64,000 bases of DNA, taken from assembly GCA_021731625.1 (NCBI GenBank), contig JAKFXC010000062.1, forward strand, positions 4,479 through 68,478, given 5' to 3'. Under the pieces are notes generated by a model. It was given only the letters and a program-made list of their open reading frames with translations. It was not told where the DNA came from and searched no databases. Each line of letters begins with the position of its first letter. Positions within the stretch are counted from its first letter, which is position 1. Position numbers and translations under genes: made by a program. The stretch comes from Candidatus Omnitrophota bacterium (GTDB taxonomy: Bacteria; Omnitrophota; Gorgyraeia; Zapsychrales; Fredricksoniimonadaceae). This document shows, piece by piece, positions 1 through 64,000 of this stretch.

Positions 1-501
1 TTAAAAGACATCTACAGCGCTGAGAAACAAATCACCAAGGCCTTGCCCAAGTTGGCAAAAGCCGCATCTTCAGATGATTTAAAAAAGGGGTTTCAGGAGC
101 ATTTGAAACAGACCGAAGGTCAAATCAATCGGCTGGAGAAAATATTCCGCCGTCTGGGCGAAAGCACTTCCGGTCCCAAATGCAAGGGGATGGAAGGTTT
201 ATTAGAAGAAGGCAGCGACTTCACTGAGGAACCTGCTTCTGCGGAAGTCCTGGATGCCGGAATGATTGTGGCCGCTCAGAAGGTCGAGCATTATGAGATC
301 GCCGCGTACGGCAGTCTCTGTACGTTTGCCAAATTGCTCGGTTACGATGAGGATTTGGACCTCTTAAAAGAAAGCATTGCTGAAGAGGAGGAGACCGACC
401 AAAAATTGACGGTATTGGCGGAATCCTACATCAACCAGGCCGCTGAGGAAAGTTCCATAATTGAGGAATCCGGTGCGGGGCGTGGCAAATCTAGGCGATA
501 A
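1..501 (+). CDS. Ferritin-like DUF892 (YciE/YciF-family) protein, 5' partial; reading frame is open from base 1
   Basis: The ORF frame continues to the window edge (LKDIYSAEKQITKALPKLAKAA...). The all-helical acidic sequence with EHYEIAAYGSL and QKLT motifs is typical of YciF/DUF892. Confidence 0.55.
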   Translation, partial: LKDIYSAEKQITKALPKLAKAASSDDLKKGFQEHLKQTEGQINRLEKIFRRLGESTSGPKCKGMEGLLEEGSDFTEEPASAEVLDAGMIVAAQKVEHYEIAAYGSLCTFAKLLGYDEDLDLLKESIAEEEETDQKLTVLAESYINQAAEESSIIEESGAGRGKSRR

Positions 502-531
502 GAACCGAACGTGTTAGCACTGTGGTGCATT

Positions 532-564
532 GAAAGCCCTTCATCTGGGATGAAGGGCTTTCGC
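532..564. terminator. Perfect 13-bp inverted repeat hairpin (gaaagcccttcatc / gatgaagggctttc) downstream of the first gene; no U-tract
   Basis: Seen directly in the sequence. Lacking a T-run, it may be a terminator-like or regulatory hairpin. Confidence 0.3.
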
Positions 565-631
565 ACATCTGCGAGGGGAGAATGATAATCCAAAATTTAT
601 TGACCATGCACGGACCTATTTTCTGCGGGGT

Positions 632-1102
632 TTGCTAGCCGTTATCCCGATCCTGCTGTGTGCGTTGTCGCTCAATTTGCTTTATGTTTTGATTGATAAA
701 AAGATCGTGGGGTTCTTGGATCGATTTATTGAGGTGCGTCAAATTCCTGGCCTGGGGATTGTTTTGCTGGCGATTTGCCTGTATTTGATCGGGCTGGTGG
801 CCAGCAATATCATCGGCCGCCAAGTTTTGCGGTTTCTTGAAAACATTACTCAGAAGATCCCTTTTTTAGGTTCCATTTACGGGATCGGTAAACAACTGAC
901 CCGGGGGTTTTCCGCCACCGGTAAAAAGCAAGCTTTTAAAAAAGCCCTGCTCATTAAATTGAGTGGTAATGATTTGTGGGTCCCGGCTTTTGTGATGAAT
1001 ACCCTCAAAAGCCGCAAAACCGCCGAGGATTTGTTTTTAGTCTATGTCCCGACGGTACCCACACCCACCGGAGGTTTTGTTTTTATTGTTAAAGCGTCCT
1101 AA
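632..1102 (+). CDS. DUF502 family membrane protein (TTG/CTG start)
   Basis: N-terminal TM helices plus the conserved QIPGLG...KIPFLGSIYG..KQLT motif of DUF502. The ORF opens after a TGA at 602; the first in-frame starts are non-ATG. Confidence 0.5.
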   Translation: MLAVIPILLCALSLNLLYVLIDKKIVGFLDRFIEVRQIPGLGIVLLAICLYLIGLVASNIIGRQVLRFLENITQKIPFLGSIYGIGKQLTRGFSATGKKQAFKKALLIKLSGNDLWVPAFVMNTLKSRKTAEDLFLVYVPTVPTPTGGFVFIVKAS

Positions 1103-1266
1103 ACCATGGATCCCGGTTGGTCGGTGGAAGAATGCGTGAAGCTGATTGTGTCCATGGGCATCGTGACCCCCAAACATATTGAAATTTAATAAGTTTTTAA
1201 CCCTCTATTCATTATCAAAATGAGAAGCTATAGCCAATCGTTCAAATCCACTAAAGAGGAGCCGCT

Positions 1267-1812
1267 ATGAGACCTACCCTAGAGTTGCCCAGACTGACCA
1301 TGCCGGTAAGTACCCGAGACCACATCAGAGGCAATATCAACGCGCCTGTCACTTTATTGGAGTATGGCGATTTTGAGTGTTTGCATTGCGCGGCGGCCCA
1401 CAAGATTTTGAGTTTAATCCGCATCGAAAGCCAGGATTGGGTGCGCTTCGTGTATCGCCATTTTCCATTGGCGACCGTGCACCCGCACGCCACAGCTTCG
1501 GCGGAAGCGGCGGAAGCGGCCGGCGGCCAGGGAAAATTTTGGGACATGCACGATTTTTTGTTTGAGAACCAGGAGAGCTTGGGAGACACCGAGTTGATCG
1601 ACGAGGCCCACACGTTGGGGCTGGATACAGATCAGTTCGCTCAAGACATGGAGGAACACGTGTATTTGCGGCGCGTGCAAGAAGATTTTCGCAGCGGCAT
1701 CCGCAGCGGGGTCAATGGGACGCCGGCATTTTTCATCAACGGCCACCGCCACAATGGCGGATATGACCTGGAATCGTTGTGGGAAGCGGTTGTTATTGCC
1801 AAGAAAGGATAA
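1267..1812 (+). CDS. DsbA-family thioredoxin-fold thiol:disulfide oxidoreductase
   Basis: YGDFECLHCAAAH CXXC motif and NGTPAFFING motif; the ~180-aa length is typical of the DsbA/Thioredoxin_4 fold. Confidence 0.75.
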   Translation: MRPTLELPRLTMPVSTRDHIRGNINAPVTLLEYGDFECLHCAAAHKILSLIRIESQDWVRFVYRHFPLATVHPHATASAEAAEAAGGQGKFWDMHDFLFENQESLGDTELIDEAHTLGLDTDQFAQDMEEHVYLRRVQEDFRSGIRSGVNGTPAFFINGHRHNGGYDLESLWEAVVIAKKG

Positions 1813-1907
1813 AAGGCCGGCCGCTCCCTGCGACCAACCGGGAGTGCCCGATATGAGGGCCGGCCGGCACGTTATCGAATATGCAATAGGATAAACAGGA
1901 GACAGCT

Positions 1908-2240
1908 ATGAATAAAATGCTCATGACAACGTTTTTAGTGACAGGTCTGGCCTTGCCGGCTTTAGCGGCGGACCAATATAACAAAAACCAAAACAAGGGG
2001 ATTGTCAGCCGAGGCGACATGAGCATGCCCTCGGACTTAAACGTCAGAGGAATGGTCATGATGTTGGACCAGGCGACCAATACCATCACGATCAGTGAAT
2101 ACAATTCCGGCATAGATCGCACCTTTACAGTTGCCAACCAAAGCGACTTAAGGGACATTAAAACCGGGGATAAAGTCAGTGTGACGCCTCAGGAGAACAA
2201 TGAAAATACGGCCAGCAAGATCAGAAAAGACGTATCGTAA
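1908..2240 (+). CDS. CusF-like periplasmic metal-binding protein (signal peptide, small OB-fold)
   Basis: Signal peptide LALPALAA. Core VRGMVMMLDQATNTITISE...TFTVANQSDLRDIKTGDKVSV matches the CusF pattern (G.V..ID...ITI.H......MTM.F.......L..GD.V). RBS aggaga upstream. Confidence 0.55.
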   Translation: MNKMLMTTFLVTGLALPALAADQYNKNQNKGIVSRGDMSMPSDLNVRGMVMMLDQATNTITISEYNSGIDRTFTVANQSDLRDIKTGDKVSVTPQENNENTASKIRKDVS

Positions 2241-2275
2241 TCTGATCAGGCAGCTACCGTTCTCATGAGCACCAA

Positions 2276-2314
2276 GGGTCCTTTGTAATGAATGATTACA
2301 AAGGACCTTTTTTT
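2276..2314 (+). terminator. Rho-independent terminator (13-bp stem gggtcctttgtaat/attacaaaggacc, 5-nt loop, T7 tract)
   Basis: Perfect inverted repeat followed by ttttttt, immediately after the cusF-like stop. Confidence 0.75.
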
Positions 2315-2380
2315 ACTGCCGTGCAAGGCCCCAGCCATCGCTACTCATACCCATTCAGCAATTGACAGCGGGTCAAATTA

Positions 2381-2395
2381 TGATACACTGTATCA
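2381..2395. promoter_or_regulatory. 15-bp perfect palindrome TGATACAcTGTATCA immediately upstream of the fur-family start; candidate Fur/Zur-type operator
   Basis: A 7-1-7 inverted repeat seen in the sequence. It overlaps a TTGACA (2363-2368) promoter-like region and sits just 5' of ATG 2398. Confidence 0.4.
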
Positions 2396-2397
2396 CT

Positions 2398-2835
2398 ATG
2401 GACACGCGTATCGATCAAGAACAGCAAAGGTACCAATCTTATCTTAGCAACGAAGGCCTGCGGTTCAGCCGGGGCCGCCAGACTGTCTTCCGCCAGGCCA
2501 TCCATGCCCACGGCCATTTTAGCGCCGAAGAAATCTCCAAGATCTGCACGCAGTTAAACCCAGCAGTGTCCCGGGCCACGGTGTACCGCACTTTGCATGA
2601 AATGCTGGAGGCCGGCATCATCCGCGGCACCGCGTTTGGGGACAAACACCAGAATTATGAACATCTCTATGATGAGAAAAAGCACCATCATGCCCAGTGT
2701 GTGCGCTGCCATTGCTTTATTGAATTTCCGGATTTAGACGAGGATCGGCGCTACCACCCTTTATTAGAGAAACAAGGATTTAAGATCCTTGGCCATGAAA
2801 TGCATTTTTACGGGATTTGCCGGAGGTGCCAATGA
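2398..2835 (+). CDS. Fur-family metalloregulator (Fur/Zur/Mur-like), 145 aa
   Basis: HFSAEEI...RATVYRTLHEMLEAGI DNA-binding helix, HHHAQCVRCHC..HEMHFYGICRRC metal sites. The ORF track starts at 2362, but the 2398 start gives the typical Fur length and leaves the palindrome upstream. Confidence 0.75.
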   Translation: MDTRIDQEQQRYQSYLSNEGLRFSRGRQTVFRQAIHAHGHFSAEEISKICTQLNPAVSRATVYRTLHEMLEAGIIRGTAFGDKHQNYEHLYDEKKHHHAQCVRCHCFIEFPDLDEDRRYHPLLEKQGFKILGHEMHFYGICRRCQ

Positions 2836-3683
2836 CCTACAAATGGGTGGTTTTGATTGTCTTTATAAATAGTTGGGCCGGCAGCGCCTATGGAGCGGCC
2901 GCAGACAAGGGCGCATTTCATTTGTTAAATCCTACTCCGCGGGAATTGATGAGGGAAATGTCCACTGACCGGCCGGACAAAACCGAAAGCCCCTATACAG
3001 TGGATGCCGGGCACTTCCAAATGGAAGCGAGTTTGATGGACTACACGTACGATCATAAGAATACCGAACGCAGCGATGAAAGGGTGGATAATTATAGTGT
3101 ATTCCCGCTCAACCTAAAGGCTGGTTTGACCAACAATGTCGACCTGCAAGTGGTGTTAAACCCTTATATCCGGGAACATAACCGGGGAGAAGGAGCAAAA
3201 GCGACTAAAACGGGCTTCGGTGATGTCCAGACCCGATTGAAGATCAATGTCTGGGGCAATGACGAAGGGCCCACCGCGTTTGCACTTATGCCTTTTGTGA
3301 AATTTCCCACCAATACCGACGATCTTGGCAATAAAGCTATGGAAGGAGGCCTGATTGTGCCTTTGGCCGTTTCTTTGCCAGCAGGATGGGGTCTTGGTTT
3401 GATGACGGAATTTGACTTTAACCGCAATGCGGACAAGGATTACTATACAGATTTTATTAATACCATCACGCTGGGGCATCAGATCGTCGGCAATCTGGAT
3501 GGTTATGTGGAATTTTTTGGCAGTTTTAATGATGAGCCGGAGTCCCCATGGGTGGGCACCGTCGATTTAGGGCTCACCTATGCGCTGACCGAAGACATTC
3601 AGTTAGATACCGGGGTCAACATAGGGGTCACCCGTTCCGCTGATGATTTTAACCCTTTTATCGGGTGTTCGATAAGATACTGA
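2832..3683 (+). CDS. Outer-membrane beta-barrel protein of the MetA-pathway/transporter-like family (PF13557-like), signal peptide
   Basis: ATGA overlap with the fur stop and a ggaggtg RBS. Signal peptide WAGSAYGAAA and alternating beta-strand pattern; the conserved TDRPD N-terminal motif is typical of this barrel family. Confidence 0.5.
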   Translation: MTYKWVVLIVFINSWAGSAYGAAADKGAFHLLNPTPRELMREMSTDRPDKTESPYTVDAGHFQMEASLMDYTYDHKNTERSDERVDNYSVFPLNLKAGLTNNVDLQVVLNPYIREHNRGEGAKATKTGFGDVQTRLKINVWGNDEGPTAFALMPFVKFPTNTDDLGNKAMEGGLIVPLAVSLPAGWGLGLMTEFDFNRNADKDYYTDFINTITLGHQIVGNLDGYVEFFGSFNDEPESPWVGTVDLGLTYALTEDIQLDTGVNIGVTRSADDFNPFIGCSIRY

Positions 3684-3693
3684 AAGGAAATGT

Positions 3694-4623
3694 ATGATTT
3701 TATTTTTAGTCTTTGTGTTGATGGCGGTGCCCGCCGGTGCTGCCGTGGCAGCGACGGAAGAGGTTAAACCCAAACGCGTGGTCACCACCTTTACGATTTT
3801 ACAGGATATGGCGCAAAATGTGGCCGGCACCGTGGCCATTGTCGAATCCGTCACCAAACCCGGGGCGGAAATCCATGAATATGAGCCCACTCCGCTGGAC
3901 GTGGTCAAAGCTCAATCCGCTGATTTGGTTTTGTGGAACGGCCTCGGCCTCGAGCGATGGTTTGAAAAATTTTTCAGCAAAATCAAAAAGGTCCCCAGCG
4001 CGTATTTATCGGAAGGGATCGAACCTATGAGCATTGTGGAGGGCCCATACACCGGAAAAGCCAACCCCCATTCCTGGATGTCCCCGGCCAACGCGGTCAT
4101 TTATGTGGAGAACATACGTCAGGCCTTCATTGCCATGGACCCGGCCAACGCCGAAACCTATAATACCAACGCTGCCCTCTATATCGCCAAAATCAAAGCC
4201 GTGGACGAGCCTGTAAGGAAGAAATTGGAGGAAATCCCCCAGGACCAACGCTGGTTAGTCAGCAGCGAAGGGGCTTTTTCGTACCTTATTCGAAATTATG
4301 CCATGAAAGAACTTTATTTGTGGCCAGTCAATGCCGACAGCGAGGGCACTCCCAAACAGGTGCGCAAAGTGGTGGACACCGTGCGCAAAAATAAAATTCC
4401 GGTTGTTTTTGCGGAGAGCACCGTGAGTGACAAACCCATGCGGCAAGTGGCCAAGGAAACCGGGGCCCGGTTTGGCGGAGTGCTTTACGTGGACTCGCTG
4501 ACCGATGAGAACGGGCCAGCCTCCACATATCTTAAGCTCCTGCAATTTAATGCTAACACCATTGTCGAGGGGTTTGCCGGTAAAACGCATAAGGATGAGG
4601 GAGTTTCCAATGGATCAAAATGA
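3694..4623 (+). CDS. Metal ABC transporter substrate-binding protein (TroA/SitA/MntC/ZnuA cluster 9 family)
   Basis: Signal peptide; conserved [15 protein letters not shown] and DSL motifs. It lacks the His-rich ZnuA loop, and the two downstream permeases suggest an Mn/Fe/Zn SitABCD-type system. Confidence 0.8.
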
Positions 4624-5497
4624 AGGACCATTGACTTTGGAGCTTAAAGACCTCACCGTGGTCTATAACAACGGGTATGTGGGGTTGAAAAATGTCAGTT
4701 TTGACTTAGGCCCGGGCACGGTGTGCGCCTTGGTGGGTGTCAACGGCAGTGGCAAGTCGACTCTCTTTAAAGCGATCATGGGTTTTTTAAAACCGGCCCG
4801 GGGCAGTGTCCGGCTCGCCGGGCACTCGGTGGGGGCTGCCCTTCATAAAAATTTGGTGGCCTATGTGCCGCAATCCGAGGACGTGGATTGGACTTTTCCA
4901 GTAAGTGTTTGGGATGTGGTGCTGATGGGGCGTTATGGGTACATGAATTTTTTAAGGATCCCTAGCCTGGAAGATCAGAGCATCGCATTAAAGAGCCTGG
5001 AACGGGTGAATATGCAGGATTATCGCGACCGTCAGATCGGCGAATTGTCCGGCGGGCAGAAAAAGCGGGTCTTCTTGGCCCGGGCCTTAGCCCAGGGCGG
5101 GGGGATCATGCTGTTGGATGAGCCCTTTACCGGTGTGGATGTGAAAACAGAGTCCGCTATCATTGGACTTTTGCAGGAATTGCGTCGGGACGGACACATC
5201 ATTTTAGTCTCTACTCACAACCTGGGTTCGGTGCCGGATTTTTGTGACCAAGTGGTGCTTATTAATCGCACGGTGTTGGCGTTTGGGCCGACGGCGGAAG
5301 TCTTCACTGAGGCGAACTTGGGACGGGCTTTCGGTGGTGCCTTGAGACATTTGAAGTTTGACCACACCGATGTGCCGGGGGCGCGCAATGAAGTGGTGGT
5401 CTTAAGCGATGATGAGCGTCCGCTGGTCTTGGGACAGGACGGCCAGCCCAGCCATTTGGAAGACACGGAAAAAGATAAGAAGGACAAGGAACCATGA
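4610..5497 (+). CDS. Metal ABC transporter ATP-binding protein (SitB/MntB/TroB-like)
   Basis: Walker [10 protein letters not shown], signature LSGGQKKR, Walker B MLLDEP. Start set at ATG 4610 ([15 protein letters not shown]), overlapping the SBP stop by 14 nt. Confidence 0.8.
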
Positions 5498-6357
5498 TCG
5501 AGAATTTGTTGGTCCCTTTCCAATACGAATATATGCAAAAGGCGATTTTTGTCAGCGCCCTGATCGGCGGGGTCTGCGCGTTTCTGTCCTGCTATATCAT
5601 ACTCAAAGGCTGGTCGCTGATGGGGGATGCTTTGTCCCATTCCATTGTGCCAGGTGTTTCCATCGCCTATATGTTGGGTATTCCTTTTGCCTTCGGGGCA
5701 TTCTTTGCTGGGCTGGGCGCGGCTGGCCTCATGGCGTATCTCAAATCCAATACCCGCATCCGTGAGGACGCGGTCATCGGCGTGGTGTTCACCACTTTTT
5801 TTGCTTTAGGGCTGCTGTTGATTTCTCTTTATCCCAGCAACATTAATCTGCGCACCATTGTATTTGGAAATATTTTGGGAATATCGGACCCCGACACCAT
5901 GCAGGTGGTGATCATCTCGGCGCTTAGCTTATTGATCATCGGCTGCAAGTGGAAAGACTTGCTGCTTTTTTGTTTTGATGCCAACCACGCCCGCAGCCTT
6001 GGCCTGAATGTGCGGGCCCTGCACCTTATGCTCCTGACTTTGCTGGCAATGACCGCCGTAGCAGCTTTGCAGACGGTGGGGGCCTGTTTGGTGGTGGCGA
6101 TGCTGGTGACGCCGGGCGCCACCGCATATTTGTTGACCGACCGTTTCAGTAAAATGCTTATGCTGGCCTGTCTCATGGGGGTCGGCAGTTCCTTAGTCGG
6201 CGCCTATGTGAGCTATTTTATCGACGGCTCCACCGGGGGCTGCATTGTGGTGCTGCAGACGATGATATTTTTACTCGCCCTGTTTTTTGCCCCTAAACAC
6301 GGCATCATGGCCCACCGGTCGCAACGGCAATCGGCGTCGGCTTTATCAGCGCCATGA
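5494..6357 (+). CDS. Metal ABC transporter permease (SitC/TroC-like)
   Basis: ABC-3 family permease, 8-9 TM helices, paralogous to the next gene; ATGA overlap with the ATPase. Confidence 0.8.
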
Positions 6358-7187
6358 ATTTCTTAGCCCCCTTTCAATATGATTTTATGGTTCAGGCCCT
6401 GGCCGTGGGGGCGTTAGTCGGTGCCGTGTGTGCGGTTTTTTCCTGCTTTCTGGTCCTGAAAGGCTGGTCGCTCATGGGGGACGCTGTCTCGCACGCCGTG
6501 CTGCCGGGCATTGTGATCGCTTATATGGTTGGGTTGCCTTTGGCTTTGGGTGCTTTTTTATCCGGCCTTTTTTGCGCCGTGGCCACTGGGTTTATCAAGG
6601 AAAATACCCGGGTCAAAGAGGACACGTCGATGGGGATCGTATTTACCGGATTATTTGCTTTGGGTCTAGTCTTATTTACCAAAGTAGAAACGGACATCCA
6701 TTTAAACCACATCCTGTTCGGCAGCCTGCTGGGAATTTCCAAGCGGGACATCATCCAAACTTCCCTGGTTGCCACCATCACTCTGACAGTGATTTTATTA
6801 CTGCGCAAAGATCTGCTGCTGTTTTGTTTTGACCCCAGCCAGGCCCGCAGCATTGGCCTTAATACCAAATTGCTGTATTATGTGCTATTGTCCTTATTGT
6901 CCGCCACCATCGTGGCGGCATTGCAAGCGGTCGGCATCATCCTGGTCATCGCCATGTTGATTACGCCGGGATGCATTGCGTACCTTTTAAGTGACCGCTT
7001 TAACCATATGCTGATCATTGCCTCCGTTAGTGCGGTTTTTTCCTGTCTGGTCGGGACCTACATCAGTTATTTTATCAACGGCTCGACGGCGGGGTGCATT
7101 GTGCTCGTGCAGGCCCTATTATTTACCCTGGCGGTGATCTTTGCCCCCAAACATGGTTTGCTGGCGCAAAGATCCCGTTTGGTATAG
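6354..7187 (+). CDS. Metal ABC transporter permease (SitD/TroD-like)
   Basis: Paralog of the preceding permease ([13 protein letters not shown] motif in both); ATGA overlap. Confidence 0.8.
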   Translation: MNFLAPFQYDFMVQALAVGALVGAVCAVFSCFLVLKGWSLMGDAVSHAVLPGIVIAYMVGLPLALGAFLSGLFCAVATGFIKENTRVKEDTSMGIVFTGLFALGLVLFTKVETDIHLNHILFGSLLGISKRDIIQTSLVATITLTVILLLRKDLLLFCFDPSQARSIGLNTKLLYYVLLSLLSATIVAALQAVGIILVIAMLITPGCIAYLLSDRFNHMLIIASVSAVFSCLVGTYISYFINGSTAGCIVLVQALLFTLAVIFAPKHGLLAQRSRLV

Positions 7188-7210
7188 AATAGAAGGGTTT
7201 TTTCATAGGC

Positions 7211-7236
7211 AAGCCCCTTCGGGGGGTTACTTTGTC
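7211..7236 (+). terminator. Short GC hairpin (aagcccc ttcg ggggtt) after the permease operon; weak terminator candidate
   Basis: Stem-loop with a UUCG-type tetraloop; the downstream T content is modest. Confidence 0.3.
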
Positions 7237-7256
7237 GTAGAATAAACGGAGGGAAT

Positions 7257-7817
7257 ATGGATGACGCGTTAAAAGAACGGGGGCGTAGTCTGGAGGAAAT
7301 GTTTTTTAAGCAGCGGGATGCCGAGTTAATTGCCCAACGCAAAAAACTGGCCGAAATGAGCCAGACCCGCGAATCTTTGGCCCAGATTTCCGGGATCAAA
7401 AATCCCCAAGTGTTGGACAAATTGATCGAATCAGGAATTACTGCCAGCACTTTGGCGTCGCTTTCGCTGTTGCCTCTGGTTGAGGTGGCCTGGGCGGATG
7501 GGCAATTGAGCGAACCAGAGAAAAAAGCCGTGCTGACTGCCGCTGCCAAAGGCGGGCTCACCCAGGGGTCTGTCAATTATCAGCTGCTGGAAAATTGGCT
7601 CAAAGAGCGTCCTGCGGCCAAGCTTTTGGATGCTTGGGTGCACTACATCCGCGGCCTGCGGGATGTTCTCAACCCTCAGGAACTACGCGGGGTCAAATCC
7701 GATTTGCTGTCTCGGGCCCGGGCCGTGGCCGAGGCCGCCGGCGGGTTTATGGGCGTTTCCAAGATATCGCCGGAGGAACAGGCGGTTTTTAAGAAAATGG
7801 AAGATGCCTTCGCCTAG
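7257..7817 (+). CDS. TerB-like (tellurite-resistance TerB / DjlA N-domain-like) protein
   Basis: The motif LVEVAWADGQLSEPEKKAVL is characteristic of TerB-family helical bundles. Confidence 0.45.
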   Translation: MDDALKERGRSLEEMFFKQRDAELIAQRKKLAEMSQTRESLAQISGIKNPQVLDKLIESGITASTLASLSLLPLVEVAWADGQLSEPEKKAVLTAAAKGGLTQGSVNYQLLENWLKERPAAKLLDAWVHYIRGLRDVLNPQELRGVKSDLLSRARAVAEAAGGFMGVSKISPEEQAVFKKMEDAFA

Positions 7818-7825
7818 AGCATACG

Positions 7826-8404
7826 ATGACCACTAGCAAACAGCTGTTTTTTGTGGCGTTTATATTCGTTTCCGCCATTGCCCTGGCCTGGGCTTTTCAA
7901 GTCGGCCCGGTCGAATTTGCCAACCGAACCAGTGCCGGTCCCACCCTGTTGGTTTTAAAGGGCGCCGGATTAAAGAAATTCCTGGGCATACAAGTCGTGA
8001 CCGTGGCATTTTATATGCCCGCACGATTGAGTAGTCAACTCGCGCTCACCGATATTCCCAAACGCCTGGAAGTGGTCTACCTTCAGAACATCCCGCAAGA
8101 GGAACTGCAAAGAGCCACCAGCAAAGGGATCCGTAAAAATATTTCCAAAGAAGAGTATCTGCGGCTGCAACCCAAGATCGAGGCCGTCAACAGCATGTAC
8201 CCCGACGTGCGCAAAGGCGACAAGATCACCGTGGTCTATACACCCCAAGACGGGCTCAAACTATCGGTGAATGAAGTCTATAAGGGGACGGTGCCGGGTG
8301 CGGACATTGCCCGGGCCTTTTTTGCCATTTGGGTGGGGGAGGCCCCGGTCGATGCGGCCATGAAAGCCATATTGCTGGGAGAAAAGAATGGGCCAAACCT
8401 TTAA
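7826..8404 (+). CDS. Chalcone-isomerase-like (Chalcone_3 family) protein with signal peptide/anchor
   Basis: N-terminal hydrophobic segment; LLVLKGAGLKKFLGIQVVTVAFYMP and the C-terminal AFFAIWVGEAPVD pattern match bacterial chalcone-isomerase-like proteins. Confidence 0.5.
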   Translation: MTTSKQLFFVAFIFVSAIALAWAFQVGPVEFANRTSAGPTLLVLKGAGLKKFLGIQVVTVAFYMPARLSSQLALTDIPKRLEVVYLQNIPQEELQRATSKGIRKNISKEEYLRLQPKIEAVNSMYPDVRKGDKITVVYTPQDGLKLSVNEVYKGTVPGADIARAFFAIWVGEAPVDAAMKAILLGEKNGPNL

Positions 8405-8547
8405 AGGCAAAGAAGCCGTCCTGGCAAGCTTGGCAATTGGCATGGCTGTTGACGTATTATTTGCCGATTTATTTCTTACGCCGGTTGCAGCGCAAGTCCG
8501 CTGCCCGCCGTGGTGTTAACTAACCGACCAATCAGGAGAGGAGGCGT

Positions 8548-8862
8548 ATGGTTCTTACCAATATTGACAATATCCCAGGCCGAACGATCAAAGCGCATTA
8601 CGGTCTTGTCAGTGGGAGCACGGTGCGGTCCAAAAATGCGTTTAAGGATTTTGGCACTGGCTTAAAAAGTATTTTTGGGGGAGAGCTCAAAAGTTATACC
8701 CAACTTATGGAGGAAACCCGGAAAGAGGCATTGGAGCGCATGACGGAACAAGCCAGGCAAATGGGTGCCAATGCTGTGGTGAATGTTCGTTTTGCCACCG
8801 CCGACGTGGCGCCGGGAGCGGCGGAGATCTATGTGTATGGCACGGCCGTGACGCTGGAATAG
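8548..8862 (+). CDS. YbjQ/UPF0145 family (heavy-metal-binding-like) protein
   Basis: The ~104-aa sequence with GANAVVNVRF...YGTAV is the canonical YbjQ (DUF74) signature. Confidence 0.75.
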   Translation: MVLTNIDNIPGRTIKAHYGLVSGSTVRSKNAFKDFGTGLKSIFGGELKSYTQLMEETRKEALERMTEQARQMGANAVVNVRFATADVAPGAAEIYVYGTAVTLE

Positions 8863-8883
8863 CCCAAAACTTACGGAGGATGT

Positions 8884-9321
8884 ATGGCAGATTTTATTAA
8901 TCTGATGCTGTTCCTGGTCGCTCTGGGGACAGGGTATTTTTTCGGTTCGCGTATCGAAAAGAAACATTATCAAGAAATAGAGGCGAGGGAACAGGCCCTG
9001 CATCATTTGCCTGCCGTGACCGGTAAGAATTTTTTGGGGGATCGCCCGGTGGCGGCAGCCAACCTGGTCTCGGCCAACGTGGTCATTTGCACCGATTATT
9101 TTAAATTGGTGACCACGGCCTTGCGGAATATTTTGGGAGGCCGGGTCATGGCCTGCGAATCTTTGGTGGACCGGGCCCGACGGGAAGCGATCTTGCGCCT
9201 CAAAGAGCGGTCCGGCGGGGCAGACATCATCATCAACTTACGGGTGGTGTCTTCCCGCATCGGTGAAGGATATTCCGTGGAGGCTTTGGCGTATGGGACA
9301 GCCGTCACCTACAGCAAATGA
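8884..9321 (+). CDS. YbjQ/DUF74-family protein with N-terminal TM anchor
   Basis: TM helix followed by a DUF74 core (GADIIINLRV...YGTAVTY); paralog of the preceding gene. Confidence 0.6.
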   Translation: MADFINLMLFLVALGTGYFFGSRIEKKHYQEIEAREQALHHLPAVTGKNFLGDRPVAAANLVSANVVICTDYFKLVTTALRNILGGRVMACESLVDRARREAILRLKERSGGADIIINLRVVSSRIGEGYSVEALAYGTAVTYSK

Positions 9322-10175
9322 AGTTTGAATCCCGTCCTTTAAGCGGCAATGTCAACGTCGCACCCTGCAATCCTTTAAAGGATTTTCTAGATTTGGGTTT
9401 AAGGATTTTCGGGTGCGTCATCCTGCTGTATGTTCTCTTGGGCTGGGCCGCGGAAATTTTGGCGGTCCGCATTCCGCCGGCTTTTGAAGACAAACTGGCC
9501 AGGGCCCTCACCTTTGAGTTTAATAAAATTCCTCCCACCGCCTTGGAAGCGTATGCCACGGGGCTGACCAACAAGCTGGCTTCGTTAACGGAAGATTTAA
9601 AGGGACGCAATTTTGTGGTCCATATCATGCCCGAGAAGGAAGCCAATGCCTTGGCATGGCCCGGCGGGAATATTGTCTTGACGTCTGGCCTTTTTGAGGC
9701 GGTGCACTCGGAGAATGACCTGGCCATGGTGTTGGGGCATGAACTCGGGCATTATGCCCATCGGGACCACCTGCGGGGCTTAGGCCGGGGATTGGTGCTT
9801 TTGGCCATTTCCGTGACGGTGTTTGGGGCAGACACCAGGTCGGGGAGCTTATTTGCCAATCTGGTCTCCGACAGCGAAATGCACAATTCGCGGGAACGCG
9901 AAGCGGCCGCGGACGCCTATGGCCTCCAGGTATTGTTTAAATCCTACGGCCATGTTGGCGGGGCAGATGCGTTCTTCAATTATGCCAAAACCAAAGAAGA
10001 AAAAATGCCGGCGTGGATTCATTTTTTGTCCACGCATCCTTCCTCGCAGAAGCGCTTGGCAGCATTAAAAACAATTGCGGCGAATAGGCATTGGCCCACG
10101 GCGCCGGTGCAACCATTCCCGCCAACCTTGTCCAAAAACATTGAAGACATTCGCAAGCCGCTCAAGAAGCGCTGA
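9318..10175 (+). CDS. M48 family zinc metalloprotease (HtpX/Ste24-like)
   Basis: HELGH zinc-binding motif (GHELGHYAHRDH) plus a downstream E (NSRERE) and membrane segments. Confidence 0.8.
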   Translation: MKFESRPLSGNVNVAPCNPLKDFLDLGLRIFGCVILLYVLLGWAAEILAVRIPPAFEDKLARALTFEFNKIPPTALEAYATGLTNKLASLTEDLKGRNFVVHIMPEKEANALAWPGGNIVLTSGLFEAVHSENDLAMVLGHELGHYAHRDHLRGLGRGLVLLAISVTVFGADTRSGSLFANLVSDSEMHNSREREAAADAYGLQVLFKSYGHVGGADAFFNYAKTKEEKMPAWIHFLSTHPSSQKRLAALKTIAANRHWPTAPVQPFPPTLSKNIEDIRKPLKKR

Positions 10176-10875
10176 CAATGTCAGCATTGCCTTTGACCAT
10201 TATCAAAACCCGTCGGAAAAACTCATCATCATTGCCCCGGGTTTCTATAATAGCAAAGCTGCATTATTGCTTAAGGATTTGGCGCAGGCACTTGCCCCGG
10301 AGTATGATTGTATTGCTTTTGATTTCCGCGGGCACGGGCAGAGTGGGGGGGTGTTCTCTTGGGGGGCTAAGGAATATATGGACATGCAGGCGGTTTTGCA
10401 ATATGCTGCAAAAAGTTATGGCGCCATTGGCGTGATCGGGTTTTCTCTCGGCGCGGGCACCAGTTTGATCACTGCCGCGCGTTCGCAGCTCATCAAATCA
10501 GTCATTGCGGTCAGTGCGCCGTCGGATTTCGGAAAAATCGACTACCGTTTTTGGGAACTGGATTTTGAAAACGACATCCGTTACAGTCTTTTGAGCGAGG
10601 GCCGCATCGGCAAAGGGGCTAGGCCAGGGCCGTTTTGGTTGCCCAAGGAGAAGCCCTTGACGGCAGCGGCGCAATTGCGGGTCCCGGTGCTGTATATTCA
10701 TGGCACTCGGGATTGGGTCGTCAAACCATGGCATTCGCAGGCCTTGCTAGCCCAAACCGTTTCTAAAAAACGTCTGCAGGTCATCCAGGATGGCCCGCAT
10801 GCCGAATACTTACTGCGCCGCCATCGGGAGCAGTTGATCCGTTCAAGCCGGGAATGGTTTAAGGAAACTCTGTAG
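10075..10875 (+). CDS. Alpha/beta hydrolase fold protein (start ambiguous; overlaps M48 3' end by 100 nt)
   Basis: GFSLGAG nucleophile elbow; the conserved core begins near 10180 (IAFDHYQNPSEKLIIIAPGF); the HG...DW motifs are also present. Confidence 0.6.
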   Translation: MRRIGIGPRRRCNHSRQPCPKTLKTFASRSRSADNVSIAFDHYQNPSEKLIIIAPGFYNSKAALLLKDLAQALAPEYDCIAFDFRGHGQSGGVFSWGAKEYMDMQAVLQYAAKSYGAIGVIGFSLGAGTSLITAARSQLIKSVIAVSAPSDFGKIDYRFWELDFENDIRYSLLSEGRIGKGARPGPFWLPKEKPLTAAAQLRVPVLYIHGTRDWVVKPWHSQALLAQTVSKKRLQVIQDGPHAEYLLRRHREQLIRSSREWFKETL

Positions 10876-10877
10876 CA

Positions 10878-11756
10878 ATGCATGACCATCATCATTCAGA
10901 AAACAAAGCGAATATTGCCATCGCCTTTGGTCTGAATTTGGCGTTTGCCGTCATTGAATTTGTCGGCGGGTATTTGACCAACAGTCTGGCCGTTTTTGCC
11001 AACGCCTTGCACGATTTGGGCGATTCTTTTTCCATAGGACTTTCCTGGTATTTTGCCAAACTCTCCGAGCAAACCCCCACCAAACAATTTTCGTACGGCT
11101 TTAAACGTTTTTCATTGCTGGCGGCCTTCATCAACGGCATCATTTTACTGGTCGGGTCCTTGCTCATCCTATCCAAGGCCTTTCCGCGCGTCCTGCATCC
11201 TGAGCCCTCTCACCCGGGAGGCATGCTGGTGTTTGCCGTGATCGGGATTGCGGTCAACGCCTTGGCCATGCTGCGCCTACACCACGGCAAGACCATGAAC
11301 GAGAAAATGCTGGCCTGGCATTTTATCGAGGACATTCTGGGCTGGGTGGCCGTGCTTATTGCCGGAATCATCATGCTTTTTATAGATATTCCGGTGCTGG
11401 ACCCTATCCTTTCGATTTTGATCACCTGTTACGTGCTATGGAACGTTTTTAAGAATTTTAGAAAAACCATCGTGCTGTTCATGCAGGGCGTGCCCGAAGA
11501 GCTTAAAGTCGAGACCATTAACCAGAAAATGCGCTCGGTGGCCATGGTCCAAAGCATCCATGACACCCACATCTGGTCTTTAGACGGAGAGCATCATATT
11601 TTGACCGCGCATATCGTGGTAGAGTCGGCCTTGTCCAAAGAACAAATTTTGGCGGTCAAATGCCAGCTTAAGAAGATTTTATCCGGGCTGGGCATCCCGC
11701 ATGCTACCCTGGAAATTGAGTTGAAGGGCGAGGAATGTGCGGCGTGCGGGCTTTAA
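10878..11756 (+). CDS. Cation diffusion facilitator (CzcD/ZitB-type) divalent metal exporter
   Basis: N-terminal His-rich MHDHHHSE, six TM helices with HDLGDS and the A-site D motifs, and a C-terminal cytoplasmic domain. Confidence 0.85.
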   Translation: MHDHHHSENKANIAIAFGLNLAFAVIEFVGGYLTNSLAVFANALHDLGDSFSIGLSWYFAKLSEQTPTKQFSYGFKRFSLLAAFINGIILLVGSLLILSKAFPRVLHPEPSHPGGMLVFAVIGIAVNALAMLRLHHGKTMNEKMLAWHFIEDILGWVAVLIAGIIMLFIDIPVLDPILSILITCYVLWNVFKNFRKTIVLFMQGVPEELKVETINQKMRSVAMVQSIHDTHIWSLDGEHHILTAHIVVESALSKEQILAVKCQLKKILSGLGIPHATLEIELKGEECAACGL

Positions 11757-11820
11757 TGTTATTTTCATATTTTTTTAATGTGACGAAGGCTAGACTAACA
11801 TAATTAACTGGAGGTGGAAG

Positions 11821-12099
11821 ATGGCTAAATTTTTACTGCTAGGCAAATACTCTCTCGAAGGCATCAAAGGCATCAAATCGGAACGCACCAATAAAGCCGT
11901 GGTGGCCATTCAAAAATCCGGCGGCCGGGTCGATGCCATGTATGCCTTGTTGGGCGGTTTTGATTTGGCCTTGGTGGTTGACTTTCCAAGCAATATTGAT
12001 GCCCTCAAAGCTTCGATTGTCATCACCAAATTGACCGACATCGGCTTCACCACCTGTCCGGCCATTCCCGTCGAAGAGTTTGACAAAGTGTTGGGATGA
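11821..12099 (+). CDS. GYD domain protein
   Basis: MAKFLLLGKYSLEGIKGI is the diagnostic GYD start; ~92 aa; strong ggaggtgg RBS. Confidence 0.6.
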   Translation: MAKFLLLGKYSLEGIKGIKSERTNKAVVAIQKSGGRVDAMYALLGGFDLALVVDFPSNIDALKASIVITKLTDIGFTTCPAIPVEEFDKVLG

Positions 12100-12224
12100 C
12101 CGACGCCTCTATGCGCAAGAAGTTTAAAATATTGCACATTGAGGACAACCTGGCGGAAGTCAATTTGGTCCATCAGGCATTTGACTTATTCTTACGTGTT
12201 TACCTTCGGAATAAGTCAATGTGA
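12096..12224 (+). pseudogene. Truncated response-regulator receiver fragment (42 codons: KILHIEDNLAEVNLVHQAF...)
   Basis: It begins at the ATGA overlap with the GYD stop. It matches the N-terminus of REC domains (ILxVEDNxxD/E) but stops after ~40 aa. Confidence 0.3.
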
Positions 12225-12239
12225 TGTTCCGGTTTTTTT
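12181..12239 (+). terminator. Hairpin (11-bp perfect arms ttgacttattc/gaataagtcaa, 17-nt loop) followed at distance by a T7 run; weak terminator/attenuator candidate
   Basis: Seen in the sequence. The long loop and 13-nt gap to the T-tract make it atypical. Confidence 0.25.
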
Positions 12240-12330
12240 CTCCCGCCCGACTTAATATTGATTTAATCCTCCTTTAATCCGCAATTTTGTAGACTAACCT
12301 CAACCATCAATCAATTGACAACCATCGGAG

Positions 12331-12756
12331 GTGCCTATGTCATCTACAACTGTCAGTAAAATCATTGTCACGCTTATGTTCGGGTTCATAGCCTGCTTGG
12401 CCCACGCCACGAACACCAATGTGGGGCCGGTGGAAGGCAGAATCAAGGCTGTCTATTCCGATTTTATCACCATTGCGGTGCCGGACAGTGGGGCAAAATC
12501 CACCGATGCCAATATTGACAAAGGAGGGGATTTAAACTTTCGGATCAATTCCTCAGCGACGCTGTACAAGAATTTTAGCACATTGACGGATCTTAAAGAA
12601 GGTGATAAAGTAAGCATCGTCTACAGCGAGGAAAGAAATGGCAACATGGCTTCTATGATTACCAAGCTCGATTCCGCAGATGTGACGGCCGCCGGAATTG
12701 ACGCACCCTCGACAACGACAACCACCACGGTCACGACCACCACTTATCCGGGATAA
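12331..12756 (+). CDS. CusF-like periplasmic protein, paralog of 1908..2240, with Thr-rich C-terminal tail
   Basis: Signal peptide; the LTDLKEGDKVSIVYSEERNGNMASMI segment aligns with LRDIKTGDKVSVTPQENNENTASKI of the first copy. Confidence 0.5.
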   Translation: MPMSSTTVSKIIVTLMFGFIACLAHATNTNVGPVEGRIKAVYSDFITIAVPDSGAKSTDANIDKGGDLNFRINSSATLYKNFSTLTDLKEGDKVSIVYSEERNGNMASMITKLDSADVTAAGIDAPSTTTTTTVTTTTYPG

Positions 12757-12760
12757 CCTA

Positions 12761-13048
12761 ATGGCCCAAGCCTTTACGGCTGATAATGTCCAAGAACGCC
12801 TGAAGCAGCTCGACGGCTGGAAGTTGCAAAAGGACGGCAAGACCATTTACCGGGAATTTGCGGTCAAGAATTTTGTGGCGGCAGTGGACCTGATCAACCG
12901 CATTGCGCCTATTGCGGAAGGTTTAGGCCACCATCCGGACCTTCATCTTACCGGATACCGCCACTTGCGTGTGGAGCTCACCACCCATTCCACCGGTGGC
13001 CTTTCAGAAAAGGATTTCCTGGCAGCTGCCAAAATCAATGATCTTTAA
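12761..13048 (+). CDS. Pterin-4-alpha-carbinolamine dehydratase (PCD/DCoH)
   Basis: Canonical EGLGHHPDL...(hsTGGLS) motif; ~95 aa from ATG 12761. The ORF-track start at 12698 is an upstream extension. Confidence 0.8.
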   Translation: MAQAFTADNVQERLKQLDGWKLQKDGKTIYREFAVKNFVAAVDLINRIAPIAEGLGHHPDLHLTGYRHLRVELTTHSTGGLSEKDFLAAAKINDL

Positions 13049-13511
13049 GAAGCGTCTTCTCATCATCGACGACGAGCCATTGATCCCGAATTTATTGAAG
13101 GAAATCATTGAGGCAGACCAGGACCTGGAAATTGCCGGGGTGGCCACCAGAAAAACGGAGTTCTTGGCAATGATTTGGAAGGAAGCTTTTGATGCCCTCC
13201 TCATAGATCTTTCCATTGAGGAACGGGAAGGCGGACTGAAGTTGCTTTCTGCGTTGCAGAAAGAAAAGATAGTCATCCCATCCATTGTGTTCTCAGCCCA
13301 TGACGAACAGGATTACGCCCTCAAATGTTTAAAATTTGGGGCCAAAGGTTACATCAGCAAAAATTCTTTGGTCCCAGACCTGATCAGGGGAGTCAAAGAG
13401 GTATTAAACGGCAATTTGTTTGTGTCCGGTGAAAGCGGCAAGTACATCCTGGACCAGTATAAGCAGCACCACGCCAAAATCTATTACAATCCTCCGCCAT
13501 CGTCTTTTTAA
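13038..13511 (+). CDS. Single-domain response regulator (CheY-like receiver)
   Basis: LLIIDDEPL acidic pocket, phospho-acceptor LIDLS, and T/K (SIVFSAH...KGYISK) motifs. Start ATG 13038 overlaps the PCD stop. Confidence 0.75.
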   Translation: MIFKKRLLIIDDEPLIPNLLKEIIEADQDLEIAGVATRKTEFLAMIWKEAFDALLIDLSIEEREGGLKLLSALQKEKIVIPSIVFSAHDEQDYALKCLKFGAKGYISKNSLVPDLIRGVKEVLNGNLFVSGESGKYILDQYKQHHAKIYYNPPPSSF

Positions 13512-13541
13512 TTTAATTTTCACATTCTTTTAATCGCCACC

Positions 13542-15416
13542 GTGTTAAAAAATCACATGCCTGTACCACCTCCACAAGCGTCTAAACAGCTGGGAGCCAA
13601 GGTCTTGAAGCAGGGGGTGTTTTTTAAAGTGTGGGCCCCCAGATGCAAGCAGGTGGACGTGCTTATCGAACGGCAGCGGCTCTCGCCATTTCGCCTGCGG
13701 TCCCACGCCAATGGTTTTCACAGCGGGTTGTTCCCCGGCTTGGAAGCTGGCGCGTTGTACAAATTCCGTCTGAACCATAAGCATTCTTATCCCGATCCGG
13801 TTTCCCGTTACCAACCTGAAGGGCCGCACGGGCCCTCGATGGTCATTGACCCTACGAGCTATCGTTGGAAAGATCAATCCTGGCAAAGAAAGGGCATCCG
13901 CCTCCAGGGGCAGGTGTTTTATGAGGTCCACGTTGGGGCATTTACCGCTGAAGGGACTTTTGCGGCCATGGTCGACCAACTGGCCGCACTTAAAAAACTG
14001 GGCATCACCGCCATTGAGTTGATGCCGCTGGCCGAGTTTCCCGGGCGGTGGAACTGGGGATATGACGGGGTCAATTTATTTGCCCCTGCCCATGTGTATG
14101 GGGCCCCGGATGATCTGCGCCGGTTGGTGGATGCCGCCCACCGGCAGGGGATGGCGATGGTCCTGGACGTGGTGTACAACCATTTTGGTCCCGACGGAAA
14201 TTATTTAAAATTTTTTAGCCCCGATTATTTTACCAGGCGTTACAAGACCGACTGGGGGGAGGCGATCAATTTTGACGGCAAGAATGCCGCCCAGGTCAGA
14301 CAATTTTTTTTACAGAATGCCGCGTATTGGATCAAGGAGTTTCATTTTGACGGGCTGCGCCTGGATGCCACCCAGAATATTTATGACCAGGGCAAACCGC
14401 ATATCCTGGCGGAAATCACTAAAACCGTCCGGGCCGCGGCCTCCCCGAAGAAAGTTTTGCTGATTGGGGAAAACGAACCTCAGGAAGTCCGTTTGCTTAA
14501 ATCTCCCGCTCAAGGCGGTTATGGTTTGGATTCGCTATGGAATGATGATTTTCACCACACGGCGTATGTGCGCATGACCGGCCGTCGGGAAGCCTATTAC
14601 ACCGACTATCTGGGGCACGCGCAAGAATTCATTTCCATGGTCAAGCGGGGATTTATGTACCAGGGCCAATTTTATTCCTGGCAAAACCAACCCCGGGGAA
14701 CATATGTGGACGACCAAATCCCGGCCAGCGCTTTTACGGTCTATTTGGAAAATCATGACCAAGTGGCCAATAGTTTATACGGCCTGCGGATGGCTCATCA
14801 AACGGATATTGCGCTGTACCGCGCGCTGACCGCTTTGTTCCTTTTGGGCCCTCAGACGCCGCTGATTTTTATGGGCCAAGAATTTGCGGCCTCGACGCCG
14901 TTTTTATTTTTCACCGACCATGACAAAGAGCTGGGTCCCCTGGTGTTTAAAGGCCGCAAAGAATTCTTGTGCCAGTTTCCCAGCATTGCGGCCGCCGTGC
15001 ATAAGGTCCAGGACCCTCAGGACGCCAAGGCTTTCACGGCCTGCAAATTGAAATTCGAAGAACGCCGCACCCACAAAGAAATTTATGCTTTGCATGCCGA
15101 TTTATTAAAAATCCGTCGGGAAGACGATGTCATCAAGCGTCAAGATCATCAAGCCATCGAGGGCGCGGTCTTTACCCAGGATGCGTTTGTGCTGCGGTAT
15201 AAACATAAGGAGGCGCATCGCTTGCTGGTGGTGAATTTCGGCGACGATGTGCATTTTGTCCCTGTCTGTGAATCTTTATTGGCCCCGTTGCCGCACAGGC
15301 CCTGGGCGTTTCTTTGGTCCAGCGAAGACCCCAAGTACGGGGGCCGCGGCAAAATTCAAGCCCTGACACAGAAAGGGTGGTCTATTCCGGGCCGCTGCGC
15401 CCAATTGTATGGTTGA
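13542..15416 (+). CDS. treZ: Malto-oligosyltrehalose trehalohydrolase (GH13)
   Basis: GVFFKVWAP N-domain; GH13 regions GFHFDGLRLDA, GENEP and NHDQV; ~620 aa; adjacent to treY/treX. Confidence 0.85.
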   Translation: MLKNHMPVPPPQASKQLGAKVLKQGVFFKVWAPRCKQVDVLIERQRLSPFRLRSHANGFHSGLFPGLEAGALYKFRLNHKHSYPDPVSRYQPEGPHGPSMVIDPTSYRWKDQSWQRKGIRLQGQVFYEVHVGAFTAEGTFAAMVDQLAALKKLGITAIELMPLAEFPGRWNWGYDGVNLFAPAHVYGAPDDLRRLVDAAHRQGMAMVLDVVYNHFGPDGNYLKFFSPDYFTRRYKTDWGEAINFDGKNAAQVRQFFLQNAAYWIKEFHFDGLRLDATQNIYDQGKPHILAEITKTVRAAASPKKVLLIGENEPQEVRLLKSPAQGGYGLDSLWNDDFHHTAYVRMTGRREAYYTDYLGHAQEFISMVKRGFMYQGQFYSWQNQPRGTYVDDQIPASAFTVYLENHDQVANSLYGLRMAHQTDIALYRALTALFLLGPQTPLIFMGQEFAASTPFLFFTDHDKELGPLVFKGRKEFLCQFPSIAAAVHKVQDPQDAKAFTACKLKFEERRTHKEIYALHADLLKIRREDDVIKRQDHQAIEGAVFTQDAFVLRYKHKEAHRLLVVNFGDDVHFVPVCESLLAPLPHRPWAFLWSSEDPKYGGRGKIQALTQKGWSIPGRCAQLYG

Positions 15417-17394
15417 ACCCATCTTAAATATTCCCATCAATCCGGATGATTCCATAGAACGCTTAAGCTCCAGAGAGTGGTTAGTCACTAATGGTCTGGG
15501 CGGATACGCGTCGGGGACCATAATGGGACTCAACACCCGCCGGTATCATGGGCTGTTTGTCCCCAATTTGTCCGCCCCTTTGGGCCGCACCATGATGCTG
15601 CCGTTTCTGGCCGAAGACGTCCTTTTTGATCAGCAAAAAGTCGCCCTGGGCGCCATCGAATACAAGGATGGCCATATGGACAGCAAGGGCAAACAATTCC
15701 TGCGGGAGTTTCGCCTCGAGTGGCTCACACCTACCTGGATCTACGACTTTAACGGCCACATTTTGGAAAAAAGAATTTTTATGCCGTTTGCCAAAAATAC
15801 GGTTTATGCGTCCTACCGGTTAAGCGGGGGGAGAGGGCCTGTACGTTTGCAGTTGAGGCCGTATTGTTCCTGCCGTGTCCATGATGGATCCTTGGGTTAT
15901 CCTCCGGATTGGCCGTTCACCGTCAAGATTGAGAAAGAGCGCTATGAGATTTCAGCCTTCGAGGGGGCGCCAGCCTTACGGTTGTCGATCGATCCGTTCA
16001 AAGGATTTTTTGTGGCGGAAGGCGATTGGTTAAAAAATGTTTTTTACCGTCTAGAATTGCAGAGAGGCCTGGACTGCGTCGAGAATATTCATAGCCCCGG
16101 ATTTTTTTCTTTTGAGCTGGAGGACAATGCCGAGATGTTTTTTATGGCCAGCAACGAAGGTTGGGATTCTCTGGTCCGAGACCCGGCGGACATTTTTGAT
16201 GAGGAACTGAAACGGCGTAAAAATACCGTGGCCCAGGCCCAAGGCGTTGTTCATCACCACGTCACCAGCCAACTGGCCCTGGCTGCCGACCAATTCATTG
16301 CTTTGCCCCGCACCCGGGATGAAAAAAATGCCCGCACGGTCATGGCCGGTTACCATTGGTTTACCGACTGGGGTAGGGACACTATGATCAGTTTGGAAGG
16401 ATTGACATTGTGCACCGGCCGTAAGGCCGAGGCCCGGAAAATTTTGGAGACGTTTTCGCACTATGTGCGCAACGGGCTGTTACCCAACCATTTTCCCGAG
16501 GGGGAGACGCATCCTATTTATAACACGGCCGACGCCACTTTTTGGTTTTTTCACGCCATTGACCGCTATGTCCATTACACCCATGATCGGGGCATGGTGG
16601 AGCAGCTGTATCCCATTTTAGAATCTATCATTGATTGGCATGTGCAGGGGACCGATTTCGGGATATATATGGACCCTGCCGACGGTTTGATCCACGCCGG
16701 GACCGAAGGCCAGCAATTGACTTGGATGGATGCCAAAGTGGATGATTGGGTGGTCACTCCCCGCCGGGGAAAGCCGGTAGAAATTCAGGGTCTGTGGTTT
16801 AATGCCTTGCGGTTGATGGAAATGTGGAGCCAGTGGTTAGGCAAACCTTCGGATAAATACGCCCAGCTGGCCGAAAGAACGTTTGAGTCCTTTCATCGGA
16901 TTTTTTGGTACAAGGAGGGGGGTTATCTTTATGACGTGGTCAACGACCACCATGGCAATGATCACTCCCTGCGGCCGAACCAGATATTTGCGTTGTCATT
17001 GCATTTTCCGTTGCTGCACAAAGACCGTTGGAAAAATGTGGTGGATATCGTTGAAGAAAAATTGCTTACGCCCTTTGGGCTTCGGACCCTGGATGCGGGC
17101 CACAAAGATTACCATGCCCGTTATGAAGGTAACCGTTACCAGAGGGACGGCGCCTATCACCAGGGACTGGTCTGGGCCTGGTTGATCGGCCCTTTTCTGG
17201 ATGCCTGGGAAAAGGTCTACCATGACCCCAACAAGGCGCGGGAATTCTTCAAGGCCTTTGAAACACATTTGAAAGAAGCCGGCATTGGCACCGTTAGTGA
17301 AATCTTTGATGGGGATTGGCCTTATCTTCCCCGGGGATGCATGGCCCAGGCCTGGAGTGTGGCTGAGGTGCTGCGTTCCTTCTTGCGCCTTTAA
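15409..17394 (+). CDS. Glycogen debranching enzyme, amylo-alpha-1,6-glucosidase type (GDE N-domain + GDE_C six-hairpin)
   Basis: N-terminal TNGLGGYASGT...RRYHGLF (GDE_N_bis-like) and catalytic GYHWFTDWGRDTMISLEGL. Confidence 0.75.
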   Translation: MVEPILNIPINPDDSIERLSSREWLVTNGLGGYASGTIMGLNTRRYHGLFVPNLSAPLGRTMMLPFLAEDVLFDQQKVALGAIEYKDGHMDSKGKQFLREFRLEWLTPTWIYDFNGHILEKRIFMPFAKNTVYASYRLSGGRGPVRLQLRPYCSCRVHDGSLGYPPDWPFTVKIEKERYEISAFEGAPALRLSIDPFKGFFVAEGDWLKNVFYRLELQRGLDCVENIHSPGFFSFELEDNAEMFFMASNEGWDSLVRDPADIFDEELKRRKNTVAQAQGVVHHHVTSQLALAADQFIALPRTRDEKNARTVMAGYHWFTDWGRDTMISLEGLTLCTGRKAEARKILETFSHYVRNGLLPNHFPEGETHPIYNTADATFWFFHAIDRYVHYTHDRGMVEQLYPILESIIDWHVQGTDFGIYMDPADGLIHAGTEGQQLTWMDAKVDDWVVTPRRGKPVEIQGLWFNALRLMEMWSQWLGKPSDKYAQLAERTFESFHRIFWYKEGGYLYDVVNDHHGNDHSLRPNQIFALSLHFPLLHKDRWKNVVDIVEEKLLTPFGLRTLDAGHKDYHARYEGNRYQRDGAYHQGLVWAWLIGPFLDAWEKVYHDPNKAREFFKAFETHLKEAGIGTVSEIFDGDWPYLPRGCMAQAWSVAEVLRSFLRL

Positions 17395-17477
17395 TTTTTT
17401 CTTAATGCTGCATTCATTTCGGTTCACATAGAATAAAGGTCCAAGCATTTAAAATTAGTTAATTTAGGAGATGAATT

Positions 17478-17735
17478 ATGGCCGTTTTTAAGTCTATGGA
17501 CGGATCGCCTAAGGCCTTTCGCATCCTGCGTTTTTGTTATGTGGTTTTATCTTTGATTGCCGGATTGGACAAATTTTCTAATTCTTTGGTCAACTGGACC
17601 GCGTATTTGTCGCCGATCGTCAGCAGCAAGATGAATCCGTGTGCATTTATGAAGTTCGTGGGCGTCGTCGAAATCGCCTCCGGACTTTTGGCCATTGTCA
17701 ACCCCCGTAGTGCTGGTTATGTGATTGCCGCCTAG
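17478..17735 (+). CDS. DoxX-family membrane protein, interrupted by in-frame TAG at 17733-17735 (frame stays open to 17861)
   Basis: Two TM helices before the TAG. After it the frame continues LWGIILNLLTIPGYYD...LALANLARDHQHV without another stop for 41 codons, completing a typical ~127-aa DoxX. Confidence 0.5.
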   Translation: MAVFKSMDGSPKAFRILRFCYVVLSLIAGLDKFSNSLVNWTAYLSPIVSSKMNPCAFMKFVGVVEIASGLLAIVNPRSAGYVIAA

Positions 17736-17879
17736 CTTTGGGGGATCATCCTCAACCTTTTGACTATTCCCGGCTACTATGACGTCGCGGCGCGAGACTT
17801 TGCCTTGGCTCTGGGAGTGCTGGCCCTGGCCAATTTGGCCCGGGATCATCAACATGTTTAAATTGACTAAAGGGTCTAC

Positions 17880-19937
17880 ATGGTGCTATTGACGGGAACC
17901 CCGGAGCCCCTCGGCGCAACTTTCGCCAGCGAGGGGGTCAACTTTGCCATTTTTTCCAAATATGCCGCCGAAGTGAATCTCTTATTATTTGAACAGGCTG
18001 ACCAAGCTCCGGTGCAGACGATCAAACTCAACCGCAGCGGCGACATGTGGCATGCGTTTGTGCCGGGCTTGAAGGCGGGGCAGCTGTATGGCTATAAAAT
18101 CGACGGAGAATATAACCCCAGCCAGGGAAAAAGATTTAACCCCCACAAGCTGTTGCTGGATCCGTATGCCAAAGCCGTGACGGGAAAATTCAAGGACCAG
18201 GACCGGGTGATTTTTGCGTATGACGTGGCCGCGCCGGAAAAGGACCTGAAAATGGACCTTCGTGACACCGCTTTAGTCGCCCCGAAGGCCATTGTCATCG
18301 ACGACCAATTCGATTGGGGGGAGGACAGGCGCCCGCAGATTCCTGTGGAGGAACTGATCATTTACGAGACCCATGTCAAGGCCATGACTGCTCATCCTTC
18401 CTCATCGGTCGAAGCCGCCGGCACCTACTTGGGGTTCGTCGAAAAAATCCCTTACCTCAAAGAACTGGGCATTAATGCCGTGGAGTTTTTGCCCGTGCAT
18501 GAATTTTATATCCGCACAGAACTTTTGGATAAAGGGCTGACCGATTTTTGGGGGTATAACACCATCGGTTTTTTTGCCCCGGAGTTCTCCTACAGCACCC
18601 AGGCCAAACCCGGATGCCAGGTGCAGGAATTTAAAACTTTGGTGAAAGCGCTGCACGAGGCCGGCATCGAAGTCATCCTGGATGTGGTGTATAACCACAC
18701 CGGCGAGGGCAGTGAGCTAGGCCCGACGTTGTGTTTTAAGGGCATCGACAACCCCACCTATTATGCGTTGGTGCAGAACCCGCAAAACCCGCAGGAGCAG
18801 TACCGGTATTATTTAAACGACACCGGCACCGGCAATACCTTTAACGTCGAGCACCCACAAGTGTTGCGCCTGATCCTCGACTCCCTGAAATATTGGGCGA
18901 CCATCATGCGCGTCGATGGATTCCGTTTTGATCTGGCCCCCATTTTGGCCCGCACAAACGGCCTCTTCGACCCGCAGTCGCCCTTTTTTGAGGCAATTGC
19001 GAAAGACCCGGTTTTGAGTAAACTAAAAATGATCGCCGAGCCCTGGGATTTAACCACCTATCAGATGGGTCATTTTCCCGCGGGCTGGTTGGAGTGGAAC
19101 GGAAAATTCCGAGACACCAGCCGCTCGTTTATCAAAGGTGATGAGGGCCAGGCCCCGGAAATGGCCAAATGCCTGACCGGTTCTGCAGAAATTTTTCCGC
19201 CTCCCGATAAACGCAGCGTGAATTTTATCGCCTGCCATGACGGCTTTACCCTCCACGATGTGTTTGCTTATAACAGCAAACACAATGAAGCGAACCAGGA
19301 GGACAACCGCGATGGTTTAAACGATAACCATTCTTGGAATTGCGGGGTAGAGGGCGAGACCACAGACGCTGGCATCCTCCAGCTGCGTAAGCAAATGGTC
19401 AAAAATGGTTTGTGCGCGACTTTGTTTTCCTCCGGCACCCCTATGTTGCTTTATGGCGATGAGGTCTGGCGCACGCAGAAAGGAAATAACAATGCGTATT
19501 GCCAGGATAATGCCCGCACGTGGTTTCATTGGGAAGATTTAAAAAAACATGCCGATATTTTTAAGTTTTGCCAAAAGGCCATTGCGTTTAGAAAATCCTG
19601 TGGGCTGCTCAAGCCAGTGTCGGTGATATCCTGGTATAACCAGCGCCTGGCCCCACCACTCAACTGGCACAACCCGCGTTTAAAATTCCTGTGTTATGAA
19701 CTGGCCGACCCAGACATCGGCAAAGACGATTTCCTATTTATGGTCTGGAACATGAACCACCGCGGGACGTTAGTTGATCTGCCGCCGCATGAGAATTACC
19801 GGTGGTTCCGCCTGGTCGACACCGCGCAAAAAGCCGGCGAGGATTTTTTTCCGTCGGGGGAGGGGCGGCCATTGCGCCGGCTCCGCACCCATTGCCAGGC
19901 CCGCAGCGTGAGCATCTTCGTCGGAAGGAGGGCCTAG
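17880..19937 (+). CDS. glgX: Glycogen debranching enzyme GlgX/TreX (isoamylase, GH13_11)
   Basis: GATFASEGVNFAIFS CBM48 start; GH13 motifs DVVYNHT, GFRFDLA, EPWD, CHDGFTL; 685 aa. Confidence 0.85.
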   Translation: MVLLTGTPEPLGATFASEGVNFAIFSKYAAEVNLLLFEQADQAPVQTIKLNRSGDMWHAFVPGLKAGQLYGYKIDGEYNPSQGKRFNPHKLLLDPYAKAVTGKFKDQDRVIFAYDVAAPEKDLKMDLRDTALVAPKAIVIDDQFDWGEDRRPQIPVEELIIYETHVKAMTAHPSSSVEAAGTYLGFVEKIPYLKELGINAVEFLPVHEFYIRTELLDKGLTDFWGYNTIGFFAPEFSYSTQAKPGCQVQEFKTLVKALHEAGIEVILDVVYNHTGEGSELGPTLCFKGIDNPTYYALVQNPQNPQEQYRYYLNDTGTGNTFNVEHPQVLRLILDSLKYWATIMRVDGFRFDLAPILARTNGLFDPQSPFFEAIAKDPVLSKLKMIAEPWDLTTYQMGHFPAGWLEWNGKFRDTSRSFIKGDEGQAPEMAKCLTGSAEIFPPPDKRSVNFIACHDGFTLHDVFAYNSKHNEANQEDNRDGLNDNHSWNCGVEGETTDAGILQLRKQMVKNGLCATLFSSGTPMLLYGDEVWRTQKGNNNAYCQDNARTWFHWEDLKKHADIFKFCQKAIAFRKSCGLLKPVSVISWYNQRLAPPLNWHNPRLKFLCYELADPDIGKDDFLFMVWNMNHRGTLVDLPPHENYRWFRLVDTAQKAGEDFFPSGEGRPLRRLRTHCQARSVSIFVGRRA

Positions 19938-19938
19938 C

Positions 19939-22713
19939 ATGAAAGTCCCAGTGGCAACCTACCGCCTGCAGCTCCATCACCAATTCAACTTTGCGGACGC
20001 CCAAAACATTGTCGACTATATTTCCGTTCTGGGGATTTCCGACATTTATGCCTCGCCCATTTTTAAGGCGGTGGGCGACAGCATCCACGGGTATGACATT
20101 GTGGACCCCACGCAAATTAATCCGCAGCTGGGAGGCAAGGACGGCTTCGCGTCGCTCATGAGCAAAGTCAAAGACAAGGGCCTGGGATGGGTGCAAGACA
20201 TTGTGCCTAATCATATGGCCTTTGACAGCAGCAACCGGCTGCTCATGGACATTTTTGAAAGCGGGCCGCGCTCTAAGTTTTACCAATTTTTTGATGTCCA
20301 ATGGGACCATCCCTATGAACATTTGCGCGGCAAAATGCTGACCCCCATTTTAGGGGACATGTACGGCCTTTGCCTGGATAAAAATGAAATCAAAATCTTT
20401 TTTGATGAGAATGGATTTAGTGTGCGGGTGTCGGCCCAAGTGTTGCCGCTCAAAATTGATGGGTATGCGAAAATTTTGACTGCCAATCTGCCGTTGCTGG
20501 AGCAAAACATCCAGCGCCAGGATGAACACTTTATACAGTTCTTGGAAGTGATCGAAAGCCTGAAGAATATTTCCGAACTCATCCCTTACGATGAACGGTA
20601 TCATCGCATTTCTCTGGCCAAGACCCGGCTGTGGAAACTGTATATGGGTAATGCGACCATTAAGAATTATATCGATGGGATCATCACCTCTCTAAACGGC
20701 ACCCCCGGCGACCCGGCGTCGCTGAACCGTTTGGATGAATTGCTCTCCGAGCAAGTTTTTCGCTTGTCGTTCTGGAAGGTGGGCAATGAGGAATTGAATT
20801 ATCGGCGGTTTTTTACCATCAACAGTCTGCTCAGTTTGAAGATGGAACGCAAAGAAGTCTTTGATCTGACCCATGAGCTCATCATGCAGCTGGTCAAGGC
20901 CGGAGACTTTACCGGACTCCGGGTGGACCATGTGGATGGTTTGTATGATCCTCCAGCCTATTTAACCCGCATCCGGCAGCGGGAAGAGGACATTTACATT
21001 GTGATTGAAAAAATCTTGGATATCCACGAACATTTGCCCGCTTGCATGCCGGTGCAGGGGACCACGGGTTATGATTTTTTAAACGTGGTCAACGGGCTTT
21101 TTGTCGACACTCACACGGAAAAAATATTTGACCGCACGTATACGGCCTTCACCGGTCTGCGAACCCCTTACCGGGACTTAGTCAGCGAGAAGAAAAGATT
21201 TTTTATGGGCAAACACATGGCCGGAGACATCGACAACCTGGCCCATCTGCTCAAACACATTTTAAACCGCAATCGCTACGGCAAAGACATGACCATGTAT
21301 GCACTCCGTCGGGCAATTGTGGAAGTCATGGCCCAGTTTCCGGTGTACCGGGCCTATATGTGCGAAGGCCAAGGCATCGAGGAGGGCAGAGCCCACATCA
21401 AGGAAGCGGTGGCGCGGGCCCAAAATTTGAATCCCGGACTGTTGCACGAATTGGCTTACATGGGGAAGGTTTTGCTTTTGGATTTTCCCGCCGAGGTGGG
21501 GGTCGAGGAAAAGGAAGAATATTACCATTTTACTAAGAAGTTCCAGCAGTATTCCGGGCCCTTGATGGCCAAAGCCGCGGAGGACACCACATTTTACATT
21601 TACAACCGTTTTATTTCGCTGAATGAAGTTGGCGGAGATCCATCGGTGTTCGGGATTTCACCGGAGGATTTTCACGAGTTCATGCAGGAGCGCCAACGCC
21701 GCTGGCCCCTGGCGATCAATGCCACTTCCACCCACGACACCAAGCGCGGCGAAGACGCGCGGGCCCGTTTAAATGTGCTGACTGAAATGCCGGAGGCCTG
21801 GGAGCACATGGTCCGGATGTGGAGCAAAATCAACAAAAAAAAGAAGCGGTCCGTCGGCGCTCTAAAAGTGCCGGATAAAAATGAGGAGTATTTTATTTAC
21901 CAAGCTCTGGTCGGGGCCTATCCCTTCGACCAGCGGGAACATGCTGCATTTGCCGTGCGCCTGAAAGATTATATGATCAAGTCCCTGCGGGAAGCCAAGG
22001 TGCATACGGCGTGGATCAACCCCAACACTGCGTATGAGGAGGGCTGCCTGTATTTTATTGATGCCTTGCTTCGTCCAGGGGCGAACAATGCATTTTTAAA
22101 ATCATTTCTGGAGTTCCATCAAAAGGTGGCCTTACCGGGCGTGGGCAACTCCTTGGCCCAGGTGCTCCTTAAAATCACCTGTCCGGGCCTGCCGGATTTT
22201 TATCAAGGCAGCGAGCTATGGGATCTGTCCTTTGTGGATCCGGACAACCGCCGGCCGGTCGACTATGAGCGCCGGATGGAATTGCTGGACAAGATTAAGG
22301 GTCAGACCGGCAATGCCGATTTTCTAAGCGACCTTATAAAGAATAAGGAAGACGGCCGCCTGAAATTTTGGTTTACCTATAAAATGTTGCAGTTTCGGCA
22401 GGTGCACAAAGAGCTGTTCCTCAAAGGGGACTACATGCCGTTGGCTGCCAAGGGCACCGGCCAGAAACACATATTGGGCTTTGCCCGCAAATTGGGGCAA
22501 ACCTGGGTCGTGATCGCTGTTCCACGATTTAGCACCCAAATGACAGACGGCTGGCAGGACACTGCCTTGGTTTTGCCCGAGGGCGCGCCCTCGCAATGGG
22601 AACATGCCTTAACCGGGGCATGCAGTCATGCCGCGGGAGAAATTCAATTGGTACAACTTCTTCAGGAATTCCCGGTGGTGGTGTTGTCAGCTAAGGAGGC
22701 GCCAAAGATGTAA
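19939..22713 (+). CDS. treY: Malto-oligosyltrehalose synthase
   Basis: N-terminal ATYRLQL...ISDIYASPIF..GYD..DP is the TreY signature; 924 aa. Confidence 0.85.
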   Translation: MKVPVATYRLQLHHQFNFADAQNIVDYISVLGISDIYASPIFKAVGDSIHGYDIVDPTQINPQLGGKDGFASLMSKVKDKGLGWVQDIVPNHMAFDSSNRLLMDIFESGPRSKFYQFFDVQWDHPYEHLRGKMLTPILGDMYGLCLDKNEIKIFFDENGFSVRVSAQVLPLKIDGYAKILTANLPLLEQNIQRQDEHFIQFLEVIESLKNISELIPYDERYHRISLAKTRLWKLYMGNATIKNYIDGIITSLNGTPGDPASLNRLDELLSEQVFRLSFWKVGNEELNYRRFFTINSLLSLKMERKEVFDLTHELIMQLVKAGDFTGLRVDHVDGLYDPPAYLTRIRQREEDIYIVIEKILDIHEHLPACMPVQGTTGYDFLNVVNGLFVDTHTEKIFDRTYTAFTGLRTPYRDLVSEKKRFFMGKHMAGDIDNLAHLLKHILNRNRYGKDMTMYALRRAIVEVMAQFPVYRAYMCEGQGIEEGRAHIKEAVARAQNLNPGLLHELAYMGKVLLLDFPAEVGVEEKEEYYHFTKKFQQYSGPLMAKAAEDTTFYIYNRFISLNEVGGDPSVFGISPEDFHEFMQERQRRWPLAINATSTHDTKRGEDARARLNVLTEMPEAWEHMVRMWSKINKKKKRSVGALKVPDKNEEYFIYQALVGAYPFDQREHAAFAVRLKDYMIKSLREAKVHTAWINPNTAYEEGCLYFIDALLRPGANNAFLKSFLEFHQKVALPGVGNSLAQVLLKITCPGLPDFYQGSELWDLSFVDPDNRRPVDYERRMELLDKIKGQTGNADFLSDLIKNKEDGRLKFWFTYKMLQFRQVHKELFLKGDYMPLAAKGTGQKHILGFARKLGQTWVVIAVPRFSTQMTDGWQDTALVLPEGAPSQWEHALTGACSHAAGEIQLVQLLQEFPVVVLSAKEAPKM

Positions 22714-22796
22714 GCAGTTTAATTTTAACTTCATCTTGTTTTAATTTTCATTTTGGTACAGTAGGTCAGCATTTTCATCCCTAAAGGAGAAACGCC

Positions 22797-23168
22797 ATGG
22801 GTAGACATAAGAATCGTTTTAATAACAACCAACCCAATTCGATTCAGCCGCTTGATCATATAGGCCGTGAACCTTCTTATTTTGACATTCAACCCCGCGC
22901 GTATGCACTCCATGAGCAAAAAGGCGGCACTGAGCTGGAGAACTGCTGGAAGCGGAAAGGTAGCGTAAGGAGGCAAGGCATGCTGCTCGTTGAGCGCAAC
23001 CTTCTCAATACATGTGTCATCCTCGTGGCTGGATTTTGCCTCCTGCAGGGGTGCCGGGAGCAGAAGGCAACGTCGGACCCCAAGACCCAGTTTTCTAATT
23101 TTGTGAATGAAGGCAGTTCACATCAGGAAGAAGCGCCGGTGAATACTTGGGTGAACGTGGCATTTTAA
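22797..23168 (+). CDS. Hypothetical protein; C-terminal half could be an independent small lipoprotein (start 22980, lipobox LLQGC)
   Basis: RBS aaaggag before 22797 and aaggagg before the internal ATG 22980; no recognisable domain. Confidence 0.3.
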   Translation: MGRHKNRFNNNQPNSIQPLDHIGREPSYFDIQPRAYALHEQKGGTELENCWKRKGSVRRQGMLLVERNLLNTCVILVAGFCLLQGCREQKATSDPKTQFSNFVNEGSSHQEEAPVNTWVNVAF

Positions 23169-23200
23169 TATTTAAGGTCATCTAAACGACAATAACACCA

Positions 23201-23449
23201 ATGAAAGGAGCACGTATGATTAACCGAGAAGGCATCAACGATTATACCCAAGCCATTGATCAGGGTGAGAAAAAAGTCAAACAAGCGGTTCAAGAGGCCG
23301 AGAAAAAATTCCGCCAGACCCAGGAGCAATTGTCCCAGTGGGCTTCTAAAGTCGACCATCAAGTGCATGAAAATCCATGGCCGGCGCTGGCCGGGGTTGC
23401 GGTGGGATTTCTCATGTTGGGTTTGATCATGGGCAGATCACGCGAATGA
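23201..23449 (+). CDS. DUF883 (ElaB/YqjD-like) membrane-anchored stress protein
   Basis: Coiled-coil N-terminus and C-terminal NPWPALAGVAVGFLMLGLIMGRS, the DUF883 hallmark. Confidence 0.65.
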   Translation: MKGARMINREGINDYTQAIDQGEKKVKQAVQEAEKKFRQTQEQLSQWASKVDHQVHENPWPALAGVAVGFLMLGLIMGRSRE

Positions 23450-23889
23450 AAAAACAACTCCTGACCACGGCGTTTTTTTTGCTGAGCGCGTTCTCCAAAA
23501 TGCGGGCGCGCACCTCACTCAAGGACATCGCTGGTCTTCGAATGAAACTGTTGTACCTCAAACTGATCAAGACCAGCCGCATGCTCTTTATCAGTTTTTT
23601 AGGGGTGGGGCTATGCCTGCTTTTTTTGTGTGCCGGTTTGGTCCTGGCGCATGTGGTCTTCTTTGCTTATATGCCCTGGAGCAATGAGGCCAAAATATGG
23701 GTAGGGTTTGCCATGTCCGCCATCTACGTCGGTGCGGCCGCATGGATCTTTAGCTATGTCTTTGATCAACACAAGTGGATAGCCATGTTTCAGGCTAATG
23801 GGCTGTTGGATAATATCGCCGGAGACATGCCCTATCCGCAGAACCATAAGAATCATAAAAGAGAACCGGTAGATAGTTCTGCCCTATGA
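23446..23889 (+). CDS. YqjE-like (phage-holin-3_6 superfamily) inner-membrane protein
   Basis: ATGA overlap with the DUF883 gene, mirroring E. coli yqjD-yqjE synteny; two long hydrophobic helices. Confidence 0.5.
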   Translation: MKKQLLTTAFFLLSAFSKMRARTSLKDIAGLRMKLLYLKLIKTSRMLFISFLGVGLCLLFLCAGLVLAHVVFFAYMPWSNEAKIWVGFAMSAIYVGAAAWIFSYVFDQHKWIAMFQANGLLDNIAGDMPYPQNHKNHKREPVDSSAL

Positions 23890-26237
23890 TCGGCAGCATA
23901 GAGGGCCTTATTCGATCAACCCGGCGGAGGCTCAATCGCAGCTATTGGGCCATTCGGCTGTTGGGGCTTTCTAAACTCGACCAGCCGATTCAGGCCCCCG
24001 GCCTGATCATGGTGCAGATTGACGGACTTTCCTTGACGCAGGTGCAAAACGCCATGCGTCAAGGAAATGTCCCTTTCTTAAGCCGCTTGCTTTCCCGCGA
24101 ATCCTACGTTCTGCACACTTTTTTTTCCGGCATTCCTTCCAATACCCCTGCGGTGCAAGCGGAAATTTTTTACGGCGTTAAGACCTGCGTGCCGTCATTT
24201 TATTTTATGGACCGGAGGTTGTGTCGTCCGGTGAAAATGCAGGATGCCGCTTATGTTGAACAATTTGAACAGAAGCTAAAGGAAAAGAATGCCGGGCTGC
24301 TCTCCGGCGGGAGTTCCTATAGCAATATTTTCACCGGTGGGGCTTCCGAAGCCCATTTTTGCTGGGCCCAATTAGGGTTCGGCGGTGTGTTGCACGCGGC
24401 CAACCCTTTGGTATTTCCCTTTTTATTTCTTTTATATATTGATATTTTTGTCCGCACGTTTGTTTTGCTCATCGTGGAATTCTTGATCGCTTTTTATGAA
24501 TGCATCCGGGGCACCCTGAAGGGCCGCTTGTTTTTTGAAGAGCTGCGCTTTGTCATGCTGCGGGTTTTGGTATGCATATTTCTGAGGGAACTGATCGTGG
24601 CCGGGGTCTGCATTGACATCATGCGGGGTTTACCGGTCATTCATTGTAATTTTCTGGGCTACGATGAGCAGGCCCATTGCCGGGGCCCATCGTCGCGTTT
24701 TGCCCACTGGGCTTTGCAAGGCATTGATGCTGCCATCAAACGCATTGACCACACCATGAAACAATCGCCTTACCGTGAATATGACCTCTGGGTGTACGGG
24801 GACCATGGCCAGGAAACCACCACCCCGTATTTTATCCGCTACGGCCGCACCATCGAAGAGGCGGTGCAGGAACTCTTTGGCAAGAATCTGGATCCGGTGG
24901 TGCGTCGCCGCAATTTGCGGCAGCACAATGCCGACGGACGGGCCGATTTATTGGTCAGTCGAAAAGACAAACCATTGCCCCGGGGGGAGCAGCCAGAGAT
25001 TTTAGTCACCGCCATGGGGCCTTTGGGGCAAATTTACGTGAAGAAAAAACTCAGTCAGGCAGAATTGGAATTTTTTGGCAATGAATTGGCGACTAAGCTG
25101 CATATCCCGCTGGTGGTGATCCGCCAAGGCCAAAAGCTCTTGGCGTACACCCCGCACGGGTCTTATACCTTGCCGGACCAAACCGCCTTAGTGTTTGGCG
25201 AGGATCATCCTTTTCTTGAGGACATTCAGGTCGATTTTATGACTGCATGTTTCCATCCGGATGCCGGCGAGTTCATTATTGCGGGGTGGAGCAAAGGCGA
25301 GTCGCCGATCAGCTTTCCTTTAGAGTATGGGGCCCATGCCGCCATGAGTGTTGAGGAAACCCGGGCTTTTGCCCTCATGCCGGTTGATGCCCCTTTAAAA
25401 TCCCGGTCTAAAAAATATCTCCGACCCCTGGATTTGCGGGACACCGCCCTGCGGTACCTTAATAAGGAAGTGATCGGGCCGGCAGCGGCGCCGGAGGAAG
25501 TGCCTGGGGTGCTGCGCCTCATGAGCTACAATGTGCACGGGTGCAAGGGCATGGATGGTTATCTGTCCACGGAACGCATCGCGCGGGTCATTGCCCGGCA
25601 CCGTCCTGATGTCATTGCCCTGCAGGAACTCGACGTCGGACGGGCCCGGTCCCAAGGCATGGACCAGGTCCAAAAGGTGGCCAAGTATCTCGAGATGAAG
25701 TATCATTTTCATCCTGTTCTCTGCCAGGAAGCCGAGCAATACGGCAATGCCATTTTAAGCCGGTACCCTGTGACCTTGATCAAAGTCGCGACCCTGCCCG
25801 GGCTTCATGATCAAGAACCTCGAGGGGCCATGTGGGTCCAAATAGAGTTTCAAAACATTGGTGTTCATGTGATTAACACCCATTTGAGTATTTGGCCGAG
25901 GGAACGGATGCTGCAGGTGAAAGCCCTTTTAAGCGAACAGTGGATAGGTCAGCACGACCATCGCACTCCTTTGGTTTTATGCGGAGATTTTAATGCCATG
26001 CCCGGATCATCTTCCTATAAACGGATTTGCCAAAAATTAAAGGATAGCCAGACCCTGCTGAACGGACATCAACCCTTCCGCACTTGGTTTGGTCGATACC
26101 CGGTGTCCCAGATCGACCACGTCTTTGTGAACCCTCAATTGAAGGTCCACGCCGCGTCTGTTCCCCACACCAGCCTCGATAAGGTGGCCTCGGACCACCT
26201 ACCGCTCATCGTCGACCTTAAGATGTATGTAAATTAA
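23886..26237 (+). CDS. Fusion phosphoesterase: N-terminal alkaline-phosphatase-like (type I phosphodiesterase/nucleotide pyrophosphatase) domain, internal TM segments, C-terminal endonuclease/exonuclease/phosphatase (EEP) domain
   Basis: AlkP-core motifs VQIDGLS, SGIPSNTP and VYGDHGQ. EEP motifs LRLMSYNVHG, IALQELD, VINTHLS, CGDFNAMPGS, DHVF, SDHLPL. Hydrophobic stretch at residues ~190-250. Confidence 0.65.
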   Translation: MIGSIEGLIRSTRRRLNRSYWAIRLLGLSKLDQPIQAPGLIMVQIDGLSLTQVQNAMRQGNVPFLSRLLSRESYVLHTFFSGIPSNTPAVQAEIFYGVKTCVPSFYFMDRRLCRPVKMQDAAYVEQFEQKLKEKNAGLLSGGSSYSNIFTGGASEAHFCWAQLGFGGVLHAANPLVFPFLFLLYIDIFVRTFVLLIVEFLIAFYECIRGTLKGRLFFEELRFVMLRVLVCIFLRELIVAGVCIDIMRGLPVIHCNFLGYDEQAHCRGPSSRFAHWALQGIDAAIKRIDHTMKQSPYREYDLWVYGDHGQETTTPYFIRYGRTIEEAVQELFGKNLDPVVRRRNLRQHNADGRADLLVSRKDKPLPRGEQPEILVTAMGPLGQIYVKKKLSQAELEFFGNELATKLHIPLVVIRQGQKLLAYTPHGSYTLPDQTALVFGEDHPFLEDIQVDFMTACFHPDAGEFIIAGWSKGESPISFPLEYGAHAAMSVEETRAFALMPVDAPLKSRSKKYLRPLDLRDTALRYLNKEVIGPAAAPEEVPGVLRLMSYNVHGCKGMDGYLSTERIARVIARHRPDVIALQELDVGRARSQGMDQVQKVAKYLEMKYHFHPVLCQEAEQYGNAILSRYPVTLIKVATLPGLHDQEPRGAMWVQIEFQNIGVHVINTHLSIWPRERMLQVKALLSEQWIGQHDHRTPLVLCGDFNAMPGSSSYKRICQKLKDSQTLLNGHQPFRTWFGRYPVSQIDHVFVNPQLKVHAASVPHTSLDKVASDHLPLIVDLKMYVN

Positions 26238-26331
26238 TCTTGTTTTCATGTTCTCTTAATGGTGGGATTGGTAAATTAATCCGCGTTTAGGAACGCAATC
26301 ACAGAGAAAACCAGCTAAAAAGGAGACTCAC

Positions 26332-27096
26332 ATGTTTAAAGACTTTCGCTTACTGTTTGCGGTAGGAGTCATGGCTTTATCGTTTGCCGCGTCCGCACGG
26401 GCGGCAGATACGGATGGTCGTATTGAATCCTCGTTTAAGAATTCATACGTCTATAAAACTTATTTGAGAGACGATCAGATTGATATCCATGTCAAACACG
26501 GCGTGGTGACATTGACTGGCACGGTGGATCAAGAAAATCATCGGGGCTTGGCCCAAGAAACGGCGGCGGGTTTACCGGGAGTACAACGGGTGGAAAATAC
26601 CCTGGAAGTTCGTGGGGGGAAAGTACCGGAGCAATCGGACGCTTGGTTGGCTATGAAGGTCAAAGCCGCATTGGTGTTTCACCGCAGTGTTAGCGGTTTA
26701 AGGACCCAGGTGGAAACCAAAGACGGTATAGTAACTTTGAGAGGCGAAGCGGAAAGTCAAGCTGAAAAAGACCTGGCCGCCGAATATGCCAAGGATGTCG
26801 AGGGAGTGAAATCCGTCCGAAACGACATGGTCATCGCCAAGAACGACAATCCTGACCAGATAGACAAACAAACATTTAAGGAAAAAATTGATGATGCATC
26901 CATCACCGCGCAAGTCAAGACAGCCTTGTTGTCGCATCGCTCAACCAGCGCCATCGGGACTAAAGTCGAGACCCGTGACGGGGTTGTGACGGTCAGCGGC
27001 AATGCCAAAAACCAGGCTGAGAAAGACCTAGTGACCAAACTGGTGACCGACATCAAAGGTGTGGATAGAGTCGTTAATAATATGAACGTAAGCTAA
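26332..27096 (+). CDS. BON-domain protein with three BON repeats (OsmY-like), signal peptide
   Basis: Repeated ...V.HGVVTLTG.V....K..A...A..V.GV..V.N.L.V pattern three times. Confidence 0.8.
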   Translation: MFKDFRLLFAVGVMALSFAASARAADTDGRIESSFKNSYVYKTYLRDDQIDIHVKHGVVTLTGTVDQENHRGLAQETAAGLPGVQRVENTLEVRGGKVPEQSDAWLAMKVKAALVFHRSVSGLRTQVETKDGIVTLRGEAESQAEKDLAAEYAKDVEGVKSVRNDMVIAKNDNPDQIDKQTFKEKIDDASITAQVKTALLSHRSTSAIGTKVETRDGVVTVSGNAKNQAEKDLVTKLVTDIKGVDRVVNNMNVS

Positions 27097-27113
27097 TCAA
27101 ACGGAGAACATCA

Positions 27114-27251
27114 ATGCGGAACTTATTTGTTAAGTTAGTCGCCGTGGCCTTCATTGCCTCGATCGTTGGGTGCAATACGATGAAGGGGGCTGGCCAAGAT
27201 ATGGAACAAACCGGGAAAAACATCAAGGAAACCGTGGAGCATAACGATTAA
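27114..27251 (+). CDS. Entericidin A/B family small lipoprotein (45 aa)
   Basis: MRNLFVKLVAVAFIASIVGCNTMKGAGQDMEQTGKNIKE matches Ecn (lipobox VGC, NT.KG.G.D...G); RBS ggag. Not in the ORF track because it is under 60 aa. Confidence 0.6.
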   Translation: MRNLFVKLVAVAFIASIVGCNTMKGAGQDMEQTGKNIKETVEHND

Positions 27252-27269
27252 CCAATCAAGGAGGTACTT

Positions 27270-27437
27270 ATGTTAAGTTGGTCCATTAGCTTTTTATTGA
27301 TTGCCATCGTGGCAGCGTTTTTTGGGTTCGGCGGAATTGCGGGTACGGCCACCGAAATCGCCAAAGCATTGTTTGTAGTCTTTTTGGTCCTTTTCTTTAT
27401 TTCTTTGCTTTTAGGTCGACGCGTCCCATCGGTGTAA
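27270..27437 (+). CDS. UPF0391/DUF1328 small membrane protein (55 aa)
   Basis: [49 protein letters not shown] is the canonical family sequence; RBS aaggagg. Confidence 0.6.
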
Positions 27438-27522
27438 CGTCGCTCTCAAGATAACCGCCCGGATAGGTGAGGACATTCGCCGCGTTTAGCGGCGGTGCCT
27501 TGCCAAGGCGGAAGGGGGAACT

Positions 27523-27879
27523 ATGAAGAAACTTAAGACGCAGAAAAGGTTTGACATCGAGCAACACGTGCAGAGTTTTGAGTCGGTGTCCCGGTTCGTC
27601 AGTGAAGGGAATCCTCTCACGGGCGAGGCCATTGAAAAGGCCCGGCAGGACGTTTATCAGGACTTGAAATTGATCGAAGACACCAAAGAAGCCATAAAGA
27701 AAGAGCCAGCTCTGGCCGAGGCCCTCCCGTATGTGGCAGTGACCGCGTCTGAAGGAGTGATCGTCCTGAAAGGCACCGTGGAATCCGAAGTCGAGAAAAA
27801 GTCGGTGGGCGAACAAGCCACCGGAGTGGCTGGTTACGGAAAAGTCCATAACGATCTCCAGGTGTCCGAAGAAAAATGA
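27523..27879 (+). CDS. Small BON-domain protein
   Basis: VTASEGVIVLKGTVESEVEKKSVGEQATGVAGYGKVHNDLQV is a BON repeat. Confidence 0.55.
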   Translation: MKKLKTQKRFDIEQHVQSFESVSRFVSEGNPLTGEAIEKARQDVYQDLKLIEDTKEAIKKEPALAEALPYVAVTASEGVIVLKGTVESEVEKKSVGEQATGVAGYGKVHNDLQVSEEK

Positions 27880-30125
27880 TATGGAACCGGTGGTCTCTCA
27901 TGGGGTTTTTCTTGACCCGCATGGCAAAGGCCCAAGGATTTTTGGATCCCCGGGTGCTTTTTGGTCAGTTGCAACGTTTTGCCCGCCCCTCGGAGGTTTG
28001 GGTGCCGTCGGAACTCTTACGTTCCGGCATGACACTGCAAGCCCGGGGGGTGTTAAACAGCCAGGCCATCCAGCACAACCTCGATTGGATATGGCCGTTC
28101 TGGGTCTATCATCAGTTCAATCCCCACGATCCGGCATTTCTGCCGCGGGCTTTTAATCTTTCCCACATCAATTTGACGCATCGCAATTGGACGGCGCTGG
28201 GTGTTCCGGATTATGCGGATTATCCTTTAGTAGACCCGCGTGGATTAGTGACTCCTTTTTTTGACGGATGGTCTCTAGATGCCTGGATCATTGCGGAGAA
28301 CGGAGCATCGCTCATCCCAGCCCAAATGCCTTATGTCCATCAGCAATTGAATTTGGACGGGTTAAGGGTGCTCACCTCATCAACGTCTGAAGGCATGTAC
28401 TTGCGCTCCCAGGCGGAAGTCATTGTGGACCAATCCATTCCCAAATGCGTGGTGTGCTATCAAGCCCTCACGTCGAGCCAGGCCTGGCTGTTGGTGTGCG
28501 TGCGGCCGTTTAATACCGAGGGGGTGAGTTTTGTCCACGACCTGGACCGTTTAAGCGACGAGGAAGGATGGCTGGTCAATGGCGAACATAATGTCCGCCT
28601 GCGCCTGCCCCCGCAAAGTTACGCGTTTTCCAACTATCATGATGGAGACATTGCCCGGCCCGGCCCTTCGCCTCGGGAGCAGGTGGCCATTGCCACAGAC
28701 AAAATCCATTGCCCGGTGGGCATGGCCACGGCTGCCGCGCTTTATGCTTTGTCCCCGCATCAAAATTTTGAAGTGACGGTGGAAGTGCCATTGTCCAAGG
28801 CGCCGGTCAGGACCACCCTGTGGAAAGAGCATTTGCATAATTATTGCCGTATAGAAGTCCCTGATCAATCTTTTCAGTGTTTGTACGAAACAGCCTTGCG
28901 CACCTTGATTTTGCATTCGCCCGGCGATGTTTATCCAGGGCCATTCACCTATAAGCGTTTTTGGTTTCGCGACGCGGCTTTTATCCTGGATGCCATGCTG
29001 GCCACAGGACTCATGAAGAACATGGAAGCCATTGTGCATGCGTTTCCCAAACGGCAAACCCCTTTAGGGTATTTTAAATCGCAGGACGGCGAATGGGATT
29101 CGAATGGCCAGGCCTTGTGGATCATCCACCGCTACAGCACCATGGCCCCGGCGGTCATTGGTCCGGATTTGTTAAAAAGTGTCGCCGCCGGTGCCGCCTG
29201 GATCAGACGCAAGCGCTTGAGCGGTACTACCACCGGCGCGCATGCCGGCCTCATGCCGGCGGGTTTCAGTGCCGAACATTTGGGTCCAAGTGATTTTTAC
29301 TATTGGGATGATTTTTGGTCGGTGGCGGGTTTGCGTGCGGCAGCGGCCTTGATGGTTTCTCATCGAGAAGTTGCCGAGGGATTTGCCGCCGAGGCGACCG
29401 AACTCACCCGGGCCATTGAGCAAAGCCTGGAACATGTCCGTCAACGGCAGTGCCGAGGCATCCCGGCGTCCCCTTACCGGCGGATGGACGGTGGTGCGGT
29501 GGGGTCCTTGGCAGCCAGCTATCCGTTGCGGCTGCTGCCTCCCGATGATGAGCGGATGAAATGCACTGTGGACTTTCTGTTGGAAAAATATTTGTTCGAC
29601 GGCGTTTATTACCATGAAGTCAGCCATTCCGGTATTAACGCGTATTTGAGTTTGCACTTAGCCCAGGTGTTGTTGCGGGCCGGTGATCCGAGGTTTTTTG
29701 AGATTGTCCGCAAAGTCGCGGAATGGGCCAGCCCCACAGGGCAATGGCCCGAGGCGATCCACCCGCAAACCAAGGGTGGATGTATGGGCGACGGACAGCA
29801 TGTGTGGGCGGCCGCCGAATGGGTTTTGATGCTGCGCAATATGTTTGTGCGTGAGGAAAAAGACACTTTGATTTTATGTTCCGGCCTGCCAGCGGAATGG
29901 CTGGAGAAAGGACAGATCTTGTTTTTGGGACCCACCCGGACCTCATTCGGCAAAATATCTGTGACTGTGCATACTAAGGACCGGTTGCGGGTTGCATGGG
30001 CAGCCGAGTGGCACGCGGCCGCGCCGACCATTGAAGTGCATTTGCCGGGAGGACCCAAAGGCGTGGCTGAGCCGGGGATGTCGGCAATGGAATTCGGGAG
30101 TCGGACCGCAGGAGGAGTGCGATGA
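27876..30125 (+). CDS. Six-hairpin (alpha/alpha)6 glycoside hydrolase-like protein (GDE_C/GH15-related)
   Basis: The FTYKRFWFRDAAFILDAM motif (W.RD catalytic region of the GDE/GH15 clan) and a large helical C-domain; N-domain unknown. Confidence 0.5.
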   Translation: MIWNRWSLMGFFLTRMAKAQGFLDPRVLFGQLQRFARPSEVWVPSELLRSGMTLQARGVLNSQAIQHNLDWIWPFWVYHQFNPHDPAFLPRAFNLSHINLTHRNWTALGVPDYADYPLVDPRGLVTPFFDGWSLDAWIIAENGASLIPAQMPYVHQQLNLDGLRVLTSSTSEGMYLRSQAEVIVDQSIPKCVVCYQALTSSQAWLLVCVRPFNTEGVSFVHDLDRLSDEEGWLVNGEHNVRLRLPPQSYAFSNYHDGDIARPGPSPREQVAIATDKIHCPVGMATAAALYALSPHQNFEVTVEVPLSKAPVRTTLWKEHLHNYCRIEVPDQSFQCLYETALRTLILHSPGDVYPGPFTYKRFWFRDAAFILDAMLATGLMKNMEAIVHAFPKRQTPLGYFKSQDGEWDSNGQALWIIHRYSTMAPAVIGPDLLKSVAAGAAWIRRKRLSGTTTGAHAGLMPAGFSAEHLGPSDFYYWDDFWSVAGLRAAAALMVSHREVAEGFAAEATELTRAIEQSLEHVRQRQCRGIPASPYRRMDGGAVGSLAASYPLRLLPPDDERMKCTVDFLLEKYLFDGVYYHEVSHSGINAYLSLHLAQVLLRAGDPRFFEIVRKVAEWASPTGQWPEAIHPQTKGGCMGDGQHVWAAAEWVLMLRNMFVREEKDTLILCSGLPAEWLEKGQILFLGPTRTSFGKISVTVHTKDRLRVAWAAEWHAAAPTIEVHLPGGPKGVAEPGMSAMEFGSRTAGGVR

Positions 30126-31399
30126 ACATTTTGATGATGACCAACACGTATAAGCCGCTCTTGGGGGGTTTGGAAAAATCCGTGGAATATTTTAGCGAAG
30201 AATTTCGTCAAAGGGGGCACCGCGTGGTCATCGTTACTCCGGAATATGAGGGCGCCCCTGCTTCGGAAAAGGACATCATCCGCATTCCAGCGGTGCAAAG
30301 ATTCAACGGCTCGGATTTTTCTGTGCAACTTCCCATCCCCGGCGGACTGGCCGAAGCCCTGGGGAGTTTTAAGCCACACATCGTGCATTCGCATCATCCG
30401 TTCTTTATTGGCGACACGGCCCTGCGGGTGGCGGCCCGGTACAATGTCCCGCTGGTATTTACCCATCACAGTTTATATGAAGAGAACGTGCATTACCTGC
30501 CCGGCAACGAGCAAGCCCTGAAACAATTTGTCATTGCGCTTTCAACCGGTTATGCCAACCTCGCCGACCAAGTGTTTGCACCCAGCATAAGTGTGGCGAA
30601 ATTGATCAAAGAACGAGGGGTGGAGACTCCCATCGAGGTCATCCCCACCGGTTTGCGGGTCAATGAATTTTCCCGCGGAGCCGGCAGGGCGTTCCGTAAA
30701 AAGCAGGGTATCCCGGCGGACGCCTTTGTGGTGGGGCATTTGGGCCGTTTGGCCCCGGAGAAGAATATGGAATTCTTGACGCGGGCGGTGACGTTGTTTG
30801 TGCGTAAGCATCCCCAGGCGTATTTTTTGCTGCTCGGTAGCGGTCCGTCGGAAGCTGTCATCAAGGAGATCGCTGCCAAGGAGGGGGTCAGTGAGCGTTT
30901 GCGCATGGCAGGCACGGTGGAGGGGAAAGAAAAGACCGCGGCCTACCACGCCATGGATGTGTTTGCTTTTGCGTCTCAAAGTGAGACCCAGGGACTGGTC
31001 TTGACCGAAGCGTTCGCCGCCAAGGTGCCGATCGTGGCCGTGGATGCTTGCGGGGTCAGGGACGTGGTAGAAGACAAAATCAACGGCCGTCTGCTTGAGA
31101 AAGAGGATGCTGATGCTTTTGTTGCCGCCCTGGATTGGATCAAGGAACGTTCCGGCCCGGAACGGACCAAAATCCGGCAAGCTTGCCGCAAAACCGCCGG
31201 TCAGTTTCAAATGGACAAGATCGTCGAGAACGCTTTAGCAGCGTATACGTCTTTATCGGTGCGGCATGGTTTCATACGTCGGGCTGTTGGTGACAGCAAG
31301 TGGAGTAAAACCCGGCGTTTGATCCAAGCCGAATTTGGTTTGGTGAGAAATCTCACTAAGGCGGCCCGCCGCTTAGTGTCCGTTACCTTGCAAGGATAA
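30122..31399 (+). CDS. Glycosyltransferase family 4 (GT-B, Glycos_transf_1)
   Basis: N-terminal GGLEKSV..F and C-terminal E(x7)E region (FASQSETQGLVLTEAFAAKVPIVAVDACGVRDVV). Confidence 0.8.
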   Translation: MNILMMTNTYKPLLGGLEKSVEYFSEEFRQRGHRVVIVTPEYEGAPASEKDIIRIPAVQRFNGSDFSVQLPIPGGLAEALGSFKPHIVHSHHPFFIGDTALRVAARYNVPLVFTHHSLYEENVHYLPGNEQALKQFVIALSTGYANLADQVFAPSISVAKLIKERGVETPIEVIPTGLRVNEFSRGAGRAFRKKQGIPADAFVVGHLGRLAPEKNMEFLTRAVTLFVRKHPQAYFLLLGSGPSEAVIKEIAAKEGVSERLRMAGTVEGKEKTAAYHAMDVFAFASQSETQGLVLTEAFAAKVPIVAVDACGVRDVVEDKINGRLLEKEDADAFVAALDWIKERSGPERTKIRQACRKTAGQFQMDKIVENALAAYTSLSVRHGFIRRAVGDSKWSKTRRLIQAEFGLVRNLTKAARRLVSVTLQG

Positions 31400-31402
31400 C
31401 AT

Positions 31403-33046
31403 ATGAAAGCATCGGATCTTTTTGTGAAGTGTTTGGAAAATGAAGGGGTAAAATACATCTTTGGCATCCCGGGGGAAGAGACCGAAGACCTGCTGTTTTC
31501 TCTACAGGCATCGTCCATTAAATTCATTCCCACCCGCCACGAACAGGGCGCGGCTTTTATGGCAGATATGTGGGGACGTTTGAGCGGGAAGGCCGGTGTG
31601 TGCTTATCCACGTTAGGGCCCGGCGCAACCAATTTAGTCACCGGCGTGGCGGATGCGAATTTGGACAAGAGTCCGGTGGTGGCCATCTCCGCCCAGGCCG
31701 GATTGAATCGGTTGTACAAAGAGAGTCATCAATATGTCAACCTCGTCGAGCTGTTTCGTCCCATCACCAAATGGAACACCACCATTGCCAGCCCGGACGT
31801 GATTCCTGAAGTTGTGCGCAAAGCTTTTAAAGTGGCGGAAAGCGAAAAACCAGGGGCCACCCACATTGAATTTCCCGAGGACATCGCCGGGATGGAAACC
31901 ACCGGCAAACCCATCCGCGCTACTCGAGTTCGACGGCCTGACCCGGATCAACACGCCTTGAAGGAAGCGGTGGACTTTCTGAAGGCGGCCAAATATCCTT
32001 TGATCATCGCCGGCAACGGGGCCGTGCGCAAGCTTGCCTCCGAAGAGTTGAGCGCGTTTGTGCGGCGGTACAACATTCCAGTGGTGCACACGTTTATGGG
32101 CCAGGGGGCTGTGGCCGACAGTCAGCCGCAACTCCTTTTTACCATTGGCTTCGGATTCCGCGAGATTGTCATGGAAGCGGTGGACAAAGCGGATGTGGTG
32201 GTCACCGTCGGGTATGACATTGCGGAATATGCCCCTGATCAATGGAACCCTAAGAAGGACAAGAAAATCATCCATGTGGATTTCACTTCCGCGGAAGTGT
32301 ACGCCCATTACCAGCCCTGCGTCGAGATCGTGGCGGACATTCCAGCCACTTTAAGGGAACTCAACCAGGCCCTGGCAAAGGACGGCCACCGCTTTGATGG
32401 TCAATGGTATGCGCCGGTGCGCCAACGCATCATTGAGGACATTGCGGGATACGCGCCTCATGGGGAAACCTTCACGGTGCCAGGGGTCATTCATGTGCTC
32501 AATGAGCTCATGCACGGCGACGACCTTTTGATCAGCGACGTGGGCACCCATAAAATTTGGGTGGCCAGGAATTTTTCCGCCAAATGCCCCAACGGCTGCA
32601 TCATTTCCAACGGCTTGGCCAGCATGGGGATTGCTTTGCCCGGCGCTGTCGCGGCAGCGTTGTATGAGCCGCAGCGCCGGATTGTGGCGGTCATGGGCGA
32701 CGGAGGATTTATGATGAACGCCCAGGAATTGGAAACCGCCAAACGCCTAAAGGTTGCCTTTACCGCCATCATTTTCAACGACAATGACTACGGCTTGATC
32801 AGCTGGAAGCAGCAGATGAGCCGCGGCCGCAGCACCGGTACTCAGTTGACCAATCCCGATTTTCCTAAATTTGTGCAAAGCTTTGGCATCCAATCTTATC
32901 GACCCCGCACAGTTTCTGAAATGAAGACCCAGTTGACCAAGGCGCTGAGCGACCGGGAGCTGTGCGTTTTTGAAGTTCCCATCGACAACAGCGTCAATGC
33001 CGAGCTCATTCAAAAACTTAAAGCCATTGTCTCGAGGAAGAAATGA
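31403..33046 (+). CDS. Thiamine-pyrophosphate enzyme of the acetolactate synthase large-subunit family (catabolic AlsS-like)
   Basis: TPP_enzyme N, M and C domains with the GDGGF...NN TPP-binding motif; 547 aa and no small regulatory subunit nearby. Confidence 0.75.
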   Translation: MKASDLFVKCLENEGVKYIFGIPGEETEDLLFSLQASSIKFIPTRHEQGAAFMADMWGRLSGKAGVCLSTLGPGATNLVTGVADANLDKSPVVAISAQAGLNRLYKESHQYVNLVELFRPITKWNTTIASPDVIPEVVRKAFKVAESEKPGATHIEFPEDIAGMETTGKPIRATRVRRPDPDQHALKEAVDFLKAAKYPLIIAGNGAVRKLASEELSAFVRRYNIPVVHTFMGQGAVADSQPQLLFTIGFGFREIVMEAVDKADVVVTVGYDIAEYAPDQWNPKKDKKIIHVDFTSAEVYAHYQPCVEIVADIPATLRELNQALAKDGHRFDGQWYAPVRQRIIEDIAGYAPHGETFTVPGVIHVLNELMHGDDLLISDVGTHKIWVARNFSAKCPNGCIISNGLASMGIALPGAVAAALYEPQRRIVAVMGDGGFMMNAQELETAKRLKVAFTAIIFNDNDYGLISWKQQMSRGRSTGTQLTNPDFPKFVQSFGIQSYRPRTVSEMKTQLTKALSDRELCVFEVPIDNSVNAELIQKLKAIVSRKK

Positions 33047-34410
33047 AACTCACATCCATCAATCCTGCCACCGGGCAGATCATCCAATCCTACGACGAGC
33101 ACACCCAGGAGGGTCTTGAAAACATCGTGCACCAGGCCAAATCTGCCTTCCTGATTTGGCACCGCCTTCCGTTTAAGGAGCGGGCCGTGAAAATGAAGGC
33201 CATGGCCGCCGCCTTACAAAAGAACCGGGCCTTGCTGGCCCAACTCATGGCGAATGAGATGGGCAAACCCTTAAAACAGGGGGAGGGAGAAATTGACAAA
33301 TGCGCCTGGGTGTGTGAATTTTACGCCGACACTGCGGCGGCGTTTTTGGCCGATGAGCCCGTTGCCACCGACGCCCAAAAAAGTTATGTGCATTTTTCAC
33401 CCTTGGGCACGGTCCTGGCCGTGATGCCCTGGAATTATCCCTTTTGGCAGGTGTACCGTTGCGCGGCCCCGATTCTAATGGCAGGCAATGCCTTGGTCCT
33501 CAAACACGCGTCCAATGTTTCGGGCGTGGCCTTGGCCATCGAGAACCTCTTTAAATTGTGCGGCTTTCCCGACGGATTAATGCGCGCGGTGCTGGTCAAA
33601 AGTGAACGCGTGGAAAAACTCATCGAGCATCCGCTGGTGCATGCGGTGACGGTCACCGGCAGTGTGCAGGCCGGCAAAGCCGTGGCCGCGAAAGCCGGAG
33701 CCATGATCAAGAAGACGGTGCTGGAACTTGGCGGCAGCGACGCCTACATCGTGCTGCCTGATGCGGACCTCGAAGCGGCCGCCCAAACCTGTGCGGCCTC
33801 GCGACTCATTAATGCGGGGCAAAGCTGCGTGTCGGCCAAACGTTTCATTGTCCCGAATGCCATTTTAAGCAAATTTGAAGTCCTATTCGTCGAGCAAATG
33901 CGGCAGCAGGTCATGGGCCCGCCGACGAAAGAGGGGGTCACCTTAGGTCCGCTGGCCCGCCATGATTTAAGAGATCAGTTGCATCGCCAGGTGCAGGAAT
34001 CTTTTAAAGCGGGAGCGCGGCTGTTGCTCGGGGGATCTATCCCCGACGGCCCCGGGGCTTTTTATCCGCCCACCGTGCTCTCCGACGTCAAACCCGGGAT
34101 GCCGGCCTATCATGACGAATTCTTTGGTCCGGTGGCGTCGATCATTCCGGTCACGGATGACAAAGAAGCCATTCGGGTGGCCAATGACACGGTCTTCGGC
34201 CTGGGTGCTGCGGTATTCACCCGCGACGTGGAGCGCGCGGAACACATCGCCGCGCATGAACTGGAAGCGGGATGCTGTTTTGTGAACACCGCGGTCAAAT
34301 CTGACCCTCGCCTGCCCTTTGGCGGGATCAAGGAATCCGGGTATGGACGCGAGTTGTCCGGTTTCGGCATCCGTGAATTCATCAACATTAAGACCGTCTA
34401 TATTCAATAA
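33043..34410 (+). CDS. NAD(P)+-dependent aldehyde dehydrogenase (succinate-semialdehyde dehydrogenase-like)
   Basis: ALDH motifs PWNYPFWQ, GSVQAGK, ELGGSDA and the catalytic Cys region QSCVSAKR; 455 aa. Confidence 0.85.
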   Translation: MKLTSINPATGQIIQSYDEHTQEGLENIVHQAKSAFLIWHRLPFKERAVKMKAMAAALQKNRALLAQLMANEMGKPLKQGEGEIDKCAWVCEFYADTAAAFLADEPVATDAQKSYVHFSPLGTVLAVMPWNYPFWQVYRCAAPILMAGNALVLKHASNVSGVALAIENLFKLCGFPDGLMRAVLVKSERVEKLIEHPLVHAVTVTGSVQAGKAVAAKAGAMIKKTVLELGGSDAYIVLPDADLEAAAQTCAASRLINAGQSCVSAKRFIVPNAILSKFEVLFVEQMRQQVMGPPTKEGVTLGPLARHDLRDQLHRQVQESFKAGARLLLGGSIPDGPGAFYPPTVLSDVKPGMPAYHDEFFGPVASIIPVTDDKEAIRVANDTVFGLGAAVFTRDVERAEHIAAHELEAGCCFVNTAVKSDPRLPFGGIKESGYGRELSGFGIREFINIKTVYIQ

Positions 34411-34499
34411 CCTGCCGAGTTTAATATTCTATTAACCCAGCATTCATCTGCATTCCTCTATAATTTGATCAATGAGACACGCAAAAAAGAGAGGATGAT

Positions 34500-34685
34500 A
34501 TGAAAGTTTATGTTGTGGTGATGTTGATTATCGTCGGGATATGGACAACCATGAGCCATGCTCAGAATACCACTTCCCCAAGCGGGGCAGCGGGCGGCTC
34601 GGGCAGCCTCGCAAACACCAACACCGGTATGAACTGGTCAAGCAAGACCAACAGTCAAACCGGTCTCCCAATTCCGCGGTTATAG
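34500..34685 (+). CDS. Possible small secreted peptide (signal peptide + Gly/Ser/Thr-rich tail)
   Basis: ORF only, hydrophobic N-terminus, RBS gagagg; no homology evidence. Confidence 0.2.
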   Translation: MKVYVVVMLIIVGIWTTMSHAQNTTSPSGAAGGSGSLANTNTGMNWSSKTNSQTGLPIPRL

Positions 34686-34826
34686 AAAAACCGTTTATCA
34701 TAAAAATACGCTGGATTAAATTTCCATGGCATTCATGGAAAACCCAGCGTATAGTCTTTCAAGCGACGCTTTTATCGGAAGTCAGCAAGGGGTCCACATT
34801 CTATTTTACACTCAGCGCAATTTAAC

Positions 34827-36602
34827 TACGCCATTATCGGCAATTGCACCACCGCTGCCCTGGTTAACGACGATTGTTCCATTGACTGGCTGTGCCTGCC
34901 TTTTTTTGACTCCCCGTCGATTTTTGCCCGTCTCCTGGACCAAAAAATAGGCGGCCATTTCAAGATTTGGGCCAAGGACGTGGTCAGTGTCGAGCAGGCC
35001 TACATCACCCATACTCCCATCTTAAAAACCATTTTCACCACCAAAGACGGCATTTTTGAGGTCCGCGATTACATGCCCCGCTTTGAACTCGCCGAAGGGG
35101 AGGTGTATTGCCCGTCCGAAATCCACCGCATCATCCGTCTGGTCCAGGGGAATCCAAAAATGACCGTTGAGCTTCAACCGCGCCCCAACTATGCCTTAAG
35201 CGAGGCGCACTTTGTCCATTCGAGCGAATATTTAAAAATCACCTCGATGAGCGGAGAGTACAACAGTTTTTATCTGTACTCGAATTTGAATCTCCACGAT
35301 GTCCTGAGTAATAAGGAAATGGAAATCAAGGAGTCATCCTATTTTTTATTGTCCTACCATGAGAAACTGGAAACGATAAACCCCGAAAAGATCCTGGTCG
35401 AGTATGAACGCACCAAGAGCCATTGGATGTACTGGGTGTACCGCACCAAAATTCCGGAGAGATACCGGGAAATGCTCATCCGTTCGATCATCACCTTAAA
35501 ACTCTTGATGTTCCAACGCACCGGCGCGGTGATTGCGGCCCCGACCACGTCTTTGCCTGAAATTATCGGGAAGGACCGCAACTGGGATTACCGTTATTGC
35601 TGGATGCGCGATTCAGCCATGATCATTTATCTATACACGCATTTGGGTCACGCGCGTTCCGCGTCCCGGTACATTTCATTCATTTTAAACCGGATGCTGC
35701 TTAAACATGAGGACATCGCGGTGATGTACGGCATCAACGGCGAACGCCTGCTGGAGGAGAGGGTCCTGGAGCATCTTAGCGGTTACGCAAATTCCCGCCC
35801 GGTGCGCGTGGGCAATGACGCCTATAGGCAAAAACAGAACGATGTGTACGGCGAATTGATTGAAACCATCTATGCGTTTTTTATTGCCAACCCTAAGGAG
35901 GTCATAGGGGTCAATGAGGAAATCTGGACCCTGGTGCGTTCCCTCGTCAATCGCGTGCTGGCCACCTGGCGAGACCCTGACAGCGGCATTTGGGAGAGGC
36001 GGGGGCCCATGCGGCATTTTGTGCATTCCAAACTGATGAATTGGGTGGCCATGGACCGGGCCGCCAAAATCGCGCAATTCGTCGGGAAAACCCGGTATGT
36101 GCCGGGGTATCTAAAAGTGGCGGATGAAATCAAGGACGATATTTTAAAAAATGGATGGAACCAGGACCAGCAAAGTTTTATGATGTATTATGGAGGAGGG
36201 GAGCTGGATGCTTCCAGCCTTTTGATGTTGCACTACGGCTTTTTGGACCGCAAAGACCCCCGCATGGTCAGCACCGTGCAGACCTTGCACCGGGAATTGA
36301 CCAGGGAAGGATTTGTGTTGCGTTACAAAGCTGCGGATGAGTTTGGGGTTCCGGAAAACGCCTTCATTGTGTGCACTTTTTGGATGATCAATGCCCTCTA
36401 TTTAATTGGGCAAGAACAGCAGGCCAGAGTCATGCTAGAAAAAATGATTTCCTTCGCGAACAAATTCGGACTTTATTCCGAAGACATTGAGCCGGCCACC
36501 GGGCGTTTGACCGGAAATTTTCCCCAGGGGTATTCGCATCTGGCCTTCATCCAAACTATTTTTTTGCTGGAAACCCAATACGACTGGAGCGATGCGGCCT
36601 AA
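34827..36602 (+). CDS. Glycoside hydrolase family 15 (glucoamylase/trehalase-type); true start lies upstream of the annotated ATG 34980 and is non-canonical or disrupted
   Basis: The conserved GH15 N-terminus YAIIGNCTTAALVNDDCSIDWLCLPFFDSPSIFARLLD is encoded from 34827, in frame with the 34980 ORF. There is no ATG/GTG/TTG between the upstream stop (34752) and this motif. The catalytic region SLPEIIGKDRNWDYRYCWMRDSA is present. Confidence 0.7.
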   Translation, partial: YAIIGNCTTAALVNDDCSIDWLCLPFFDSPSIFARLLDQKIGGHFKIWAKDVVSVEQAYITHTPILKTIFTTKDGIFEVRDYMPRFELAEGEVYCPSEIHRIIRLVQGNPKMTVELQPRPNYALSEAHFVHSSEYLKITSMSGEYNSFYLYSNLNLHDVLSNKEMEIKESSYFLLSYHEKLETINPEKILVEYERTKSHWMYWVYRTKIPERYREMLIRSIITLKLLMFQRTGAVIAAPTTSLPEIIGKDRNWDYRYCWMRDSAMIIYLYTHLGHARSASRYISFILNRMLLKHEDIAVMYGINGERLLEERVLEHLSGYANSRPVRVGNDAYRQKQNDVYGELIETIYAFFIANPKEVIGVNEEIWTLVRSLVNRVLATWRDPDSGIWERRGPMRHFVHSKLMNWVAMDRAAKIAQFVGKTRYVPGYLKVADEIKDDILKNGWNQDQQSFMMYYGGGELDASSLLMLHYGFLDRKDPRMVSTVQTLHRELTREGFVLRYKAADEFGVPENAFIVCTFWMINALYLIGQEQQARVMLEKMISFANKFGLYSEDIEPATGRLTGNFPQGYSHLAFIQTIFLLETQYDWSDAA

Positions 36603-37273
36603 TGCGCACATTCATTTTGGTCGTGTCTTTGTTCTCTTTCCCGGTAACAGCCGTCGCGGCGCCGGCCTACGGCACCCGTATGCCCGAGAGCCGTCATGCG
36701 ACCGTGGGTTTGCAAGCCTACAATATTTTTTACAGCAAATTGGAAAAAGATTATGGCAAAATCAGCAGTTTGCAGCATTTTGGTCTGCTCACCCTGGGGA
36801 TATTTGACTGGTTGTGTTTGGATTTGAAGGGCGGGGCGGGCCATGTGCATTCTCGCAATGCCGCGGCCGGAGACATCAATTACACCCCGTTTTTAGGCGG
36901 CGGGTATGGGTTTAGGGTGCGGGTCCTGGAACACGAGCAAACCAAGGCCGTGATTGGATTTCAACATATCAGCATTCACCCCTATTCAAAGGTGATCGGC
37001 AACGGCAGAAATAAAGCCGTGCTGGACGATTGGCAATTTTCCGGCCTGGTTTCTTATGAACTTAAAGCATTGACCCCCTACATTGGAGGCCGGTGGTCCA
37101 GGGTGGACCACATCCACTGGATCAATGATCAACGCAAAAGAGAACAACCCGTCCGCACCGCCGGTTTGATCACCGGCTTCGACATTCCGCTGAACGCGAA
37201 AACCTGGCTGAACATCGAAGGCCAGTTCTTGGACGCCACTGCCGTCGCTGCCAGCATCAATTTTTCCTTCTGA
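36602..37273 (+). CDS. Outer-membrane beta-barrel protein (signal peptide, C-terminal aromatic F)
   Basis: Signal peptide FPVTAVAAPA, amphipathic strands, terminal INFSF typical of OMP C-termini. Confidence 0.5.
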   Translation: MRTFILVVSLFSFPVTAVAAPAYGTRMPESRHATVGLQAYNIFYSKLEKDYGKISSLQHFGLLTLGIFDWLCLDLKGGAGHVHSRNAAAGDINYTPFLGGGYGFRVRVLEHEQTKAVIGFQHISIHPYSKVIGNGRNKAVLDDWQFSGLVSYELKALTPYIGGRWSRVDHIHWINDQRKREQPVRTAGLITGFDIPLNAKTWLNIEGQFLDATAVAASINFSF

Positions 37274-37391
37274 CCAATCCCTCGACTTAAAAATTTTTAA
37301 TTTACGATTCATGTTCTCTTCATTTTTATTTTAGTACGATAACATCCATAGTTCGCAAACAACCCCGTCCTTACTAGGGAAAGGAGTAGTC

Positions 37392-37628
37392 ATGAGAAAG
37401 AATATCCACCAAAGGAAATGGCAGCAGGATCGATCGGCAGCGGAATTGTTCCCCACACAGCAGAAAGACGATGATGATATTTTCGCGTCCCGCTACGCCA
37501 ACAACGATCCTCTGGAGCCGCAGGATTTGCAATTGCCGTATTACAGCTATACAGATGAGGCAGACTTTTTAGAAGGCAAAGTCACCACCTATGTCAGCTT
37601 TCCCTGGGAGGACGATGAAGAGGAATAG
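37392..37628 (+). CDS. Small acidic hypothetical protein
   Basis: ORF with a strong downstream intrinsic terminator; highly acidic C-terminus (WEDDEEE). Confidence 0.35.
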   Translation: MRKNIHQRKWQQDRSAAELFPTQQKDDDDIFASRYANNDPLEPQDLQLPYYSYTDEADFLEGKVTTYVSFPWEDDEEE

Positions 37629-37653
37629 CCCCTTCCTGTGTGATCTTTCCTTC

Positions 37654-37683
37654 GGCCGGTCTGTCCAAGACCGGCCTTTTTTT
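37654..37683 (+). terminator. Rho-independent terminator (ggccggtc-tgtccaa-gaccggcc + T7)
   Basis: Perfect 8-bp GC stem and a 7-T tract. Confidence 0.75.
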
Positions 37684-37685
37684 GA

Positions 37686-37725
37686 CATGAAAATATTTTC
37701 ATGAAGAATTCATGTCCGGTTCATG
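37686..37725. promoter_or_regulatory. 18-bp perfect palindrome CATGAAAATATTTTCATG followed by three TTCATG direct repeats at 11-bp phasing (37698, 37709, 37720); candidate response-regulator operator upstream of the RR/HK pair
   Basis: Seen in the sequence. The direct-repeat spacing equals one helical turn, as in OmpR/PhoB-family sites. Confidence 0.4.
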
Positions 37726-37891
37726 GCGGATGTGATAAATCTATTCAACTTCATGTGTAAGTGTCTTAGTCTTCACCGGTTGCGGCACAATCAACAGCGT
37801 TGGGGACGTCAAACGATAACCATTGACAATTTTTTGTTTCAGGACTAAAGTTTCCTATTAACGGAAATGTACCCCAAGCGGAGGAGAATAC

Positions 37892-38560
37892 ATGCGCATC
37901 TTAGTCATAGATGATGAAAAAAGGGTGACTGGCTTTATTGCCCGTGGTTTGAAAGAGCGCCATTATGTGGTGGATGTGGCCAACGACTCTCAGGAAGCCC
38001 AGGAAAAGGCCGAAATTAACCCATATGACCTGATTATTCTCGATATCCTTATGCCTGACAAGGACGGGATCTCTATTTGCAGAGAGTTGAGAAAGAACAA
38101 AATCGCCACCCCTATTTTGATGCTGACGGCCCGCAGCGGGGTCAGGGACAAGGTGCGGGGTTTGGACGTGGGGGCGGACGATTATTTGACCAAGCCGTTT
38201 GTCTTTGATGAGCTCTTGGCCAGAGTCAGGGCCTTGTTGCGCCGCGAAGTTAAAGAAAAACAGAATATGTTGCGAGTTGCCGACCTCGAACTCAACCAAT
38301 TGACGAGGGAAGTTAAACGCCAGGACAGGGCCATTACCTTGACCAGCAAAGAATACGCGTTGCTGGAATATTTTATGTTGAATGCCAATGAAGTCATCAC
38401 CCGCACCATGATTTCCGAGCATGTTTGGCAGGAGGATTTCGATAGTTTCACCAATGTCATTGACGTCTATGTCAAACATTTGCGGGACAAGATTGACCGG
38501 GGGTTTGGTAGTTCCTTGATCCAGACCATTCGAGGCACCGGTTATATCCTTAAAGAATGA
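37892..38560 (+). CDS. OmpR-family winged-helix response regulator (CusR/CopR-like)
   Basis: REC domain (DD...D53 ILD, T/K) plus Trans_reg_C; the C-terminal IQTIRGTGYIL resembles the heavy-metal RR subgroup. Confidence 0.85.
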   Translation: MRILVIDDEKRVTGFIARGLKERHYVVDVANDSQEAQEKAEINPYDLIILDILMPDKDGISICRELRKNKIATPILMLTARSGVRDKVRGLDVGADDYLTKPFVFDELLARVRALLRREVKEKQNMLRVADLELNQLTREVKRQDRAITLTSKEYALLEYFMLNANEVITRTMISEHVWQEDFDSFTNVIDVYVKHLRDKIDRGFGSSLIQTIRGTGYILKE

Positions 38561-40104
38561 AGGCATCCTTTTTATCCTCACCGCTCAAAAGTTTAGCAGC
38601 CGCCATTAAATTCAATTCTATCAAGTTCAAGTTCAGCGTGCTCTACACGGTTATCCTGGGCATCATCTTGGTGGTTTTTAGTGTGGTGTTGTATGCCATC
38701 CTCGCTTTTTACCTCTATCAAAATATTGACTTCAGCTTAAAGCTCAAGGCCCGGGAAGTCATGGCCGCAATTGAAAATTATGCTTCACTCGGCGACAAAC
38801 CCCAGGTCTTGGATGCGGCGGTCAAGAAAACGCTGCTTTATCCGGTGGAGAATTTTCCGGTGGGCATGTTTGAGCAGGGCAAGCTCAAGCGCCTGGAAAC
38901 CAAGTGGGAGGAACGGGCCGATGCCATGCGTTTAAGCGACACGGTTATCGCCTTCATTTCGCTGCAGCCGACCCGCGCCATCAAAAGTCGGAATTTTCCC
39001 GCCAAAATGGTCCCTCAATTCGTCACCCTGGCACAACTGTCGATGGGCAGCAAACAGCCGATGTTTTATAACCAGCGGTTTAGCGGGAATGCGTACCGGG
39101 TGATCGCGGTTCCCTATGCTCGGGAAGGCCAGCGAGTTTCGGTCTTAACCATAGGCACGTCTTTAAAACCGATTGAACGCGTGCTGGGCAGCTTTTTGCA
39201 AGCCACCGGTTTGGGGATCCCGCTGGTCTTGATCCTGACCAGTTTTGTGGGGCTATTTTTTGTCAAACGGCTGCTGGGCCCCATCGAGGAAATCGCCCGC
39301 ACCGCCAACCGCATCACCCACGAAGACCTGGACGCGCGCATCAAAACCGAACACTTAGATAGCGAAATTGAATATCTAGTGGGTTCGTTTAATGACATGA
39401 TCGGGCGGCTGGAACGTTCCTTCACCCACATCAATGAATTCAGCTCCCAGGTGGCGCATGAACTCAAAACGCCCTTGGCCATCATTAAAGGCGAGTCGGA
39501 GCTGGCACTGGGGCAGCCCCGCGACGTGGATGAGTACCGTTCCACCATCCGCATCAATATGGAGGAGGCCAGCCGCATGCGCAAGACCATTGAAGACCTC
39601 TTGCTGCTGGCCCGGCTAGACTACCATCCGGAGGGTTTTAATTTTCAGAGTTTTGACTTTGTGGAATTTTTCCGCGAGATTTGCGAGCAGACCGAAATCC
39701 TGGCCGCCGATAAGGGCCATCAGATCAAGGCCGTGTTGCCGGACAGCAAAATCCTCATCACTGCGGACAAACTGCATTTGCGGCGGATGTTTTTTAACAT
39801 CATCGACAATGCGCTAAAGTACACTTTGCCGCCGGGGGAGATTAAGCTGCAGGTGGCCTGCAAAAGAAAAAAAATCCTGGTTTTGATCTCTGACAACGGG
39901 GTGGGCATTCCCGCCCAGGACATTTCCAAAATTTTTGACAAATTTTACCATTCCGACCGCACCGGACAAAATGAGTTCCGCAGCAATGGTTTGGGCCTCA
40001 GCATTGTGCACTCCATTTTGAAAATCCACCATGGCCAGGTGAGGGTCACCAGCCGCATCAACCAGGGGACCACCTTTCACATCATGCTTCCCGCACAGCT
40101 TTGA
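38557..40104 (+). CDS. Sensor histidine kinase (heavy-metal sensor kinase architecture: 2 TM + periplasmic loop + HAMP + HisKA + HATPase_c)
   Basis: H-box SQVAHELKTPL, N/G boxes IIDNALKY, DNGVGI and GLGLSIV. Confidence 0.85.
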   Translation: MKASFLSSPLKSLAAAIKFNSIKFKFSVLYTVILGIILVVFSVVLYAILAFYLYQNIDFSLKLKAREVMAAIENYASLGDKPQVLDAAVKKTLLYPVENFPVGMFEQGKLKRLETKWEERADAMRLSDTVIAFISLQPTRAIKSRNFPAKMVPQFVTLAQLSMGSKQPMFYNQRFSGNAYRVIAVPYAREGQRVSVLTIGTSLKPIERVLGSFLQATGLGIPLVLILTSFVGLFFVKRLLGPIEEIARTANRITHEDLDARIKTEHLDSEIEYLVGSFNDMIGRLERSFTHINEFSSQVAHELKTPLAIIKGESELALGQPRDVDEYRSTIRINMEEASRMRKTIEDLLLLARLDYHPEGFNFQSFDFVEFFREICEQTEILAADKGHQIKAVLPDSKILITADKLHLRRMFFNIIDNALKYTLPPGEIKLQVACKRKKILVLISDNGVGIPAQDISKIFDKFYHSDRTGQNEFRSNGLGLSIVHSILKIHHGQVRVTSRINQGTTFHIMLPAQL

Positions 40105-40223
40105 TGTATTTATATTATTAAAATAAATTAATTTTAATTTCACGTTTTGTTCATACCTCCCTTGGTATCTTTAATACGCCAGCTGACGTGCATTTGACAT
40201 TGTCATAACTAAGGTAAAATATC

Positions 40224-40577
40224 ATGAAAAAAGTACTCATTGTGGAGGACGAACAGAGGATCACCGACATCTATTTGCGTTTACTGGTGCCGGCGGGCTA
40301 TATTGTCCGCTGCGCCAATAATGCGCAGGCTGCCACCAGCATCTTGGTCAGGGAAAACATTGACCTGGTCTTGCTGGACATTAAGATGCCGAAAATCAAC
40401 GGCCAAAAGATATTTGAAATCATCGAAGAGTATAACCCTGACATTAAAGTCATTGTCAGCAGTGTGTATCCGGTCGAGAAGCAGAAGGAGTTGCTGCCGC
40501 AGGCGGAGAATTATTTTGACAAATCCGAAGGTCCCATGAACCTTTTGGCCAAAGTCCAGCATGCTTTGGCAGGCTGA
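40224..40577 (+). CDS. Single-domain response regulator (receiver only)
   Basis: VLIVEDE, LLDIKMP and VIVSS motifs; 117 aa. Confidence 0.75.
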   Translation: MKKVLIVEDEQRITDIYLRLLVPAGYIVRCANNAQAATSILVRENIDLVLLDIKMPKINGQKIFEIIEEYNPDIKVIVSSVYPVEKQKELLPQAENYFDKSEGPMNLLAKVQHALAG

Positions 40578-43110
40578 AACGTCTCGTCTCATGTTTAAAA
40601 AAATCATTCTTACCCAATCCTCACGTGTGTTCCCCACCGTAGATCCTCGCCGGGTGTACGATGTTTTGCGCATCCTGGCGCTGGCCTGGCTCTATTATGT
40701 GGCAGCGATGTGGAGTCTTCAGTTTGCCTTTAAAGAAACCAATGCCTCGCCGGTGTGGTTGCCGTCGGGCATTGCCTTTACTGGCCTGCTGATTTTTGGT
40801 TTCCAGCTGTGGCCGGGCATTTGGCTGGGGGCGTTCCTGGCCAATCTGCATATTTCTTTAGCCAGCCACTTTTTGACAGTCCCCGCCGCTTCGTTTGTGC
40901 TGGCCTTTCTCATCGCCTGGGGCAACACCGCCGAAGCCGTGTTGGGGGTATTTTTACTCAACACGCTGATTGGACGCCGCCTGCCCCGCTTTCGCATCCC
41001 GCACATTCTTAAATTGGCCGGCGTGATTCTGGTCGCCGCTTTAGTCAGCGCCTCGGTGGGGGTGACGGCGGTTAGTTTATTCAAAAGTTTTCCGCCGGCG
41101 GAATATCAGACGATGTGGTACGTGTGGTGGATGGGCGATGTCTTAAGTATTTTGATTTTGACCCCGCTGTTTTTGGCGGCCCGCTATGCGCCGCTGAAAA
41201 TCCAGTCGGCCAAACGTTTTGTGGAGACATTGGCCATGCTGGTGGTCATTGCTTTGGTCAACAGCGTCATTTTTGGCACCAAGCCGGGGATCAATACGCC
41301 GTTTTTTCCAACCATCTATTTGAGTTTACCGATCATGGTGTGGTCCACCTATCGCTTCGGGTATTGGGGGACCATTGCCACGTCGTTTATCACTTTGGTT
41401 TGCGGATTGCAGGGGACCACCAATGGGCTGGGTCCCTTTGTCAGCGCTGATCCGGTGTTGTCGATGCTGCTGTTGCAGTCGTTTGTCGGCATCTTGACGT
41501 TGACAGGGCTGGTTTTGGCCGTGGCGTTGAATGAACGGGAGCGGGCGGAAGAGGAAGTGCGGCGGGGGAGTCTGAGGTTTCAGGGTCTAGTGGAAAACAG
41601 CCAGGATATGATTGTGCTCATGGACGACCAGGCCAGGGTAACTTACATCAGTCCGTCGGTGACTAAAATGCTGGGCTATTCGCTGGAGGAATTTCGTGAT
41701 TACATGGCCTATGTCCATCCCGGGGACAATGCGTATGTGCAGGGTCGGCTAGGCCAAGCTCTTGCCGCCACCGGAAACATCGTGGACGGCCAATGCCGCT
41801 TCCGTCACAAGAACGGGGATTGGCGGTGGATCGAAGGCACGGGCCACAATTTATTGCATGACCCGGCCATGCGCGCGGTGGTTTTCAATTACCGCGACAT
41901 CACGCACCGCAAGGAATGGGAAGAGGACCAGCAGCGCTCGAAATTATCTTTGCAGGAAAGTGAACAGCGGTTCCGATCCATGGCCGACACCGCTCCGGTC
42001 ATGATCTGGATGTCCGGGGCGGACATGATCTGCACGTTTTTTAACCAGGAATGGCTGGATTTCCGGGGCCAAAGCATGGAAGAAGAGTTGGGACACGGCT
42101 GGATCCAGGGCCTTTTCCCCGACGACATCAAGCGCTGCTGGACCCAGTATATGAAATCCTTCAAGGCCCATGAAAAATTCACCATGGACTACCGCCTGCG
42201 CCGGGCCGACGGGAACTACCGATGGATTCTAGCCACCGGCGTGCCGCGCTTTACGGCGGACGGTCATTTTTCCGGGTTCATCGGTTCCTGCATCGACATC
42301 ACCGAGCGCAAATTGGCCGAGGAAGTCTTAAAACGGGACAAAGAAAGCCTGGAGCAGCTCGTCGATGAACGTTCCCGGCAGTTGGTCCAGACCCAGCAGG
42401 AACTCAAACACGCAAGCCGTCTGGCGGACATCGGAACTTTGGCCGCCACCGTGGCCCATGAATTGCGCAACCCGCTGGGGGTCATCCACATGGCGGCCTA
42501 TAATTTGAAACGCAAGAACCAAAATTTCGAGAATGACAAACACCTCATCAACATCGAGAAAAAAGTCTGGGAGGGCAATCGCATCATTGACAATTTGCTC
42601 AGTTATTCGCGCATCAAAATCCCTTCCTATGAGCAGGTGCCGCTCAACAGCCTCATTGAGGAATGCATCGGCGTCACCCGCAGCAAATTCCACGACCATG
42701 ACATCATCATCAAAAAGGAGTACCAGGCCCCGGCGATCAACTTCATTGAGGCAGACCCGCACCAGATGAGGGAAGTGTTTGTTAATATTTTAAACAATGC
42801 CTGCCAGGCCTTCCCAAATAAAACCGGGCAGGTAGAAATCCTGGCCCGGGCTGAAGACTCAAATCAAGTGCGGGTGGTTTTTAAAGACAATGGGGCCGGC
42901 ATTGAGCAGGAAGACTTACAAAAAGTTTTTGAGCCGTTTTTTACCCGTAAGTCCAAGGGGACCGGACTTGGCTTGACGATTTGTAATGAGCTGGTGACCC
43001 TTCACCACGGCAAAATTGAAATTGCCAGCCGCACCGGGGAAGGCACCAGCGTTAACGTGATTTTGCCGATCAGCCGGAGGCATAGTGAACAAGAGGTTGC
43101 TCATCATTGA
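40561..43110 (+). CDS. Hybrid-type sensor histidine kinase with N-terminal MASE1 membrane domain, two PAS domains, HisKA and HATPase_c
   Basis: MASE1-like 7-TM N-terminus (LAWLYYVAAMWSLQFAF...), PAS repeats (DWRWIEG.., NYRWILAT..), H-box VAHELRNPL, G-boxes DNGAGI and GTGLGL. Confidence 0.8.
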   Translation: MLWQAETSRLMFKKIILTQSSRVFPTVDPRRVYDVLRILALAWLYYVAAMWSLQFAFKETNASPVWLPSGIAFTGLLIFGFQLWPGIWLGAFLANLHISLASHFLTVPAASFVLAFLIAWGNTAEAVLGVFLLNTLIGRRLPRFRIPHILKLAGVILVAALVSASVGVTAVSLFKSFPPAEYQTMWYVWWMGDVLSILILTPLFLAARYAPLKIQSAKRFVETLAMLVVIALVNSVIFGTKPGINTPFFPTIYLSLPIMVWSTYRFGYWGTIATSFITLVCGLQGTTNGLGPFVSADPVLSMLLLQSFVGILTLTGLVLAVALNERERAEEEVRRGSLRFQGLVENSQDMIVLMDDQARVTYISPSVTKMLGYSLEEFRDYMAYVHPGDNAYVQGRLGQALAATGNIVDGQCRFRHKNGDWRWIEGTGHNLLHDPAMRAVVFNYRDITHRKEWEEDQQRSKLSLQESEQRFRSMADTAPVMIWMSGADMICTFFNQEWLDFRGQSMEEELGHGWIQGLFPDDIKRCWTQYMKSFKAHEKFTMDYRLRRADGNYRWILATGVPRFTADGHFSGFIGSCIDITERKLAEEVLKRDKESLEQLVDERSRQLVQTQQELKHASRLADIGTLAATVAHELRNPLGVIHMAAYNLKRKNQNFENDKHLINIEKKVWEGNRIIDNLLSYSRIKIPSYEQVPLNSLIEECIGVTRSKFHDHDIIIKKEYQAPAINFIEADPHQMREVFVNILNNACQAFPNKTGQVEILARAEDSNQVRVVFKDNGAGIEQEDLQKVFEPFFTRKSKGTGLGLTICNELVTLHHGKIEIASRTGEGTSVNVILPISRRHSEQEVAHH

Positions 43111-43465
43111 CGATGACGAAGAGCTGTGTATGGAGCTTAAAGAGATTTTAGGCGACGAGGGGTACGAGGTGCACGTGGCCATGGACGGGTTTAAGGCCAC
43201 CGCTCTTATAGAACGTGACCAATATGCCGTGATCATTTTGGACCTTAAGCTGCCGAAAATGAACGGATATCAAGTATTGGAAACCGTCAAGCGCCGGGCC
43301 CCGAACCTTAAAGTCATTGTGTTGTCCGGACGCCCGATGGGAGAAACGGCCTTAAACAACACAGCCGATCCCGAGGTGGAAAAGTCGCTGCAATTCGCCG
43401 ATGCGGTCATGAATAAGCCGGTACTCATTCCGGTATTGGTGAAAGAGATTAAGAAATACGCCTAA
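43085..43465 (+). CDS. Single-domain response regulator (GTG start)
   Basis: LLIIDDDEEL, ILDLKLP and VIVLSG motifs; 126 aa. Confidence 0.75.
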   Translation: MNKRLLIIDDDEELCMELKEILGDEGYEVHVAMDGFKATALIERDQYAVIILDLKLPKMNGYQVLETVKRRAPNLKVIVLSGRPMGETALNNTADPEVEKSLQFADAVMNKPVLIPVLVKEIKKYA

Positions 43466-43490
43466 CGAACGCAAAAATAAGGAGAATCCT

Positions 43491-43919
43491 ATGTTCACCA
43501 AAGATTTTGCCGTCGACCATCCCAGGATCATGATTGTAGATGACAATGTGGAGTTTTTAGAGGAATTGGAAGAAATCCTCTCTCAAAGCGGATACGACAC
43601 CCAGACGCTGCCGGACAGCACCAAAGCGTTGGAGCTGGCCAATGAAACCAATCCAGACCTTATCCTGCTGGATTTGAAGATGAGCCCCAAAAGCGGCTTT
43701 CAATTGGCGGACCAATTGCGGCATTCGGAGAAAATGAAGGATGTCCCGATTGTGGCCATGACGGGGTTTTTTACCGAGCAAGAGCATGTGCTCATGATGA
43801 AACTTTGCGGCATCCGGAATTTTATCCTTAAACCTTTTATGCCGCTTAATTTGATCGCCAAAATTGAATTCGCGCTGGGCCGGCGTCCTTCGAATGAATT
43901 TGACGAAGACACCACGTGA
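43491..43919 (+). CDS. Single-domain response regulator
   Basis: IMIVDDN, LLDLKMS and IVAMTG motifs; 142 aa. Confidence 0.75.
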   Translation: MFTKDFAVDHPRIMIVDDNVEFLEELEEILSQSGYDTQTLPDSTKALELANETNPDLILLDLKMSPKSGFQLADQLRHSEKMKDVPIVAMTGFFTEQEHVLMMKLCGIRNFILKPFMPLNLIAKIEFALGRRPSNEFDEDTT

Positions 43920-44007
43920 AGTTTTTTTAATGGTATATTCATGCCCTCTTCACATGGGGTTTAGTAATCTACATCCAGTAGATTCACTTAAAACTAACGG
44001 GAGGGCC

Positions 44008-44304
44008 ATGATGCGATTTTTAATGATTTGTGTTTTACTTACCATGCCTGTGCTTTCCGCAACCGGCTGTGCGCACCGGGCCAGCACCACCCGGACAGAA
44101 ACAACCACCACCACAGACCGGGCCAGCAACATCGAGCCGGCGCAAGACACCACAATCCAGACCAAGACCCAGACCACCGAAACGAACACCACCGACACAC
44201 CTCACAGCGAGGGGGGTATTTTGGGCGGGACTTTCCATGTGGTGGGGGAAATTTTGGCGTTGCCGTTTAGGGTCATTGCCGGTGTTTTTGACGCCATTTT
44301 TTAA
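44008..44304 (+). CDS. Thr-rich lipoprotein
   Basis: Lipobox LSATGC after a signal peptide, then a TTTTTD/TQTTETNTTDT low-complexity region. The ORF-track start at 43864 is an upstream extension lacking signal logic. Confidence 0.5.
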   Translation: MMRFLMICVLLTMPVLSATGCAHRASTTRTETTTTTDRASNIEPAQDTTIQTKTQTTETNTTDTPHSEGGILGGTFHVVGEILALPFRVIAGVFDAIF

Positions 44305-44321
44305 GAAGGGGGGAGAGGGCC

Positions 44322-44855
44322 ATGAATCTTATTGCTTCGAGCATGATTTTCGGATTTCTGTTGTTATTTTTGGGCCGGAAATTGTTCTGGCTTATGGTGG
44401 GCCTCGCCGGCTTCTGGGTCGGTATGCACTATTCCGCCGTTTGGTGGCCGCAAAACACCCCAGCTATGCAAATGGGCCTAGCGTTGTTCTTCGGCATCAT
44501 GGGCGCGGTCCTGGCCATGGCCTTTGAATGGGCGGCGGTCATGTTGGCCGGGTTTGGGGCCGGCGGGTATTTGAGTTTATATTTTGTCGGGCCTATCCTG
44601 GATCCGTCCTATACGATGTGGATGTTTTTGGCCGCAGGGGTGATCGGCATGGTGGTGATGTATTTTGTTTTTGATAGGGCCTTGATCCTCATTTCCGCGG
44701 TCACCGGGGCGGCGCTGATTGTAACCCATTTAAGCCTGGCGCCGATATGGCAGAGCGTCGTGTTCATTGGCCTAGCGATCGGCGGGGCTGCGGTGCAGTA
44801 CTATAGTTTAGGGGAACGGGAAACGCATTTGGCAGAGCCGCACCCCCAGACCTAA
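44322..44855 (+). CDS. Polytopic membrane protein (6 predicted TM helices), unknown family
   Basis: Hydrophobicity pattern only. Confidence 0.45.
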   Translation: MNLIASSMIFGFLLLFLGRKLFWLMVGLAGFWVGMHYSAVWWPQNTPAMQMGLALFFGIMGAVLAMAFEWAAVMLAGFGAGGYLSLYFVGPILDPSYTMWMFLAAGVIGMVVMYFVFDRALILISAVTGAALIVTHLSLAPIWQSVVFIGLAIGGAAVQYYSLGERETHLAEPHPQT

Positions 44856-44884
44856 TATTTATTCTGGCCCAAACCCAGAATTTT

Positions 44885-45337
44885 TTGTACAATGGCGCTG
44901 TGAATGGCGCCATTGTCTTTTTTTTAACTGTGTCGATGTCCCTCTTAAGCAGCGGGCCCTTGCAGGCGGACCCCTATTCCGTCAAAAAATACAGTCCGAT
45001 TTCTTTAAAAATTGAATTGCCCAAAGACACCTATGCCGTGGGCGAGCGCATCGACGCTAAAATTGTGGTGAGCAGCACCCGCGGCGGGGGTTATCCCGCC
45101 ACATTCAATATCCGTCTCTACCATGGCAAAGACCTTTTCGATGAATACCGGACCAATTTTCCGCGGATTTTTATGGGCCGCACCGAATATGCCTTAAATG
45201 ATTTTGGCATCCCGCCGTTTAATGATTCTCCGGCGGCGGTGGGGGACTGGAACATCAGCATTTTGCAGCAAGACCTGGATGTGTCGAACGCGGCGTGGGC
45301 GACCATCCATGTGGTGATGCCGGAAAGGGAAGAGTAA
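44885..45337 (+). CDS. Hypothetical exported protein
   Basis: Hydrophobic N-terminus; no recognised domain. Confidence 0.35.
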   Translation: MYNGAVNGAIVFFLTVSMSLLSSGPLQADPYSVKKYSPISLKIELPKDTYAVGERIDAKIVVSSTRGGGYPATFNIRLYHGKDLFDEYRTNFPRIFMGRTEYALNDFGIPPFNDSPAAVGDWNISILQQDLDVSNAAWATIHVVMPEREE

Positions 45338-45855
45338 TGCCAGACCTGGACCTGGAAAAAATTTATCTGCTCTTTATCCAATATGGCATGAACGTGCTCG
45401 CTGCGGTGGTCATTTTTATCATTGGCCGCTGGGCAGCGCACCTTATCTCCAACTTTTTTGGGGCTGTATTGGAACGGACCAAGGTCAACTTGACCTTAGT
45501 CTCCTTTGCCAAGCACTTGGCTTTTTACGGGATCATGACCTTTGTGATCATTGCCGCGCTGAACAAGCTGGGGGTGGAAACCACGTCGTTCATAGCGGTT
45601 TTGGGGGCAGCTTCTTTGGCGGTGGGGCTGGCTCTGCAGGGCTCCTTGTCCAATTTTGCCTCGGGCGTGCTGCTTATCGTGTTTCACCCGTTTAGAGTGG
45701 GCGACCACATCGAGGCCGGCGGGGCGAACGGCCGGGTGGTGGAGATCCAGATTTTTAATACCCTGATGGTGACCGATGACTATAAACGCATCATTGTACC
45801 CAACTCCAAAATTACCGCAGATAAAATTGTCATTTTTCCTCCTGCAGCTGCTTAA
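45337..45855 (+). CDS. Small MscS-family mechanosensitive channel protein (TM3 + beta-domain only, 172 aa)
   Basis: The pore-helix motif AVLGAASLAVGLALQGSLSNFASGVLLIVFHPFRVGD..E is the MscS TM3/beta-domain signature. Confidence 0.7.
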   Translation: MPDLDLEKIYLLFIQYGMNVLAAVVIFIIGRWAAHLISNFFGAVLERTKVNLTLVSFAKHLAFYGIMTFVIIAALNKLGVETTSFIAVLGAASLAVGLALQGSLSNFASGVLLIVFHPFRVGDHIEAGGANGRVVEIQIFNTLMVTDDYKRIIVPNSKITADKIVIFPPAAA

Positions 45856-45860
45856 AAATT

Positions 45861-45890
45861 ACCTGCTGATACCTGCTGATACCTGCTGAT
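45861..45890. repeat. Perfect 3x tandem repeat of 10-bp unit ACCTGCTGAT in the promoter region of the first giant paralog
   Basis: Seen directly: acctgctgat acctgctgat acctgctgat. Confidence 0.9.
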
Positions 45891-45930
45891 AAAATTTGCA
45901 TATCCGATAAAATTATGGCACACTTTCTCT

Positions 45931-48710
45931 ATGTTAGATTATCTATATAAGAAGATGGTCAGCCTGGCGCTAGTCACCGCCTTTGTCGGCTCTTTCGTGT
46001 ATTTACCCCCATCTCAGGCCCACGCGGATGTCCTTTTAGGGCTGCCTGCCCCCGGTACTATGGTCAGCTTAAGCCCCGGCTATGCCACAGCTTTAATCAA
46101 AGGTTTAACCCTTCGTAAAGACAATCCTTTTTTGTTTGATTTCGTGGTGGACACCGGGGATAGCGGCCTCTCCGCTGAGGCTTAAAAATAGAAGGGGACC
46201 GTTTAGTCAAATATTTCTTTGCCTGTTTGACCATTCCTGAAAAAGATCTCTGGGTCAACTTAAGCCCCTATGAAAAAGATCGAATAGTCCCGGAAGCCTT
46301 AGGACAAACCGCTTTGGGCCGGGATCTACTCGCCCAAGACTATTTCCTCAAACAATTAACCGCTTCGCTGATTTATCCAGAGAAAGGCCTGGGCAAAACG
46401 TTTTGGGACCGCGTCTATGCCCAAGCCCAGCAAAAATTTGGGACTTCGCAGATTCCCGTCAATACTTTCAATAAAGTCTGGATCATGGCAGATAAAGCCA
46501 ACGTTTATGAGAGCGGTCAAACCGCCTTTGTGCTCGACGGTCATTTAAAGGTGATGCTCGAAGAGGACTACCTAGCGCTGCAGAAGAATGCCAAACCGAA
46601 ACAAAATGCCGGGACCTCTCAAATTGTCCGCGAAATCCCGGCTTCCATATCAACGGCTCATGCCCAGGAAAGCCGGGATTCCCTGCTGGCTAAAAGTATT
46701 CTGCAGGAAATCATCATCCCGGAGCTTGAGCGGGAAGTGAATACGGGTAAGAATTTTGCCACTTTGCGCCAAATTTATAATTCCCTTATCCTGGCCAGCT
46801 GGTACAAGAAGAATCTCAAGGAAGCATTACTCAATGAAGTTTACACCGATAAGAGCATGGTCAAAGGGGTGGATCTTTCTGACCCTTCTATAAAAGAAAA
46901 GATTTATGAGCAATATCTGAAAGCGTATAAGCAAGGCGTATTTAACTATATTAAGGAGGAACCCCGGGGTGACGGGCAAACTCTTCCTAAGAAGTATTTC
47001 TCCGGTGGATTTGGCGTTGCCCAGAATTTTCAGGCCACGTACCATTCTAATTCTCCTGGCAGTAGACCACTCTTAAATAGAGCCATGCAAAGCCTTTCAA
47101 AGACCTTAGCGGTGGTTGCCGTTGCGTTGGTGATGAATAGTCCGTTAGCTGTTTCGGCCGCTGGCTATGATGCGAAAACAGACACCATTATTGATTTTAG
47201 CGGGCGAGCGCACAAGGCTCCGACTTTGGATGAAATGATAGAGCGAGGTATGGATCCGAGGGATCCTCGGAGTTTCCTGCCCCCAGATTATTTTCGTGAT
47301 CTTTTTGGATTTGAAGAAATGATGCTGGCAGATCCTAAAATAAAGACGGAGGTCCTGAGAAGGATAGCGGAGGCGGTCAACCCGCGTGGGGCAATGTCCG
47401 CCGAAGAACTGGCGTATTTAACCAAATTTTCCAGCGAATTGTTGAGGAGACTGGCAGGATATGATCAGCCTCCTTCGCCGTGGTATACCGCACCAGGAGT
47501 AACTATTCCCAATGATGTCCAAGTCGACGCTCAAAAGGCAAAAAGAACGGCGGGTTTCAAAACAACCCAAGAGTGGGTGGATTATTTGGAAAACGAACTG
47601 CGCTTACCGCGGTTGATGGTTGAAGAATTGAGGGAGCTCAATGAAAAAGGCAAAGATGTTTTTGCTATCATCGATGCGTTGCCCCTGAAAGGATTCTCAC
47701 CACGGGTCGCCGATTTAGCCAGAGGGTTTCTCAAGGCGAGGTTTGCCAACGATCAAAAAACCCAGCTGCAGACGATCATGGACTTGATAAGAATACGAGA
47801 GGAAGCCCTAATTCTACGATCAGATGATCTGCTTCTGCTGGCTGTTTTTAAGGCGGGGTATTTTACCATACTCGAGACGAAGCGATTAGATCAAATAGCT
47901 GGTATTGCCGCAGAGGATGTAAGCCGCTATAACAGTGTGTTTTTTGGTCATTTGCTGGCCCAAATGATGGGGGACTCAGACCAAAAAGCGGAATTAAAGC
48001 AACGCATCAGGCAAATGTATGTGACAGCGTATGCCCGCGCATGGGCAGCCAAGCGAAACACCCTAAACGGACTATTTGCGGACAACGGTATTTACACCCG
48101 ACCCATGTTTAATTCCGCAGGCATGGACAACACCGAATTGCGGCGTATGAATGACATAGCCCAAGGCATTATCACGGCGGCGACGGCCTTAAGACTAGCC
48201 AATGGCAGTCAGGATCGCCTGGAGTCTTTAATCAGAGAATGGGACAAGGCTAAAGGCAATGTCTCATTTGCTTTCTCGAGAATTTTCCATGCCGTAGTCA
48301 TGGGACGACAAGCCGGTGATGTGCAGAATATAGATTTCCCAGGAATATTGGACACATTGAATGCTCTCCCGCCCAATAGAAGACCGGACCGTGACGATCT
48401 TCGAAGATGGGCCGAGCTTGTCCAAAAAAATAGAACTAAGCAAGAGAAGGCAATGGTGGCGCCGGACGAGGCCGATCAAGCCGTAATCACGGAGACCAGC
48501 GATGCCGTATCACCCGGCGGTATCGACTTAAAAACGGCCAACCTGGCCATGACGGTCACCAAAGACGGGAACGGCGGTGTGCAGGTGCTATTTGACCCGT
48601 TACTGCTGGAGGATCTCAGAACTCAAGGTATAAAATCTGCAAACCCCATCATTGTGGATATTAAGCTCATGAGTTCGGCGCAGATTCCCGCTCTCCTTTC
48701 TACACCATGA
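45931..48710 (+). CDS. Giant-protein family paralog 1 (~925 aa if the frameshift is repaired): signal peptide + shared N-domain + unique middle + shared C-terminal module; frameshifted at 46181-46189
   Basis: ORFs 45931..46185 and 46227..48710 are collinear with paralogs 2 and 3: ...DSGLSAEA | LKIEGDRLVKYFFACLTIPEKDLWVNLSPYEK versus LSGEALKQESLKLIKYFLAGLTVPQKDLWVNLSPYEK. One extra nucleotide in the ctt-aaaaa run would restore the frame. Confidence 0.6.
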
Positions 48711-51700
48711 GTCTACGACGCTATATTCTTATTTTGATAATCAGCACAAACTTGATGGCTCCATTGCCGGCACCGCAGGCCTCCGAACTGATTTTGCCGC
48801 AGCCGGGCAGTATGCTCACGCCTACAAAAGCATACAATTCGGTATCGGTCAAAGGCCTAACCATTGACCCTAAAAATCCACTGCGATTTAGTTTTATTGT
48901 TGAACCCGGGGATACGGGATTAAGCGGCCTGCAGCTTAAAGATGAATCCCTCAAGCTTATTAAATATTTTCTTTCGGCATTAACCATACCGGAAGACGAA
49001 ATGTGGGTCAACCTTTCGCCTTACGAAAAAAATCGCATCATTACCGATCAATTCGGATCAACTCAAATGGGCCGGGATTTATTGGCCCAAGACTACATCC
49101 TTAAACAGCTCAGCGCTTCTTTGATCTATCCGGAACATGCTTTAGGAAAGGCGTTTTGGCAAAAAGTATATTCTCAGGTTAAGGATCAATTTAGAACCAC
49201 GCAAATGCCGGTTAATATGTTCAACAAAATTTGGATCGTTCCGGACCAAGCGTCAATCTATGAGCATCAAAACAGCGCGTTTATTGTTAACTCGAGATTA
49301 AAAGTGTTAATGGAACAAGACTATCTGGCCACTCAAAAGAATGATCAGGTTATTTCAAAAGAGCCGCAGGATCGCGGGCTATCTCAAATCATACGCGATA
49401 ATATCGTGCCTGCGATCGAAAAAGAGGTCAACGAAGGGGCCCACTTTGCCAATTTACGGCAAATCTATCAAGCCATGATATTAGCGGTTTGGTATAAAAT
49501 TCGGCTCAAAGACAGCCTCTTGGGAAAGACGTATGTCAATTTGCATAAAGTCAAAGGTGTGGCACTGGCGAACACCAAAGACAATGACATGATTTATCAG
49601 AATTATCTTCGGGCTTTTAAAAAAGGAGTCTTTAACTACATCAAGGAAGAAGAGAATTTGGCAAATCACGAAATGGTTTCCAGAAAATATTTTTCCGGGG
49701 GATTTATGCCGGCTCAATTAGCCCCCATCGTAAAGCAAGGTTTAGTATTCAACCTGCCAGATAGGGCGATCCTAAGCCCAGAGGCTCAAACTGTCACCTG
49801 GGAAGCGGAGGCACTGACCTCGGACCAGGGGATGACTGGAGAATTGCAACAAAGTCTAAAAATGTCGGATCAAGATTTTCAAGTCCTGCTGGGTAGACTG
49901 GCCAAAGATAAGTACATCACCGCAAATTCGGAAGTGGATTTAGAGTTTAAAGGCCTGAAGCCGGCTTACGCCAGGCTTTATCCTGCTCACCATGACCGAA
50001 TTTCAAAGTTACTTTCCGACGGACGTTTAAAACGGCTGGAAAAAATGGAACAAGACCGCAGAGCTTCCATCAAGCAGGAGCTAGGTGATTGGACAGAGAA
50101 AGTCAATGCGGCGGTAAAGCGGAATCAGCAAACAGAAGCAACCAAAAGGGAGGCCTTGGTCCAAAAATGGACACCAACATTTAAAAGATACGGCATTTAT
50201 TATTTTTATTTATTTAAATATATGTCAGAACGTATATTCCACATGCCGTTTAGGTATGAGCTGGAAGATTTTCTCCAAGAATCTGTTGTTGCTTGCCATG
50301 GCGTTGCTGAATTGGGAAAGACAGATGACATTTCGTTTATCATAGCTGCCCAACGGCATTTTCTGCAGTTTTTCGCGGAAGAAGACAGGATACCCTACAA
50401 AACAAAAGTTGGCGTGGTTACAAAGTTGCGGGCTTTGATCGAAAATTATTCTGCCTCCAAGCTTCAAGTGGTGCCAAATAGGTACCTTGTGCCTGCGCTA
50501 CGAGCTGAGTTTCCTAAGCTCCAGCGGTATGTACGCCCCAATGACCCGTTGGAAGGGGAGGTTGAGGCGGGTCATTTCGGATTAATTCCCCTGGAGGAAA
50601 CGTCACGGGAACTATATTTGCAAGCGGCTCTACCTAGAGTCTTGGATCAAACGAAGAAAGCCAATCGTCTTGTCGCTCTGCAATTTGGCCTTGGTGATGA
50701 CATAGAAAAGAGCAATGCATGGATTGCCAAAGAGTTGGGGTATCAGTTCGAAAATAGTGTGCGCTCAAGGTCGTACGAAATCCGGGTGACATTAAGCAAG
50801 AATAAGGCCTTGCGGGACCTTACTGTTTATGATCATCAATGGGTACTGTTCAATGATACTCTAGATTTTTTGCGTTATCAAGAGCGCGCCGCACAGAGTT
50901 CCTCGCCCAAAAAAATTCCTCATGAGCCGGCATTGAATTTTGAAGACGAGCGGCGATTGATGGATTTGGTGCATTTGTGGTTTGCTGCAAGTCAGCTGCG
51001 ATTTCTGCGGGCACTGTATTTAGGAGACAATACCGATAGCTTCAACGAGGGGGTGCAACGAGAAGCTAAACGAAGGATCAATTTATTCCTCACGCTCGGT
51101 GTGTTGTCTGAATTTGGTTTGGGGGAGCAATTAATCCCCACCATTGTCCGCTTGAGCGCCGAAACCCCACTGCAGCGCATGTTTCGTCATGCGGGAGTAG
51201 AGCAATTGTTAAGAATTTCCAATGGGGACATTAATGCCGTGGTTGAATTCGTCATGCAAATGTTTCCCGAGGTATATAAGGAAGAGGATGTTCGGCGTTT
51301 AGCTCGAGGCTATTTTGATTTACCCAAGATTCCGCAAAGTCCCCATGTTGCTCCTCAACAAGTCCTTAGAATTGTTCATAACGTCATTAGTAAAATGGAA
51401 GGTGGCGAGAGTAGACGTAGATATTTGGTCAAAAGACGCTTAGTCCGTGATCTCTACTACCATTCGATCGTAAACAATACATCGCAAGCATTAGAGGGTC
51501 TTAATGCTGCTATCGGCGAAGCCGGCAGCGATCAAGAATGGCAAAATCTTTTAAAAGACACGTATGACTACTATCAACAAGCGACCGCGTTTTATCCACG
51601 CGGCTTTCAGGAGGAAACTGAGGTGGGTCAGGAGCCGATGCTGCCCGCGCAGAGATTTGGTATTTGGGAGGCAGTTTTGTCCCTATCCAATCCTCGTTTG

Positions 51701-53347
51701 GAAAGTGCGGTGCATATGAGTGAAGCCCGTATCGGCAAAACCATTATGGCGATTTTGTCCGTCTTTAATGTGCGCAAGCCGAATAGCAATGACTATGCGG
51801 TGCGGAAGGTCCTCTACACCACCACCAATAGCGCCAAATATGAGGTTTACAATGAGCTTGTGCGGCGTACGAATAAAGAGTTGGATTTGCATGTTATTGT
51901 GGTCGACCGTCAAAACGGCAATCGTGAGCAGCAAGTCGAAGAAGCCATTAAGTTAGCGGAAGATCCAACCAAAAACGTGGTGTTAATCGCCAATTATGAC
52001 GCCGTGAGATTATCACCGGAGGCATTTTCTAAATTTGCTCCTGACGCGCACATTGTTGACGAGGTGGAGTCGCTAAAAAGTGGTGATGCCAAGCGCACTC
52101 CTATCATTTTCGGTATTCCAGCGAAATATCGGGTTGCGGTCAGTGCCCGCGCCGTAGTCAATCGCTCAGAGGATGTCCATGAATTAATTTTGTGGACCCA
52201 GCACCGCGAATTCTTGCCTTGGGGAAGAAAGAAAGAAGACGCATTGCAGGAGCTTAAAGACATGTCCCAAGATCGAGTATTTGAGGTGTTAAGCAGGAAT
52301 CAGAGTCGATGGCGCCGTAGTACCGTTATGCCTGAGGTCAAAGAACCCGTATTTACCAATGAGCCTATTGAATATTCACTGGAGCAGCAACAAAGCATTC
52401 TGAAAATCAGCAGCGTGGATGAATTTGAGGATTGGCAATTAAACGAAGCGCGGGAAGACAAGGGAGACATGAACGATAGTGTTCTGACAAGGATTGATTT
52501 ACTGAGAAGAGCCAGTATTGAGCTGGGCTTGGTTCAAAAAGAAGCCTATTTCGGACAATATATGGACGCGTCCCCAAAAATTCAGCGCCTGGATGCCATC
52601 ATTGACAATGAATTCAAGAGTCAGGGAAAAGTATACGTCGAAGCAGATTTTCCCGAAGCCATTGACCGATTGGTGGCGCGTTATGCCCAAAAATACGGGC
52701 CGCGAGCAGCGGCAGGAATCCATGGTCAAACGCTCGTTAAGGACCGAGTTGATATTATTCGCCGGTTCCGCAGTGACCCGGAATTAAAAATATTGATAGG
52801 GACACCGCATACAACAGCTTCTTCCTTGAATTTGTCTCAGCTGCGAGGTAGTTCTTTCCACAATTCTTTGTTAGTGCGATTAGATTTGCCCGCTCGCAAT
52901 GTCGATGATGGCGATCGTTTGATCGATCCTTGGCAAGATAAGCAAGTCCGGGTGATCTCATTAATAGGCGTCTTTCGAAAGGATGATCTTGCCAAATACA
53001 AGCGATCCATTGATGAGCAGTTCTTCGACTTGCGGTCGGAGAAGCAACGGGTCTTCGAGCATGTTATTGATGGAAAACCCCTCGTTTCGGATGAGGAAAC
53101 GGAAGAAATTAAGGATATGGTTGAGGAGTTTATGGAGCCGTCGGAAATCGACGCTGCCATGATGGAAAAGGGTGGTATCGATTTAAATTCCAAATCCTTG
53201 AAGCTGCACATGAATGGTGATCAACCGGCTGCCTCGTTTAGGGGTACGTTCCTCCCTGCATTTGATGGTCTTTACCCGGTGCTTGTCGATATACAGCCAG
53301 CGAATACTGGTTCGAAATACCCCCCCGGATTATTTGAAAAGCATTAA
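48707..53347 (+). CDS. Giant-protein family paralog 2 (1546 aa, intact): signal peptide + shared N-domain + SNF2-like SF2 ATPase module + shared C-terminal module
   Basis: Shares the N-terminal ~330 aa with the other two paralogs. Internal SNF2 motifs: I SEARIGKTIMAI, II HIVDEVESLKS, III RVAVSARAVVNRSEDVHELILW..FLP; helicase-C-like GIHGQT..ILIGTPHTTASSLNLS and DKQVRVISLIG. Confidence 0.7.
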   Translation: MSLRRYILILIISTNLMAPLPAPQASELILPQPGSMLTPTKAYNSVSVKGLTIDPKNPLRFSFIVEPGDTGLSGLQLKDESLKLIKYFLSALTIPEDEMWVNLSPYEKNRIITDQFGSTQMGRDLLAQDYILKQLSASLIYPEHALGKAFWQKVYSQVKDQFRTTQMPVNMFNKIWIVPDQASIYEHQNSAFIVNSRLKVLMEQDYLATQKNDQVISKEPQDRGLSQIIRDNIVPAIEKEVNEGAHFANLRQIYQAMILAVWYKIRLKDSLLGKTYVNLHKVKGVALANTKDNDMIYQNYLRAFKKGVFNYIKEEENLANHEMVSRKYFSGGFMPAQLAPIVKQGLVFNLPDRAILSPEAQTVTWEAEALTSDQGMTGELQQSLKMSDQDFQVLLGRLAKDKYITANSEVDLEFKGLKPAYARLYPAHHDRISKLLSDGRLKRLEKMEQDRRASIKQELGDWTEKVNAAVKRNQQTEATKREALVQKWTPTFKRYGIYYFYLFKYMSERIFHMPFRYELEDFLQESVVACHGVAELGKTDDISFIIAAQRHFLQFFAEEDRIPYKTKVGVVTKLRALIENYSASKLQVVPNRYLVPALRAEFPKLQRYVRPNDPLEGEVEAGHFGLIPLEETSRELYLQAALPRVLDQTKKANRLVALQFGLGDDIEKSNAWIAKELGYQFENSVRSRSYEIRVTLSKNKALRDLTVYDHQWVLFNDTLDFLRYQERAAQSSSPKKIPHEPALNFEDERRLMDLVHLWFAASQLRFLRALYLGDNTDSFNEGVQREAKRRINLFLTLGVLSEFGLGEQLIPTIVRLSAETPLQRMFRHAGVEQLLRISNGDINAVVEFVMQMFPEVYKEEDVRRLARGYFDLPKIPQSPHVAPQQVLRIVHNVISKMEGGESRRRYLVKRRLVRDLYYHSIVNNTSQALEGLNAAIGEAGSDQEWQNLLKDTYDYYQQATAFYPRGFQEETEVGQEPMLPAQRFGIWEAVLSLSNPRLESAVHMSEARIGKTIMAILSVFNVRKPNSNDYAVRKVLYTTTNSAKYEVYNELVRRTNKELDLHVIVVDRQNGNREQQVEEAIKLAEDPTKNVVLIANYDAVRLSPEAFSKFAPDAHIVDEVESLKSGDAKRTPIIFGIPAKYRVAVSARAVVNRSEDVHELILWTQHREFLPWGRKKEDALQELKDMSQDRVFEVLSRNQSRWRRSTVMPEVKEPVFTNEPIEYSLEQQQSILKISSVDEFEDWQLNEAREDKGDMNDSVLTRIDLLRRASIELGLVQKEAYFGQYMDASPKIQRLDAIIDNEFKSQGKVYVEADFPEAIDRLVARYAQKYGPRAAAGIHGQTLVKDRVDIIRRFRSDPELKILIGTPHTTASSLNLSQLRGSSFHNSLLVRLDLPARNVDDGDRLIDPWQDKQVRVISLIGVFRKDDLAKYKRSIDEQFFDLRSEKQRVFEHVIDGKPLVSDEETEEIKDMVEEFMEPSEIDAAMMEKGGIDLNSKSLKLHMNGDQPAASFRGTFLPAFDGLYPVLVDIQPANTGSKYPPGLFEKH

Positions 53348-53386
53348 GAATATGTTATACTTTCATAGATTCACAGGGAAATCCTC

Positions 53387-56300
53387 ATGAACAAATCCAA
53401 AAAAACCGCATACCTTGCTTCCTTTATTATAGTTTCTTTCGTCACCAGTTTTTCGCAAACGCCGGTCTACGCCCAGGAACTGATCCTGCCGTTGCCCGGG
53501 ACCATGGTCACGGCCAGCCCTAAATTTGCGCCAGCCATTATACGCGGTATCCAGTTTAACGCCAAAAACCCCTTCCAATTTGATTTTATCATTGACCGCG
53601 GGGACGACAAGCTCTCCGGGGAGGCTTTGAAACAGGAGTCCTTGAAACTCATCAAGTATTTCCTGGCCGGCTTGACTGTGCCGCAAAAGGACTTGTGGGT
53701 CAACCTCTCGCCGTACGAAAAAGGCCGCATTGTGCCGGACGGCTTTGGCCAAACCGACATGGGCCGCGACCTGTTGGCGCAGGATTACCTTTTGAAACAA
53801 CTGACCGCGTCGCTGGTGTACCCAGAAAAAGAATTAGGCAAAAAGTTTTGGGAAAAAGTCTACGCTAGGGCCAAAGAGCAGTTCGGTTCGGCCCAAATAC
53901 CCGTTAATACCTTTAATAAGGTGTGGATCGTGCCGGACAAGGCCGTGGTGTTGGAGCGTAAAGGCGGCGTGTATGTGTCTCAAAGCCATTTGAAGGTGAT
54001 GCTGGAACAAGACTACCTGGCTTCTCAAAAAAACGTTAAGGTAGCTAGGTCCCAGAAGGGGATTACCACTGCTTCAGACAAGGCCGTGTCTTCCCAAACC
54101 ATCCGCGACATCATTCTCCCCGAGATCGAACAGGAAGTCAATGAAGGCGCCAATTTCGCCGCCTTGCGCCAGGTGTTCAATTCTCTAATTTTGGCCATCT
54201 GGTATAAAAAGAACCTCAAAGATGCGGTGCTCAATAGAGTTTATGCTAACTCCAACAAAATCAACGGCATTGATATTGAAGATAAAGACAGCAAGGAGAA
54301 AATTTACCAGCAGTACCTGCAGGCGTTTAAAAAAGGTGTGTATAGCTATATTAAGGAAGATGCTACGCCTGCGGGTCAGTCAGCCGCCAGGAAATATTTT
54401 TCCGGCGGCGTCAACGTGGAAAACTTGGTTGTGGAAACCGAAAAAGAAAACCAGGCCATGGCCCTCACCATCGCTGAACGGAGCCGCAATGGCGATCTGG
54501 CTCAAATTAGCTGGTTGACCCAGGAGGTTAAAAATCCTAGGTATAGACAAAATTACACACAGGCCCGGTATACCTTCTTAATGAGCACCAAAGGCTATCA
54601 GGAGAGCCTGGGTCGTAAATTTGCACTGCAACTGGATGCTAATCGTGGTGATGGTGTGCTCTCGTATCATCAGCAATTATTGCAAAAAGCATTTAGCCTC
54701 GACCTGAAGAAGCAGAAGGAATTCCTGGCTGCATATAAAGATTATTTTAAATATAACCGCTATGGGATGGAAAATTCATCGATCCCCCGGACCTCGAAAA
54801 ATTGGTGGGTACGGAGCCCGCATTCGGATACTACGAGGGTGAGCATTTCACTTCCTATGCGACCGATGAACTGCTGGCTGTGGATTATCTTAAGACTTTT
54901 GCCCCGGCAGATTTTGACCGCGAACTCAACTGGCTGCTCGTGGAAGTTCCCGCCTTAACGGACGAGCAGGATATGAGTTCCGAAAAGCTGCTGCAATATT
55001 TGGACGAGGCCATTAAGCGCTTGTTCTCCTTTGCAGACCTTAAGCTTCATACGGATGTCCGCTTTCAAGTAGAGCAAGACTTACGCACCTATTTTTATAA
55101 ACAGCTGCTAAATCGCAAAAGTACTTCCCAGCGTATAATCCGGTTGTCCAACACCACGTCGCGCGATGGCCAGCAATCTAACAAAGGCACAAACCTGACA
55201 GGTCTTGACCAGTGGAAACTATTGTCCTGGATTGTAAAATTTGGCAATGTATCCACGATTGAATCCTGGGGCGGGGCTGCAAATCAATCCGCGGTCTTAA
55301 AGACCAAGCGCATTTATCAAGTGCCCGGACAGGAAGAGCCGCTGAAAAATTGGGCCGAGGACCCTTTTTTTAATTTAAGAGAGCAGACAAAATTGTTGGA
55401 AGATAACCTCAAGGAAGCTTTTGGGGAAGACCTGGATCGGTTGGAGGATGATGACCGCGAAAGGATTTTCAATCGGTACAAGCGCGACTTTGACCGCAAA
55501 ATCTTATCCGAATTTGACCTTAATGCGATTCTGAAAAGATACAATCTCAGTGAACAGGTGAAGAATCGCGTCCGTAAAGTCTATGAGATTAAGCAGGAAA
55601 TGCTTTTACGCGGGACTTTTCTGGTTGCCCTGGATCAGTTTCCGGAACCGGTGGTGAAGGAATTTGTGGAGGTGGCATGGCGGAATGGAGTCGATGTTTT
55701 TCGTATTTTTGATGCCATGAACCGGATCAACGAAATCGATGGGCCGCTTAAATACGCCCGGGCCCTGGGAGCTAAAGTCCAGCCTGCCATTCATTACACC
55801 AAAGGTTTTCCTAGGGGGATTCCTAAATATGTGGAGCTAGCCAAGGAATTGGTCAGAATCAGCGGGCACGCCCTGGATAGTTTAGTGATCAAGGATGCCG
55901 CAGGCCAGTTGGAGCCGGAGGAAGCCTATAAACTGGTTAAAGCTTTGCGTCAGGCGGGCATCACTGTTCCGATTCAAATCCATACCCATGATACCAATGG
56001 TAATCGGCAATTGACGTTGTTGGAAGCTATCCGAGCCAACGGGGAAGATTATCCCATTATTGTGGATGTGTCCACCGGTGAGTTGGCCGCACCCTTGGCC
56101 CAGCCCAATGACCGCCATTTTTTAAACATTGTGCAGGGAACAAAGTGGGAGGGGACGCTCATTAAAGATGTGGATTTTGAGCAAATGGAGCAAGCGGAAT
56201 TTTTTATAAAAAGCGACATTAACCTTCACAGTCCCTCTGTGCCAATGACGACCGAAGATCGTTTACGCATCGTGAGAGCGAACATTCCCGGAGGTTTAAA

Positions 56301-57489
56301 AACGAATAATGACAATGATATCAACAATGCCTTACATATGTATGAAAAACTCATCCGTAAAGTTTTCGATATTATTTTTTGGGATCCGCGTGGGAACTTG
56401 ACCGCCAAGGGCCAGGCCTTTAGAGCTGCCTTAGTACGGCTTATGGAGGAAGAAATACCAAGGGTTCGTAAGGACATGGGCAATTTCTCATTGGTCACGC
56501 CCACCAGCGAGTGGGTGGTCAAGCAGTCGCTAAATAATGTTATAGGGTGGATTATTGCAGACCAAACGGTTTTGAACACCAGCAATCCGCAGCAGTGGCA
56601 GCTGTCCATCAAAGAAGATCTCCTCCGTAAAAACCGTAAGAGCCAATATCTGTACAGTGTTGGTTTGGCCGCTCATTTGCATGAAGATCTGCAAAATTAC
56701 CTGGTTGAGTGGACCCAGGACACGGAATTGCAGGATATGTATCCGGATATAAACACAGAGTTGCTGGCTTGGGCGTTTGATATCGAAGGCATTAATATTG
56801 AATTGGATGATCAAAATCGGTTGACTGATAGTCCGCTCGAAAAATTTCAAAATTTAAGAAAATTTTTTGAAAAAAGATTTGTGGATGTGCCTACCATCAA
56901 AGTTTTGCATAAAATGGAAAAATTACGGGAAGGCGGCGATGCGGACGCTCTAGAGAATCTGGAATCTCAAGAATTTTCTTGGGACCTGATCAATAGGATT
57001 TTAAAAAACGAAAAACCCATGAATATCATCAAAAGGCCGGAAGATTATGTCCAGAACTACCAACAGCTGCGGAATAAATATCCTCAGGTCAAGGGTTCAC
57101 CGGAAGATAAAATCTTGGCCAGAGTTTTTCCCAAGGAAGGTCAGTTTTCAAATTTAATTGAAACCAGGAGGATCTTAGAAGAGCAGATCGACCAAGCCCG
57201 CCAAAACTTGCCGGCAGATCATGAGAAGATTCGCAGTTTAGCTGCGGCTTATAAACGTGCCGGCGGTCGCAGCGGAGAGCGGCGTAGCGCAGCGAGTGCC
57301 GCCATGATCGGTGATGACAAAGACGGCGGCATCAATTTGAATCCGGATTTTTATGATCTGCAGATTAATCGCGAAGGTAAAAGAGCTATTGATTTTGCCA
57401 TGCAGGGACCTGCTTTAACTCCGCAGCAAGTCCAAGGCCTCACCCCTGTCATCCTCGGCGTCAAGATCTTGACGCATTTGGAAATTTAA
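53387..57489 (+). CDS. Giant-protein family paralog 3 (~1367 aa if the frameshift is repaired): signal peptide + shared N-domain + pyruvate-carboxylase-type carboxyltransferase TIM-barrel domain + shared C-terminal module; frameshifted in C5 tract 54784-54788
   Basis: ORFs 53387..54958 and 54802..57489. One extra C gives a continuous ...YGMENSSIPPDLEKLVGTEPAFGYYEGEHF. The internal region NGVDVFRIFDAMN...AIHYTKG...LVIKDAAGQLEPEEAYKLVKALRQAGITVPIQIHTHDTNGN...DVSTGELA aligns with the PC/OadA carboxyltransferase domain. Confidence 0.6.
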
Positions 57490-57514
57490 CCTGATTTGAT
57501 GCTATAATTCTAAA

Positions 57515-58063
57515 ATGGATTTCGAAGCGGTTTCCAAAATGGTCATGGATCAGTTTGGGAAACACCAGGTGCGGTGTGCCATTATCGGTGGTTTTGCCCT
57601 GCATGCGGCGGGGTTCCATCGGGCTACCGTCGATATTGATTTTCTTGTCCATGTTCAGGACATGCCGAAGGTTAAGGCCACTTTGGCAGCTTTAGGGTAC
57701 GACCTTAAGCATGAAAGCAAAGACGCCGCCAATTTTTGGGGTAAAATGGATACCTTGGGCAACATTGATTTCATCATTGCCCACCGCAAGTATGCTCTGG
57801 CCATGCTTGAGCGTTCTAAACCTTTTGAAATCGTCAAAGGCTGCACAGTCAATGTGATTGTCCCCGAGGATATCATTGGGTTAAAAGTCCAAGCGTTTAG
57901 CAATGATCCTGACCGCTACCGCCAAGATATAGCCGATATTTACTGGTTAATCAAGAATTACCGTGAACAATTGGATTTAAATTTACTCCGGGAATATTTC
58001 GGATTATTTAATTGTTCAGATAAGTTAGAGCAAATTTTAAAAGAGACGAACAATGCTCAGTGA
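57515..58063 (+). CDS. Minimal nucleotidyltransferase-fold protein (AbiEii/AbiGii toxin-like family)
   Basis: The IGGFALHAAGFHRATVDIDFLV motif is GG(x)...DxD of the NTase fold, as in AbiEii-type proteins. Confidence 0.55.
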   Translation: MDFEAVSKMVMDQFGKHQVRCAIIGGFALHAAGFHRATVDIDFLVHVQDMPKVKATLAALGYDLKHESKDAANFWGKMDTLGNIDFIIAHRKYALAMLERSKPFEIVKGCTVNVIVPEDIIGLKVQAFSNDPDRYRQDIADIYWLIKNYREQLDLNLLREYFGLFNCSDKLEQILKETNNAQ

Positions 58064-58247
58064 CGAAGAGAAAAGAGAGATGTTGGAAGACGCGCGCAGT
58101 CCATCGCGACGAAAAGAGTTTGCGCAGGCAAAGAAAAATCAACCGCTTTCCTGGGGGCAATATTTTGGTTTTCTAAAAGCAATAGGGAATCTTTTTCCGC
58201 AGAAAAAATCGCTTAAAAAAATCGAAGGCAATATGTTTAGACTCTAA
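58053..58247 (+). CDS. Small hypothetical protein overlapping the NTase gene 3' end by 11 nt
   Basis: ORF only; basic and charged; possible partner of the NTase. Confidence 0.25.
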   Translation: MLSDEEKREMLEDARSPSRRKEFAQAKKNQPLSWGQYFGFLKAIGNLFPQKKSLKKIEGNMFRL

Positions 58248-58519
58248 TGGATATGCGGACGCAAGGCTTTTTTGATTTGAGTCCTTGCCTCTTCGGATAG
58301 TTTTTGTTCTGTTGTTGATGAATTGCTATATGCCTGCACTATTTTTTGTAATCCCTTAATTTGTACCTCAAACCGCTGGCACAATCCACACACCAATGCA
58401 TGCAGCCGCATATCCATCCATTCTTTAAACGAAAGACGGCGGTCGAGGGACAGGGACATCAAACGCGTGGCCTCCTGGCAGGAGACCCCGGGAATTTTAT
58501 CTAGGAGTTTATCAATCAT
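58244..58519 (-). CDS. Anti-sigma factor, zf-HC2 (ChrR/RsrA-like) type
   Basis: The H-x3-C-x2-C motif (MRLHALVCGLCQRF) and an ATGA start/stop overlap with the upstream ECF sigma gene. The ORF track extends it to 58585. Confidence 0.6.
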   Translation of the reverse strand: MIDKLLDKIPGVSCQEATRLMSLSLDRRLSFKEWMDMRLHALVCGLCQRFEVQIKGLQKIVQAYSNSSTTEQKLSEEARTQIKKALRPHIH

Positions 58520-59031
58520 TGTTTGAACCAGTTCTGTTCCAGGCATTGCCGCAGCTGCAAGCGGGCCCGATAGAGCAGTACCCATAGATTAGTCGAAGAT
58601 ACCCCTAAAATCTTACAAATTTCCTCGCTTTGCATCGCTTCCAGTTTGCGCAGACGGAAGGCTTGCGCAGCTTTGTCCGGCAAACGCCCCATGCAGTCCT
58701 GGAACAGCTGCCAAAACTCCTTGTTTTCCAGCAAGGCGGCGGGGTTAAATTGCCAATTGCCGGGGGCTTTGGCCAAATGGCCATAATCGGCATTGTCAAA
58801 AAATTGCTCCACGTGCATGTCAGCTTCGACCAGTTGCGAGGCCGGCACTTCCCTATATGTAAGACGCAGATAATCTGCGATTTTATGTTTGAGGATGCCG
58901 ATCAACCAAGTTTGTTCGCTGGATTTACCTTGGAAATGGGCACGGTTCTGCAAAGCAGAAAGCAAGGTTTCCTGTACCAGGTTTTGGGCTTGGTCTGGCT
59001 GGGCGATCGATTTGAGGGCGTAGGCATACAA
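58516..59031 (-). CDS. ECF-subfamily RNA polymerase sigma-70 factor (TTG start)
   Basis: Region 2 (LVQETLLSALQNRAHFQGKSSEQTWLIGILKHKIADYLR) and region 4 HTH (SEEICKILGVSSTNLWVLLYRARLQLRQCL). Confidence 0.8.
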   Translation of the reverse strand: MYAYALKSIAQPDQAQNLVQETLLSALQNRAHFQGKSSEQTWLIGILKHKIADYLRLTYREVPASQLVEADMHVEQFFDNADYGHLAKAPGNWQFNPAALLENKEFWQLFQDCMGRLPDKAAQAFRLRKLEAMQSEEICKILGVSSTNLWVLLYRARLQLRQCLEQNWFKQ

Positions 59032-59199
59032 GCTCGCCGTATAAATCGACCCAATCCTCGGGATCTGAAGAAGATGCGGAAGACATCAGCCCTCATTCAA
59101 CCTGAGACGGACAAAAAAGGCAAGAATTTTGTAAGGATTTGCTGGTATAATCGACTAATACGCAAAGGCAAAGAAAATCAGGAAAGGCCGGTCCCATTG

Positions 59200-60738
59200 A
59201 TGAATGCCCCTGCAAACCATGATATTCTTAATTTCATAGGATTCTTTTTCGCCGGCTTGACAGTCAACCTTACCCCGTGCGTGTACCCCATGCTTGCGGT
59301 GACGGCGTCGCTATTTAAGCCAAAACCTGAATTGCGGGAAGACCTTCGGCATTCTTTTGCCAGGGCCCTGGCGTATTTTTTGGGCATTGTCTTTACCTAT
59401 TGCGCCCTGGGGTATTTTGCCGCTTCGACAGGTAAGTTATTCGGCAGCGCTCTGCAAAGCCAGTGGGTGCAGGGGGTTGTCGGCCTGTTCATGCTGGGTT
59501 TAGCCCTGTCTATGTTTGGCTTTTTCCACTTGCGTATTCCGGCTGGAATTCTAAGCCATCTGGGTAAATTCCGCAAAGCCGATTATCCGGGGCTGTTTGC
59601 CTCCGGGATGCTAGTCGGCGTTTTTGCGGCGCCGTGCATCGGCCCGCCGGTGCTGGCCCTGCTGGCGGCCGTGGCGGACAACGGCAATCCGCAATACGGG
59701 TTCACGGCGTTCTTGACATTTTCTTCCGGGTTGGGGTTGCCCTATTTGCTTTTGGGGACTTTTGAGAATTTGATTGTCAAATTGCCCAAAACTGGGACGT
59801 GGCTCATTTGGATGCAGCGTTTCTTTGGGGTGGTCTTGCTGGGTTTTTCTTTTTTCTATTTGTCGGTGGCGTTTGGCCCACATTCAATCAAGAAAAATAG
59901 GGACTCGATTTGGAAACCGTACAGCGTTGAAGCGGTGCAAGGGGCTTTGGCGGCGCATACGCCGGTCATCATCGACCTTTTTGCCGAATGGTGTTTGAGC
60001 TGTTATGAATTGGAAGACCAGGTGTTTGCCAAACCAGCGGTCAAGGCAGAGCTGGCCAAGGCCGTCACGTTGCGGGTGGACATGACGGACGTTAATACCC
60101 CGGAAAATCGGCAATTTGGCGAACAATATGAGATCATTGGCTTGCCGACGGTGATTTTTTTAGGGCCGGACGGCAAAGAGATTCGAGAGGCGCGGGTGGA
60201 GGGGGTCAGTTCTTTGAAGGATTTTTTGAAGTCGCTGGACATGCAGCAGAAAAGTTTTGGCGTAACCCCGGTAAAGGAGGGTCCGATGAGCGATGCCCAA
60301 TCCAACAGGGTCCGCATTTTTGATGCGGCGAGTCAAACATATAAGGTGGTGGACAAAGTCGTTAAATCCGACGAGGAGTGGAAGAAAATCTTGACCCCGG
60401 AGCAGTTGCGCGTGACCCGCGGCCACGGCACCGAGCGGGCTTTTTGCGCCCTGCCCACCAAGCACACCAAAGGCATTTACAAATGCGTGGGTTGCGGCAC
60501 CGATTTATTTTTGGTGGGTAATAAATTTGAGTCTGGCACCGGTTGGCCGAGCTTTTGGCAGCCGCTCGATGAGGCCAATGTGGGTACCCAAGTGGACAAG
60601 CAATTCGGCATGGTGCGCACGGAAGTGCATTGCGCACGGTGCAATGGGCATTTGGGGCATGTGTTTGATGACGGCCCACCGCCTACCGGAAAACGCTACT
60701 GCATCAATTCTGTGGCCTTGAAATTTGAGGAGGCATAA
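59200..60738 (+). CDS. Fusion protein: DsbD/CcdA-like transmembrane thiol-disulfide transporter + thioredoxin-like domain (WCLSC) + methionine-R-sulfoxide reductase MsrB
   Basis: CcdA-type TM region with LTPCVYPML and AAPCIGP cysteine motifs; Trx CXXC AEWCLSCYELED; MsrB RGHGTERAF...CVGCG...GWPSF...CARCNGHLGHVF. The ORF-track N-terminus (58630) overlaps the antisense sigma gene and is rejected. Confidence 0.75.
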   Translation: MNAPANHDILNFIGFFFAGLTVNLTPCVYPMLAVTASLFKPKPELREDLRHSFARALAYFLGIVFTYCALGYFAASTGKLFGSALQSQWVQGVVGLFMLGLALSMFGFFHLRIPAGILSHLGKFRKADYPGLFASGMLVGVFAAPCIGPPVLALLAAVADNGNPQYGFTAFLTFSSGLGLPYLLLGTFENLIVKLPKTGTWLIWMQRFFGVVLLGFSFFYLSVAFGPHSIKKNRDSIWKPYSVEAVQGALAAHTPVIIDLFAEWCLSCYELEDQVFAKPAVKAELAKAVTLRVDMTDVNTPENRQFGEQYEIIGLPTVIFLGPDGKEIREARVEGVSSLKDFLKSLDMQQKSFGVTPVKEGPMSDAQSNRVRIFDAASQTYKVVDKVVKSDEEWKKILTPEQLRVTRGHGTERAFCALPTKHTKGIYKCVGCGTDLFLVGNKFESGTGWPSFWQPLDEANVGTQVDKQFGMVRTEVHCARCNGHLGHVFDDGPPPTGKRYCINSVALKFEEA

Positions 60739-60800
60739 GGATAGCAGTTTGGCAGGAGAGCATTGCTGACTTTAACTACACATTTGCCGAGGATAAGACC

Positions 60801-61337
60801 ATGAGCGATGCCAATTATCAAAAAGCCACTTTTGCCGGGGGCTGCTTCTGGTGCATGCAGCCTTTTTTGGAAAAGCTTAAAGGGGTCAAAAAAGTCACGG
60901 TTGGCTATACCGGCGGCCAGACCGTCAATCCAACCTATGAGCAAGTGACCTCCGGCAACACCGGACATGCCGAAGCGGCAGAAGTTTTGTTTGACCCGCA
61001 GGAGATTTCCTACGCCAAATTGCTCGACGTGTTCTGGCGCAACATTGATCCCACCACCGAGAATCAGCAATTTGTGGACATCGGCACCCAGTACCGCAGT
61101 GCGGTGTATTATCACGATGCCCAGCAGAAGCGTCTGGCGGAAGAATCCAAGAAGCAGCTAGAGGCTTCAGGCAAGTTCGATAAGCCGATTGTCACTGAGA
61201 TTTCCGCCGCTTTGCCGTTTTATCCGGCCGAGAATTACCATCAGGACTATTACAAGAAAAGCCCGCTGCATTACAAAATGTACAGCACCGGCTCCGGCCG
61301 AGAGCAGTTCTTGCAGAAGGCATGGGGCAAGGACTGA
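60801..61337 (+). CDS. msrA: Peptide methionine-S-sulfoxide reductase
   Basis: Canonical GGCFWC active site, YHQDYY and the whole-length MsrA pattern. Confidence 0.9.
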   Translation: MSDANYQKATFAGGCFWCMQPFLEKLKGVKKVTVGYTGGQTVNPTYEQVTSGNTGHAEAAEVLFDPQEISYAKLLDVFWRNIDPTTENQQFVDIGTQYRSAVYYHDAQQKRLAEESKKQLEASGKFDKPIVTEISAALPFYPAENYHQDYYKKSPLHYKMYSTGSGREQFLQKAWGKD

Positions 61338-61348
61338 TGAGTGTCCCC

Positions 61349-61376
61349 TTGACATGTGGGTTGTTCATGATATAAT
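61349..61376 (+). promoter_or_regulatory. Consensus sigma-70-type promoter TTGACA-N16-TATAAT upstream of the MarR-fusion gene
   Basis: Exact hexamers with a 16-bp spacer, seen in the sequence. Confidence 0.5.
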
Positions 61377-61388
61377 TTATCAAGTTAA

Positions 61389-61407
61389 TAGTTAATCGAG
61401 TTAACTA
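61389..61407. promoter_or_regulatory. Palindrome TAGTTAA-tcgag-TTAACTA between the promoter and the start codon; candidate MarR operator
   Basis: 7-bp perfect inverted arms; the position is typical of MarR autoregulation. Confidence 0.4.
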
Positions 61408-61419
61408 GATAGAGGTCCC

Positions 61420-63129
61420 GTGGACATCCAGGATTTCAGCCGCCGCATGATCGAGCTCTTGCCCAAATGCATCCGCGGCTTTCAGGGCTACGAAAGCAAT
61501 TATCTCTCCCGAGGTCAGATCAGCTTGCCGCAGTTTTGGGCCTTGGAATACCTCTCCCGGCACGGCCACTGCCTGATGAGTGAATTGGCCGTTTTTTTGG
61601 GGATCTCCCGGCCGGCTGCCACCGGCCTCATCAACCGCCTGATCGCCCAAAAATTGGTGGACCGCCGCAGCGAACAGAAAGACCGCCGCACCGTGCGGGT
61701 CAGCATTTCCGCCAAGGGCAAAAAGATTGTTACCCACGTTTGGCAGCAAAAACGCCGCGGCATGGAAACCGTCTTTGCCAAAATTTCGGCTGCTGAGCGT
61801 AAACAGTATCTGGATATCTTAGAGAAGGTGGTCAATAATTTCAGCCCTAAAATACTGATCGGGGCGGTGGTGTTGGGGGCGGCTTTTGTGGGTGCGGATT
61901 GCGGCCAAGCACAGGAGGCCCCCCTAGCCAATTTGACCTTGCGGCAGGCTTACGAACTTGCACTCAAGCGCAGTGAAACCCTCGCCATACAAAAGCAGGT
62001 GATTGAAGAGGCGCATGGCCGGCTCAGCCAAACCATCAGCCGGTCTTTGCCGCAGGTGTCTTTTACCGACACGGAGAAATTTCAAGACCGCTTTTCCAGC
62101 TCATCCTCCTCAGAAAATAGTTCCCGGGTGTATGTGCCGACCCGGACGTTCACCTTTAGCCAACCTTTGTTTTCCGGTTTTCGAGAATTTGCCGCCATCG
62201 CTGCCAACAAAGCTGAGCGTAAACAGCGCGAACAGGAGTTGGAACGGGCTAAACAATTGCTGTTTACCGATGTTTCCGACGCCTTTTATTTGTCCATCGG
62301 CTATCAGCAGCAATTGGGCATTCTGCTCGAAGTCAATAAAGTCTTGCAGGGACGGTCCGACGAATTGAGCCAGCGGCTGTCCATTGGCCGGTCGCGCCCC
62401 AGCGAAGTGGCCAACACCGAATCCAAATTTTACCAAAACGAGGCGGACATTGAATCCTTGCGCGGCCAGCAGGATTCTTCTTTTGAACTGATGGAGTTCT
62501 TGGTCGGCCATAAAATTGAGTCCTTGGCAGAGACAAAGGTCCTGCCGGCGGGCCTTCCGACCCGGGAGGAATATTTGGCCAGGGTAGCCCAGAGGGCGGA
62601 TGTGCTGGCGGCAAAGCATGCCAGCGTGGCCGCAGAAAAAAACATCACGGTGCAAAGGGCAGGGTATTTTCCATCCGTCAATGTCACCGGCAATTCGTAC
62701 TTGAAGCGGGTGGGCCCGATAGGTGATTCGGATTGGGATGTGACCGTCAATATTTCGGTGCCCCTTTTTAATGCCAAAGAGACAGCCGGGGCCGTGACCA
62801 TTGCCAGGGCCCAGGCCGAGCAGGCTAAATTGCGCCTTAGCCAGGCCCAGCGTCAGGCCGATTTGGACATCAAAAATGCATACACTAATCTGTCGGCAGG
62901 CATGAAGCGGATGGAGGCATATCACAAAGCCGTTCAAGCCGCCGAGAAGAATTATGCGCTGCAGTCTGGTGATTACACCAAAAGTCTGGTCAACAACCTG
63001 GACGTGCTGCAGGCCTTGGAAGATCTGCAAAGCGTGCGCGGGGATTACATCTCGGTTAAAAATGAAACCCAACGGGCTTATTGGTCCCTCAAGGTAGCGG
63101 CAGGAGATATTTCCGATGACACTCTCTGA
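61420..63129 (+). CDS. MarR-family transcriptional regulator N-terminal domain fused in frame (no stop) to a TolC-like outer-membrane efflux protein
   Basis: Residues 1-145 form a MarR wHTH (MSELAVFLGISRPAATGLINRLIAQKLVDRRSEQKDRRTVRVSISAKGKKIV). A signal-peptide-like KILIGAVVLGAAFVGADCGQAQ segment follows, then OEP repeats (LTLRQAYELALKRSETL...), with no intervening stop codon. Confidence 0.6.
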   Translation: MDIQDFSRRMIELLPKCIRGFQGYESNYLSRGQISLPQFWALEYLSRHGHCLMSELAVFLGISRPAATGLINRLIAQKLVDRRSEQKDRRTVRVSISAKGKKIVTHVWQQKRRGMETVFAKISAAERKQYLDILEKVVNNFSPKILIGAVVLGAAFVGADCGQAQEAPLANLTLRQAYELALKRSETLAIQKQVIEEAHGRLSQTISRSLPQVSFTDTEKFQDRFSSSSSSENSSRVYVPTRTFTFSQPLFSGFREFAAIAANKAERKQREQELERAKQLLFTDVSDAFYLSIGYQQQLGILLEVNKVLQGRSDELSQRLSIGRSRPSEVANTESKFYQNEADIESLRGQQDSSFELMEFLVGHKIESLAETKVLPAGLPTREEYLARVAQRADVLAAKHASVAAEKNITVQRAGYFPSVNVTGNSYLKRVGPIGDSDWDVTVNISVPLFNAKETAGAVTIARAQAEQAKLRLSQAQRQADLDIKNAYTNLSAGMKRMEAYHKAVQAAEKNYALQSGDYTKSLVNNLDVLQALEDLQSVRGDYISVKNETQRAYWSLKVAAGDISDDTL

Positions 63130-64000
63130 TCTGTCGATTAACCGCCCGGTGTTTGCGTGGATGGTCATGGGGGCCTTGATCCTGTTTGGGGCCATGGGTT
63201 TTTCCCGCATGGGGGTCAGCCAATTGCCGGACGTGGAATTTCCGGTCATTTCCATCAGCGTCACCTGGTCGGGGGCGGCTCCGGAGGTCATGGAATCGGA
63301 AGTGGTGGATGTTATTGAACAGGCGGTGATGTCGGTTCAGGGGATCCGCGATGTTTCCTCGTCGGTGTCAAACGGGTCCGCTTCGATCACCATCGAGTTG
63401 CAGTTGGACCGCAAGATTGATTTTGCGGTCCAGGAAGTGCAAAGCAAAATCGCCCAGGCCCAGCGCCTGTTGCCCAAAGACATTGACCCGCCCATTGTCA
63501 CGAAGGCCAACCCCACCCAACAGCCCATCACTTGGCTGGCTTTGACCGGCGAGCGGCCGGCCCGTGAGCTCATGGCCTTCGTTCAAGACCATTTGAAAGA
63601 TAAATTTTCCACCGTGGCCGGCGTGGGGGACATTGCTTTGGGAGGGTTTGTGGCGCCGGCATTGCGGGTGTGGGTTGATGCGGACAAGCTGCTTGCCAAG
63701 GAATTGACCGTCGATGATGTGATCAATACCATCCAATCTGAACATTCGGAACTTCCAGCCGGGCGCATTGAAACCCAGCTGAAGGAACAAAATGTGCGGG
63801 CCATGGGAGAAGCCAAGACAGCCGAAGAATTCGGTAACATTGCCATTACCAAGCGCAACGGCCAGCCTGTGTACGCGCCCATTTACTTGAAAGACGTGGC
63901 CACCATTGAAGATGGCCTCGACGATGTGCGCCGTATTTCGCGCAGTGACGGCAAGTCCGCCGTCGGGTTGGGGATCCGCAAACAAGTCGGTTCCAATGAA
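63118..64000 (+). CDS. RND efflux transporter permease (AcrB/CzcA family), 3' partial; continues beyond the window
   Basis: The N-terminal LSDLSINRPVFAWMVMGALILFGAMGFSRMGVSQLPDVEFPVISISV is the universal RND start; the frame is open to the window edge. Confidence 0.8.

Follow-up and report, generated by a model that had tools for sequence, protein, structure and literature searches.

A MarR regulator fused in frame to a TolC family outer-membrane protein in an efflux operon of Omnitrophota

The locus and its gene products

Near its right end, the window (the whole stretch of DNA that was analyzed, 64,000 nt) contains one open reading frame that encodes a MarR-type regulator, a signal-peptide-like segment and an outer-membrane efflux protein (OEP). 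It is preceded by a promoter and a putative operator and followed by the gene of an RND permease. The features are, in order:

61349–61376, + strand: sigma-70-type promoter (TTGACA, 16-nt spacer with TG extension, TATAAT; 12 of 12 consensus positions)
61378–61411, no strand assigned: putative MarR operator, with the perfect core palindrome TAGTTAA-N5-TTAACTA at 61389–61407
61412–61416, + strand: Shine-Dalgarno-like motif GAGGT, 3 nt before the GTG of the fusion
61420–63129 (stop included), + strand: MarR-signal-OEP fusion ORF, single frame, GTG start, 569 aa
61420–61842, + strand: MarR domain, aa 1–141, helices a1–a6 and beta-wing; predicted to be cytoplasmic
61843–61911, + strand: signal-peptide-like segment, aa 142–164, with a polar S-P-K stretch, h-region I145–A159 and c-region D160–A164
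61912–63126, + strand: mature outer-membrane factor (OMF) of the TolC/OEP family, aa 165–569, assigned by Pfam, AF2 and Foldseek
63116–64000, + strand: 5' part of an RND permease gene (AcrB/MdtC-like), ATG at 63116, running off the window end

The preliminary description of this DNA, made from the letters alone, had noted a complete MarR domain that continues without a stop into an OEP, behind a perfect promoter and a palindrome fitting a MarR operator, and each of these elements was recovered. The continuous frame of 569 codons ends with a TGA stop at 63127–63129, and the position of its start is kept among the orthologues (MDI[KQ]xFS[KR]RMIEL). The AF2 model of the whole protein (pLDDT 91) comprises two complete, independent folds with a helix and a flexible loop between them. 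At NCBI the fused proteins are simply labeled 'TolC family protein', so that the regulator part is invisible in the databases.

For the N-terminal part, Pfam MarR_2 matched aa 34–90 with 56.1 bits (cut-off 27) and Pfam MarR reached 38.4 bits (cut-off 24.6). The Pfam MarR-family matches span aa 34–92 and the MarR-type models of NCBIfam aa 19–141, so that the winged helix-turn-helix profiles place the domain in the family above the curated thresholds. In the AF2 model (pLDDT mostly >90 in this part), helices at residues 3–17, 36–48, 53–60, 64–76, 98–119 and 124–140 and strands at 80–84 and 92–96 make up the complete MarR fold, with the dimerisation helices a1/a5/a6, the a3–a4 winged helix-turn-helix and the beta-wing. 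Foldseek matched this part to structures of MarR, HpaR and BpsR, and its sequence matches in the PDB are MarR-family proteins, the best being Rv1404 (2e-11).

The C-terminal part is likewise complete. Pfam OEP (PF02321) matched two stretches with 143.4 bits (cut-off 22), that is, both repeats of the family, and the TolC models of NCBIfam span aa ~157/171–567. The AF2 model (pLDDT >90 in this part) shows the TolC protomer fold, with long alpha-hairpins and four beta-strands, and Foldseek aligned it with TolC, CusC, OprM and VceC over 400–420 columns (E~1e-18; TM 0.68–0.78, normalized to the target). The protein is an OMF outside both curated subfamilies, TolC (TIGR01844, 138.6 bits at a cut-off of 225.15) and NodT (TIGR01845, 90.1 bits at a cut-off of 210.05).

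No gene lies between the OEP and the RND permease in the window. The ATG of the permease gene overlaps the 3' end of the fusion by 14 nt and has an AGGAG Shine-Dalgarno motif 9 nt upstream, and the 295 residues that are present match ACR_tran with E=4e-77, which identifies an RND permease. An exact-sequence lookup of the window protein and of P0001 returned no record, and the region past the window end was judged from orthologous loci only; at one of them (L001) the permease is a standard protein of 1046 aa with no extra domain, matching profile positions 2–1020 with 945 bits.

Conservation and origin of the fused frame

The preliminary description had offered two explanations for the continuous frame, a lost stop codon between two genes or an error, and had named orthologues with the same continuous ORF, together with proteomic detection of a fusion product, as what would speak against its reading. 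The sequence half of this was found. An identical, continuous MarR+OEP frame is present in about 22 independent protein clusters with 41–62% identity, and among 80 species-representative Omnitrophota loci from GTDB genomes 10 have the fused frame without any stop. The assemblies stem from different environments and sequencing projects, and the linkers vary in length and always keep the frame. Therefore, the fusion is not a sequencing error. That a mistake in sequencing or assembly, or a recent pseudogenizing lesion, affects one genome only has nothing in its favor except that such an architecture is odd a priori, and its probability is negligible. An alternative genetic code was also considered and ruled out, because TGA serves as a stop codon both at the end of the fusion and in the ATGA overlaps described below.

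The other explanation, the loss of a stop codon between two formerly separate genes, was corroborated. Orthologous loci in which marR stands on its own immediately before oep do exist (38 loci). In 18 of these 38 the stop codon of marR and the ATG of oep overlap by 4 nt (ATGA) and in another 4 by 1 nt. Because the usual arrangement of the separate genes is the ATGA overlap, a minor change of frame accounts for how the fusion arose: the ancestral marR and oep would have been separate, translationally coupled genes with overlapping stop and start codons, which such a change merged into one frame.

One locus illustrates the opposite step. L086 is syntenic with the fused loci and carries a decayed MarR remnant, 74% identical at the nucleotide level to codons 33–63 of the fused gene of locus L004 and interrupted by stops. 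The rest of MarR is deleted, and the OEP now begins at a former internal methionine of MarR. Adoption of this methionine indicates that, in the fused ancestor, no separate start existed for the OEP. A neighbor-joining tree of the OEP part, computed without bootstrap support, shows the fused loci interleaved with MarR-less loci and cannot serve to count fusion events; we relied instead on the anatomy of the junctions and on L086.

The loss of the MarR part from several related lineages that kept the operon (L086 and L022) shows that the fusion is dispensable. It also lends some plausibility to the idea that the MarR part has become a non-functional relic, a long N-terminal leader of the OEP, with regulation taken over by something else. 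A relic would hardly be expected to be the better conserved half, yet in the nine closer fused orthologues identity to the window protein is 55–67% in the MarR part and 44–51% in the OEP part. Moreover, the domain models as a complete MarR fold, and the DRR motif of the wing is conserved. The distribution of the operator points in the same direction. In the 64,000 nt of the window the core palindrome is the sole match at ≤1 mismatch (0.00 expected in 100 shuffles). It begins 13 nt past the −10 box and sits within a longer, 11-nt inverted repeat (61378–61388 / 61401–61411). Related loci totaling 1.14 Mb contain 32 matches with ≤2 mismatches, of which 29 precede a marR start by 23–170 nt, most of them at −26 to −43 (−31 for the copy in the window). 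Among the 9 fused loci whose upstream sequence is available, 8 have the palindrome at this latter position, as do about 20 unfused loci; from loci that lack marR, it has been lost. In related loci, fused and unfused alike, a TTGACA...TATA(A/C)T promoter precedes marR at the corresponding position. By this pattern, the palindrome fits a MarR operator beside the gene's own promoter, as had been suggested earlier, and the relic explanation appears extremely improbable.

The junction between regulator and channel

The segment that joins the two domains resembles a standard Sec signal peptide. Each of its columns aligns with the signal peptides found at the N-terminus of the unfused OEP orthologues, and the hydrophobic segments of fused and unfused proteins are nearly indistinguishable in length (15 vs. 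14 residues) and hydropathy (2.94 vs. 2.93). The junction of every fused protein retains an h-region and a c-region with an A-x-A motif. In the window protein, a signal peptidase I site is predicted at G162-Q163-A164, before Q165, with an alternative at V157-G158-A159, before D160. The AF2 model has an isolated helix at residues 143–157, after which comes a loop of low confidence, lowest at 160–162. Thus, the OMF has no cleavable signal peptide at its N-terminus; its signal-peptidase-I-type motif is internal, behind the 141-aa MarR domain. The charge distribution counts against an internal signal: the n-region adjoining the h-region is often devoid of a nearby positive charge.

The segment had been taken for a lipoprotein-type signal peptide, an assignment that we reject. 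There is no lipobox, since an Asp precedes Cys161, and Cys161 is not conserved in the orthologues; the conserved feature is the A-x-A motif of signal peptidase I. The preliminary description had further objected that a cytoplasmic DNA-binding domain in front of an exported outer-membrane protein is topologically implausible. This objection would fall away if the hydrophobic segment served as an internal, N-in signal for cleavage by signal peptidase I.

An alternative is that the OEP is made separately by internal initiation at a GTG or TTG that lies in frame close to the junction, for instance codon 137 of the window gene (61828), the read-through fusion being a tolerated by-product. Such an arrangement, in which translation of the OEP begins at some non-ATG codon, had also been envisaged in the preliminary description. 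The window gene and several fused orthologues do have an in-frame GTG, TTG or ATG upstream of the h-region, and the longer linkers of P0023 and L005/P0014 resemble an old n-region (MKRIPQR..., VVKRPLARGFGKR...). However, no conserved in-frame start codon was found at the fused junctions. L004 has no ATG, GTG or TTG across the 40 codons before the mature OEP, and in L001 the 'VV' position is encoded by GTA GTC. A consistent Shine-Dalgarno motif was also not found at the fused junctions, compared with 19 of 33 unfused oep starts that have one, and in the window the purine-rich stretch directly abuts the GTG at codon 137, leaving no spacing. Furthermore, the OEP of L086 had to take its methionine from the old MarR coding sequence, and ribosomes starting at 61420 would produce the fusion in any case. 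Internal initiation may, judging from the codons present, occur to some extent in those fused genes that have a candidate start before the h-region; as the general source of the OEP we regard it as unlikely.

A different alternative keeps the polypeptide in one piece. The predicted topology, with an N-in winged helix-turn-helix domain, one hydrophobic helix and a periplasmic C-terminus, equals that of ToxR/CadC-type regulators, and by analogy the TolC-like part of an uncleaved, bitopic protein could stay attached to the inner membrane and function in sensing or docking. The resemblance is limited to this overall topology. The DNA-binding domain is of the MarR type instead of the OmpR type, and the hydrophobic segment, with a median of 15 residues, is short and followed by a conserved, helix-breaking c-region with A-x-A, as in a cleavable signal peptide, whereas ToxR-like proteins have a stable transmembrane helix. 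In place of a sensor domain, the C-terminus holds an entire OMF, including both beta-barrel repeats; its unfused OEP orthologues take this same place in the operon and are likewise overlapped by the RND gene. With the barrel in the outer membrane, about 10 residues of linker are too few to cross the periplasm. Taken as a whole, these features make a bitopic protein very unlikely. Proteins of the ToxR/CadC type do show that a regulator tethered to the membrane can still bind chromosomal DNA (PMC6320335, PMC10629549).

From one polypeptide to a repressor and a channel

The fusion is a genuine, evolutionarily maintained element of an Omnitrophota (marR)-oep-rnd efflux operon, and we consider it probable that its product is exported by the internal signal and cleaved. 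One polypeptide would be made, with the MarR domain folding in the cytoplasm. The hydrophobic segment would then engage the Sec machinery as an N-in signal, the OEP part would be translocated across the inner membrane, and signal peptidase I would cut after the conserved A-x-A motif, between A164 and Q165, so that the mature OEP could proceed to the outer membrane. The MarR product is thus predicted to be membrane-targeted and not soluble: through its C-terminal dimerisation helix it would stay tethered to the inner membrane by the segment of about 15 residues, or be freed if this signal-peptide remnant is degraded. MarR dimers would bind the palindrome just past the −10 box and repress the operon. 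We propose that a tethered MarR could remain near its own operator because the membrane proteins of the operon are inserted co-translationally. Because both are parts of a single polypeptide, repressor and channel would be made in a fixed 1:1 ratio.

In MarR-family efflux operons the repressor is typically encoded by the first cistron, with an operator near the promoter or the +1 region, and a typical MarR protein is a soluble homodimer that dissociates from DNA in response to a ligand or to oxidation. Like the MarR-autoregulated efflux operons mprA(emrR)-emrAB (gene order mprA-emrA-emrB) and marRAB of E. coli, the locus has a MarR-type repressor in the first position, presumably controlling the operon, and a putative palindromic operator overlapping the promoter / +1 region. 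It differs from them in that the repressor frame lacks a stop codon and runs on into the protein encoded next, and in that its product is predicted to be targeted to the membrane instead of being soluble.

The closest parallel to the proposed processing is found in viral polyproteins. In flaviviruses and in the NTB-VPg protein of tomato ringspot virus an internal signal is cut by the host signal peptidase (e.g., PMC5010249). There, as proposed here, a short internal hydrophobic segment with a small-x-small motif translocates the downstream part, and two functional proteins are separated; the viral systems operate at the eukaryotic ER, whereas the cleavage in Omnitrophota is predicted. A literature search for cleavage by bacterial signal peptidase I of a signal behind a folded cytoplasmic domain of about 140 residues returned only viral or eukaryotic cases, and no bacterial chromosomal example resembling the viral polyproteins was found in it.

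The second unusual aspect of the locus concerns the pump. Like the tripartite systems AcrAB-TolC, MexAB-OprM and CusCBA, it has a TolC-fold OMF and an AcrB/MdtC-like permease encoded side by side, here with overlapping frames. It differs from them in the internal position of the OMF signal peptide, in that the OMF is not a lipoprotein, and in that no gene for a periplasmic adaptor (MFP/HlyD family) is encoded with the pump, neither in the window nor in the 79 related loci. The absence of the adaptor between OEP and permease had been noted before, and this part of the observation stands; it does not set the locus apart but is typical of the entire (marR)-oep-rnd operon family, in which the RND start follows oep at −10 to +227 nt in all 79 loci with data. 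A phmmer search of 80 loci with five E. coli MFPs and an iterated HMM detected MFPs in only 5 of them, each 3–10 kb downstream of oep. Each of the five appears to be part of another transporter; where neighbors can be seen, they are a second OEP and/or an ABC ATPase or MFS-like ORFs. None of ten mid-sized proteins of the window that were checked is an MFP. Two further candidates were rejected: the genes for proteins of ~400–430 aa that often follow the RND gene encode MFS permeases, and the 473-aa upstream gene of L001/L002 encodes a PIG-L deacetylase. On some of the same contigs, other pumps do have an adaptor gene.

Given that an adaptor in cis is missing from 79 of 79 loci, the RND pump may dock on the channel without a periplasmic adaptor. 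The full scenario, namely a polyprotein cut by signal peptidase I that yields a tethered MarR in equal amounts with the channel, combined with docking of the pump without an adaptor, is put forward tentatively, as one possibility and not as the expected outcome. A literature search turned up nothing on fusions of MarR with an OMF, on MarR proteins anchored in the membrane or on OMF-RND operons that lack an adaptor, and the text of a major efflux review, when searched, yielded nothing on any of the three; the coverage was incomplete, and the support for novelty is correspondingly weak.

If the proposed processing occurs, this would be a case from nature in which a bacterium obtains two unrelated functional proteins from one polypeptide by signal peptidase. 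A MarR regulator would then work, at least transiently, from the membrane, and the dosage of the repressor would be tied directly to the export of the product that it regulates, a design that we have not found described. For the pump, the occurrence of an OMF-RND pair without an adjacent adaptor across the phylum implies that either the adaptor is encoded elsewhere or the pump assembles without one.

The fusion gene and its surroundings

The preliminary description of the locus was accurate in all respects but one, the type of signal sequence at the domain junction: the ORF, its domains, the RND gene, the promoter and the palindrome were all recovered.

61349 to 61376: sigma-70-type promoter, TTGACA at 61349 and TATAAT ending at 61376 (12/12 match, 16-nt spacer with TG extension)
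61389-61407: perfect palindrome TAGTTAA-N5-TTAACTA, nested in a longer inverted repeat (61378-61411)
61420-63129, + strand: MarR-OEP fusion ORF, GTG start, 569 aa
63116 to past the window end, + strand: AcrB-type RND permease, ATG start, 14-nt overlap with the TGA of the fusion ORF

Shine-Dalgarno-like motifs precede both the marR GTG (GAGGT) and the RND ATG (AGGAG). Pfam assigns aa 34-92 of the window protein to MarR_2/MarR, with a score that exceeds the gathering threshold, and recognises OEP, the TolC-type outer-membrane factor, in two stretches (143 bits); NCBIfam models of the MarR type match aa 19-141 and those of the TolC type aa ~157/171-567. The AF2 model (mean pLDDT 91.2) contains a complete MarR fold (residues 3-140), an isolated helix (143-157), a flexible loop with the confidence minimum at 160-162 and, C-terminal of this loop, a complete TolC protomer. 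Foldseek matched the model to TolC, CusC, OprM and VceC at E~1e-18 and to MarR-family structures at E~1e-4, and a PDB sequence search with the protein retrieved MarR-family proteins.

An antisense ORF of 393 aa inside the oep coding region (62110-63291, − strand) is presumably a mere shadow of the coding strand and not a gene. Directly upstream of the fusion gene lies a three-part fusion of a DsbD-type transmembrane domain, thioredoxin and MsrB (SelR) at 58630-60738, followed by msrA (60801-61337); together they are a methionine-sulfoxide repair module. As the Pfam domains of the three-part fusion start only at residue ~201, its true start probably lies downstream of the TTG listed at 58630. 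Further upstream, an ORF of 523 aa (53387-54958) matched no Pfam family at E<=0.001.

Conservation and origin of the fused frame

A search of 5.8 billion proteins yielded about 22 clusters carrying both Pfam domains (550-588 aa, 41-62% identical to the window protein), almost all of them from metagenome-assembled genomes of Omnitrophota; one member, MBI3602322.1, is named only "TolC family protein" by NCBI. In addition, 80 loci in DNA of GTDB species representatives were classified by separate tblastn searches with the MarR part and the OEP part. MarR and OEP share one frame without a stop in 10 loci, a separate marR lies directly upstream of oep in 38, no marR is present upstream in 24, and eight are cut by a contig edge. 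Separate marR and oep genes, proposed earlier as something to look for, thus exist among the orthologues. So does the continuous ORF, which had been named, together with proteomic detection of a fusion product, as evidence that would refute the preliminary interpretation. Independent assemblies from many environments have this frame in common, which rules out a sequencing error or a recent lesion. The fused ORF is almost certainly real and maintained.

In 18 of the 38 unfused loci the marR stop codon and the oep ATG share 4 nt (ATGA), and in four they share 1 nt; from such an overlap, the fused form would arise by a small change of frame. These genomes use TGA as a working stop, so recoding is not involved. 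The fused gene of locus L027 has a different junction (…LQKVKSNLIKG-VALCLLSGLLFSQDAHA|F), only 39% (MarR part) and 35% (OEP part) identity to the window protein and a distant position in the OEP tree; it probably arose by a separate fusion event and carries an operator variant of its own. Upstream of this gene (9980-11767), the palindrome also differs (ATAGTTTGA-N3-TCAAACTAT). Two further fused proteins, P0014 (locus L005) and P0023, have longer linkers resembling an old MarR tail plus an old n-region. Altogether, we infer at least two independent fusions, probably more, and several losses of MarR, although the neighbour-joining tree of the OEP part is too weak for counting either.

The alternative of two genes, with OEP translated from its own non-ATG start, was not supported. 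In-frame ATG, GTG or TTG codons occur at no conserved position near the junction of the fused genes: locus L001 has GTA GTC where others have GTG, and L004 lacks all three codons in the 40 codons before mature OEP. Of 33 unfused oep starts, 19 have a Shine-Dalgarno-like motif in front of them; in the fused genes, no junction codon is consistently preceded by one.

The most telling case is a decayed fused gene preserved in locus L086 (5900-6130; Logan SRR30757334 contig), which is syntenic with the fused loci L001 and L002 (acetyltransferase, PIG-L, BacA, OEP, RND, MFS, amino-acid permease). Here the promoter survives along with some 90 nt of MarR, stop-interrupted and 74% identical to codons 33-63 of L004; the remainder of MarR is gone, and so is the operator. 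OEP starts at a former internal MarR methionine (LMNEIASF → MNEAASF). This start within old MarR sequence, together with the remnant, indicates that the fused state is ancestral in this lineage; as MarR decayed, OEP had to take its start from old MarR sequence. In L022, of the same synteny group, MarR is completely gone.

The junction and the operator

In every fused protein, a hydrophobic stretch and then a small-x-small motif come within ~5-8 residues after the C-terminal helix of MarR (…ILE[KR]VV…). Unfused OEPs start with a normal signal peptide (MKK/MR, h-region, A-x-A motif), the h- and c-regions of which align column for column with the fused junction. The median length of the uncharged stretch is 15 residues across 22 fused proteins versus 14 across 98 unfused proteins, with the same peak hydropathy (2.94 versus 2.93). 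In the window protein the hydrophobic segment is I145-A159, with the aligned cleavage site predicted at G162-Q163-A164 | Q165 or, alternatively, V157-G158-A159 | D160. The label "lipoprotein-type" had to be dropped: a lipobox at Cys161 was considered and rejected, because Asp precedes this residue and Cys161 is not conserved.

The palindrome occurs once in the window, with 0 matches expected (100 shuffles). In fused and unfused loci alike, a putative operator, (A)ATAGTTAA-N5-TTAACTAT(T), directly follows a TTGACA…TATA(A/C)T promoter. Related DNA amounting to 1.14 Mb contains 32 matches (<=2 mismatches), of which 29 lie 23-170 nt upstream of a marR start, including those of eight of the nine fused loci with upstream sequence. 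Only two MarR-less loci have a match, L028 (two mismatches, ~9.8 kb upstream) and L071 (one mismatch, 666 nt 5' of OEP), and none was found after the promoter in L086. Because domain and site are kept together and lost together, we argue that the fused MarR probably still binds DNA. In the nine closest fused loci, identity to the window is 55-67% for the MarR part and 44-51% for the OEP part, and MarR seems to be a still working part of the fusion.

In the fused locus L011 (9900-10000), the distance from the operator to the downstream start is 101 nt versus the usual ~30-40 nt, and the extra DNA between the two contains a perfect GC-rich hairpin (GCCCCGCCA-A-TGGCGGGGC). An unfused sub-clade (L012, L015-L017, L020, L026, L029, L032, L033, L038) has a different MarR, 26-36% identical to that of the window and ending in ...YLEILKKI[SN]E[AV][LI]*, and lacks the TAGTTAA-N5-TTAACTA operator though its OEPs are among the closer relatives, which suggests regulator replacement.

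The efflux operon and a proposed mechanism

The absence of a periplasmic adaptor gene between OEP and RND, remarked on previously, holds and is general: in each of the 79 loci with data, RND starts between −10 and +227 nt from the end of oep, and none of these Omnitrophota loci has an adaptor in cis in the (marR-)oep-rnd operon. A phmmer search with E. coli AcrA, MdtA, MacA, CusB and EmrA, continued with an iterated profile, covered all ORFs of >=120 aa in the window and in the 80 loci. No adaptor was detected in the window, in any fused locus or, at the orthologous loci, adjoining oep-rnd downstream. Genes 3' of RND vary, those checked being MFS permeases. At 1046 aa, the full-length RND orthologue is an ordinary ACR_tran protein without an extra domain. 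Adaptors were found in only five loci (L021, L036, L054, L058, L064), 3-10 kb downstream of oep, and seem to be components of other transporter systems: their neighbours, where visible, are a second OEP and/or an ABC ATPase or MFS-like ORFs. Some, at least, of the organisms thus place adaptors beside other pumps, but in the loci searched never beside oep-rnd. The oep-rnd pump may be served by an adaptor encoded at another site in the genome or may function without any.

The simplest reading that fits the data, which we consider moderately probable, is a five-step mechanism. One polypeptide would be made from the 61420 start; its MarR domain would fold and be kept in the cytoplasm; the hydrophobic segment would insert N-in and begin OEP translocation; signal peptidase I would cleave at the conserved motif, OEP passing onward to the outer membrane; and MarR would stay tethered via the former "signal peptide" or be freed on degradation of that segment. 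In MarR proteins, the dimer interface, to which the C-terminal helix belongs, lies opposite the DNA-binding lobes, so that the geometry permits DNA binding by a protein tethered at its C-terminus; regulators of the ToxR/CadC type show in principle that a tethered regulator can bind DNA.

In terms of predicted function, the locus belongs to a known kind, the MarR-autoregulated OMF-RND efflux operons. It differs from described systems in the in-frame fusion of repressor and channel, in the internal export signal that results from it, and in the lack of an adaptor gene in cis. The literature searched, with incomplete coverage, contained no description of a MarR-OEP fusion; the closest analogies are ToxR-like membrane-bound regulators, for topology only, and viral polyproteins cut by signal peptidase, for mechanism only. 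The MarR-OEP fusion is well supported as a conserved architecture, for which the mechanism outlined here is a proposal.
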